Source: Eledone cirrhosa (taxonomy: Eukaryota). From it: a stretch of 64,000 bases of DNA. How positions within the stretch are numbered: position 1 is the first letter of the stretch; the number at the start of each line of letters is the position of its first letter. A program made the translations under genes and the position numbers. This document shows, piece by piece, positions 1-64,000 of this stretch. Under the pieces are notes generated by a model, which had not been told where the DNA came from, ran no database searches, and was given only the letters and a program-made list of their open reading frames with translations. The DNA lies in the NCBI GenBank assembly GCA_964016885.1, contig OZ024743.1, forward strand, positions 114,824,001 to 114,888,000. Direction: 5' to 3'.

Positions 1-91
1 GGTGACGCGTGTTTCGCCACTGATCAGCTCAGGGTTCGATCTGTATCGATCTAGCCAGCCCGGCTCTGTAATCCACGGCTCGTCAGACCCC
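1..91 (-). ncRNA. Type I hammerhead ribozyme with a 64-nt stem II region (stem I cut by the window edge)
   Basis: Minus strand ggt-CTGACGA-gcc...ggc-GAAA-cacgc-GTC-acc. Confidence 0.75.
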
Positions 92-2984
92 TTATAATGG
101 TAATGTATATATATATATATATTCCCCTCTGACAGTTTCGCTAGATTAAAGTGTATCTCTAAAGCGAAGGAAAAACAGACTCATAAATAAAGGCAAACAT
201 GTTTATAATATTGTTGGGCTCCAGAACCTCTTCAATCGTATCTTCCATATGGGCAGAATTACAATCTATAGCCATAGACCTTATGAGATATAAAGTATTT
301 TAGCATTGCATATGATGTTGTGAAGTGTTTGAAACCATTGTGTTTACTGCTTTTCAATACTGCTCAACTGTTTATATTGAAACTGGTCATATTTGAAACT
401 CGGTTTAATTTGGCTAGTTCTTTGACTACATCTATTTCCATGGATCTGTAACTCGTGATGGGGTCGTATTAGTGCCGTAATGACATACACCTTTCTTTAT
501 TACTTTAAACATAGCATAGTTCGTCTCCTCTCCATATCCGAAAACAGTCGATTTCTTTTTTCCGGTGAAGGAGAGAAAGGTAGAGCGAGAGGAAGTGAGA
601 AGGTGATATAGAGAAACAAAATATACCCCGGTACTGGACTGGTACACTTTTATCGACCGCTAAAGGATGTAAGGCGTAGTTGACCTCGATGGGATTTGAC
701 CTCAGAACAGAGAGCCGAAATGATTACTGCCAATTCATCGCCATACATCTTTTTCTTAAGAAAGATTACATCATACAGTGCTGCTCTAGATGTATGATAG
801 ACCTTTGATATTTCATTTCTATAACTTCATTAGTGCTGGCCATCTGAAGGAATATCCTATATTGTGTTAAAAATTGTATCCCAAAGCAATGTTATCAATA
901 TCTCTTTTCTCTGAATTGACGTTATCACTGAATCTGTTATGAAAGCTCTTATAATGTGAAAATAATTGTTGGTACAATTCATATAGATCAGGGTTATTAT
1001 GATGGAAAAGTCTGTTAATTCTTTCAAATTCCTGCACGCACAGCAAGCGTGGCAAATTCAAAGACTTAGTCTTTCTTCTGGTTTGACATACTTTCTTCTA
1101 TCATCCTTAGTTTACATCGTGTATCAAACGTTAATCTCTAAAATACAATAGCAGAAAATACGCCTCGAGCGCTTTCTTATTCAGCAATTATAAAACTTGA
1201 ATTGTCCACGCAGGAGATATCGTTTGGAGAAAGGTTTTCAAAATGAAGTAGCACATTTCGAATTGGTTCAAACTCTGCAGTTCTCTACATTACTTTAAAC
1301 AACCCTTTGTACCTTTATGTCTTATTTCAACTGTGGAATATCTGAGAGTAGAAACAATGTATTTCATAACTTTGATACATATAGTACCAATGAATAACAA
1401 ATATATTTGAGCCGAAACAGGAAAGTTTTAGGCTAACTCAAACAGAGTTTCTACACCCAAACATGTTTTAGTCACATTTTAAAATTCTTCTTCAATCAAA
1501 TTGAATATATTTTTCCCGGGACTGCTTTCTATGAAACTAAAACTAAAAATTCAGGAGAAATTATATTTTTCATCACGTAAAAACCCCTCTAAAAGTTTTT
1601 CTTTCGATTCCTCAATAACCTAATCACCACTATCTTCACCCCCCCCCCCCCCACCAACACCACTAACACCAACATCCCCACCATCATCCCCCTTCATCAT
1701 CCACCAGACACCACAATCACCGGTGCCTAGGATTGAGAATCTGACACGCGTATAGTGTTATTTTTCATGGCTTATTCATAGGAGAAATGGCGAAGTGTCC
1801 ATGATTCATTTCACATCATGGATTTGCTATCTGATAGATCTTGTTATGACTATTTGCTGACATTTTATAGATTTAAGTATAAAAAACCAAACTAATAGTC
1901 TAAAACCACACAAGTAAAAACAAAAAGAAAAGAAAAAAGCTGATGAAGTGAATTACGGCAGTTGAAATATTCAGCAGAAGTAGATGATGCGTATTCCACA
2001 CAACTCATTGTCTTTCACTATTATCGACCGCTACACCTGAGGATTTTGTCAATCTTCTATTTTCTGATGCAAAAAATGCCACGGACAATGAATGCGACAT
2101 GGTAAATAGCTATACAAAAAGAATCAAGCATGAAATCAATGCAATTCCTAATTTACAAATCCTTCATTAAGCTAATGGAAAAATATACTAGAGTTGGGGA
2201 TTTTAATACCACCAACTTGCAGAAAACAAGGAATAAAATGATTTCTAATTTAGGCACAAAGCAGCAATTTTTGATAACTAAAAAAATCGATTATAAAAAT
2301 CCCAGTACATTTATTGGACTTGGGAGGATGGCAGGCAGAGTATACTTCGATGGAATTTGATATCAATTGTTACAAATAAAAATGGTTTCTAATTCAGGTA
2401 CAAGACAAGTAATTGGATAGGTATTCGATTAAATCGTCTCAGAATTTGACTGGCACATTATTTCATCAACCCCAGAAATATGAAGGGTAAACTTGACCTC
2501 GGCGAGATTTTAACTCAGAATACAAATTAATACCTCAACGCATTTCGTCCGACGCTCTATCTCTTCTGCTATCTACCATTTTAATAGAAAATGTAATGAT
2601 AATTTCTAATCTAGGCAAAATACCAGCAATTGGGATGCAGTGGTGGGTACTACAATAACATGGACCCTATTATTTGAGCGGCATTTTATGTTATCGACCC
2701 CAGACGGATAAAGTGTAAAGTTGAACTCGGTCAGATTCGAACTCAGTCTTTTATCATTGAACATGTATCGGTGAAGATCTCCGGCGTTCCTGGTCTTTGT
2801 AGCACATCTCTAGGCATTACATCTGGAAGAGTGAGACCCGTGAGTTTCCAGCATACTAAAAAGCCGATCTATATGATTTGTCCAAACAATTATACTCAAA
2901 AGACGAGTTTAGAGCAGCAGTTTAATAATATATATTGGCCATGTTTTAAAATAAGCTTTCAACTACTGAGCAATTTGACAAACA

Positions 2985-3165
2985 TTAGTATCGGTAGAGA
3001 GTCGGACGCCATGCTTTGACGCATAGAGTTACGGCCCTTGCCATTCTGAGTTCAAATCCTGTCGAGGTTGACTTTGCCTTTCATCCTCACGGGGTCGATG
3101 AAATAAAGTATCAGTGATGTACTGGGTAATTGCTGGCCTTGTACCTAAAGTAGAAACAATTATTT
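2985..3165 (+). mobile_element. tRNA-derived SINE, same family (further partial or older copies near 620-730, 2380-2745, 5301-5416, 35898-36030, 42795-42930, 46735-47100, 55600-55730)
   Basis: Shared B-box and core sequence on either strand. Confidence 0.82.
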
Positions 3166-3204
3166 TTTATATTTTCCATTAATTAAATATCTGTCAAACA
3201 CACA

Positions 3205-3252
<48 letters not shown>

Positions 3253-3279
3253 TCTCTCTCTCTCTCTATCTCTCTCTCT

Positions 3280-3360
<81 letters not shown>

Positions 3361-4181
3361 CATATCATATATATATATACACGCATACTTATACACACCC
3401 ACGTATGTACACATATACATACATATATACACACACACACTCATGTATATACATGTATATATACTCCATTAATTTATAGATTTTCTCGCACTATATACCT
3501 GAAAGCTTAAACATTTTAAGGAATTCTATAAAACATCAAAGATTTTTTAATACCATATTTTAAGGAAATCAATATATAATTGGCCATACGCTGCCAAAAT
3601 ATTGAACATGCCCAGAAAGATAAAATTGGTAAGGTTTTAGTAGAAAAAACTGAAATATGAAGAAAATTCTCTACTGTAACTAAAAGATTAATATACATTT
3701 GTATATTTTGAATGAAAGTATTTTGGAAACCTGGGTCCATATTTCTATAAATGTGACTATATTCTAGCTGACGCAAACCCTTCCCTGCTTTTTAGGATTC
3801 GGGATTGCACTATTATTTTTGAGGAGTAAAACGTTCCTGTGAACCTTGCAGTGAACCCTAAATAATTGAAAACTTCTGCAATTCATGTATTTCATTAACC
3901 ACTGATTATCAGGAAATGAGGGTTTTGATTATTTCGGTATTGAGTAATATAGAATCTGTACTTTGGTTTAACAACGATTAAGAAAGCTTGAGAGTCCAAG
4001 TAGACAATGTCGATATAGTGTGTGAAATGAGTTTGTATGCAGAGCTCTTGACACTTGCGTTGTGGTGAAACAGTTAGATTTGAGAGCGATCTTACTGTTT
4101 AATTTAAAGGAAAACTAGCAATAATTGAGCCTTGCTACACACTTAAAACTGTAAGTGATACATGGATATATAGATAAATAC

Positions 4182-4271
<90 letters not shown>

Positions 4272-5929
4272 GGCAGAAAGAGAATGTTCAGGATAGAGAG
4301 AGGCGACGTGTTGGACCTCCATCGTTTCGGACGATGAAAGTTCTAGTTGCTAGTGAAATTAACCTGTTAAAGTAGAGCTATGGTCAAAAGCAAGTAACAC
4401 AAGGCTCCCATCATTTTCATGAAGATATATTTCATCTAGACTATATTTATCCCTTCCTGACCATATTTCTAATTTCAATACGTTAAATGACAATTCGGAG
4501 CTTCATTATTATAATGGCTTTTGTAACATAACATAACAAAAGCTTCGTATATCAAATTTTTGAAGAGGGATTTAATCTAAATAGATTGGTTTCACAGAAC
4601 CGTAAATGGTGTTGGTCGGTTTGGTAACAGACATGGTTAGCATTGCATCTTTCTTAAGACAGAATGAGTCTGATTTGATGGTGGTTTGACCTCAATTTAT
4701 AGAAATTGGAGCGACTACAATCAGACACCTATATTCCTGAGCTATTTTGTTTATTTACAATATAATAATTAAAAAAAAACTTAGTTTGAAATTCTCATAA
4801 AAGTTAGTGAGATTTATTTTAAAATATCAAGTACATTCACTTTTCTTTGATCTAAGTTATCTTGAGGGAAGAGACTAATGTGACACTAAATAAACAACAA
4901 CAGCAACACCATATCTAAAGTCAATCTAGCGTGTGGTGTTATCTGTACTTATTACTCACTAAGCAGTGAGGATATTGAAGCTAGTGTTGCTGATACTTTT
5001 TCGATAGTATTTGCCTTCATAGGGAAGCTATTACATCTGAGAGCGATAGGCGGCTAAACTGAACGAGAAATTGCCAGTCATTAGTTCTAAGTTTCACTAT
5101 CTCTGTATAAGGAACTGATTAACTCAGTATTTGAATACCAGTATAATTAAATAATTAAAATTATATATCCAAATCATGAACTAATTCACTCACTTCAATT
5201 TTTTTACTATCTATGATACCCATCAACCTACATCGAGGTCAATCAGTGGAAAGTGGTTTGCTAATAAGACAGCGGCCTGCCTACTATTATTATCTACCTT
5301 TGTTCAAATCCCGCCGAGGTTAACTTTGCCTTTCATCCTTACGGGGTCGATAAAATAAAGTACCAGTAATGCACTGGGTAATTGCTGGCCTTGTGCCAAA
5401 AGTAGAAACAATTATTATCTCCACATTATTTGTCGAGCAATATTGGTCATGACCGCTGCTACGGTTGCAGGCAGGCCGCTGTCTTATTAGCAAACCACTT
5501 TCCACTGATTGACCTCGATGTCACGTGTTCGATTATTTTTGAATTTGCCACAGACGTAGAGGCAGTGATTTTCTCAATGGCTTGGAATTCAGTCCACGCT
5601 TTACTATTTCCTATCCACTGAATTATTTTTTAATAAGTTTCCAGTGTCCTCGCTTTGCCTGGAAACTTACATGAGAATAGACTTTCCTGACGACGGAATG
5701 CTTCTTTATATTATTCTTCGGAAAATATATTTACTCCATTCCAGAAACTAATTAGTTGGAAGTGATATTTTAGTAAGTAAGTTAATTTTATAATTTTCTT
5801 ATTTTACGTCTCTTATATTATTGTTCTGCAACCCCATGCATTGAACCACACTGTTATTAAGACAAAACCTATATATTTGCTAGCATTGATATGCATCTGT
5901 ATGTATATATATGTTACTAGATATGAATT

Positions 5930-5999
<70 letters not shown>

Positions 6000-6008
6000 A
6001 GAGAGAGA

Positions 6009-6358
6009 GAAAAAGATGAAATCGAAAATGCAACTGGAGACTTATTTTAAAAAAAATATATATATTTATTTGGTTCCTTTAACGGTTTCGCAGTTCTTCT
6101 GCTTTTCAAAAGTAGAGTTGAGATGGAGGGTCTGTGGTTTTTCTCACATCAGATGTGAGAAAAACCACAGACCCTCCATCTCAACTCTACTTTTGAAAAG
6201 CAGAAGAACTGCGAAACCGTTAAAGGAACCAAATAAATATATATATTAAAAAAAAATAAGACTCCAGTTGCATTTTCGATTTCATCTTTTTTTCTTTATA
6301 CTTTCACTCGTGAAGGACACCTCGGTTATTTTTCATTTTGTAAAAAAACCCTCACTTT

Positions 6359-6361
<3 letters not shown>
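6009..6361. repeat. Hairpin made of two PLE 3' ends (same family at 11190-11552 and 26320/29162)
   Basis: Near-perfect palindrome with apex ctcacatc-a-gatgtgag at 6151. Confidence 0.85.
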
Positions 6362-6395
<34 letters not shown>

Positions 6396-6476
6396 GTGTG
6401 TATAATAGTAGCTATGGTGCTTCCATAGGCGGTATGCCAAAATTAGCACTCAGTATTCATACAGAGCAGAATGCGG

Positions 6477-6787
6477 ATAGTATAAAATAACGAAAAATCA
6501 GTGATGCATATGAACTCAATTTATTGCGTGTTACAATTGTTTCGCCGGCAGGTAACTCGAGACATGATCACGGTATCGATCTGGCTGATTCTACGGCTGC
6601 AGATTCCTTCGGACACGAGCAGTTTGTTCGGAGCAAATTTTCTCACTGAGAAAATTTTCTCCGAACGAACTGCCCTTGTCCAGATCCATACAGTGATCAT
6701 ATCTCGAGCTACCTGCCGGCGAAACAATTGTAACACGCAATAAATTGAGTCCAGATGCATCACTGATTTTTCGTTTTTTTATACTAT
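6477..6787. repeat. Palindrome with near-perfect outer arms and imperfect ~177-nt inner stem
   Basis: GAAACAATTGTA at 6721-6732 and its reverse complement at 6532-6543 bound the inner stem. Confidence 0.85.
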
Positions 6788-8698
6788 ATATGGGAAATCA
6801 ATTACATTTGTGTATTTATATAAAATGGTGTCTAGTTATTCCACTGAACAAAACATACACTCCTTTGCTACTATCACCACACTAAATGCAGTGGACAAGA
6901 AATGTGTCCTTTGTAAATCTGTAAGTAGCGACGCTATTGTCCGTAATATCTATGAAAATAAATATATAAATAGTAAAGAAAATAATCAAATATTGCAATA
7001 ATGTATTCGAGTTCAATGGCACTGGGTTGGCAGTATCTGTAGAGCAACTTCTCCAACTTGATAAAATAAGTTAACAACTTGAAGGCAATAAAATTGATGC
7101 TCACGTCCCTTAAGCGTAAAATGAAAATAATTAGAAGGATTTTTATCCCAACCCGTTGTAGTGCGCTGTTCTGAGTTCAATTTCATAGTTTGCCATTGAA
7201 TGATGTAACACCAATGAAATATTACTAAAATATCGACCATCCAATCAATAATTCCATAAAATATATTATATAAATTCAAATATTTTATCGAATTTTATTT
7301 CCTTTTTTTTATTTACTCTGCCTCATCCCTTCTCTCATTTTCTCGTTTATTCTTTTCGTCTTGTGATATTTCAACGGTGTCCGTTATCTGGTAATAAATT
7401 CGGGCAACTTCCATATATAACCCATCAGCATATACAATACAGCTTCTACGCAAATCAGACACACAAAAACATACATAAACGCAGCCATTTCTAACTCTTA
7501 CAACAGACATACAAACAACATATTCATACACAGCTTACATCTATAGGCTGTATGTGAGTTTAATTATCAGCGAAGATGTCCCTTTAAAAAATGCACACTA
7601 TTTTAACACGCCATTTCAGATCAAAAGGTTTGTTAAACACATAATGTTCCACTTCTCTTCTTTTATATTTTGTGATATAGGGCTTCACTGGGAACATTAA
7701 GTTGTATTTGAAAACACCATGAATAACATGGACAAATACAGACACGCCATCACGGGCACACACACACACACTCACACAAACACACACAGACGCGGATACA
7801 CAAATGCACACATACACTCTATCTCCGACATACGAACATACACAGAAATACATCCACACTGAATCACACACACACCGAAACAAATATCTTTTTTGTTATT
7901 ATATTTCCAGATCGATTCACCCGATAAGAGACTCTGACACGTCAACCAATTCTAATGACCGTCCGCACATAGGCATGGAATTAGTTCTAATGAGGTGTGA
8001 GAAAATTGTGAAAAATTGTGAATTAAGAACAGGTAGTAGATGTTAGGCAGGGATGGAGACTGAAATGTCGGCCTCATGTGTTCAGAACTGAGAGAGAGGG
8101 AAACAGAGAACCAAGAGAAAGAGCGAAAGTTAAAGGAAAGAAGATAGACATGTAGTGTGACACAAATAGAGCAAGAATTGAAAGGAATAGAATGAAAGAT
8201 ATACAGAGAATCACAGAAGAAAATATAGGTTTGATTAGAAAGAGTGTGGAATAAGAACAGAGAGTTGAGAGCGAGAAAGAGAGATGAGAGGAAAGAGAAA
8301 TGAGAGTGATGGCAAGTAGAAAGACAAATGAGAAAGAGAGGGACAATATGGAACTCATTATACTAGATAGAAAGAATACTTATTTGTTAGTAAAAAGATC
8401 GTACCCAGCCATTGAAAACTGTAAGAATACATAGAATTGAGGAATAATGGTGTCTTTTATATACACTCCAACATGGCTGCAATGCGTGTGAAAGATTTTA
8501 GTCCAGTTGAGAGTAAATGATTTGTATTTAGAATTTCATTAGACTTTCTGACTTTGTTATAGATGTTCCCTTTTTATGTTATGTCCTGAATCAAAAATGT
8601 TTAATTCACGGTGCTTAAATTGATATTGGTCTCTTCCTTTGAAACGATGAATAGCAGAATGATGAAAGAATTCAAATATAACCTTTACTTCGGATTGC

Positions 8699-8919
<221 letters not shown>

Positions 8920-9772
8920 CTACCTACCTATATATATATATCTTTCTCTCTTTCCATTTGTCTCCTTTTATGTTTGATATTAAATGCATTAGTGAGTAAT
9001 AGCTTGATTGGACGTTCTATATATTGAATTAGATTCTATCTACCTATATATCATCGTTATCTTGATCCGTTGTTTTTCCTATCACCACCAACAGCACCAC
9101 CAAAATAAACAGCAACGACACACACACACATACACACATATATATTGACATTTGTAAATAAACCATTGTAGCGTCGAGTGAATTGACATTTTAGTAAATG
9201 TAAAAAATGTAGAACGTGGAAAATAACTGAACACAATTTCTGCGTTCGAGATTTTTTACATTTTACTAAGAATATACATACATACAGTCATATATATACA
9301 TACATAAATGTATGTATGTATGTTTGTAAGGTCCCGTAGTTCCTGATAGGGTCATAGGGGCACCGTGTTGACATACGGCGTTTGTTGGGCATTTTAACTT
9401 TGGCGGAGCCCATCCCTCTCCACGCCTGAGTACAGCAGATTTCTTCCAGCGAAGTATAGAAAGGGACAGAGTGAGGAAACGAGAAAGAGATCTAGATGAA
9501 GAACTGACGCCCATACTAGACTGGTACATTTTTTAAATAAATATATAAATATACATATATATATATATATTTGCTAGTAAAAAGATCGTACCCAGCCATT
9601 GAAAACTGTAAGAATACATAAAATTGAGGAATAATGCTGTCTTTTATATACACTCAAACATGGCTGCAATCATTGTGAATGATTTTAGTCCAGTTGAATT
9701 GAACACACGCAAAACCAAGATGGCGTAGGACAGAACAAAGGAGAGGCACAAAAACAAAGAAAAGAATCCCCA

Positions 9773-9815
9773 GTCACTGAAGAGGTCATAGAATGTGTGA
9801 CGAAAGAACTTTGAC
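9773..9815 (+). ncRNA. Minimal hammerhead ribozyme in a PLE end
   Basis: gtca-CTGAAGA-g-gtcata(gaatg)tgtgac-GAAA-gaa-CTT-tgac. Confidence 0.72.
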
Positions 9816-9959
9816 AATATATAAACAATCGTCTGGTTGTGGAACCAACCAACCGGAAATTTATAAATTCCTAAATTTATAAATTTAATTTATACTAAAT
9901 TGAAGTGAAAGCTACTGGTGTGTGTGTTTCTTATTGGCAACATGACCCTCCCAAAGCAT

Positions 9960-10004
<45 letters not shown>

Positions 10005-10241
10005 TATATAAATATAAATTCAGCAAGAATCACATTTCGGCGGGCAGAAAAAGCGAAACGTAACGCAATATATATATAAGTATATTAGGTTATGCAAGAA
10101 ATACTTCGGATTATCCTGAATGCAGTAATGGTTAATTACTACACTAGATAGAGTCGATGTACGGTGACGGGTTACCCAACGAGTTACAAAAGAACAGTTA
10201 AAGAAACTTGGTTTCCGATTCTTCTATATTTCGGAGTGTAG

Positions 10242-10557
10242 ATAAAGAAAGATTAATAAAACAGGTAGACATGATAAAAAGGTAATTTATTCCAAGTGTT
10301 TACAAATGTTTCCTTAGTAGTTACACAGCCTAGTCATACTATATGCAAATTGGTAGTTATTAATTTGCAGATACTCAATTTTCAAATGCTGTTCGTACCA
10401 CCAATTCTTCAGAATTAATATGGCTGGATCAACGTTTCTTAATAACTACCAATGTGGATATGGCATGTCTAGGCTGTGTAACAACTAAGGAGACATTAAA
10501 GACTTGGAATAAATTACCTTTTTATGATGTCTACCTGTTTTATTAATCATTCTTTAT
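10242..10557. repeat. Palindrome of a PLE-like end (half copy at ~23165-23270)
   Basis: Arms 10242-10345 and ~10450-10557 are reverse complements. Confidence 0.75.
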
Positions 10558-10631
10558 ATATATAAATATATATATATATATAAATATATATATATATAAA
10601 TAAATATATATATATATAAATATATATAAAT

Positions 10632-10668
<37 letters not shown>

Positions 10669-11136
10669 AATAGAGTAAAGCATGCCCAGAGAATTATTTG
10701 ATAATATATATTGGGATTTAGTGATTTAATCCTGTTATGTATATAAGCATTTCTAACAATAATTTTTACCTAATTATGTATGGTTGACCGTATATTTAAT
10801 TAATTTCCACGTGCTGTTGAAATGTTGGGTAAATATTCGATAGCGGTTGTGCGCGAAGACGCCGCAAAGGTATGTTTATTTACTGTTTCTTCATAGATGC
10901 CTTTTATTCTTATAGCCTGGTCTAATTCATTTTTGTGTGGTTAATTATGCTGATTGGGAGTAGAGATGATGTATATATATTATCAAATAATTCTCTGGAC
11001 AAATAATTCTCTATAGCATTTTGCTCTGATTATTTAATTTATTAATTCTTCAGTGAGCCATATCGTGAAAAGTTGCCAAAACACATATATACCTGTGACT
11101 TTGTTTAATTGGTGTATGTGTAAATATTTATATTTT

Positions 11137-11167
<31 letters not shown>

Positions 11168-12143
11168 AATATATATATAAATATATATATATTGATATAT
11201 TAGAAAGTGAGGTTTTTTTCACAAAATGAAAAATAACCGAGGTGTCCTACACGAGTGAAAGTATAAAGAAAAAGAGATGAAATCGAAAATGCAACTGAAG
11301 TCTTATTTTTTTAAAAAATATATATATTTATTTGGTTCCTTTACCGGTTTCGCAGTTCTTCTGCTTTTCAAAAGGTGAGTTGAGATGGAGGGTCTGAGTT
11401 GAGATGTGAGAAAAACCACAGACCCTCCATCTCAACTCACCTTTTGAAAAGCAGAAGAACTGCGAAACCGGTAAAGGATCCAAATAAATATATATATTTT
11501 AAAAAAAAGTAAGACTTCAGTTGCATTTTCGATTTCATCTCTTTTTCTTTATATTGATATATATATATTTATATATATATATATATTTATATATATTTAT
11601 ATATATATATAAATATATATATATAAATATAAATTAATACAATAACAGAGATAGTTTAAAGCTAATCTCTAACTGGTAAACATCTCACTCAACAAACATT
11701 GGGTTATATTTTAATATAAACCTAATTTAAGTGTTTGGGGTGCTAACAATATGTATTATATGGAAAAGCCAGTTGTATTATTTTATGAGATATAATTAAA
11801 GTTAAAATATATCTCTCTTTCCAAACAATTGTTTCATTATAAGTTTTCTACAAATTCGGAGAATACTTCCAGTTTATGTAGAAGCCTAATATACATTCAT
11901 GTAAGAATATATTTAGGTGGGCGCTTATAAATCATCAGTGGAAGCCCATTAAACTTTGATATCAGAAAAACATTTCTTACCACAGTTAAAAAACGTGTCT
12001 GTTAAGTTGCTCCTTCCCGCATCGAATGACCGGCAAATTTGAAATTCCAGCAGTTTTTGACTGAGGAAGTATTATAGCGTCACTAAGCGGGAAGGGGGGA
12101 CAACTACGATCCACGAAAGGAGGAAAAAAAATAATATACATAT

Positions 12144-12306
<163 letters not shown>

Positions 12307-12517
12307 TATATATATATAAATATATTGGTAAACGGAATAGAAAATGCTGACAAATTGTTCACAGTTGAAAAATGGTTTAATTAGGAATAAAAGAGTATTA
12401 GTGATTGTATGGGTTAGTATTCAGTTGTGGTTTTAAGTTTTTAAGTTTTTAGCGGTTGCGCATTTCTAAATGCTTTTCAAAAATAATGATAGAGTGTCCG
12501 TGCTGTTTGCTCTGATC

Positions 12518-12625
<108 letters not shown>

Positions 12626-12752
12626 AATATATGTATATATATATATATATATATATAAATATAAATATATATATAAATATAAATATATATAAATAAATAT
12701 ATATATATATTTAAATATATATATAAATATAAATATATATAAATAAATATAT

Positions 12753-12783
<31 letters not shown>

Positions 12784-12855
12784 AATATATACTATATATA
12801 TATATATATATAAATATATATGAATAAATATATATATATAAATATATATGAATAA

Positions 12856-12995
<140 letters not shown>

Positions 12996-13162
12996 TTAAT
13001 TGTACTATTTATGGTTATGAAAATACAAAAACCTTTAGCAGTTATATGTATTTTTTATACAAACCCTAAATAGTGGTAAGCAGTAATGTATTACTAGCTT
13101 ATTACCAGTAAGTTAAGTAGCTCAATGTAAAAACATCAGATGATTTACAGAGCAGTTATATG

Positions 13163-13241
<79 letters not shown>

Positions 13242-13274
13242 TATATATATCATAAGATTGTACTGAAAAAACTA

Positions 13275-13370
13275 TCTAATGTTGGTGTTTGTGGAAGGTT
13301 ACTACAGGGGATCAAATGTTTCCTTACAGACAGAACCCAGCATGTTGTAGTCGAAGGAGTAACACACATT
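13275..13370 (+). pseudogene. Tiny CR1/L2-like RT scrap
   Basis: NVGVCGRLLQGIKCFLTDRTQHVVVEG resembles the W...FL..R.Q.V RT motif. Confidence 0.5.
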
Positions 13371-13965
13371 AGACAACCATACAGAACAATTCCATCGAGG
13401 CTCTGTTGTTCGGCTTGCATCGTCTAAGGGCGTGTTGCGCAAGTACTGTGAAACAATAAATTTTAACACTTCTTTGCACAGAGATAATATCCATAGGCGA
13501 AACTACAATTGTCACTGCTGGCGCAGCTCCTGCTTCGGCAGTCCAGGTCTGCAATTCATTCACCCAGTGCCTGGCAGACAAAAAGGTGCTGCCATAAAAT
13601 GCGTGGTGAAACCTAACTTTGCTAACTTACTGACCCAGAACAACGCCGGGTTTTAATGCTAGTATATTAATATACATATATTAAATATATATATATATAT
13701 ATCGTTTCAAAATGTGTTTATTCATATTGGCAACATGACCCTCCCAAAGTATAAAAATATATATATATAGGAAAAAGTATGACCCCCGACGGCAGAGCTC
13801 AAGCCGTTTCTACGGCTATTTCTGGAAATAGTCTAGAAATACCCGTCGATAAGCTTGAGATCTGCCGTCGGGGTCATACTTTTCCTATTTCCCCCTTCTA
13901 CTACCCTAAGTATTGAGTAATCTGGTGCGTAATGGTCCATTTGGTTCCTTACCACAATTCCTTTG

Positions 13966-14019
<54 letters not shown>

Positions 14020-14165
14020 CTTTCAGGGATGCAGGTAAGCGTCCGTAGGTTCCCATATATATACATATAGTATATATCTATATATATAAAGTTGTAGTTC
14101 GTGTCTGTTTGTTTGTTTCTTTGTTTGTTCACGAACTCCTCCTATGGTTTATATATATATATAAG

Positions 14166-14628
14166 TATGTATACGTACATACATATATGTATACAGACGT
14201 ACAGTAGTATGTATATATATATATACATACATGGACACATTTATGTATGTACGTATGGGTTTACCGAACATTTATTAAAATGTTCTGTTTGTATGTAAAC
14301 AAACATCCCGAATTAAGCCGTACAGTGTTCGGCAACCATCGTTGCCCTTTTGTTCAACACTGACAAAAGAACGATGAACTAGTTTCTAGGTTATTAGCTA
14401 TCGTCAGCATAGTATACCTTTCTCGCAGATGATTGAACGTTTGAAAGTATATACTTTCCTTATGCATATTAACGGCTGAGCAGCCTAATTGGCATATCGA
14501 TTGAGCTAGTCGGCCGGGCGTACCGATAACGATAAATGGAAAAAATGAAATTTTATTTCTCACTCTTCGTAATTAAATATAAATATGTACACGTACATAC
14601 ATATATGTATATAGACGTACAGTAGTAT
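14166..14628 (-). mobile_element. Non-coding 418-bp HHR-containing unit with 45-bp terminal direct repeat (retrozyme-like)
   Basis: 14166-14210 repeated at 14584-14628 with 2 mismatches; HHR at 14371-14413; homologous to 30696-31176. Confidence 0.65.
14371..14413 (-). ncRNA. Type I hammerhead ribozyme
   Basis: Minus strand actatg-CTGACGA-tag(ctaataac)cta-GAAA-cta-GTT-catcgt. Confidence 0.75.
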
Positions 14629-14685
14629 TTATATATATATGTATATATATATACACATATATATATACATATATATTTATATATA

Positions 14686-16325
14686 ATATAAAATCAAAAG
14701 ATGGTTAAAAGATTTCCATGTATTTTATTTTGCGCATTTCAAAAACAAATATCATCATGGGATGATATTTGCGTTCTCATCAGATAAAAAGGGAGACATG
14801 ATATGAAGCTTAAAAAACACTTCAATATTTGAAAAATATAATATTTTTTTACCTATTTTGATTCTTTTAAAACAAGATTTTTTAATCACAATTCCTCTTT
14901 TAAATACCAACTTAAAAGAACTAACACGGCACACTCAGAACTCATATGGTCCTTAAAGGACAAACATATTAACTACAACATTTCTTGGAGAAAGGTTTGC
15001 AACGCCTTTCCTTACCTTAATTCTTCCCTATCCTGAACATGCAATCTCTGCCTAGCGGAGAAATTTACCATTATCTCTAATTTAAATTCTATAATAGACG
15101 TACGGATTTATTTTCGCTCTCATTGCATAAATCCCATAGAACTTTCCATAAAGTATACAGCTAATATCTTACTACCTAATTAGTTTAAAATCTTCTTTTC
15201 TCAAACGCTTTTATATTTTTTACAAATATACCCATCTTTCTACCTTATTTCAGTATATTATACAATATTACTCATACTACATCGTTAGCGGTCCCCTAAT
15301 ATTTTATTTGTTAATTTCTAATCTTTAATCTGCAACCTTTACTTATCAATTACTTCTTAATAAATATTATAACTCACTATGGCATTTTCCTTATATTCTC
15401 GGCCATACACATTTTTATTTTTAATATATACTAATATTACCATTAGAGAAATTTTGTAAACATATATTTTTGTCGTTATATTTTTTCTTCCTTGAATTTC
15501 TTCTTTCTTCTCACCTTCCGTGCTCGTATTAAACCTATTATTTACTGTTTCCTATTACAATATATAGAAACAAACTTGGACCCTAATTAATTCCTCTAAG
15601 TTCATAATTCATTTAGCCTTATCTTCATTCACCTTATCTTCTTAATAAATTTTATTTTAATAATACATTTTAATAAATTCCTTTTCCTACATATTATTAA
15701 ACACTTCAATATATAAACCTTAAATAAATAGTATTCTTAATTCCTTTTTCTTTAATCATAAGCATCACCATTCATAAACCTCATTAACTTCTAAATTCTT
15801 AATTATTTTAAAATTATGTATTATCTTACAACGTTTTTTTTTTAATTTCTCTCTGTGAGACAGTGTTTCACAATATTAAAGGTTATCTCTCTTTCACTCA
15901 TTTTCTGGTCCTCTCTCTTCCTTCCTTCTTATAATCCTCCTCCGTCATCCTTTCCTTATTATTTTATTATTATTATTATATTCTTTCTTCCTCTTCGTTA
16001 CCTTTTCCTCCCTCCTCCCTTCCTTTCCTTTTTTCCCAATCTCATATATCCATCTTATTTTATTTTTCATATGTTTATTTAACACTTCACTGCTCGCAAG
16101 TGTTTTTTAAGCTTCATATCATGTCTCCCTATTTTATCTGATTGGAACGCAAATATCATCCCATGATGATATTTATTTTTGAAATGCGCATAATAAAATA
16201 CATGGAACTCTTTTAAGCATCTTTTGCTTTTATATTATTTATACTCCAGTCCTATAAACTGTTGAGTGCTACTTCTCCGATACTTGCATTGCTTTATTGT
16301 GCTACAATAAAACTCACGTCCTACA
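14686..16325 (+). mobile_element. Decayed PLE 3' fragment with inverted pLTR
   Basis: ~14890-15080 reads ELIWSLKDKHINYNISWRKV..CNLCLAEK; 14686-14822 is inverted at ~16098-16240; both arms carry a mutated HHR. Confidence 0.75.
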
Positions 16326-16347
16326 TATATTTATATATATATATGTA

Positions 16348-18875
16348 TAAGAGGGTGTTAAAGTTTGCTTGAAGCATTGTGAAATGTGTAAAATACGTAG
16401 TTTAGAAAGCCACAACAATGCAGAGGGAAATTTCGAGGTAGGAAGTGAATGATAGATAGGAGAAATAGGAGAAAGTGAAAATTGAGAGAGACAAAGATGA
16501 AAACAAGACAAAGGTGGAAGGGTTACCGTAGTGGAGATTTAATCCCAATATTTCGGGCTCACGCCCATCAACGGGGGAAAGTTCCAAAGGGGGGGGGGGG
16601 GGGAACAGGCTAAGCGGAGAAAGTTGTGATGTCGTTAAAACAGGATTGCCGTTATGGGGAGAAAAATTATTTAAAATTTAAATGAGGGAAAGAATATATT
16701 TACACACACATATTCAGTCTATCATCTTCCTTCCGTAAACACGAAAACTCCCAAAGAAGGTAAAAAACAACTTAATGACTCGAAACAGCAAACTACCCAC
16801 CTACCACCTGGTTAAAACACATAAACAAGGACCCGATTTGAAAATCAGGCCCATTGTCTCTAGCGTGGAGGGCCCACTCTACAAAATATCGTGGCTGCTC
16901 TCCACACTACTGAAACCCATTCTACACACACTACCATCCCACGTCTGCAGCTCAAAGGAGGTCTTCGAGCGACTACACCATCTGGCGCCCAACACCAGAA
17001 AGGACAACGGTTATGCCTTCAGTCTTGATGTGGTCGCCCTTTATACCTCCGTACCAGCATCCCCAGCCGTCGACCTGTTGACCGAACGAGTCCGAGAATC
17101 TAACTTACACTGCTTTGGACTCACACACACGGACATCCACCAACTCCTCTCCTTCGTTGTGGATAATGCACTCTTCAATTTCCTCGGCCACACGTACAAA
17201 CAAATCTCTGGGCTACCTATGGGCTCTAGTCTGTCCGGCATACTTGCGATCTCGTACATGGACCACCTGGAACGCAAGGCACTCAATACCTGCAAACCCA
17301 ACGCCGTCGCCTTCTACTCCAGATACATTGATGACATCCTGATACTTACTTCTTCCCGGGAGATGGCGAATGAAATTCACCAAATCTTCAACGATACTGA
17401 CCATCACGTCGATTTCACCATCGAACACCCAGGAGAAGACGGGTCACTCGCCCTCCTCGACTTCCGTATCAACATCTCGGAAGAAGGAGACATAAACACC
17501 ATCTTCTACCGCAAAGCAGCGTGCAAGGACTTATTTGTGCATTACAACTCAGCCCTCCCCAACAATGCTAAGAGAGGCTATGTCCTAAATGAACTGACAC
17601 GGATCACTAACAGATGCAGCGACCCGATGGGTGGTCTCACCCATACCACGCAATTCCGTAATCTACTCAGGTCTAATGGATATCCCAAGCGACTGATTAA
17701 CGGAATTAGAGACCCCAGACCCAATAGACAGACACCCACTAGAAACTTAAATAAAAGCAGGTGCTTCTTTAAAATCCCCCACCTGAGTGAATATACCACG
17801 AACGCCATCCGCAGGGCCATACGGACGGAGGGACTTGACATACATTTGGCCCACACAGGACCTTCGCTGCGAAGATGCCTCTCCAACAAACCCGACGAGT
17901 CAGATGGGACGTGTTCCCTCAGCAACTGCCCGATACGGGGGGCAGATTGCCTACGCACCTATGTCGTATATAAGATTCAATGCGATAAATGTAACAAGTT
18001 TTACATAGGTAGCACCATCCGACCCCTACATGTTCGTATCAAGGAACATATCAACACCAACGCATCTTCCTTCCGTAAACACATCCTTAAATGCGGAAAC
18101 CCACAGGGTAGACCCTTGGTCACAGTCCTAGCGACTGAACGCAGCATCGGATCCTTAAGGATAAAGGAAGCACTTGTTATTAAGAACCTCAGACCCCCAC
18201 TTAACAACCGGGCTGAGAGAAATGAGCTGACATGGCTAACTTAACCATAGTGACCATTCACAGCCCTTAGGGCCTGCTATTTTCACACACACGTATATGC
18301 ATACCCATACGCATACACACACACATCTATATTTATACACGCACACATGTTTTACAACCTACCACCTTTCACACCCTTTGATTTCCAGCTTCTACAGCCC
18401 ACTATCTTACACACACACACACACACTCACACATATACACACTTACACATATACACACACAGTTACACACACATATATATTTACACACACATATTTTACG
18501 GCTTTCACACGCTAGCGCACCCTCTTGATTTAAACCATTTGGTCAGTAGCTTTTGCCACAGCCTATCACGCGCACGCGCATTCTTTCCCTCATTTAAATT
18601 TTAAATAATGTTTCTCCCCATAACGGCGTTCCTGTTTTAATGACATCACAACTCTCTCGGCTTAGCCTGTCCCCCCCCCCCTATTGGAACTTTCCCCCGT
18701 TGATGGGCGTGAGCCCGAAATATTGGGATTAAATCTCCACTACGGTAACCATTCCACCTTTGTCTTGCTTTCATCTTTGTCTCTCTCAATTTTCACTTTC
18801 TCCTATTTCTCCTATCTATCATTCACTTCCTACCTCGAGATTTCCCTCTGCATTGTTGTGGCTTTCTAAACTACG

Positions 18876-18881
<6 letters not shown>
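16348..18881 (+). mobile_element. Penelope-like element, 5'-truncated, with an inverted copy of its 3' end (pLTR) upstream
   Basis: 16390-16693 is the reverse complement of ~18582-18881; encloses an RT/GIY-YIG ORF; flanked by (TA)n. Confidence 0.92.
16775..18244 (+). CDS. PLE reverse transcriptase + GIY-YIG endonuclease (N-terminally truncated but open)
   Basis: KTHK..IRPIVS, SLDVVALYTSV, QISGLPMGSSLS, RYIDDI, LLDF, YRK; VVYKIQCDKCNKFYIGST.R.L..RIKEH, LRIKEALVI. Confidence 0.93.
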   Translation: MTRNSKLPTYHLVKTHKQGPDLKIRPIVSSVEGPLYKISWLLSTLLKPILHTLPSHVCSSKEVFERLHHLAPNTRKDNGYAFSLDVVALYTSVPASPAVDLLTERVRESNLHCFGLTHTDIHQLLSFVVDNALFNFLGHTYKQISGLPMGSSLSGILAISYMDHLERKALNTCKPNAVAFYSRYIDDILILTSSREMANEIHQIFNDTDHHVDFTIEHPGEDGSLALLDFRINISEEGDINTIFYRKAACKDLFVHYNSALPNNAKRGYVLNELTRITNRCSDPMGGLTHTTQFRNLLRSNGYPKRLINGIRDPRPNRQTPTRNLNKSRCFFKIPHLSEYTTNAIRRAIRTEGLDIHLAHTGPSLRRCLSNKPDESDGTCSLSNCPIRGADCLRTYVVYKIQCDKCNKFYIGSTIRPLHVRIKEHINTNASSFRKHILKCGNPQGRPLVTVLATERSIGSLRIKEALVIKNLRPPLNNRAERNELTWLT

Positions 18882-18959
<78 letters not shown>

Positions 18960-18964
<5 letters not shown>

Positions 18965-19478
18965 AAAGAATAGAGGTGTAACACACAAGTTATTATATAT
19001 TGGTAAACGGAATAGAAAATGCTGACAAATTGTTCACAGTTGAAAAATGGTTTAATTAGGAATAAAAGAGTATTAGTGATTGTATGGGTTAGTATTCAGT
19101 TGTGGTTTTAAGTTTTTAAGTTTTTACCGGTTGCGTATTTCTAAATGCTTTTCAAAAATAATTTTGAGATAGAGTGTCCGTGCCGTTTGCTCTGATCTGA
19201 TTAGTTTTGGGAATTCTACCTGTTTTTGTTAAAAAAGTGGCTCCAGCGTTATTTTTGTGTTGCAAAAATGCTTGTGGTCAAAACAATTTTGATTGGTCGG
19301 TAGAGGTCATGTGAATGTAAAAAGTTGATTTTGCGCCAAGACTGTTTTTATGTTAAAAAAGTGGCTCCAGCAAAAATTCTTGGTCAAAACAATTTTGATT
19401 GGTCGGTAGAGGTCATGTGGATAAAAAATTGGTTTTGCGCCAAGATTGAGAAATGACTCTTTCACAACAAATATGTGT

Positions 19479-19577
<99 letters not shown>

Positions 19578-19654
19578 AGTAGTAGTAGTAGTAGTAAGGT
19601 GTTCGATGCTGCGACAATGGCCAGCAGCGATGTGTGTCAAATGGCTATTAAGAT

Positions 19655-19695
<41 letters not shown>

Positions 19696-19757
19696 GCAGA
19701 GTCATTCGAAGGTCAAAAGATATTTTTCAGCTTTTGTCTTTTGTCTTATACTTTTGT

Positions 19758-19840
<83 letters not shown>

Positions 19841-19914
19841 ATCTTAATAGCCATTTGACACACATCGCTGCTGGCCATTGTCGCAGCATCGAACACCTTA
19901 CTACTACTACAACT

Positions 19915-19982
<68 letters not shown>

Positions 19983-20467
19983 ACACACACACACATATTT
20001 GTTGTGAAAGAGTCATTTCTCAATCTTGGCGCAAAACCAATTTTTTATCCACATGACCTCTACCGACCAATCAAAATTGTTTTGACCAAGAATTTTTGCT
20101 GGAGCCACTTTTTTAACATAAAAACAGTCTTGGCGCAAAATCAACTTTTTACATTCACATGACCTCTACCGACCAATCAAAATTGTTTTGACCACAAGCA
20201 TTTTTGCAACACAAAAATAACGCTGGAGCCACTTTTTTAACATAAAAACAGGTAGAATTCCCAAAACTAATCAGATCAGAGCAAACAGCACGGACACTCT
20301 ATCTCAAAATTATTTTTGAAAAGCATTTAGAAATGCGCAACCGGTAAAAACTTAAAAAGTTAAAACCACAACTGAATACTAACCCATACAATCACTAATA
20401 CTCTTTTATTCCTAATTAAACCATTTTTCAACTGTGAACAATTTGTCAGCATTTTCTATTCCGTTTA

Positions 20468-20472
<5 letters not shown>
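18960..20472. repeat. ~1.5-kb near-perfect palindrome (PLE-end type; family also at 12325-12520 and 57283-58593)
   Basis: ~18996-19690 mirrored at ~19760-20472 around a short spacer; (TA)n flanks; ~35-nt tail on one arm only. Confidence 0.85.
20313..20349 (+). ncRNA. Variant hammerhead-like motif (U3-A8 core and GCAA instead of GAAA)
   Basis: ttt-TTGAAAA-gcattt(ag)aaatgc-GCAA-ccg-GTA-aaa; also at 58407-58442 and on the minus strand near 12450, 19125, 57400. Confidence 0.55.
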
Positions 20473-20549
<77 letters not shown>

Positions 20550-20814
20550 ATATATATAGTAATAAGAATATTTATATTTATATATGTTTGATATAACTCT
20601 GAATATGTAGGGTAGTACTAAGTACTAGCCGGTTACATGATGCCTTTGACACTAATAACAATTATGTACCCTAAATGTTCTAAATGACTACGATTTTAGT
20701 TACATGTTTCGACATACCTTATGGTCCGATGAAACCAGACTTCTCACTAGAAGAAACAATTGTCAGCAAATAAATGTTCTAATCTAAAATTTGATCGTTT
20801 TAACATTTTGCATG

Positions 20815-20897
<83 letters not shown>

Positions 20898-20901
20898 TTC
20901 T

Positions 20902-22656
20902 TAAAATAACAGATTAAAGTTTAAGCAAAGAATTGCTGCTTTCACCCTTAACGGGATCTCCTGAAACTATCAAAGTCAATCCCACCATATAATATGGAGG
21001 TGGCCACACAATTAGCTAAGATCTTTCTATCCCTTATTACGAAGCATTTTTCTCCTACACATAAATATAGTAAAATTTTTAATAGAAATACTATTAAAAT
21101 TTCTTACTCTACGACTCCTAACATTGCACATAACATCACAGCTTCAAATTTAGCTAAACTACCTAGCCGTAGGAACACGTGCAACCATGTAGTTAGTACT
21201 AACTATAATTGTAGGAATCGGGTTGATTGACCCCTATCCGGGAAATGCCTCTCTAGTACATTGTCTACAAATGTAAGGTTGAAACACCCACGTCTCGTAG
21301 CGCCTATATATGGTTAACCGCCAATAGATTCAAACAGCGTCTTTACATGCATACCCATTCTTTTCGTTACCCTCTAAGAAGGAATATGACGTCACTTTCA
21401 GCTTATATCTGAAGTCTAAAAGACAACCACACCCAATATAAGTTACATTGGGAGATCCTAGCTAGGGCTAGATCGTATAACGGAAATAAAAGACCATGTG
21501 ACCTCTGCGCCGCTGAGGCCCTGGAAATACTCTACGCCACAGACCACATCTTAAACAAAAAATCTGAGGCAATTTCGGCTTGTAAACATAAATTGCACAG
21601 AACTTTCCTGTATTACAGCCCCACATTATAGCCTAACGGATAGTACGATCTATACGCGGATATTTTACGTCTCGATGTGGTAGCTAAGTATACGTTATGT
21701 TTATACAATTACTTGTTTGCATAGGTATGTATATATTACCTGTATGTTTTGTGAAGGTACGTATACTTTCTCGTACGTATATTTGATTGTATATGTTATG
21801 GCGTATATTTTATATATTCTGGTACATATGCTTTTGTTTATGTGCATACGTGAGTTTTGCGTCTGTGTGAGTATGCGGGTTCCTACGTATGTAGGGTGTG
21901 TGTATATGTGTACTCCGTGTTTTGGTTGACGTCATCTCCCAACATTTGTGTATCTATATGTAGGTATGTGTGTGCGATTGTTATATACGTATTTATTTAT
22001 TTATTTATATACGCTTATTTAATTATTTGTATACACGCACACACACACACACATATATCTATATGTGCGTGTATTTGTATACCTATGGCGAGTGTTTTCG
22101 CGTATGCTTCTGTATATACGTATTTGGATGCGTGTATGAATTTATTTAATTTCAATTACCTCTGTATTTCATTTATTTTATTTACTTTATTCTTAACTCT
22201 GAAGCCGAGAATCATTTGGTTTCCTAGTTAGAATTTTAGTCTACGACTTCAGTTATACCATTTACGTGGTTTTGTCTTTGCGTCCAATTGTCCTCCACGC
22301 TCCACATATGACGTATTATCTTCGTTTTTTTTCGTTCATTGCGAGAGAACGTCTCTATGAACCACCCAAGAGAATATTAGTCTACAACTTCTTTTATACC
22401 AAAAACGTGGTTTTGTCTTTGCGTGTAATTGTTTTTCACCACTCCAAATAATGACGTATTATATTCGTTTTTTCCCGTTCTTTGCCAGGGAACATTTCCA
22501 CGAACCAAAGTATCATCTTCCTGTCTTCCTCCGATTGCAACGTTTTTTTTTTTAAATATTCACTTCTGCGTTAACAGATTGACTTTGCTAGTTTCAGAAG
22601 ATCCCGTTAAGGGTGAAAGCAGCGATTCTTTGCTTAAATTTTAATCTGTTATTTTA
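20902..22656 (+). mobile_element. Decayed PLE (RT C-terminus/GIY-YIG with CxCx5C-type linker) with short inverted end copy
   Basis: KIFNRNTIKISYSTTPN, NCRNRVD, FKQRLYMH, CDLCAAE motifs with stops/frameshifts; 20902-20980 inverted at 22578-22656. Confidence 0.78.
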
Positions 22657-22748
22657 CTAAATATTTGCTCTACGTTTCTTATATATTTGATATATATTTA
22701 TCCTTATCGAGCCCTCTTTGGATTTTAGTCTTTAAATTTATTATTATT

Positions 22749-22904
<156 letters not shown>

Positions 22905-22940
22905 CATATATATATATGTTTATATATATATTTATACATA

Positions 22941-23015
<75 letters not shown>

Positions 23016-23030
23016 GTATATAAATATATA

Positions 23031-23097
<67 letters not shown>

Positions 23098-23098
23098 A

Positions 23099-23132
<34 letters not shown>

Positions 23133-23265
23133 TTATATAGTTGTAAATTTGTAAATAGTTGTAAATTTGCACATAGCATAACTAGGCTGTAGTACCACCG
23201 TGGAAACATTTGTAAGCACACGGAATAAATTACCTTTTTATGATGTCTACCTGTTATTATTCATT

Positions 23266-23379
<114 letters not shown>

Positions 23380-24059
23380 AAAATTAAAATTAAGTATTGT
23401 CATGTCTGAGAGACATAAGCCATATCCACCGTAGAATAAGCTCAAAGATTAGATCCGAGCATTACCTATCAACTAGAAATAGATTGACATATATATAAAA
23501 TACATGAAACAATAGCAGGGAATAATTTTTAAAGAATGTAGACACACATAGCTAGGTAGGTAACTAATTAAAATTTGACTAGAACTTCAAATATAAATAC
23601 CTTTTAAAATGATTAATCTCCTTTGTATATATTTCTTTAATAAGAAATATATTTCACCTATTAATCCGTAAATCACAGCAGTTAAATTATTGGATGTTCA
23701 CAAAAGGAGAAGCAAAATACCATCTGTGTTTACAAAGCAAATGCAAATCTGTGAATGATTCGAACCACGTGTTGCATTTTTTTTAAAATACACGCGTGGA
23801 ACAACGTCATCCCAGTGGCGTGAATAGGACCATCGACAGCCAGAAATAGCAGCCGAGCCTATTCAACTGAATTAGCTCAACAATTCAAGGGGCCATATAT
23901 ATATCCAAAATTAAAATTAAGGGTTGTCATGTCTGAGAGACACGCGCCATATCCACCGTAGAATAAGCTCAAAGATTAGATCCGAGCATTACATATCAAT
24001 TAGATAACTAAATTGTTATAAGAACATCTCCACTAGAGAGAACTAACACGTTTGATTTA

Positions 24060-25705
24060 GAACGTAGCACAATGGAAAGCATCCAGCAGATAGCTAATTC
24101 CATACACCAGAGTATAACTGTAACTATCGACTACCCTTCCAAACACCCTAACAATAGACTACCTGTATTAGACACGGAACTCTGGATTAACACTATAGAC
24201 GAGAGAGCCCAAATTCTCCACTCACACTATGCTAAACCCATGGCCTCCAAATACCTGATACTCAAAAACTCAGCAATGTCCAGTAGTGCTAAGTTTAATA
24301 TTCTGATCGCAGATTTGGTACGAGTGATGAAGAATGTGTCCCGCATGTGCGACCCAACATAAATGGAAAGACACATCCAACACTTCATCAACCGCATGCA
24401 GTTCTCTGGCTACAACCAAAGAGACAGAGTCAGAGTATACGAAGGAGCTATGGAGAAGTATAATACCCTCATAGAACTGGACATGAAAGGAATTTGCCCG
24501 TTATACAGGAGCAAATCATGGAATAGCTTAGATAGGGCTAGACATAAGATAGGGAAAGCCACCTCATGGTACGACAACCAGAGATACCAGAGTGTCATGT
24601 TTGTGGACGCTACCCCTGGAGGGAAATAAGCTAACCAGTGTAGAAAGGCCCCGAGAAAGACCCACTTAAAGATTAAGGTGGTAGAAAAGCCAGGAACCAC
24701 CATAAAATCCCTGATCAGCAAAACCTACCCTTTTAAGAAAACCCACTGTACTAATATGAAATGTATCATATGTAAGGTAAACGCCCGGACAAACTGTAAA
24801 ACTAGAAACGTAGTCTATAGCATGAGATGTACAGAGGGTACTTGCAGAAACATGACAACAACATACATAGGCGAGACAGCTCGTAGCATAGGTGAAAGGA
24901 TAGACCAACACTGGGGGTACGGGTACTAAAAGGACGAAAAAACGGTTCAGTACTATACGAACATGCCAGACAACAACACGACGGTAACATAGACAACATA
25001 GAAATTAGAATAATATCTAAACATAGAAATGACCCAGCAGATAGACAAATCAGAGAGGCCAGTGAAATAGAACTTAGAAGGCCAAGGCTAAACAGACAGA
25101 ATGAATGGAATAACAACACCCAAACAAACAACACTGACCTAAGAGAAGTATAAATAAATAAATAGATAAATAAATAAATAAATACATACACAAGCTCAAT
25201 AACAACAAACACATATAAACACACACTAGTAAAGATAGAATACATTAACCAATACACAGTCACCCAATCACGAACACACATCAAACAAAACACTATACAT
25301 ACACGCAAATGCATGCGCAAAAAAGACAAAATAAAATAAACAAATAAATAAATATATAAACAGACTAAATAAAGATGGCGTAGAAAATACAATGCAACGG
25401 GAGGAAACAATAGCACCACTGACGATGTTGCAGATGTGCAACGAAAGAACATTGATAAACTATATATATACGTGTTTCTGTCTATATTGTATCTGTATTA
25501 CTTTTGACCGTTGGTCAGTCAATGGCACATTGAGGACCGAATAAATTAGATTACCGATATAAAAGAGACAGAAGCGAAAAGCGAAAACCAACCAAACAAT
25601 GAGTGTGTTCTGTTATTAATTCTGGCAATATTACACAAATATGACCCTCCCCAAGTATAACAATATTTTTTTCGACACACGATTTCATATAAAAAACTCG
25701 CAAAA
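24060..25705 (+). mobile_element. Decayed PLE (RT thumb + GIY-YIG) with 3' pLTR
   Basis: LPVLDTELW, HYAKPMAS, MQFSGY, NVVYSMRC..C....YIGETARSIGERIDQH interrupted by stops; HHR-like motif at 25416-25457. Confidence 0.85.
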
Positions 25706-26319
<614 letters not shown>

Positions 26320-26320
<1 letters not shown>

Positions 26321-28501
26321 TATTAGAAAGTGAGGTTTTTTTTACAAAATGAAAAATAACCGAGGTGTCCTACACGAGTGGAAGTATAAAGAAAAAGGGA
26401 TGAAATCGAAAATGCAACTGAAGTCTTATTTTTTTAAAAAATATATATATATTTATTTGGTTCCTTTACCGGTTTCGCAGTTCTTCTGCTTTTCAAAAGG
26501 TGAGTTGAGATGGAGGGTCTGTGGTTTTTCTCACATCTGGTTGGTCTCTAAATGTTACTTGTTTTATATGGAAAAAGTGGCTTGAAAACCAGGTTTTTCG
26601 AGAAGTAATTTGATTGGTTTGTCAATAATTATAATAAATTTCGCGCCAGTTCGCGTTACAATAGTTCTTCAAATAAGAGAGGGGGGGGGGGATTGTCACA
26701 GGTTGTTTTTTCATATACGAGTGTTTGAATTTCTTTTTACTTGAAAAAATGAGGCTCACGAAGGCTTTTTTTGGGTTGGTTATAAATGAAATTTGGCTGT
26801 CATGTGAACAAGTTTTCATTACATTTTTGCGCCCTTATTTGGAAAACTATTTTGTAATCTTTATAGTGAATGTTATGACAATGGAGAGATAGTGGTCAAG
26901 GGAAAAGGGATTGGGAGAAATGTTCTGGTTCAGTGAATATGGCCAGCTGTCAGAGTTCAGGTGTCAGAGTTCAGATTTTCTATTGAGACTGAAGATATGT
27001 GTTTATTTGTGTGCTTGTGTGTGTGTATGTGTGTGTGTGTGTATGTGTGTATTGGAAGATGATTCTATTAGTAGAGATGGGGGAGGGAGTTGTGTGTGTG
27101 TGTATATGGGTGTTATGTGTGTGTGTGCGAGTATGTTAGATAGAGAGAATATATATTTTGTGTGTGTGTATATATATATGTGTGTAGGAAAGTGGTTCTA
27201 TTAGTAGAAATGGGGAGGGTGTTGTAGGTGTGGGGGTTGTTATGTGTGTGTATGGGTGTTATGTGTGTGGGAGTATGGTTAGCATGTTAAGATGAAGAGA
27301 ATATATATATATATATATATATATATTGTGTGTGTGTGTATGTGTGTGTGTAGGAAAATGATTCCTTTAGTAGGAATATTTTTGAATGAACATATTTTCC
27401 TGACTTTTTCGTGTTTGCTGTTGTATTGCCAGTGCAAACGTATGTTTAAGGTTTATTTAGTTCGGGTTTTTATTTTCTAAAGTAGAAGGTGTTTTCTAAA
27501 CTAGAAGGAGAAGCACACAAAATAATCAAAAGCAAAAGACAACCAAAATCACTGAAAACATTACTCACCAATGCCAAATTACCTACCACAAACCCACAAC
27601 CAAGTATCAAAAAATGTGGTCGCTCTAATTGTGGAACCTGCACTCACCTCATTGAAGGCAACACGTATACATTTAAATCAGGACAAAATTTTACTGTAAA
27701 AAATCACTTCACTTGCTCATCAAAAAAATCTAGTTTATGCCATTAAATGTAAAGGATGCAATGAAGATTATATAGGACAAACTAAACTCACACTCAGAAA
27801 CAGAATGACAGTTCATCGCCAACAATTACGAGATCCAACCACGAGACAGATACCACTAAGTGCACATCTAGACATTTGCGCAAGTAATAAGACACCCAAA
27901 TTCCAAGTCTTCCCATTTTACCTTTGCGCTAACAATACAACAGAACAAATGCGAATAAATAAGGAAAATATGTTTATTCAAAAATATAGACCAACATTAA
28001 ATAAGGTTTAATATACATTATGTCAACACCACAATATGACATACACACACACACATAACACCTTCTACTTTAGAAAATAAAAACCCGAACTAAATAAACC
28101 TTAAACATACGTTTGCACTGGCAATACAACAGCAAACACGAAAAAGTCAGGAAAATATGTTCATCCAAAAATATTCCTACTAAAGGAATCATTTTCCTAC
28201 ACACACACATACACACACACACAATATATATATATATATATATTCTCTTCATCTTAACATGCTAACCATACTCCCACACACATAACACCCATACACACAC
28301 ATAACAACCCCCACACCTACAACACCCTCCCCATTTCTACTAATAGAACCACTTTCCTACACACATATATATATACACACACACAAAATATATATTCTCT
28401 CTATCTAACATACTCGCACACACACACATAACACCCATATACACACACACACAACTCCCTCCCCCATCTCTACCAATAGAATCATCTTCCAATACACACA
28501 T

Positions 28502-28536
<35 letters not shown>

Positions 28537-29162
28537 AGCACACAAATAAACACATATCTTCAGTCTCAATAGAAAATCTGAACTCTGACACCTGAACTCT
28601 GACAGCTGGCCATATTCACTGAACCAGAACATTTCTCCCAATCCCTTTTCCCTTGACCACTATCTCTCCATTGTCATAACATTCACTATAAAGACGACAG
28701 AATAGTTTTCCAAATAAGGGCGCAAAAATGTAATGAAAACTTGTTCACGTGACAGCCAAATTTCATTTATAACCAACCCCAAAAAAGCCTTCGTGAGCCT
28801 CATTTTTTCAAGTAAAAAGAAATTCAAACACTCATATATGAAAAAACAACCTGTGACAATCCCCCCCTCTCTTATTTGAAGAACTATTGTAACGCGAACT
28901 GGCGCGAAATTTATTATAATTATTGACAAACCAATCAAATTACTTCTCGAAAAACCTGGTTTTCGAGTCACTTTTTCCATATAAAACAAGTAACATTTAG
29001 AGACCAACCAGATGTGAGAAAAACCACAGACCCTCCATCTCAACTCACCTTTTGAAAAGCAGAAGAACTGCGAAACCGGTAAAGGAACCAAATAAATATA
29101 TATATATTTAAAAAAAAAATAAGACTTCAGTTGCATTTTCGATTTCATCCCTTTTTCTTTAT
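26320..29162 (+). mobile_element. PLE GIY-YIG fragment (Cys-rich linker, Neptune-like) between ~1.1-kb inverted repeats
   Basis: 27489-28011: CGRSNCGTC, C.GCNEDYIGQT..LRNRMTVH (frameshifted); ~26386-27491 is mirrored at ~28058-29162. Confidence 0.87.
29048..29085 (+). ncRNA. Variant hammerhead with U3-A8 core (copies at 11338-11375 -, 11440-11477 +, 26463-26500 -; mutated near 6076 and 6190)
   Basis: cctt-TTGAAAA-gcag(aagaa)ctgc-GAAA-ccg-GTA-aagg. Confidence 0.75.
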
Positions 29163-29184
29163 ATATAAATATATATATATATAC

Positions 29185-29229
<45 letters not shown>

Positions 29230-29368
29230 TACATATATATATACATATATATATATACATAGATATATATACATAGATATATATACATATATATATACAT
29301 ATATATACTTATATATATGTACATATATATATACATGTATATACATGTATATATACATATATATTCAT

Positions 29369-29526
<158 letters not shown>

Positions 29527-29589
29527 GTATATATATATGTATATATATATGTATATATATAAAAATGTATTTATATATGTATATATATG

Positions 29590-29658
<69 letters not shown>

Positions 29659-30040
29659 GAGACATATATATATAAGAGATATATATTATAAGAATAGAGG
29701 AGAAATATCTATGATCTAATATATTAGACTAGCTGAATGAGCAGGCCGGGTTACTGCTGTTCATATTCAGAATAGTAACCAATAAATATAAAGATATATT
29801 TCATTTCTTCATAATTATTTCAAAATTTTATATGAAAAAATGTCAAATTTGTAATGTTAATAAATCTATCAATCTTGAAGCACCTCGGGGAAAAGGATAT
29901 TCATTGTGTAAGATTTTGCTGGTGTCCAAATGAATAAATTGTTACTGCCTCCCACCAGTGTATAGATGCAGAAAACAAACAAAATTTAAATTTTGTTCTC
30001 AAATGTCTTGCTTTTTGCTTTTCTCCTCCATATATTTCTG

Positions 30041-30138
<98 letters not shown>

Positions 30139-30179
30139 TAAATAAAAGTCAAATGATTAAAATTTAGCTTCGTTTATTA

Positions 30180-30232
30180 CTGCTATATATATTTCAGTGA
30201 CAGCCATCTTTGGCTGTGACCTCTTCAGGCAG
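30180..30232 (-). ncRNA. Minimal hammerhead ribozyme in a palindrome arm
   Basis: Minus strand ctgc-CTGAAGA-ggtcacagcca(aaga)tggctgtcact-GAAA-tatat-ATA-gcag. Confidence 0.8.
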
Positions 30233-30429
30233 TTTGAAGAGGTCACAGCCAAAGATGGCTGTCACTGAAATATATATAGCAGTAATAAACGAAGCTAAAT
30301 TTTAATCATTTGACTTTTATTTAACTTTATTTTACACTACTCCGGAGTAACCAAACCAACCTGCGCACTTCGTCGAGTGCTCCAGCCTTCATACTGAGGT
30401 GTTGGTATACAACCAACATAAACTCAAAA

Positions 30430-30505
<76 letters not shown>

Positions 30506-30695
30506 CAGAAATATATGGAGGAGAAAGCAAAAAGCAAGATATTTGAAAAGAAATAATATTATAATATTATAATATTATAAAATTAAATCAAATTGTTTAG
30601 AACTACAAGTGAAGTCATTCTTTTCCTTTTTTCAAATATACCTAACTCTACCAAGGATTTCACACATTTTCTAATATATATATATATTAGAAAAT

Positions 30696-31176
30696 GTTAT
30701 TTGTTTTTATCGTCTCCGTTGAACCGGTACGTACTCACGCTCTATGCAAATTAGTCTGCCCACTACTAATTTTCATAGAAAAAGCATATAACGATATGTG
30801 CTTTTACGATTCTCTAGAAAGGCCGGAAGATAGGTAAATATTGCTGATGAGATGTAACAACATCGAAACTAGTCCAATATTCCTTGTCTGGCTTTCTGGA
30901 GAATAGAGGAAAGGTGTTTCCTCAAAAACCAGTATGACTCTAAAAACCGGTTTGTCTGTGTGTTTACATACAGAATAGCTGGACACTCACAGTAAAGTGA
31001 CCAGTGAAAAACTCGGTACATCTACATATGTACACGTGTGTGTATTCATATGCATACTAGTATTTCAGTATACATATGTGGATGTACATTTTTAACTTAA
31101 TTGTTTAAGCGTCAGTCATACAAAAGTGAGTTACAAACGAAACGAAATTTAATTTCGTTTCGTTATTTGTTTTTAT
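30696..31176 (+). mobile_element. Non-coding 466-bp HHR-containing unit with 15-bp terminal direct repeat (retrozyme-like)
   Basis: gttatttgtttttat at 30696-30710 and 31162-31176; canonical HHR at 30837-30881; several internal hairpins. Confidence 0.7.
30837..30881 (+). ncRNA. Type I hammerhead ribozyme, canonical core
   Basis: aatattg-CTGATGA-gatgt(aaca)acatc-GAAA-cta-GTC-caatatt; 7-bp stem I extendable to ~30811-30900. Confidence 0.9.
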
Positions 31177-31530
31177 ATATATATATATATATTAGAAAAT
31201 GTGTGAAATCCTTGGTAGAGTTAGGTATATTTGAAAAAAGGAAAAGAATGATTTCACTTGTAGTTCTAAACAATTTGATTAAATTTTATAATATTATAAT
31301 ATTACGAGTTGGTAGATCTAGTAAGTTCTTTGTTAAATTCGGTGGGAAGATTTTAAAGATTCCTGGTTAACTTTCTCGCATTTGTCGGTGGCGATTGTCA
31401 AACTGAGATCAGGTTGTGTTGTGACGTGTGACTCTAATTATAGGAGAGATTTGAATGAGTCTGGGGGTGGGGTGGAGGTGTTAATGAGTGTGGGAGTGAA
31501 GGAGTGTTGATGAATATTTAAAGGAATTAA

Positions 31531-31610
<80 letters not shown>

Positions 31611-31614
<4 letters not shown>

Positions 31615-33206
31615 AAATGGTGAATGGTGACAGCAAGATAATGGGTTTGGTTTTTTAAAGAGTGTTTAAGGAAGGCGCTGTAAAAGTGCCCTCCTGCTGG
31701 TTTCATTTCATCCAACCTAAAGAAACTGCTTACCAAGGCAAAATTTACGTCTAATAATGAAGCAATGCAAATTAAGAAATGTGGGGACGCTCGATGCGGA
31801 ACTTGTGAACACATTGAAGAGGGTGGGAAAATCTCCTTTAAAAACAACTAGTTTTTCAAAGTTAATGCAAACATGAATTGCAAAACTAAAAACTTGATTT
31901 ACTGTGCAACCTCCACACAATGTAAAGAATACTACATTGGTGAAACCGGAACGGGTCTATATGACACAGTTCGAGTATATAAACAACAAATTAAAGATCC
32001 CTCTGTCAGAAACACAACATGCAGTGAACACTTCGCAACATGCCGAAAGGGAAAATTCACAATTTTTCACTTCTTTAAGATATGGTCGGATAACGAACAT
32101 TCCGAAAATATAGAGAAGAATCCTTTATTAGAAAGTACAAACCACTACTAAACACAAAAAAATGATATTCCATCTTCAAATAATGGGATTCTGCCCACTC
32201 TCTCCCTCTTTTCTTTAAAAACATCTCATATTGAAAATAGAAAATTATCCAAATACAAGTTGATGACACCCGCACTTTCAAACATTCGATCGCTGAAGAG
32301 AAGAAAAACCCTCAGAGGTACACTAACATTTCATTAATTCCCTCTTCCCCACCCCAATGTATATGTGAACTTAAATACTTGTGTAGTTGTGTGTGTAGAT
32401 GTATCTGTAGGTGTACAGGTATGTGTATATGTATGTGTGCATGTGTGTGTGTATATATGAATATATGTGTATGTATGTGCGTGTGTAAGTGTATATGTAT
32501 GTGTGCATGTGCGTGTGTATGTATATATATATATATATGTGTGTGTGTGTTTATATGTGTGTTTATATGTATGTGCATGCATGCATGTATGTACATATAT
32601 GTGTAGATGTGTGTATTTGTGTATATATATGTAGGTGTATATATATATGTGTGTGTATATACATGTATATATATATATATATATGTATGTATATATGTGT
32701 ATGTATGTGTGTGCATGTGTTTGTGTGTGTGTATGTATGTAATGTATCTGGGCTGTAAGTATATTTACATATAGGGCAGTAAATAGGTGAGCTAGCCTCC
32801 CCCCTCGCACACACACACACACACCTCCTCTCCCAAACCAATATCAACAACATACAGTTCTGACAAATATTCCCAAATTATCTTTATTCTTCTCTTTGCT
32901 GTCATCCCTTTCTTATCAAAAGACATGTATCTTACACCTCATTAACCCCTCCCCCCTAACCGTCACCACCACCAGTCACACACCTAAGTTCATCTTTAAT
33001 ATAGAAAATTGATGAAGGTAATCTTTATAACTTTAAGATAGTTGATTAAGCTATGAGAAACGAATTTGAAAAACATCGTGCCATTATATTCATAAAGGTC
33101 ATTTATTGAAATGGAACCCGCAGGAGGGCACTTTTACCACATCTTTCTTGAATAGTCTTAAAAATACCCAACCTATTATCTTGCTGTCACCATTCACCAT
33201 TTTCTG
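31611..33206 (+). mobile_element. PLE GIY-YIG fragment (Neptune-like) with inverted end copy
   Basis: KKCGDARCGTCEH, NCKTKNLIYC...CKEYYIGETG; 31611-31710 inverted at ~33106-33206. Confidence 0.8.
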
Positions 33207-33210
33207 TGTA

Positions 33211-33276
<66 letters not shown>

Positions 33277-33408
33277 GTTATTAGGAGTATTCCAAAGCTT
33301 GCTAGAACAAGTTGTGAGGAAAGTTCTCAACATACGTTAAGGTGACTCGACAGGTTGGTATGGAATCTGTAGTGGAAACACGAACAAACGAGGAGTGTAA
33401 TCAAAGAA

Positions 33409-33886
<478 letters not shown>

Positions 33887-34179
33887 TTTAATTCCTTTAG
33901 ATCTCCATCAACACCCCTTCACTCCCACGCTCATTGACACCCCCAGACACATTCAAATCTCTTTTATATATGGAGTTACACATCACAACACAAACCTGAT
34001 CTCAGTTTGGTTTTGGCCACCGACGAATGCGAGAAAATTCTCCAGGAATGTTAACCAGGAATCTTTAAACATTTTTCCACCGAAGTTAACAAAAAAATAC
34101 TAGATCTACCAACTCATAATATTATAAAATTAAATAAAATTGTTTACAACTACAAGTGAAGTCATTCTTTTCCTTTTTT

Positions 34180-34221
<42 letters not shown>

Positions 34222-34226
<5 letters not shown>

Positions 34227-34697
34227 ATACTTGGGGAGGGTCATATTTGTGTAATATTGCCAGTTAATAACAGAACACACTCACTGTTTGGTTGGTTTTC
34301 GCTTATCGCTTCTGTGTCTTTTATATCGGTAATCTAACTTACTCGGTCCTCAATGTTGCCATTGACTGACCGACGGTCAAAAATAATACAGATACAATAT
34401 AGACACACACACATACATATAGTTTATCAATGATAAACTATATGTATGTGTTTGTGTCTATATTGTATCTGTATTATTTTTGACCGTCGGTCAGTCAATG
34501 GCAACATTGAGGACCGAGTAAGTTAGATTACCGATATAAAAGACACAGAAGCGAGAAGCGAAAACCAACCAAACAGTGAGTGTGTTCTGTTATTAATTCT
34601 GGCAATATTACACAAATATGACCCTCCCCAAGTATAACAGTATTTGTTTCGACACACGATTTCATATAAAAAACCTCGCAAAACTAATTCATCGCCG

Positions 34698-34700
<3 letters not shown>
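34222..34700. repeat. Hairpin of the 3' end of the PLE family at 24060-25705
   Basis: Apex tttatca-a-tgataaa at 34430; arms match 25453-25665. Confidence 0.88.
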
Positions 34701-34740
<40 letters not shown>

Positions 34741-36478
34741 AAAGGTAAACAGAAATAACAACACAATCGGTACAGTATATGGAAGCTATATATTAGGTTA
34801 TCGCTTGATATTGCAGGAGGAGGGTCTTAAGGTTTCGGACGCTAGTCATTCATCAGAAGAAAGAATGAGAAATAAAATAGATCGAGGGGACGGGCGGGAT
34901 GGAATTGGAAAAAAATGTCTTTAGATAAAAATAACAGGTCCATTCATGTTGATATGTCTTAGAGGAAGTATTGAAATATTCCTGCGTTTTGTAAAAGAAA
35001 ATACAGGAGGATAACTTAATTATGATTTTATTCATCATATTCCCCTCCCAGATTCACACACTTATTGCAGCGGTCATACCTCCCCTGTAAAGGTACAATT
35101 TCTGCCCTTTCGCAATATCCTTAAAGCCAGGAAATTTTAAATGCTCCCGCGTACATACGTATATTGACCTCATTTTCCATACTCTGGAATAAATTAACGT
35201 CATAACGACGCAAACAAACCCATAATTGTTTCTGGGTATGTTTTATTGTATTTATGTTTCGTCCAGAATCATAACATTACGCCATTTTATTCTTCGCTTG
35301 TGGCTTTTATTACTTTGGTCTGTGGCTAACCAATAACCGTTCATAGTTCACCCACGAGTGCTTCCAAATTCTTTTATTGCTTGTATTGGTTTAGCTACAG
35401 TTTCATTTTGTCTAGTTTTTGGTAATCTTCTTCTCCACCTCTTCCTTCCTCATCTTATATTTTTTTACCTTGGAGATCAACAGATTATCGTTTTCCATAT
35501 TAACAACATCTTTAGGATTTAAAGAAGTCCTTTCGGCATTCATTGCTTTTAGATTTCAAGTAATTTTTGTGCGTTTTGTTATTTGTTTTGATTTCTGATG
35601 TATTTGTTGTTGTTATCACCATCATCATGATGATTTCCGTGTTGTTTTTACGTTCTAGATCTCATTCAAGATCCAGTAATCTCTTCTTTTATTTTCCTTT
35701 CCATTTTCTTTTCGATTTTAAATGTGCATTCTGCTTTGGTTCAGACATTCCGTTATTAGGAATATCTTCTATCGATCTTAATTATACAACCATTAACCCC
35801 TTCATATTATAATGAAATCAAACATCTTCAACTTTACACCTTAAATCTCCCTCATATCCATTCGTGTTCATGATATAATATAATTGTTTCTTCTTTTGGG
35901 CCAAGGCCAGTGCATTACTGGTACTTTATTTTAGCGACCCTGTAAGGTAAAGTTAACCTCGACGGGATTTGAACTCAGACCGTAAAGAAAACATGGCGTC
36001 CAACCCTCTACCGAAACTGCCAATCTACCTATAATATAATCAACATCCCACACACAACAAATTGTTGGCTTAGTATCTAAATTATAAATAATAATTATTA
36101 ATGTATTTGTAATACGTGTATGTTGTGCCGCTACAATTTTCGGTATTAGTGTTGATTTGTTTTTTAAGGTTTAACACCAAATAAGCCCGATCGTTCATAC
36201 TTACTATGAAAGACATTCCAAGTATGACACTTCAGTTAGTTGTATATCCATATAGTATTGCTCAATACGCCATTCCATTTATAAAACATATACATATAAA
36301 AGATTTAATAATATGGTAATATTATACTCTGAATGGTGTCGATTTTATAGAATTGGTAAATATCCAATTCATACAAACACACACACACACAATCATATGA
36401 ATATCTATATATATATCTATCAACCTGGCTATCAATCTATCTACCTATCTATTCATTTCTATCTCTCTCTATCTCTGA

Positions 36479-36581
<103 letters not shown>

Positions 36582-36742
36582 TGTAATAAACAACATAAGG
36601 TAATATTTCATTTACCAGTGGTTTCTTGAAAGCAAACACATTTTGCTTTCAATCATCAGAATGAAAAAACCCTGGTGTATTTATTGACATTGGATTTTAA
36701 AAGCCTTTTTAAAATCCAATGTTAATAAATACACCAGGATGT

Positions 36743-36803
36743 TTTCATTCTGATGATTGAAAGCAAAATTTGTTTGCTTTCAAGAAACCACTGGTAAATG
36801 AAA
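36743..36803 (+). ncRNA. Hammerhead ribozyme (mirror copy on the minus strand at 36606-36666)
   Basis: tttcatt-CTGATGA-ttgaaagcaaa(atttg)tttgctttcaa-GAAA-ccactg-GTA-aatgaaa. Confidence 0.85.
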
Positions 36804-37189
36804 TAATTAACTTATGTTGTTTATTACATAACTATTAAGCTATCTAGCCTACATAGAGCACTCCTTTTTCCTGGACCTTTCCGACGGAATAACTTCATTT
36901 ACACACATATATATATAATCAGGAAAGAAGAGTGACACGGTTTGCTATACAAAAAAGGTTTCTAATCTCATTGCTGACAATTGTTTCTCTGAACTGGTAG
37001 GTCTAGAGATCGCTACACCTAAGTAGACTATCTATAACAATAATCTGTTATCCCATATATATATTTGTGTGTGTGTATCATACACACACACATGAGTGTG
37101 TATGCAGATGTATAGTAATAAATATATATATAATTTTGTAATTTTAGAATCGTTTCCATTAAACGTTATTTCATTATTTTCATTTGCAG

Positions 37190-37254
37190 CTCTGATTTCC
37201 TTCAAACACTTATCGAAGCATATGACAGCAGTATTCCACCTGGATTTGACAAAG
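37190..37254 (+). CDS. Internal coding exon (N-terminal helix) of a GlyR/GABA/GluCl-type Cys-loop ligand-gated ion channel
   Basis: tttcatttgcAG acceptor and aaag|GTGAGT donor; reads SDFLQTLIEAYDSSIPPGFDK, resembling GlyR SDFLDKL...YDARIRP; phase-1 end joins the next exon in frame (G+AG=Glu). Confidence 0.85.
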
Positions 37255-37341
37255 GTGAGTCTCTTTTATGCGTATGGATGCGCTCACGTGTGTATGTGTG
37301 CCTCTGCATGTGTGCGTGTTTGTATGTGAATACACACACAG

Positions 37342-37378
<37 letters not shown>

Positions 37379-37540
37379 AAGAAAAACTGAGAGTCATAAA
37401 ATACATGTGTATAAACATATTGACATACAATCATAAGTACATAGTCACCCATGCATAATGGATACATATATATGTGTGGGAGTACATTTATTTACATAAT
37501 TGATTTACTTATCATTTGATATTGAAGCATCCATATATAA

Positions 37541-37612
<72 letters not shown>

Positions 37613-37770
37613 ATACTTTGGGAGGGTCATATTGCCAATAAGAAACACACGCACCAGTTGCTTTCACTTCAATTTATTATATATTTATAAATTTATAAAT
37701 TTACAAATCTACAAACTTATAAATTTCTGGTTGGTTGGTTGGTTCCACAACCAGATAGTTGTTTATATAT

Positions 37771-37815
37771 AGTCATAGTCCTTTCGTCACACACTCTGTG
37801 ACCTCTTCAGTGACT
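37771..37815 (-). ncRNA. Minimal hammerhead ribozyme in a PLE end (same family as 9773 and 25416)
   Basis: Minus strand agtca-CTGAAGA-g-gtcaca(gagtg)tgtgac-GAAA-gga-CTA-tgact. Confidence 0.78.
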
Positions 37816-38136
37816 GGGGATTCCTTTCTTTGTTTCTGTGCCTTTCCTTTCTTCTGTCCTACGCCATTTTGTTTCTGGGTGTGTGTTGTGTGCTCAGTTT
37901 GCGCATGCGCCACATCCAGGTATCTGTGTGTGTTTGTGTTCATTTATCTATTTGTTTATTTATTTACATGTTGTTGGTTGGTTGTTTGTTCTATGTGTGT
38001 GTGTGTTTTCATTGTTTGTTCTATAGCAACTGGTGCGTGTGTTTCTTATTGGCAACATGACCCTTCCAAAGTATAACAATATCGGTTTCAACACACGATT
38101 TCAGATAAAGAATCTTGCTAAACAAATTCAGAAACG

Positions 38137-38181
<45 letters not shown>

Positions 38182-38184
38182 TAC

Positions 38185-38223
<39 letters not shown>

Positions 38224-38252
38224 GATATATATATACATATATATATATATAC

Positions 38253-38280
<28 letters not shown>

Positions 38281-38283
<3 letters not shown>

Positions 38284-39644
38284 AGATCAAAAGATGGTTA
38301 AAAGAGTTCCAAGTATTTTATTATGCGCATTTCAAAAACAAATATCATCATGAGATGACATTTGCGTTTTCATCAGATAAAATAGGGATACAAGATATGA
38401 AGGTTAAAAAACAGTTGTGAATAGTGAAGTTTTAAATCAACATATGAAAAGTAATTTAAGATTGATGTGTGATATTGGGAAAAAGTGAGGGGGTGTGGAA
38501 AGCGTGAAAGAGAGGAGGAGATGAGAGTAAAGAATGGTGGGGGAGGAGTATAATAAGGAAGGATGAGATAGGAGGAGAGATGGGTGATAGAGAGAGAGAG
38601 AGATAGCCTTTAGAACTGAGAAAAATATATATTGTTTCACAGAGAGAGGTTAAAAAGCCGTTGGAGGATAATATATAATTTAAAAGAATTTGAAATTAAA
38701 AGTTGCTGAAGAGAAAAAAAAGGGTTAAGAATAATATTAAATTAAGGGTTAAGAATAATATTAAATTAATGATGTTAGAGTTTTTTCTTCCTTAAACATA
38801 TATATTTTGATGTTAGAGTTTTTTCTTCCTTAAACACTATTTTCTTCTTTGCTTTCTGCGCTCATTTGTAAACAAACTATTTACATATATTACGCATACA
38901 TATTACATTACATAAAAACAAACTTAAACACTAACTAATTCCTCTAAATTCATAATTCATCCACTCTTCTACTTCTTTTCAGTTTATATCCTTAATAACA
39001 TTAATATTTTTATTTTAATAATACATTTTATATAATAATAAACAATTTCTTTTCATCGCACATATTATTAAACCCTTCAATATACAAACCTTAATTTAAT
39101 ATTATTCTTAACCCTTTTTTTCTCTTCATCAACCTTTAAATTCAAATTCTTTAAAATTATATATTATCTTCCAACGGCTTTTTAACCTCTCTCTGTGAAA
39201 CAATATATATTTTTCTCAGTTCTAAAGGCTATTTCTCTCTCTCTATCACCCATCTCTCCTCCTATCTCACCCTTCCTTATTATACTCCTCCGCCACTATT
39301 CTTTACTCTCATCTCCTCCTCTTTTTCACCCTTCCCCCCCCACCCCCTCACTTTTTCCCAATATCATACATCAATCTTAAATTACTTTTCATATGTTGAT
39401 TTAAAACTTCACTATTCACAACTGTTTTTTAACCTTCATATCATGTATCCCTATTTTATGTGATGAAAACGCAAATATCATCTCATTATGATATTTGTTT
39501 TTGAAATGCGCATAATAAAATACTTGGAACTCTTTAAACCATCTTTTGATCTTATATTATTTATACTCCAGTCCTACAAAATGTAGAGTGCTACTTATCT
39601 GATATTTGCATTGCTTTATTGTACTACAATAAAACTCACCTCCT

Positions 39645-39645
<1 letters not shown>
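38281..39645. repeat. Inverted pair of PLE pLTRs (family of 14686-16325) inside the channel-gene intron
   Basis: ~38281-38770 mirrored at ~39090-39557, plus a ~85-nt tail on the right arm. Confidence 0.82.
38314..38384 (-). ncRNA. Hammerhead ribozyme (mutated relatives at 39452-39522, 14721-14790, 16130-16200)
   Basis: Minus strand tattttat-CTGATGA-long stem II-GAAA-tgcgc-ATA-ataaaata; 8-bp stem I, palindromic GCGC loop. Confidence 0.85.
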
Positions 39646-39710
<65 letters not shown>

Positions 39711-39718
39711 AGGAGGTG

Positions 39719-39771
<53 letters not shown>

Positions 39772-39959
39772 ATATCATTGGATTTTACACAATATCAACT
39801 AGGTAGATATGTATGCATGTCTGCATGCACGTGTGTTCAGGTATGGATGCTATTGTATGTGTGGATATGGATGTTTTGAGTTTTATTTGTGCATGTGCAT
39901 ATGCTTTGTATCTGTACAAGTGTATATGCAGTTATTAGATGCAGAATTAGATGCATAAA

Positions 39960-40455
39960 TGTTTTTACATAATTTTACTGTTCCTTGTAATTTCCTAGCT
40001 AGTCGTGTTCTTTCTGTTTCTGTGAAGTTCAGCTTCTAAAGATTTGTATTGAGGCAGTTACTAACATATACCAGTGACCCAATAATTACAGGCATAAATC
40101 TGAAGGTATAGTCAGGGTGGAGTATCTGCAGATTTTTCATTAATTCTGCATAGATATTTTCCTTTTCGCTAATCGTTGATATTATATTGGCATCTGCTGG
40201 GCAGCTAACTTCCACTACAGTGCATGCCTTCTTTTCCCTGTCCCATATAACATCTGGTCTGTTATGCCTGCATTTTATTGGGGTTTTTACTGGAACACTC
40301 CACCAGTTTTCATTTTTTCATATTATATATCTGCATGTCTTCCACATTGCTGTAGCTTTTAATGTCTTTATTATCGAGCTAGCTTTTCTATGGATAGAGT
40401 TGTACAGTGTTTTGAGTACTACATCCTGACCTCATAGGTAGATAGTACCGCGATG
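39960..40455 (-). pseudogene. 3' fragment of a restriction-like-endonuclease LINE (R4/Dong-like)
   Basis: Minus strand HNRPDV..DREKKACTVVEVSCPAD and FMPVIIGSL motifs. Confidence 0.7.
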
Positions 40456-40482
40456 TATGTATGTATATATAGCCACACACAC

Positions 40483-40583
<101 letters not shown>

Positions 40584-43580
40584 TACGCACACACACCTAT
40601 ATAATAAGGTTGGGTGGTAGGACACCAGGTGGAGCATAACGCACCAGAATACTCAATACTTATGGTAGTAGAATGGGTAATAGGAAAATAGTATCTAGCT
40701 GTCGAAATGTCCGGAGCTCAGCGTCGGGGTCCTGACACTTTTCAATATATATATATATATGCCTATGTTTGTGTATGCTTAAATATATATATACTACATA
40801 TATGTATACTGTATATACCTGTACACAGACATTCACACACACATAATATATATATATATATCATTTCAACACACATACACACATGAGAGGGGGAGCGTTT
40901 GAAAGCGCAAGAGACTAATATTTATATATGAATTTAAATAGATATACATATATACAGAATATATACGATTATATGCAACTATACACTCACACATAGTCAT
41001 TTATGTATGGCTACAGATCATACACATAATCACTATATAACTATATATATGTTATTATAATCGTTACATACACATCTGTTAAGCGTTTCTTACTTGAGAC
41101 ATTCTAACCACATGCCTCTCATATCGGAGCTGTTATCTCTCTACTCAGGGAAATAGTGGCTTTACGTGGAGCGACTATCTGATCTCCGAGCTCCGCACTC
41201 TATCGAGTAATCTTCCTCCACAGACGCCTCAGAGGAAGCCAATTTGGGCTGCTTGTATTCACAATCTTATTCTTTCAGTCATTATCCAAGTTTCATGACC
41301 ATAGGTAATATATGATTAACATTTTGAAGAGGAAAATTGTGATTATTCTGAAGTATGTTATGTGTTCTAAAGGAATATGGCCTGCAAACCCATCGTAAAT
41401 AATTCATATTCCGTGGTAGCTTCCTCGAGCCGAAAACTCTATGAACCCGTGTCTAAGACGGGTTTAATAGGAAACATTTCACCATGGGATATCTGCAGAT
41501 GTGGCATTGTACATTTACTCCCGTCCATCTTTTTCACCAGCAAGGAGTTGAGTTGTCGCGAAATCGTTACCAGTCCATTCCATCCATGATATTATCTGCG
41601 TATTTTTTTTTTTGGTGTTCTTGCCCACTTTTCCACTGAACTTTTAATTAGAGGATGGTTTTCGAATTAAAGCCAGTAGGAACATTTTGGACAATATATT
41701 CCTGGATATACGAAAAGGTTCAATGACCTCGTGTTGAAAACCTTTTATCATAGGTATTGTAAATCAGGTTTGACGCGGTCTTAGGCAAACAAACAAACAA
41801 ATATAATTATTATAAGCAGCAGCAGCAACAACATCAAGAACGTTGATGCATTAGAATAAATATAACAACATTGTTACAGTTTACTCCCCATCACCGCCAC
41901 AGTATATATAAATCCTAATCGTGCATATCTATAATCAAAAGGTGTTTCCTGTTGTGGCAGTCAGAACTATATTGTGTATATAAAACTCTTGTCGTGGGAA
42001 TCAAAATCATAGTGTATCTATAAATCTATGTAAAGCGTTTATATATTTCTAAGAGTGAAAGATAGGATTCGAAGGTAAGACCAACACGTAGCCTCCATTT
42101 GACTGTGTAGTTTAGCAAACACGTAGCAGCGCGCTGTTTAATCCGATGCTAAGCCTGATCCAACGGACATTCCGAATGTGGTCATCCCGTATTTTCATAG
42201 TAATTAGAATACATTAATCAACACGCCTTTCTTGTCTTTAAGATAGCAAGATGGGGGAGATTAGGCAAATATATGGAGCAGGTCAAGCGAGTGTGTAGAG
42301 TTTCCACAGTAGATTCTGCAGTTTTGGCAGCGTGAATTTAATATAATGGATTCAGCGTAACAAAGACACTCCTTACTATTTGAAGATCGTCTTAAATAAT
42401 TAATTAACAAGATAACATTATACATAACTTGTATTTCAATGTGTTGCTATCTTGTATATTCCATTTCACCATTAAATAATGGTTCTTATTCTCGATATTT
42501 TATGATCACGTTTAAATATTTTAGAATTCTGTGGTTTTAAACATAGACAGTATAATGTTTAAAACCAACAATTAATTAACTCAGAAACAGGCTTTTGTTG
42601 GTCTTCCCATTAGTAGTTTGCTAAAAGTAGTTTGATTATAGAGGATGGTTTTAAGCCAGAATCCACACAACTTCAAAAAACTGTCTCCCTCTTCTACTTC
42701 TCGGAACAACCACTTTTGAAGATACAAAAGTTGAATACTTCCATAGACATTCTATTTTCTGTAGCAATCTAGTAAGTGTATATCAGTATAATTGCAGCGA
42801 AGTGGCAGAGTTGTTAGAACGTGAAACAAAATGCTTTCTGGTATTCGTTCTGACTTGCTGCACTCTGAGTTCAAACCCCACCGTGGTCAACTTCGCCTTT
42901 CTTACTCATTCTCCGAAAGAAATTAAATGCATTCAGGTCTGGGGAAGGATAAGCTCAACCAGTTTTAAAATACCCATGCCACGCCATACGTTATTATGGC
43001 ATCCCTATAATGTCATCAGGTGTTACGGTTCCCTACATACATGCAGATCAATATATTTACATTTTAAGGATAAAATTGATATTAAATAGAACATATGAAC
43101 CAGAGTCGAACCATCGTAATTTCTAGTCCATTATAATTAAGCTATTGGCTTTAAATATTCCCTGACTGAAGCATTGAAATCGAGAGGCTTCTAACTTGGC
43201 GTTGTTGGCTTCAGAATATTCTGGGGGTAGGGAAATTCTAATTCACAGTAATGCTAAGATGAGTTTCTATAAACGCATATCCTGAAGGTGGACCATTGAA
43301 CAATATAGGGGGCAATGCTATACCGTGAACCGCCGCTTGCGCGATGAGCCAGTAATATTGTATATATTTTACGAACAAAGCGTGGTGAGAATTTGAGAAA
43401 GATTCTCAAGACTTACCACACATTATAACACATAATATCGATGAAACTGTCGTTTTGGACGATTAGTTTTCCAGTTGTTCGACAAACGAAACACCTCATA
43501 AAAATAAAATGTATGTGATCGGAATGTTGATTATTATAATAGAGTCTCCTTATAAGAAACCATTATTTTATATAAGAAAG

Positions 43581-43770
43581 GGTGGTGGATTGGCAGTATC
43601 GGTAGAGGGTCGGACGCCATGCTTTCCAGCATAGTTACGTCCCTTTACGATCTGAGTTCAAATCCCGCCGAGGTTGACTTTGCCTTTCATCCTTACGGGG
43701 TCGATAAAATAAAGTACCAGTAATGCACTGGGTAATTGCTGGCCTTGTGCCTAAAGTAGAAACAATTATT
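43581..43770 (+). mobile_element. tRNA-derived SINE, full length
   Basis: A-box TGGCAGTATCGG, B-box GAGTTCAAATCCC, core gactttgcctttcatccttacggggtcgataaaataaagtaccag, (ATT) tail; attattttatataagaaa on both sides (likely target-site duplication). Confidence 0.88.
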
Positions 43771-44149
43771 TTATATAAGAAACCATTATAATAGAGTCTC
43801 CTCACTCTTAAATAAATAAATAAAAATCCTTAAAATCAGCTCGAAATGTTGACAAAATGTGACTGTAGCATTTTAAATCGGGATAAATGAAGCACAACGG
43901 AAACTCGGAATTGTCACACATACGTATATTTCCCACTCGTCAGCTGTCACGTGTATGTTTTTGTGTTTTCATAGGCTAAGACAGTGCCATATTTCCCTGC
44001 ACACAAAGAGTTATTTGGGATAAAAATATAACGTATATGAAACAAGAAAACACAGAAGTTATAAGCCGGGGTATTATGATCTAATTTACAGGGAAATAAT
44101 ACGAAATATGTACATACCAATGCGGAGAAAGAAAGAACCTAAAATAGTT

Positions 44150-45320
44150 ATGTGCAACAAGAGACTACCTAAAGCCAACGAAGTTCCCAAAGTTGGTAGG
44201 TCGATATTTACCTACAGGATAAAGTGGGAAGCGTTGGCGGTCAGGACCAAGTATGCAGATAATATTGCATCGAAATTCAGAGAACCTCGTGAGAAAACTA
44301 ATGACATTGAAACGGATTAGAGACTATTCAGCTTGGGACTCTCCACTTCATCTATTAAATGCTGCGAACGAAAGCGGCTTGGTGTGCCGCCGAGTGGCAG
44401 GAGGACCCGTTGGTTCAATGAAGAGATCAAAACTAACATCCGAGCTAAGGACGAGGCCTACAAAGCCTGACTTGGAAATAATAAACCTTCCTTGTTGCAT
44501 TTGTGGTACAAGCAGGCTTGAAAAGTCACAGCAGAGACAGTGATGCCCTCCAAATTTAAGAAGTACGAAGACTTCTAAGCTGGAATCCGATTTCAGATCA
44601 GCAAATACATTTTTCTCCCAGACTATCCGCCGGCTTCGTAACAAGAAGCCCTCCTCCACACGTGCTATCAGGAACGTGTTTGGGTCCTCTACTCAGAGAG
44701 GCTCAGTTTCCAGGGGTAGAGAGAACCCTTTTCTGCTCTCCTAAAACCGATCACTTCAGCATCTTCTGATGTACATGAGATGCATCTGGGAGCAATGACT
44801 AATCGCTTGGAGCCTGAGTTCAAATGTGTCAAGGCCGCTGCAAAAGATGAAATTCAGTCCGAAATGTTAAAAGCCTTTAATCTAGAAGTTATTTTCTGAC
44901 TGACTCATTTGTGCTTGGTGGCCTGGACCTCTGGAAAGGCACCTAAGTCATGGCGATCGGGAGTGATAATCCCAATTTCAAAAAGGGAGACAAGAGAGAT
45001 TGCTGCTGTTATAGATGCTAAGTGTCTGCCAAAGTTATGTAGGGAGATTGTCGAGTCCTAAGCTAGCTAAATGAACAGTGTGGTTTTCACCCTGGATGCA
45101 GCACAGTGGACTGAATATTCACACTGCAGCAGGTCTTTCAGAAATTGTTGGAGTACACCCAAGAGGTGTATCCTGCTTCCTAGATCGGAAAACAGCATAC
45201 AATTGCGTTCCCTGCAAGGAGTATGTGATTGATTGACAGATTTTTGTTGCCCTGACCTCTCTATACGAATGCCCTTATACTTGTCGTGTGATAAACGGCG
45301 CTAAATCCAAATCCATATCC
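44150..45320 (+). pseudogene. Decayed RTE-type LINE ORF fragment
   Basis: WFNEE, DEIQSEMLKA, WRSGVIIPI, EQCGFHPGCSTVD*IFTLQQ motifs with stops/frameshifts. Confidence 0.75.
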
Positions 45321-45522
45321 CTATTATTCATACTTAAGTGTTATATTTTAAACTTCAAATGGGAAAGTATATTCTAAAATTTAAACCTAAAACTGGGGAA
45401 GTAATGCCAGATCAATTTGAGATATTTCAATAATGACCTATCGTAGACAAAATTTGTCTACGTATGTAATACGATAGACCATTAGAGAGAGAGGGGGTGG
45501 GAGAAAAAGAGAGAGAGAGGGA

Positions 45523-45591
<69 letters not shown>

Positions 45592-46451
45592 AATTTATGC
45601 GCATAAGTAATCATTTTTTAAAATTAGACATAAAGATTCCCAGTGCCTCAGTTAAGAGAAGATTACATTTAGACCAACTGTCTTTGTAAGGTTTAGCGAA
45701 GTTTAAAAGAGCCAACCGTATGCTATATTGAATATTAGAACTCCACACATCCGAAATAAATTGTGCAAATGAGTTTGTTCTGTTTTTTCACAAGGAAAAG
45801 TATTAAAAAATATATATAAATACATATTATGTAGGAGTTAACGAAGTTTCAGTTAAACATGTTTTTAATGTATAGCGAACTTTATATATGATCCTCAGGT
45901 GATTGGTTCGTGGTCTTTATCGATGTGATAATCCTGACGTGTTGATTTCAAACATTTCCATCTCAAGGCAACCCGATATCTTATCGCTAAATATATAGTT
46001 CTTATCCTCTTTAGAAACTGTTCAACCTGTGTGGGATCGTAATAGGCCGAATTTATTCATTTTGGAGTGATGGTGCTCACAGACGAAGTGGAAATATTTG
46101 TCACGTCCATTGACCTAGGATTAACTACCATAGCTTAAAACTTGTTTTCATATTAATTATTACTATACACATACATGGTCAGTCGTGCATTAAACAAGAG
46201 AACATGCATCCCAATGGGAAAGAAACATTCGGTGTGGAGTGTTTTATTCTGATTACTCCACACTTTATTAGTTGAAGTGTTGGAAACACAACACTATATA
46301 TATCTGCTGTGCTCTATTGAATCTGTAACCCCTATATATCATATTTGCAATATTTTCGTTTTATTCTATCTAAACAATATGATCAATATTTCATTTGCTT
46401 TGACGTATATCCATCTAAAATGAATAATTTTTTTCTTCTCACTTCTCGCAG

Positions 46452-46519
46452 AGCAAGTCACAACGGTGAATGTACAGCTATACATTAATAGCTTCGATTC
46501 CATAAATGAACAAACAATG
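46452..46519 (+). CDS. Internal 68-bp coding exon of the same Cys-loop channel
   Basis: Polypyrimidine tract + CAG, donor ATG|GTAAGG; reads (E)QVTTVNVQLYINSFDSINEQTM, like GlyR VNVxCNIFINSFGSIAETTM; 68 bp is the exon size known at this position in GlyR/GABA-A genes. Confidence 0.92.
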
Positions 46520-47356
46520 GTAAGGCATTTCTGTTATAATACTGATTCCTAACATAGTCACAAGACTCTACTATATTGGTTCCAGTAAATAACTGGTGTT
46601 TATATTATCAATAAAATACAACGCTGAAAGCCATAACAAAATCAACTTAAATCAATTTGAAAATCAGAAAATAAAGGGACGTAACTAAATATAGAAAATG
46701 TGCTAATGATTCTGTCAATCCATCGTTTCGATTTTTAATTCAGGCACAAGGTGGTCCAAGTTTTGGCAAAGGGAAAAATTGATTAAATCAACACCAGTAG
46801 TTGGCTGGTACTTTATTTTATCGAAAGAGGAAAATCACAGTTGACCTCGGTGGAGTTTAAATCTGGTATGTAAAAAGCCAGAATAAATACCGCTATGGTA
46901 ATTTATCCGACGGTTTACCACCTATATAATATTGTTTTCTAATTTAGTCAAAATCTTATAAGTTGACGGGAGGGGGGGGGGGGGGGGGCAATTAGACCAA
47001 TATTTGATTGGTACTTTATTTTATCGATACCGAAACAAGGAAAGACAATTTCGACTTGGTGGGATTGATTTCAACTGAGAATACAAAAAGGCAGAAAAAA
47101 TACATTTTGTCAATGATATTTTTAATTTAGCCACTTAGGGACATCTCATAAAAACATGGTTTGGTGCAGTAGGATAAATATATTATAGGTTATATGAAAG
47201 ATATTGCGGAATAAATATGATAAAGCAATAAGTAAAATATAGATGCATTTTTAAAAAGGGAAAACTATTTACTTGTAGGTAGAAAGCTAAGCTGTAATCT
47301 GTTGACATAGACTAACCACATTCCTAATTATATAACCTTGTTCAAATTAATGTTAT

Positions 47357-47454
47357 TTGTTTATCTATCCTTCTGTCAAACTATCTATCTATCTATCTGT
47401 CTATCTATCTATCTATCTATCTATTTATCTATCTATTTATCTATCTATCTATAA

Positions 47455-47485
<31 letters not shown>

Positions 47486-47492
47486 AATCAAA

Positions 47493-47549
<57 letters not shown>

Positions 47550-47556
47550 AATCAAA

Positions 47557-47626
<70 letters not shown>

Positions 47627-47632
47627 CTCTAT
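47357..47632 (+). repeat. (TATC)n microsatellite, continued at 53476-53557
   Basis: Direct reading; the interruption ctttc/aaatcaaac occurs on both sides of the LINE. Confidence 0.95.
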
Positions 47633-47850
47633 CAGTCGTGTGTCACTTCGCGGAGAAGTTTCCGTTAATTTATGTAAGGAAAAAACGTGAGTTTTTAGTT
47701 CAATTTTATATCATTGTGTAACTTGACCACCCGTCTGGACCTTCAGGTGGTGGGTCAACTCATTTTCGCCCCTTCAGGGGCGGAATATCCATTTAAAAAA
47801 TTTTTCTCCATCGAATCTTGGAAAAAATATTGTAAAATTTTGATTACGTT

Positions 47851-49767
47851 ATGAACGCTGCGTCCAACGATAATGGTGGTGGAGAGGCGGTAAGACTACA
47901 AAGCTCGCAGTCAACAACGTCTTCTTCACTAGATACTATAGAGATGGAAAGACAAAATGAAAATAAAAAAACGAATTCACATCCAAACAACACAAATGAC
48001 ACCAAACAGCTCAATGACAACAAAAATAACAGCAAAACCAATAATGATGATAAAAGCAACAATGATAACAACAACAAAGAAAAAAATAAAGACAACGCCA
48101 ATAACACCAGCATCAAAGACAACAACAACACCAAGGAAAATACGGATGATACCAACATCGGTGACAACAAGAATAACAACAAGAATAACAACAATAATGA
48201 CAACACCACCAATACGGATTCCACAAAGAAACCAAAAATCTCCTTTGCGGAGAAAGTTCAAAAGAAAGAACAATTGATATATCTCGACATAACAAATGCT
48301 GAACACCTTTTAAAGGACGCTAAGAGATATGTCACCTTCGAAAAAAATGGTGCTTTCAGCATCAATTCTCCTGTAGAAATTCGCAAGGAAACTGTTCTCA
48401 AAACGATAGTTTTTAGGACAGTTTCCAATTCTACCCGAAAACCAGTCCAATTGTCACAGAAAGATATTGAACTGGTTTTCAAAGATTCAATGAATGATAT
48501 TGCATTCATTCAAAGAAGCAAACTTTTTGGGAGTATTTCGGTACTGATGAAGGATCAATTGACGGCCCAAAATTACTCTGTGTCGCCAATTGTATCCAAC
48601 CTGTACACCTTTTTCCCTACATACATGGGAAAAAGGACACAAAAGATCAGAATCACAAGTGTCACACCAAAGGTGAACATATGGTGGATACTGTGCGGCT
48701 TCATCAATTTTGATGAAGACAGAATACTGTCAGTAGGCAAGTCCCCCAGAGATGTATTCAATGGGACTAGCATTGAAGTTCTGGTGCAAATGAGCCCAGA
48801 GCGAATAGCTATGATCCCACAGCGTGTACTCCTGGACGGACTTACCTACATAAACCTTTCGGTTGAGGGTAGGCGGCCTTCATGTTACCATTGCTTTAGC
48901 AGGGGTCACCTGAGGGCTTCCTGTCCTAAACTAATGAACCAAAAAAAGGCTCCTCTGCCAACACCCATCAAAACAACACAACCACCAACACCACCACTAC
49001 AACAACAACACCAACACACAAAAATAACCACAACAAACACAGTCCCACCCAACCTCACTCCACCTAAAACCACTGCAAAATCACATACAGACACAACAGC
49101 TCCCCAAGACATACCCCTCCCCAATCACACAGACGATACAACAGATGAGGCTATCTCGCCATCACCCAGTGAAGACGAGGGAGAACCCCATCGCTCGAAA
49201 AGAAAGAAAAGACATCACAAAAGCAAAAAACCAGCAAACACTACCACAAACATACAACCACCAACACAAATAACAAAAATATCAGAAACAAAACCCCCAC
49301 CTCCTGAAAACAAAATACCTACAACAAAACGAAAGCACACACAAGAACTACAGACAAAAACAAACACAACACAAGAAAATTACACTTACACTTACATAAA
49401 CACTGAAAACAAAACACTAATGGAGACCATTACGAACGACCCTTCGGTTTTCACCGAAGGGAAAACTTTCGCCCACTCTATAAAAAATAGCAAAAAAATG
49501 AACCTAAAACTGATTAGGGTCCCTATACAAACTTATAGGTCCCTAAAAGAAACATTTGAGAAGGATGTGGGGAATTCCTGCGTGAAAGCACTCAACCGCG
49601 TCCTTCTCAAATGCCTCCCCACCCCAGACACCCCCATCCCACCAGACCCCACCCCACCAAACATCTGCGTCCCCACCCCGCCGGAAACCACCACCCATCC
49701 AGACAACCCCTCCAACACCCCCATGGAAATCGTGCGGCCTGGTCCCCAGGAGGCGAAGGGTGAGTGA
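47851..49767 (+). CDS. LINE ORF1 protein (zinc knuckle, Asn-rich N-terminus, Pro/Thr/Lys-rich C-terminus)
   Basis: 638 aa open frame with CCHC knuckle CYHCFSRGHLRASC, directly upstream of ORF2. Confidence 0.88.
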   Translation: MNAASNDNGGGEAVRLQSSQSTTSSSLDTIEMERQNENKKTNSHPNNTNDTKQLNDNKNNSKTNNDDKSNNDNNNKEKNKDNANNTSIKDNNNTKENTDDTNIGDNKNNNKNNNNNDNTTNTDSTKKPKISFAEKVQKKEQLIYLDITNAEHLLKDAKRYVTFEKNGAFSINSPVEIRKETVLKTIVFRTVSNSTRKPVQLSQKDIELVFKDSMNDIAFIQRSKLFGSISVLMKDQLTAQNYSVSPIVSNLYTFFPTYMGKRTQKIRITSVTPKVNIWWILCGFINFDEDRILSVGKSPRDVFNGTSIEVLVQMSPERIAMIPQRVLLDGLTYINLSVEGRRPSCYHCFSRGHLRASCPKLMNQKKAPLPTPIKTTQPPTPPLQQQHQHTKITTTNTVPPNLTPPKTTAKSHTDTTAPQDIPLPNHTDDTTDEAISPSPSEDEGEPHRSKRKKRHHKSKKPANTTTNIQPPTQITKISETKPPPPENKIPTTKRKHTQELQTKTNTTQENYTYTYINTENKTLMETITNDPSVFTEGKTFAHSIKNSKKMNLKLIRVPIQTYRSLKETFEKDVGNSCVKALNRVLLKCLPTPDTPIPPDPTPPNICVPTPPETTTHPDNPSNTPMEIVRPGPQEAKGE

Positions 49768-49800
49768 TCTCTTTTCCTCTTTTAACTTTTCAGCACCAAC

Positions 49801-52800
49801 ATGGCCAATATAAGAGTTGGATGTGTGAACGTACGCGGCCTGGGGATGCCCTGGAAACAGGGCAAACTCTTAAACGACCTCAGGTCGCACAGTTTGGATG
49901 TGGTAGCCATTTGCGAGTCCAGGATCCACGGCGAGCGACAGCTGGCCCCCATCTTCGATGACTTTGAGATCTACGTATCTCTCTGTCAACCGGGGGGTGG
50001 GGGCGGAGTTGCCGTTTTGCTGCGGAAACACCTGGGCCTCGTAACACAGACGGTACATCTGGACCCGGAGGGTCGACTGGTGGTCCTAGACGTTGACGGT
50101 AGTGAAAGTGGAGCGTTCAGGCTGGTGGCCGCATATGCCCCATCCGGGACACCGCGGCCAGACTTCTTCAAACGTCTAGAGACTTTTCTGGGAACGTCCC
50201 GCTCCTTGCTTTTAGTGGGGGACTGGAATGGAATCCTAGATGCACGTTGGGACTATGTGGGAGCATGTCCCGATAAAGGGGGGTGTAACAGCCTCAAACA
50301 GTTAATCGACCGATTTGACCTGGCCGATAGATATCGACTAGATTTTCCGACTGCGCCACTGTGGACGTGGAGTAATCGTAGCGGAACATCTAGATCGTAC
50401 CTAGATAGGGTTCTAGTTAGAAATAAGGATAGGGACATGTTAAGCTGTCCACAAATGTTCATGGTTGCCTATTCAGATCACAAACTAGTGACCTGCATGG
50501 CCAACCTTGATAGAACCCATAGACAAGGACCCGGCTACTGGAAGCTGAACTTGTCGTTACCGACAAGCAAAGCCTACAGTAGACGGATTAGCACTTTAGT
50601 TAAACAGCACTTGACAGGGGCCATTGTCAACAACAGATGGTGGTACTCTCTCAAGAGGGCAGTTAGATTAGACTCGATAGTTTTTAGTAAAGAATTAGCG
50701 TTAGATAGAAATAGAACCGAGAAGGAACTGGTAGATAAAGTAGAAGAGGCTATTAGAAGTGGCAACGTAGCCAGCGTGCTAGCAACGAGAACGGCCTTGG
50801 ACCAGTTCTTCGACGCAAAGCACGAGGGCTGCGTTGTCAGAAGCAAAATACGTGCTCTGGGAAACGAGGGAGCCAAAGCTGTTAGCTGGGCCCGAGTGAC
50901 GGAGGCAAAAAGTGGCAACAAGTCCACGATTCGGTCTTTGAAGGACCAAAACGGACGCGTGATACGTGAGCCGAAGCAGATGTGTGCGGCTTTTCAGCGG
51001 CACTTTGCTCGGCTGTTCGGGGGGAGCGGCGCGCCGGGAGAGGCTATGGATTTCGGTCCATACCTCGACGGCCTACCGCGACTCTCGGACAGCGAGGCGA
51101 AGTTCTGCGAAAAGCCGATTTCAGCCACTGAGATAGGGGACGCGCTGAGCCAATGCGGCAAACGCAAATCTCCAGGTCTCGACGGTCTACCCTACGAATT
51201 TTACGTAGCAATGCCGGACTTATTCTCCGGTCTCCTGGAAGCGGTCTACTGCAACTGGCAACAGAACGGGAGAATTCCCAATTCTGTAACCGGGGGCGTG
51301 GTCACACTAATCAGGAAGGACGAGAATAAGGGGGATGACATAGGCAACTTCCGGCCCATAACTCTGCTAAACACAGAGTTACAGATTTTGGCCAAGGTGT
51401 TGGCAAAGAGGCTGGCGCTTGTCGTCGAGAACCTGGTGGGAGAAGCGCAGACATGCGCGATCCCGACCAGGTCCATACACGACAACCTCCACCTCATGCG
51501 ATACATCATAGAGAGGGTAGGGTGTAAACCCGGCTTCGGTGGGGCCATGATCAACTTGGATCAGTCTAAGGCTTTCGATAGGGTTGACCATCGTTACCTG
51601 GATGCGGTGCTCGAGGCGGCAGGCTTCGGACCCGTGTTCAGGGGCTGGATTGCTGCAATGCACAACAGCAACATCTGCTCAAGGGTCAAGGTGAACGGTT
51701 ACCTCTCGGAGCCGTTCCATATTACGCGATCCATTCGACAGGGATGCCCTCTCTCCTCCCTTCTGTACGTACTGACTCTCGAGCCACTACTGCGGAAGCT
51801 GGAGCTATTGCAGGGCATCCCTCTGGAACCGGGACTGCGGAAAGCGGCGTCGGCCTACGCCGACGACGTGACAGTAATGGTGTCGAGCGCCTCGCAAATC
51901 GAGAAAGTCGGCACCTTACTAAAGAAATACGAAAGTCTCACAGGAGCGAAGCTGAACCGGGACAAGTCCATCGGTTTGCAACTCGGATCGTGGAGAGGCA
52001 GACCGATGCCTTCCGATGGCGTCGTCGGACGCTGGACGGAAGGACCGGTAAAGCTGCTCGGGGTCTGGTTTGGTCCGGACCTCCAGGTGGAGAAGAACTG
52101 GAACGAAGTGACGGCCAAGGTGTTTGCACTCACCCAGAAGTGGGCCGAGTGCAAACTATCCTTGAAAGGTCGAGCGGAGGTGGCGAACACTTTTATAGCG
52201 TCCGCCATCTACTACCGCTTGACCGTCGTGCCTTGTCCAGCCAAAACGCTCGCCAAAATGGAGCGCGCCCTCTTCCGATTCCTTTGGAAGAGGCGGGCTC
52301 CTTTGGTAAGAAGATCCATCTGCTGCCAACACCCTTCTAACGGAGGGCTGGGGATGCCGTGGTTGACGATGCGCAAACACGCGCTCAGGCTGCGGCATCT
52401 CTACGTATTCCTCACCGGACAACCGGTGTGGGCCCCGTTCGTGAGGCGAGCCTTCCCACGACTCGTCTCACTGACCGAGCTGCAGTCCTGGGTCAAGCAG
52501 AGACCGAGGAAAATGGGCGACTGGCACATCGAATGTGCTCAGGCGCTCACAGCCCTCTGGCAGGCGGACCCGGCGATCAGTGGAGACTCCACTTCGTCAT
52601 TCTATAGAGGGTTGGTCCGCAGCAAGTGCGACGACGCGCTCGGTGAAACTCTGGGCGTGGAGGAAGATGAACTGGCCAGTCTGTTCGGTAGGACCTTCCG
52701 CCCGGGACCGATGGACAACTTCCAAAAGTCCCTGGCCTGGCAGTGCTACCGAGGAGCTCTACCAGTTCGAGACAAGCTCTACAGACATGGGCGCCCGGGC

Positions 52801-53238
52801 AGGGACCCTGCAAAAAAGATCTGTCCGAGGTGCGTGCGAGACGAAGAAACCGTCGCGCACGCATTCATACACTGCCCGGGCGTCACTGACCTGTGGGGAT
52901 ATGTAGAACGACTATTGTCGCGGGTGGGACCAATCCAGTTGACCACCGAGTCCATTGTCATGATCAAACCGCCACCCTCCTTCAAAAACGAAGGAGAGGC
53001 GGTTTTCCTTTGTGTGATAGCTATGGCGAAAGAGGTTGTATGGTGGACAAGGTTGAAAGGGCTGAGGTCAGACACCTTTCTCTCCGGCCAACAACTGATT
53101 CTTTTTTTCAAATACCACTTTGGAAGAAGAATCAGGATGGAGAGAGAGGTGCTGTACCCCAGCAAGTTTTATGAAAGGTGGGTGAAAGTGGCGAGAATGG
53201 CCCGAGTGAATGGGCCTTCTCTCTATATCAGCCTGTAG
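49801..53238 (+). CDS. LINE ORF2 polyprotein: APE endonuclease + reverse transcriptase + C-terminal Cys/His finger
   Basis: 1145 aa; NVRGL, GDWN, YLDRVLV, SDH (APE); KSPGLDG, NFRPITLLN, LDQSKAFDRV, QGCPLS, YADD (RT); CPRC..ETVAHAFIHC. Confidence 0.97.
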   Translation: MANIRVGCVNVRGLGMPWKQGKLLNDLRSHSLDVVAICESRIHGERQLAPIFDDFEIYVSLCQPGGGGGVAVLLRKHLGLVTQTVHLDPEGRLVVLDVDGSESGAFRLVAAYAPSGTPRPDFFKRLETFLGTSRSLLLVGDWNGILDARWDYVGACPDKGGCNSLKQLIDRFDLADRYRLDFPTAPLWTWSNRSGTSRSYLDRVLVRNKDRDMLSCPQMFMVAYSDHKLVTCMANLDRTHRQGPGYWKLNLSLPTSKAYSRRISTLVKQHLTGAIVNNRWWYSLKRAVRLDSIVFSKELALDRNRTEKELVDKVEEAIRSGNVASVLATRTALDQFFDAKHEGCVVRSKIRALGNEGAKAVSWARVTEAKSGNKSTIRSLKDQNGRVIREPKQMCAAFQRHFARLFGGSGAPGEAMDFGPYLDGLPRLSDSEAKFCEKPISATEIGDALSQCGKRKSPGLDGLPYEFYVAMPDLFSGLLEAVYCNWQQNGRIPNSVTGGVVTLIRKDENKGDDIGNFRPITLLNTELQILAKVLAKRLALVVENLVGEAQTCAIPTRSIHDNLHLMRYIIERVGCKPGFGGAMINLDQSKAFDRVDHRYLDAVLEAAGFGPVFRGWIAAMHNSNICSRVKVNGYLSEPFHITRSIRQGCPLSSLLYVLTLEPLLRKLELLQGIPLEPGLRKAASAYADDVTVMVSSASQIEKVGTLLKKYESLTGAKLNRDKSIGLQLGSWRGRPMPSDGVVGRWTEGPVKLLGVWFGPDLQVEKNWNEVTAKVFALTQKWAECKLSLKGRAEVANTFIASAIYYRLTVVPCPAKTLAKMERALFRFLWKRRAPLVRRSICCQHPSNGGLGMPWLTMRKHALRLRHLYVFLTGQPVWAPFVRRAFPRLVSLTELQSWVKQRPRKMGDWHIECAQALTALWQADPAISGDSTSSFYRGLVRSKCDDALGETLGVEEDELASLFGRTFRPGPMDNFQKSLAWQCYRGALPVRDKLYRHGRPGRDPAKKICPRCVRDEETVAHAFIHCPGVTDLWGYVERLLSRVGPIQLTTESIVMIKPPPSFKNEGEAVFLCVIAMAKEVVWWTRLKGLRSDTFLSGQQLILFFKYHFGRRIRMEREVLYPSKFYERWVKVARMARVNGPSLYISL

Positions 53239-53476
53239 ATTGAGGAAAAGGAGGAGGAGAGGAAAGGAGTACAAGCTCTTCGTACTCCTGGAGATGAGGG
53301 TTGCACATTTTTTTCGGGGGTATGTGTTACCCATATAAACTGTCTCCCTCTATTGGGGAAAATCGACTAACTTTTAAATTCCATCTGTGATAACATTTTA
53401 CACGTTTTTATTGTATGTAAACTTCCCCCTTTGTATTTGTCCCCTTCTTTTGTGCCCCTGTGGCTAATAAAGAAAT

Positions 53477-53524
<48 letters not shown>

Positions 53525-53562
53525 AAATCAAACTATCTATCTATTTATCTATCTATCCACAG

Positions 53563-53789
53563 GACTATTCTATAAGTACCTTCATCACACAAGAGTGGAC
53601 AGATGAAAGACTAATGTTTTTCGGATTGATCGACGCAAAATACTTCGAATTAGATGTAAAACTGATCGAAAAGATATGGGTTCCCGATCTTTACTTCCCA
53701 AACGAAAAGAAAGCTCATTTCCACGAAGTAACAGTGCCAAATCGAATGTTACATATATATGACGACGGATCGATAACATATAGAGCAAG
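53563..53789 (+). CDS. Internal 227-bp coding exon (loops D, A, E) of the same Cys-loop channel
   Basis: ccacAG acceptor, AG|GTACGT donor; DYSISTFITQEWTDERL...IWVPDLYFPNEKKAHFHEVTVPNRMLHIYDDGSITYRAR contains the WxPD..F.NEK motif of anion-type Cys-loop receptors; phase 0 start fits the previous exon. First exon and downstream exons not found in the window. Confidence 0.95.
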
Positions 53790-53818
53790 GTACGTACTTG
53801 AAAAGTACTTATTATTAT

Positions 53819-54010
53819 TGTGGATTGGCAGTATCGGTAGAGAATCGGACGCCATGATTTGATGTATAGAGTTACAGTCCTTGCCATTCTGAGTTCAAAT
53901 CCCGCCGAGGTTAACTTTGCCTTTCATCCTTACGGGGTCGATAAAATAAAGTACCAGTAACCCACTGGGTAATTGCTGGCCTTGTGCCAAAAGTAGAAAC
54001 AATTATTATT
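53819..54010 (+). mobile_element. tRNA-derived SINE, same family, ~30 bp downstream of the exon donor
   Basis: Near-identical to 43581-43770. Confidence 0.88.
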
Positions 54011-54387
54011 ATAGAATATTATTATAAAAGATACATAATACAACGGCTGCAGCAGGATGACGTCTGCCACCCATATACCACTAATTGGTAGAGGTCGGTG
54101 GTTGTTTTGCCTGGAGTTTTCGGATATGGTTTTGAAGGGCGTGTGTCATTTGGCTTTTTCCTTGTGCGGTATGGGTCTGGTGAGTGATGGAGTATGTTGA
54201 TTTATAAATGACGTATACCTGAGTTTCTGGATAGCTTTGGTTTGTTCTAGATGTATTCACGCTCAAGTCATGACAATTGACGGTTTTAGTTACGTATGTA
54301 TATATGTAATACCTTGATACCGTTTGGACTCAGGTCTTCGTTGACAAACATCTGGCATAAATCGTTTACTAATGTTTGTATTTGTGT

Positions 54388-54531
<144 letters not shown>

Positions 54532-55117
54532 CTATTCTTTTCCTGCTACGCACGAATAACATAGTAATAATAATAATCTTTATTATTATCATTAACATCA
54601 CTATCGTAAAGATAACTGTAATAAATTAATTAATTAGCAAAATGAACAACAATTATACGTGACACACTATCTCTCTTTGTTTGCGCGCGTGCGTGTGCGT
54701 GTGTGCGTGCGCGCATGTTTCTTTGATTGCTATTGTTCAGTAAGTAAGCGGTGCACAAATATATTTTCTTTCGTTTGAATAGACAGACATCCGTCCATGT
54801 GTGTGTGTCAATAGTGATGTATTCCAGTCTGTTCTGGTATTGATGGTCATATCATAACAGAAATAACGACAACAACAGTAGCAACAATAATGATGATAAT
54901 AATTTCATTGGTAAGGGGAAGAACGTTATATGCGCATGCGTATGAGACCACAGTGTTTGACTATTAATGGTGTGTTTGTGGAGAGTAATTTTGCACAGAT
55001 GAACAGATTTTTAAAACGATTTCGGTTCTCCTTTGCTTTTGTTTTTTTTTATGTGATTCGAGTGCTATTTTCAATCTGGGCTCTTATCTCAATAGTGGGA
55101 TATCCTTGAGGGTAATG

Positions 55118-55177
<60 letters not shown>

Positions 55178-55178
55178 G

Positions 55179-55262
<84 letters not shown>

Positions 55263-55425
55263 AATCGAGGATCGATAAACTCTAGAGAATGTATGTTGTG
55301 TATGTATAGATTCGTAACATTTGATCGAGTCGTAAGGGCACTATAGTGACATTCGATGTGTCTTGCGCATCTTTTAAAAGCTGGTGTTGGTGGAGCCCAT
55401 CTCCACTCCATATATATATATATAT

Positions 55426-55474
<49 letters not shown>

Positions 55475-55764
55475 GGGGAAAGAGGGAGAGAGAAAGAGAC
55501 AGAGAGTGAGGCATAAAGGGAGATAGAAAGTAAGAGAGGGAATAAGTGTGTGTATATGAGAGAGAGAGACACACACACAGGGTAATTTCGAAAGAAATAT
55601 AGAAGGAGGATTGTCTCCAGTACTGAACCTCGAAAGGATGAAAGACAAAGTAGAACTCATCGCCATTTGAACTTACAGGGCAGAGAACTGGAACATATAC
55701 CAGAAATTATTCTATTGACGTTCTACCAATGCTGAAAATACGCCTCCCTTATAGTCACTCAGAC

Positions 55765-56310
55765 TCAGAAGCTCTCGCGTCTTGCGACGCATGAGGCAAT
55801 CATAGTGTTCCACCGCGTTCGGTCAGCAGCTAGTTGCACAGCGTCCCGCCATTGTCTGTTTGTCGCTCGCAGTTCTCTCTCAACTGTCTGGCGCCAGTTC
55901 ATTTTGGGTCGCCCTCTCCGTCTGCTTCCCTGTGGGTTCCATTTAAGTACTTGGTTTGCCAGTCTCTCCGGGGGAAGTCTCAAAGCGTGCCCAAACCAGC
56001 CCAGGCGTCGCTTGCAGATGGCAGAAGAGACTAGCTGCTGGTTGGTGCGGTTCCTGACTTCCTGGTTTGTTACATGGTCACTCGATTTATCCCCAGGATC
56101 TTTCGCAGACACCTGGAATCGAATGCGTCCAACTTCTTCTCTTGGCTGGTCTTAAGGTGCCATGTTTCACTTCCGTACAAGAGTATGGACAGCATGTTGC
56201 TGTTGTAGAATCTCATCTTTGTTTTGAGGGTGAACTTCCTGCTCTTCCAGATCTTGACAAGCTGGTTAAATGCTGCTGAAGCCTTTCCCATTCTACATTG
56301 CAATTCACTG
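55765..56310 (-). pseudogene. 3' fragment of an RTE-clade LINE
   Basis: RMGKASAAF..L.KIW..TKMRFYNS..SILLYGSETW, RRLGWFGHALR, GSRRRGRPK. Confidence 0.85.
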
Positions 56311-56490
56311 TCCCTTATAGTGCAAGGTAGGTAAATGAATGTTACATGTATATCACGAAAGCTCAGTAAACTACAGGAAGGTATGTAACTAAGAGTCACA
56401 TTGATATGGTGACAGATCGATAGTCTATGAAGCAACGTATGTAACTGAAGATTACAAACCTAAGTCAGCAAGTGTAAATACATTATTTAA

Positions 56491-56610
56491 CGTCATTATA
56501 TATTACTAAGTAGACAAATAAGCACACAAACGTCATTATATATTACTAAGTAGACAAATAAGCACACAAACGTCATTATATATTACTAAGTAGACAAATA
56601 AGCACACAAA
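56491..56610 (+). repeat. Three exact copies of a 40-bp unit
   Basis: cgtcattatatattactaagtagacaaataagcacacaaa x3. Confidence 0.95.
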
Positions 56611-57282
56611 TACACAGACACAAACACGCACAAGAACTCATGTATACATACACACACTCCACAAAAACATACACAAAAGCATAGAGTCAAAAACACGCAT
56701 ATATAAACACATAGACATATATTTACATACCCACATAGACATATATTTACATACCTCGGATTTGTACGTGTCTGGTAATGACATGATGAGAGACATTGTA
56801 TTGATTAAAACATTACAGCATAAAATAGATAGATTCTAGCCATTAAAACATACAAATGCTTATTTTATATTCATCATTTGTTTCTTGGTATCAAAATACC
56901 GTCGTAGTTTGAAATATACAATGAATTTATAGTATTTTAACAGCGTTTGTGTAATTTTAAATGGCTAAAATGTGTTTCTTCCGCGCTGAAATTGTTAGAA
57001 ACGTATATATTAAACAATCCCATCAATCACGAATGAGCACGGGATTTGCACCTAGAAAGTTCTCCTTCGAGGCACGAGACAGTCGCCCAAGCATGCCTGT
57101 TTTCTTTAACCACACCACCAACGTCGGGCAAGGGAAAAGTAAATGTTGATACTCCTTAGCGTCAGTGAGTATATTGGAGCAACGTAAAATACAGTGAAAT
57201 AAACCAGCGGTCGTGCCACTAAGATGTCAAACACACACGTACACACATATATGTATATATAGGTTGTGTATATGGATATATA

Positions 57283-58590
57283 TATATTGGTAAAAGGAAA
57301 AGGACATGCTGACAAATTGTTCCCAGTGAAAAATAGTTTAATTAGGAATAAGTAAACATTATTAATATTATTGGTTAGTGTTCAGTTTTGGTTTTAAGTA
57401 TTTACCGGTTGCGCATTTCTAATGCTTTTCAAAAATAATTTTGAGATAGAGCGCCCGCGATGTTTGCTCTAATCTGATTAGTTTTGGAAATTCTACCTGT
57501 TTTATGTGAAAAAAGTGGCTCCAGATGTATTAAAATAAGTTTCGCGCTAATTCGTGTTGCAAAAATTCTTGTGGTCAAAACAATTTTGATTGGTCGGTAG
57601 AGGTCATGTAAATGTTAAACATTGATTTTGCGCCAAATGTAGGTTTGTCTCGGCTGATTGAGAAGTCACTGAAAAATAAGTTTTTTAAGACAAATATGTG
57701 TGCGTGTGTGTAGTAGTAATCGTTTTTACTGAAAATATGGAATAATGTACACCATTTTTTACCAGTATCACAAAAATACTGGTCCACCCACACACACACA
57801 CATACACACATATACACACACACACACATATACACACACACATACACACCCGTACACTAACATACAAAGAGACATACACACACACACACAAACACACACT
57901 TCTCCGTATAAGACAAGAGCTGAAAAATATCTTTTAACATGTTAAAATATCCCCCACACACGTACAGACACATTCCTACTGACAGAGCCCTCTACCACGA
58001 ATTACTCTGCTACACACACACACACACACACTTGTCTTAATAGGCATCAGAACTGTTGACCTGTCAGCAGGCTGCGGTTTGCACACACATCCCTGCTGAC
58101 CATTATCACAACAATGAACCTCTTTACTACTACTACACACACACATATTTGTCTTAAAAGACTTATTTTTCAGTGACTTCTCAATCAGCCGAGACAAACC
58201 TACATTTGGCGCAAAATCAATTTTTAACATTCACATGACCTCTACCGACCAATCAAAATTGTTTTGACCACAAGAATTTTTGCAACACGAATTGGCGCGA
58301 AACTGATTTTAATACATCTAGAGCCACTTTTTTCACATAAAACAAGTAGAATTTACAAAACTAATCAGATTAGAGCAAACATCACGAGCACTCTATCTCA
58401 AAATTATTTTTGAAAAGCATTAGAAATGCGCAACCGGTAAAAACTTAAAACCAAAACTGAACACTAACCAATACTATTACTAATTTTTACTTATTCCTAA
58501 TTAAACTATTTTTCACTGGGAATAATTTGTCAGCATGTTCTTTTCCTTTTACCAATATATCATAACTCGTGTGTCCCACCTCTATTCTTT

Positions 58591-58593
<3 letters not shown>
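57283..58593. repeat. Long inverted repeat, diverged member of the 18960-20472 family
   Basis: ~57285-57717 mirrored at ~58126-58558; tail at 58560-58593. Confidence 0.8.
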
Positions 58594-58641
<48 letters not shown>

Positions 58642-58916
58642 ATACATTTAGAACATTGGTTTAACCGCTTTACTTCCCTCCGAAGAAGAGATATTATCTC
58701 GAAAATTAAGGACATTTAAATAATTCTAAGGTAAAAGACTAATTGTCAACAATATCTTTTGCATTTGCATTCTGTATTCTATGTGCATACCTGCATTGTT
58801 TTCGCTTTATTATACATATACAAACGTTTATACCTCATTACACAATGCTTCAAGTGAACTATAACTTCTTCATATATATATATATATAATGTATAATAAA
58901 CAATACAATATAATTA

Positions 58917-58984
58917 CCTCATTACCAGAGGTTTCCCGAATAAGACGAATACGAAAAACGTCCTTATTCGTTCGTCGGACAAGG
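58917..58984 (-). ncRNA. Hammerhead-like motif with U4C core
   Basis: Minus strand ccttgt-CCGACGA-acgaataaggacg...cgtcttattcgg-GAAA-cctctg-GTA-atgagg. Confidence 0.6.
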
Positions 58985-60014
58985 CAATTTAAAACATAGT
59001 TAAAAATTTGAAAAGTCTCCTCATGAAAGGCAAGAGTTTAACGGGCAAAAAATATATAAATAAAAGTAATGCAAGAGATATATAAAACAATAAGGAAATA
59101 TAGTTAGGGTATATGTATATGTATTATATACACTCACAAATGTACATATGTGTGTATGTACAAATGCATGTGTATGGTGAAAATGTGTGCGTAAGTACAT
59201 ATATGAGGGCAAGTATATTTGTGTATATGTGACCACAAATACATATAATATGAGTTGAAAAAGAAATTGTAAGATAATATCGTTAACACGCATCCAGATA
59301 CAGGTATTAAATACCCATACGAGTATGAAAGCACGCGTATAAACACACACAAACACGCGCGGTCACTTATATGCGGAAGATAAAGAGGGAAGCGAGTGTA
59401 ACAGTAAAAAGAAGTGTCATTCTCGATATATGTATACAAATGAAACAATATATGAGAATGAAAACATTTTTTAAATCAAAGAGAAAGTAATCAATTAACG
59501 CTAGAAAAACGAAAACAAACATAGGTACGCACGTACACACACATATATATATATATAAATATTTATACACACAAATACGTACAGACAAAAGCGCTTCCAT
59601 GCGTACGTACATACACACGAGGCACGTATACATATATATATATCGCCACATGTATATCTAATCACACGTACGCGACTATATACATATATACATATATACA
59701 TACACACCCATACATACGTATACATATACACACATATACATACACATACACATACATTCACCCGCATACACAGACATGTATAAATAAGTATGTAAAAAAA
59801 CCTAGATAAAAAAACCTAGATATAAAAACACACATATACACACATATATATACACGTACGCCCGCACACATACGGAGGCGCTCGTATACATATATAGAAC
59901 GTATACACACATATGCACACTCACACGCATAGATACAGATTATAAACCAGCCGTATGAATAAATGAGTACAAATATAAAATCGGCTGCGAAACAACAGAA
60001 TATATCTTCAATAC

Positions 60015-60060
<46 letters not shown>

Positions 60061-60619
60061 TATTTTAATATACAAAACCTGTATATATATATATAGATAG
60101 ATAGATATATTAATCATTTAAATATACACAACCTATATATATATATATATATAAAGATTTACATATACACAAACTAGACAAAGTCATAGATATATATGTT
60201 TTTCGCAACCATTCACGATGTGGCTCAATGATGAAATAATAAATTAAATAATCAAAGCAATATACTATAAATTATGTCCATAGAATCATTTGATGAGATA
60301 TATACACAATTTCCTCTCCCAATCAGCATAATCAACCACACAAAAATGATATATATATATATAGAGAGAGAGATATATTAATCATTTAACTATACACAAC
60401 CTATACTCGTATATATATGAATGTATGTATAGTATATTTGGCAATATACCGTAAATTTAAATTTAGAAGACCATTCGCTATTAGTTTTAAAGTAGTGACT
60501 ATGTCAGTTACTTATTTTCGGCGAAAACAAATGTTTTAAAATAAACATACGGTATATTGCCAAATATACTATACATACATTCATGTATACATTACTATTC
60601 CAGGGCACCAATATCTATC

Positions 60620-60661
<42 letters not shown>

Positions 60662-60703
60662 GGTATTAAATAAATGGAAACTATATTTATAAAACCATAT
60701 TTA

Positions 60704-60760
60704 TTCTCTTATATATATTTCAAGGGTACCAAAAATTTGGTACCTTTTCATCAGATAAAA
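60704..60760 (-). ncRNA. Hammerhead-like motif with weakened stem I
   Basis: Minus strand ttttat-CTGATGA-aaaggtacca..tggtaccctt-GAAA-tatat-ATA-agagaa. Confidence 0.65.
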
Positions 60761-61332
60761 TTCAAAGTTTGTTTTATAAATTTTGACATAACCAAGAAAA
60801 ATACCTTAACGGTTCAAGTTTTCCTTGGATAGTGAAGGGATAAGAGAAGAAAAGTCAGATATTTCAAATTATTAAGATGAGTATGCAAATGAGGTTGAGG
60901 TATAGTCTGAAAAAAACGTTATTTTAGACGCTATGGGGAATTTAAATAATTAGGATATGTGTATGCGTAGGAAAGAAGAAGAAGGAAGAAGAGCTTGTAT
61001 TTACATTAATTTGGGAGAATGGTGGAATATGATTGCAGCATTTATATTTATTTACCTATATTATGAGTTATAATATTGTATATATACCAATTAGATTATA
61101 TAAAGAATTATGGTTGTAAGTATTTTTATCTTATTACATTACAATATTACATTGAAATATATATAAAAGAATAAATATGGTTTTATAAATATAGTTTCTA
61201 TTTATTTAGTTGTCACGTGTTATTTCAAACAAGGGAAGCAACACGCGGTTTTTGGCGGGTAGATTCAAAGTGTTAACAAAGGAAATATTATAATTTCCGC
61301 TAACATTCCGAATAAAAGCTCTCAACCAGATG

Positions 61333-61394
<62 letters not shown>

Positions 61395-61653
61395 ATGATT
61401 AATCAATGAAATTGAAGAGTAAGCTTAATTAAACACTCAACATTACCATTCCATTTAAGATATGGGTTCACATACGCTGGCACACATCAAGGTATTGCTA
61501 TATGAATGATCACTAAAACAGGGTGCTATTCTCTCATATTGTAATTAATCCAGTCATATTTCTATTCCAGAAATGTGCATAAGGATAGTTTATTGAATGT
61601 ATTAATTATTATATGAAGGAATAGCATCTTGTCTTCAAGGCCATTTATGTGTG

Positions 61654-61755
<102 letters not shown>

Positions 61756-61759
61756 AAAG

Positions 61760-62750
61760 TTAAACATGGTTCAATGCATACATCAAAGAATGAGTTTTAC
61801 AATAGATTGGAAGCACTCAACAGTTTAAAATAAAGGGTTTTCCAGAGTTATTAATATTAATTCAAAATATTAACAAAATGATATTCTTGTGATCAATTAT
61901 ATTTTATTATACATATTTCAGAAGTACTGTGTTAAGTTCAACAGTACGTCCTCATCAGATAAAATAAAATTATACATGACATACCCTGACATATTAGATG
62001 GTCAAGATTTAGTCATTGTAGTGATTAACTTATGACAAAAACTCAATATTTATACCCTAATATTGAGAAGATGAGATAACATAATACAAACAATAGCGAG
62101 AGTGCGTATAATAGAGTTTAAGAGATACATGGTATCAATATAACAGTTATAACATTTTTAATTTTAAAAACTACTGGAGAAAGAGGAGGGAAAGGAAAGC
62201 GTAGAGGAAGAAACAGCTGATGTGATAATATATTTAGTAGGTGGCTTGAAAAACCGATGAAAGATGATTAAAGAGAGAGAGAGAGAAATAATAATAAATC
62301 AAAATTTAATTGTAGAAATAACCGGATTGCCCTCTGCAAAATAACTGTCTGGATAGAAATCTGGTGTATAAATGCACCATGAAAACAAATAACAACACAT
62401 ACAACTACATAGGAGCAACTTCTTCGACATTTAAATCGAGATTTGCGAATCACAAATGCTCATTTTCGAATTTTAATAGGAAGTCTTCGACTTCTTTATC
62501 ACAGCTTATATGGTCATTAAAAGACAACAATTTAAAATACTCGATCTTTTGGACGAAGCTTTGTAATAGCAAAATATATACCAACTCTTGAATATCAATT
62601 AACTGCAACCTCTGCACAAAGGAGACCCTATTAATAATTAATAATTATGAAAACTTAATTATCCAAAAAAGTGAACTATTCTCAAACTGCCGTCATAAAG
62701 CTTTGTCTACATTCCAAGCATCGCAAAAAGTCAGGAAAAAACAGTAAATA
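61760..62750 (+). mobile_element. Decayed PLE GIY-YIG fragment preceded by an inverted HHR-bearing pLTR
   Basis: NCRNKPDCPL, VYKC, YIGATSSTFKSRFANH, LIWSLKD, CNLC; intact HHR on the minus strand at 61901-61965. Confidence 0.78.
61901..61965 (-). ncRNA. Hammerhead ribozyme in inverted pLTR
   Basis: Minus strand attttat-CTGATGA-ggacgtactgt...acagtacttct-GAAA-tatgt-ATA-ataaaat. Confidence 0.85.
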
Positions 62751-63353
62751 ATCAGGCCTGATTTTTGACGTCTCTTCTCAACTTTTGAACATAAAAGTCA
62801 TAATGGTTTATAAAACTTTAATAATGCTTTATCTTCTAATCATTTATGATAGAATTAATGTTAGAATGAAGGACACTCGTTTGATAACTTGTTTACTTGA
62901 TAAGTATTCATACCTTAATAGTTTTGGGATATTTGTAATTTTGATTCAGATCTTTATTTATATGTCTCTGTTTTAAGTATATAGTTTGGATATTTAACTT
63001 GTAAATTTACTGATTATAATTGAACTTTAGATCACTCATGCGTTTACATATTTTATATATTTTACTCATTTTGAGTGTGTTTTGGGGACTCAGATAATTA
63101 GATTTGCATTTGTTTTTCTATACATATCTAAGTATAAATATAATAAACCGACAAATATTGGTCTATCTCGCCACTGAACTGGAGGTAAAACTATAATTAT
63201 TGCATTACTAATAATGATTATAATTATTATCTTTATTAAATGTATACCATTTCATTAATACCTATAATAATATCTCTATATAGTTGTACAAATATCTTTA
63301 TCTAGTGTAATAACATAATCGTAGTCACATATATAAATATTTTAGACATTCAT

Positions 63354-63820
63354 ATGACTTTATATTGTGATATTCCCTAGTAGGTCGAACTTATGAAATC
63401 ATTTACTTAATATAATATAATATAATTTAATTTAACTTACTTTATTTTACTTTACTTTATTTTAATTAAATTTAGATTACCTTCGGCTTTTTAAAATATT
63501 TAGCTCATCTTTATATCACATTCGCTTAAATATTTTAGCTATATCTTCTCTATACTATATTAAAACCCTATTGCAATTATAGAAACTCAAATGACTTTAT
63601 ATTGTTATAGGTGTTTGATTTTCCCCGGAAGGTAGAACTTATATAATCATTTACTTAATATAATATAATTTAATTTAACTTATTTTATTTTACTTTATTT
63701 TAATTAAATTTAAATTTAGATTACCTTCGCTTTTTCAAATATTTAGCTCCTCTTTAGATCACATTTGCTAAAACTTTTCAGATATATCTTTTCTATAATA
63801 TATTAAAACCCTATTGCATT
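63354..63820 (+). repeat. Diverged tandem duplication, period ~237 bp
   Basis: atgactt(t)tatattgt...taaaaccctattgca occurs twice. Confidence 0.85.
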
Positions 63821-64000
63821 TATAATATAATATAATATAGTATAATATAATATAATATAATATAATATAATATATTTTTTTATATTGGGCACCGTTAAGG
63901 GTCACAAACAATTCATTTTCGTTTATTTGTATATTTATTTTGTATCTAGCCCCTATTATTAGGACTCATATAGTTTTGACTTATATCTTTATAGTGTATA

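What the first reader, a model, noticed from the sequence alone, without database searches (positions are those of the whole stretch)
30676..31202. Unit B: canonical HHR with a long stem I, hairpin-dense body and apparent target duplication
Seen: a perfect CUGAUGA/GAAA/GUC core; stem I extends with bulges from ~30811 (tctctagaaaggcc) to ~30900 (ggctttctggaga), unlike the 3-8 bp stems of the pLTR HHRs nearby. Further hairpins: aaaagcatat..atgtgctttt, gaggaaa..tttcctc, gtacatctacatatgta..tacatatgtggatgtac, aacgaaacgaaat..atttcgtttcgtt. The flank tatatattagaaaatgt occurs both before and after the unit. Inference: a highly structured RNA inserted by target-primed reverse transcription; the best candidate here for an efficient ribozyme.
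Basis: partly seen in the sequence, partly recalled or inferred. Interest (0 to 1): 0.7.

Follow-up and report, generated by a model that had tools for sequence, protein, structure and literature searches.

The report
Solo copy of Penelope-driven retrozyme
This is a lone copy of a 466-base non-coding repeat whose hammerhead motif occurs over 9,000 times in this animal genome and is predicted to cut RNA well only in pairs; the family's back-to-back arms with two fixed end points suggest it is likely pasted in by Penelope-type jumping-gene enzymes, probably from a circular RNA.

Summary
The core, long stem I, hairpins and flanking repeat are real. Unit B is one 466-nt monomer plus 15 nt of the next (30696-31176) of a young non-LTR retrozyme family: 9,345 exact hammerhead cores genome-wide, control 0, many in ~466-bp tandem arrays. 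In 62 sampled insertions, 97 of 103 3' ends fall at two sites ~70 nt apart, mostly against (TA)n. In 36 of 41 head-to-head insertions each arm uses a different site, never the same one. The two arms differ by ≤2% in 34 of 34 cases. This is the Penelope inverted-arm/tail signature, which a young Penelope family in this window also shows. 'Efficient ribozyme' is not supported: helix III is one pair plus a palindromic CUAG loop, and folding favours a double hammerhead (+0.4 against +7.4 kcal/mol per motif), so this solo copy is likely inert. The 24-bp duplication may be a target-site duplication, but it lies in a locally duplicated inverted flank, so fold-back explains it equally well. Cleavage, expression, circles and the partner enzyme are untested. 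This scan found the same pattern before on other DNA of this genome.

The parts
30696..31161 (+). One 466-nt retrozyme monomer (non-coding, multibranched fold)
   Evidence: Tandem period 463-470 in other loci; 1 difference from a unit in L046; z -8.8; longest stop-free frames short
31162..31176 (+). 15-nt terminal redundancy ending at 3' site B, fused to (TA)n
   Evidence: Identical to 30696-30710; 51 of 103 sampled 3' ends lie at site B; 1,172 forward-strand matches of the B junction genome-wide, control 0
30837..30881 (+). Type I hammerhead: stem I 7 bp, CUGAUGA, stem II 5 bp, GAAA, helix III of one pair plus palindromic CUAG; predicted cut after C30874
   Evidence: compensatory A-U/U-A pair in stem II in 12 of 34 copies; dimer fold favoured
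30810..30903 (+). Extended, bulged stem I
   Evidence: Pair probabilities; 98.9-99.6% of cells paired across 34 copies, one compensatory pair (helices 5-7)
31102..31107 (+). 3' site A, internal in this copy; the end point of the partner arm in other insertions
   Evidence: 46 of 103 sampled 3' ends; 984 forward-strand matches of the A junction genome-wide, control 0
31103..31176 (+). ~70-nt 'tail' between sites A and B, containing the 13-bp terminal hairpin 31136-31164
   Evidence: analogous to the Penelope tail (PMC11167929, PMC8557442)
30674..30697 (+). Left copy of the 24-bp direct repeat; its last 2 nt are shared with the first 2 nt of the unit
31179..31202 (+). Right copy of the 24-bp direct repeat (target TA tract plus 11 nt)
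30562..30675 (+). Local inverted duplicate of the right flank
   Evidence: 98.2% over 112 nt to 31193-31304; 90.5-97.4% to 11 other genomic copies; carries an A where 8 of the 9 other copies that begin at this end read G in register
31190..31525 (-). End of an older repeat family (Penelope-type ends, inferred) that provides the target TA tract
   Evidence: 3,271 candidates, best other copy 90%; loose TA ends at two places, 30640 and 30687
14150..14550 (-). Copy of a diverged sister retrozyme family with the same core and the same palindromic helix III, ending at the site-A equivalent against (TA)n
   Evidence: nhmmer E 2e-22
16345..18880 (+). Young Penelope-like element (RT plus GIY-YIG frame 16739-18244) with an inverted left arm carrying a ~44-nt tail; comparison and candidate enzyme source
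   Evidence: Pfam RVT_1 E 1.2e-11, GIY-YIG E 2.6e-4 below cut-off; 86 scored copies at 96-100%; end sites

Best explanation
Unit B is a single, one-armed copy of a young non-LTR retrozyme, a non-coding tandem repeat that is likely transcribed from multi-unit arrays, predicted to be cut into 466-nt units by paired hammerheads, and likely reverse-transcribed into (TA)n breaks by a Penelope-like enzyme, probably from a circle. Shown: the family, its arrays, two fixed 3' ends (sites A and B, ~70 nt apart), TA targets, one site per arm in head-to-head insertions, and near-identical arms. Inferred: a Penelope RT/GIY-YIG protein cuts both strands in (TA)n; each DNA end primes cDNA at one of the two internal sites of the same RNA variant; each cDNA runs for a variable length, often several rounds; the two 5'-truncated cDNAs are joined back to back. 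In this copy only the site-B arm was made: it ran one round plus 15 nt and joined target DNA at a 2-nt overlap. With one hammerhead and a helix III predicted to need a partner, it is likely a dead end.
For: Copy number: 3,152 GUC-type and 6,193 GUU-type exact cores, reversed-pattern control 0. Ends: 97 of 103 3' ends at A or B, 83 of the 103 followed directly by (TA)n; 36 of 41 clean inverted insertions are A+B, 0 are A+A or B+B. Genome-wide forward-strand junction counts are similar, 984 (A) and 1,172 (B). Same template: arms differ by ≤2% in 34 of 34 insertions (median 0.75%), against 11% of 1,239 cross-locus pairs. In L121 all 17 full units on both arms are identical and the nearest other locus differs at 3 sites. 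64 of 104 arms exceed one unit, and 5' ends are spread round the unit (3 of 106 within 5 nt of the cut site, 2.5 expected), as expected for a template with no end at the cut site. RNA-level selection: 99.2% of cells paired, 7 of 136 pairs with double changes. RNA passage: variants fixed within one insertion show A>G 24 against T>C 8 (p 0.007), while single-unit variants show 16 against 27. Penelope comparison: 32 of 33 terminal ends of a young Penelope family fall at two sites ~44 nt apart against (TA)n, one per arm in the 3 loci where both arms were in view. A Penelope protein cuts and extends both strands and starts at two internal RNA sites that bound the tail (PMC11167929).
Against: No sequence homology to any Penelope terminal repeat was found in 30 loci of one young family, 11 loci of the flanking family or the window, so the partner is unidentified. 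Three long arrays (L043, L068, L111) carry variants shared by some units (7 of 12, 10 of 42 and 8 of 14 substitutions), which one round-and-round pass over a single monomer circle does not explain alone. The A>G excess is not significant in the subset seen on both arms (11 against 7, p 0.48), and three A>G changes cluster in one insertion. Five of 41 inverted insertions have one arm ending elsewhere. Two thirds of the counted cores have GUU at the cut site, and the Penelope study found cleavage unnecessary for insertion in vitro, so uncut linear multimers could be the template. The sample is biased to intact cores in the first ~80 Mb of one contig.
Confidence: 0.8

Rival explanations
1. Same element and enzyme, but the template is a linear, uncut multi-unit transcript; the hammerhead and any circle are incidental to mobility.
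For: Shared variants inside long arrays; GUU at the cut site in 6,193 of 9,345 counted cores; monomer cleavage predicted poor; unprocessed RNA is the dominant Penelope substrate in vitro (PMC11167929).
Against: Arrays of identical units on both arms (L121 17 of 17; L123, L128 with one substitution each); core and palindromic helix III are kept in a diverged sister family; arms up to 7.4 kb would need very long transcripts.
Confidence: 0.3
2. Unit B is an efficient stand-alone ribozyme with a function at this locus.
For: Intact core with GUC; stem I internal loop and loop II align with the HH9 model; tertiary contacts, not modelled here, can rescue weak helices (established for full hammerheads, PMC6155905 passages).
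Against: Active monomer fold +7.4 kcal/mol; the free fold pairs core bases 30844-30846 with 30870-30872; axolotl motifs with the same one-pair-plus-palindromic-loop helix III cleave weakly as monomers (PMC7229834); the copy is one change from a family member, so shows no locus-specific conservation.
Confidence: 0.1
3. A satellite DNA spread at the DNA level (unequal crossover, extrachromosomal circles) or by a LINE-type enzyme, with no Penelope role.
For: Tandem arrays with some shared-variant structure; a LINE-type frame (RT plus APE endonuclease) lies at 49786-53238; Li et al. 2026 discuss local tandem amplification.
Against: DNA-level spread does not predict fixed, polar 3' ends, random 5' ends or a strict A+B rule; there is no poly(A) end; arms overlap in sequence, unlike LINE twin priming (recalled); compensatory pairs and the A>G bias point to RNA.
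Confidence: 0.07

Closest known systems
Metazoan non-LTR retrozymes (Cervera and de la Pena 2020, PMC7229834: passages, section 14 and Discussion read; Li et al. 2026, bioRxiv 10.64898/2026.07.22.740005: parts 1-3 of 5 read)
   Same: Type I hammerhead in each unit of low-GC non-coding tandem repeats; monomers to multimers; thousands of copies; coexistence with Penelope-like elements.
   Different: 466 nt is above the 170-400 nt RNAs studied in 2020 (within the 51-972 bp of 2026). No pLTR homology was found here. The head-to-head arms with two fixed ends are not described in the text read. Expression and circles are untested here.
Axolotl HHR_Amex1 and newt satellite 2 dimer-type hammerheads (PMC7229834 and PMC6155905, passages read)
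   Same: Helix III of a single pair capped by a palindromic tetraloop; predicted to work as a double hammerhead.
   Different: Occurs here in an apparently invertebrate genome, where the 2020 paper found mostly efficient monomers. Newt satellite 2 has an snRNA-type promoter (cited in PMC2220036, passage read); no significant match to this genome's U1 upstream elements was found.
Penelope-like elements, insertion signature (Craig et al. 2021, PMC8557442: passages; Frangieh et al. 2024, PMC11167929: parts 1-2 of 4)
   Same: 5'-truncated partial tandems, an inverted 5'-truncated arm, a tail at only one end, (TA)n targets, two internal start sites.
   Different: No RT or endonuclease gene; tail ~70 nt rather than 30-40 bp; hammerhead has full stems I and II rather than the minimal Penelope type; arms hold up to about 30 units.
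Rfam Hammerhead_HH9 (RF02275)
   Same: Type I topology, core, 6-bp stem I followed by an internal loop.
   Different: 38.9 bits, below the 52-bit cut-off; helix III loop deleted; part of a mobile repeat, not a conserved intronic single copy.

Membership tests
Non-LTR retrozyme | Type I hammerhead in each repeat unit | tested here: met
   139 of 142 full units match the core pattern
Non-LTR retrozyme | [quoted passage not shown] | tested here: met
   Period 463-470 bp, up to about 31 cores in a row; this copy itself is a monomer
Non-LTR retrozyme | Non-coding, low GC, no LTR/PBS/PPT | tested here: met
   36% GC (base counts); six-frame translation shows only short frames; no long terminal repeat, only a 15-nt redundancy. 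PBS/PPT were not searched for separately
Non-LTR retrozyme | Self-cleavage of the RNA | not testable with these tools
   Only folding predictions
Non-LTR retrozyme | Expressed as linear and circular unit-length RNA | not testable with these tools
   The tools gave contigs of runs of unrecorded kind only; see Tried and rejected
Non-LTR retrozyme | Penelope-like elements in the same genome | tested here: met
   RT plus GIY-YIG frame in the window; 86 scored copies at 96-100% identity
Penelope-mobilised element | Inverted 5'-truncated arm, tail at one end only, microsatellite target | tested here: met
   36 of 41 A+B, 0 same-site pairs; 83 of 103 ends at (TA)n; Penelope comparison
Penelope-mobilised element | Sequence homology to the pLTR of an autonomous partner | tested here: inconclusive
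   No hit in the two families and the window examined; most Penelope families of the genome were not examined
Autonomous Penelope-like element | Encodes RT and GIY-YIG endonuclease | tested here: not met
   No coding frame in the unit
Canonical monomer-active type I hammerhead | Stable helix III (two or more pairs plus a loop) | tested here: not met
   One pair plus CUAG; +7.4 kcal/mol for the active monomer fold
Newt satellite 2-type self-transcribing repeat | Internal snRNA-type promoter | tested here: inconclusive
   An octamer-like word at 30744-30751 is shared with the sister family, but none of 12 distinct U1 upstream regions has a full octamer and the best proximal-element match in unit B (15 of 20) was reached by 3 of 30 shuffles

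The most novel reading that the evidence does not exclude
A dimeric Penelope enzyme loads both ends of one (TA)n break onto one and the same A-to-I-edited RNA circle, at two fixed sites ~70 nt apart, and rolls round it from both at once. Retrozyme arrays would then be direct records of the Penelope inverted-arm and tail mechanism, with the ribozyme made deliberately dimer-dependent so that finished circles are not re-cut.
Probability: 0.35. Interest if true: 0.75.

Novelty: new member of a known kind. Interest (0 to 1): 0.52.

Why it matters
Penelope-driven mobilisation of animal retrozymes is proposed from co-occurrence and pLTR phylogeny in the papers read, and the origin of Penelope's inverted arm and one-sided tail is described there as unresolved. 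This family gives a small, young, non-coding substrate with a strict rule (one start site per arm, both arms from one RNA variant) that can be tested in vitro with a 466-nt RNA and an intact Penelope frame from the same genome. The dimer-dependent hammerhead offers a simple answer to why retrozyme circles might escape re-cleavage. The particular copy in this window is ordinary and likely inactive.

Tried and rejected
A DNA search of the genome with the whole unit found nothing, not even the window; the tool skips very common words, so this was uninformative and pattern searches replaced it. The first site-A pattern was mis-specified (46 matches) and was replaced. Reverse-strand counts include overlapping matches, so only forward counts are used. 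Sequencing runs: no RNA holder listed (6 rows, 3 studies, kind unrecorded). Run X4 holds one 495-nt contig that closes on itself over the unit, with 4 A>G and 1 T>C differences, and nothing of it was laid on the flanking repeat or the Penelope frame; a tandem DNA array gives the same contig and absence can be false, so it is not used as evidence. No empty allele could be read, since the tool skips the repeats at both junctions. Cut linear monomers as the usual template: 5' ends are not enriched at the cut site (3 of 106) or at the terminal hairpin (10 of 106, 7.1 expected). snRNA-type promoter: no significant match; the bacterial promoter scan is irrelevant and at chance level. Partner by homology: none found. 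Unique-sequence target duplications as a family trait: 0 of 58 by BLAST, 2 of 58 by exact words, both AT-rich. Rfam miRNA hits below cut-off reflect generic hairpins. Literature searches and word searches for 'inverted' or 'tail' in four retrozyme papers found no description of two-armed retrozyme insertions; figures, the supplement of PMC7229834 (its Fig. S9 shows the life cycle) and the preprint's supplements were not seen and could bear on this.

Full report
Observation. The hammerhead is type I: stem I 30837-30843 with 30875-30881, CUGAUGA 30844-30850, a 5-bp stem II, GAAA 30865-30868 and GUC 30872-30874. Stem I extends through bulges to 30810:30903. The region folds far better than shuffles (z -10.7; z -8.8 for the unit alone). 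Rfam HH9 matches at E 1.1e-7 but below its cut-off. A 15-nt repeat at 30696-30710 and 31162-31176 defines a 466-nt unit followed by the start of a second unit.

What it is. A DNA search returned nothing because common words are skipped. Exact pattern searches found 3,152 cores ending in GUC and 6,193 ending in GUU, with 0 for the reversed patterns, many spaced 463-470 bp apart. I fetched 32 of the 33 clusters among the first 100 listed GUC matches (one apparent duplicate dropped) and all 26 clusters among the first 100 GUU matches in 27 stretches. All lie in the first ~80 Mb of contig C1 and were chosen for an intact core. Units are about 88-100% identical to unit B, and unit B differs at one site from a unit in L046, so it is young. 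Across 34 units from different loci, 99.2% of cells of a 136-pair structure are paired and 7 pairs show double changes, including stem II; relatedness inflates this, but slid controls give 31-49%. A diverged sister family with the same core and the same palindromic helix III occurs at window 14150-14550 and in three fetched loci. These features fit non-LTR retrozymes (PMC7229834, passages, section 14 and Discussion; Li et al. 2026 preprint, parts 1-3 of 5).

How it inserts. The 59 stretches hold 62 groups of hits. Of 103 outward 3' ends, 46 fall at site A (unit position 400-416) and 51 at site B (position 472-481); 83 are followed directly by (TA)n. Of 41 clean head-to-head insertions (those touching a stretch edge or nested were left out), 36 have one A and one B arm, none has A+A or B+B, and 5 have one arm ending elsewhere. 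Genome-wide forward-strand junction counts are 984 for A and 1,172 for B. 5' ends are spread round the unit, with no excess at the cut site. The two arms of one insertion differ by ≤2% in 34 of 34 comparable cases, against 11% of 1,239 cross-locus pairs, so both copy one RNA variant. Penelope-like elements are described with an inverted 5'-truncated arm, a tail at only one end and microsatellite targets (PMC8557442, passages). A purified Penelope protein cuts and extends both strands and starts at two internal RNA sites that bound the tail (PMC11167929, parts 1-2 of 4). The window holds a young Penelope frame; in 30 loci of that family 32 of 33 terminal ends fall at two sites ~44 nt apart, one per arm in the 3 loci with both arms in view. 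No sequence link between unit B and a Penelope terminal repeat was found, so the partner is inferred from the signature only.

Template. L121 has 17 identical full units over both arms, and L123 and L128 have one substitution each, as expected from repeated copying of one circle. L043, L068 and L111 have variants shared among some units, which points to multimeric templates or later duplication. Following a lead from earlier scan notes, I tested for editing: variants fixed within an insertion are A>G 24, T>C 8 (p 0.007); on both arms 11 and 7 (not significant); single-unit variants 16 and 27. This is modest support for an edited RNA intermediate. A circle is likely but not shown.

Ribozyme strength. 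Helix III is one A-U pair closing the palindrome CUAG, the design described for axolotl HHR_Amex1, which cleaves weakly alone and well as a dimer (also PMC6155905 passages). The active monomer fold of unit B costs 7.4 kcal/mol; in four natural dimers two monomer folds cost 15.3-16.7 and the double hammerhead 0.4-1.8. Tertiary contacts are not modelled. A solo copy cannot release a unit-length RNA, so this copy is likely a dead end.

The flanks. The 24-bp direct repeat is exact, with 11 nt outside the TA tract and a 2-nt overlap with the unit's 5' end. The left flank 30562-30673 is a 98% inverted copy of the right flank and shares a base with it that differs from most other copies of that repeat, so it was copied locally. 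A second inverted pair (29992-30045 with 30501-30553, 92.6%) brackets the neighbouring insertion. The simplest history (inferred) is an older break in (TA)n repaired by fold-back of both ends, then insertion of unit B into the right TA tract. At a palindromic site a staggered cut and a short fold-back give the same 11 nt, so the duplication cannot be called a true TSD without an empty allele. Only 2 of 58 other insertions showed a short direct repeat and 2 showed inverted flanks.

Novelty. The element is a new member of a known class. The two-arm, two-site rule was not found in the retrozyme papers searched (PMC7761336 and PMC11722881 as passages only; supplements not seen). Earlier notes of this scan report the same pattern on other DNA of this genome, including what appears to be this family; none lies near this window. 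My counts were obtained before or independently of those notes, except the editing and promoter tests, which they prompted. The promoter test was inconclusive. The host is an animal genome of 3.0 Gb; earlier notes call it a cephalopod, which I did not test.

Noticed in passing
window 14150-14680 (-); L071, L119, L152: Diverged sister retrozyme family with the same core and palindromic helix III, whose copies end at the positions homologous to sites A and B.
   Followed up: partly
window 16345-18880: Young, 5'-truncated Penelope-like element with an open 501-aa RT plus GIY-YIG frame; relatives with stop-free frames up to 1,027 aa exist in the genome; two fixed 3' ends ~44 nt apart.
   Followed up: partly
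window 30135-30327, 33402-33730, 34223-34639, 36578-36832, 6006-6295, 11262-11553: Near-perfect palindromes beside (TA)n, several with hammerhead-like cores; they look like two-armed Penelope-type remnants.
   Followed up: no
window 29992-30045 with 30501-30553: Second locally inverted flank pair; with 30562-30673/31193-31304 it suggests double fold-back repair of one (TA)n break.
   Followed up: partly
genome-wide: Two thirds of counted cores have GUU rather than GUC at the predicted cut site, including the longest arrays seen; the effect on cleavage is unknown.
   Followed up: partly
window 30744-30751: Octamer-like word kept between the two retrozyme families; this genome's U1 genes lack a full octamer upstream but share a different element near -260 and another near -60.
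   Followed up: partly
window 31858-32148: Degenerate GIY-YIG remnant (Pfam E 0.0067) followed by a decayed hammerhead-like core near 32290.
   Followed up: no
window 47836-53238: Two long frames (643 and 1,150 aa); the second has endonuclease, RT and zinc-binding domains, a LINE-type element that looks intact.
   Followed up: no
window ~37190-37257 (+): Possible short exon with splice signals; if its gene spans 30.7 kb, unit B lies in sense orientation in an intron. Not verified.
   Followed up: no
L068:1498-1771; L067: L068's terminal unit has an internal deletion but still ends at site B; L067 holds two inverted insertions in a row.
   Followed up: no
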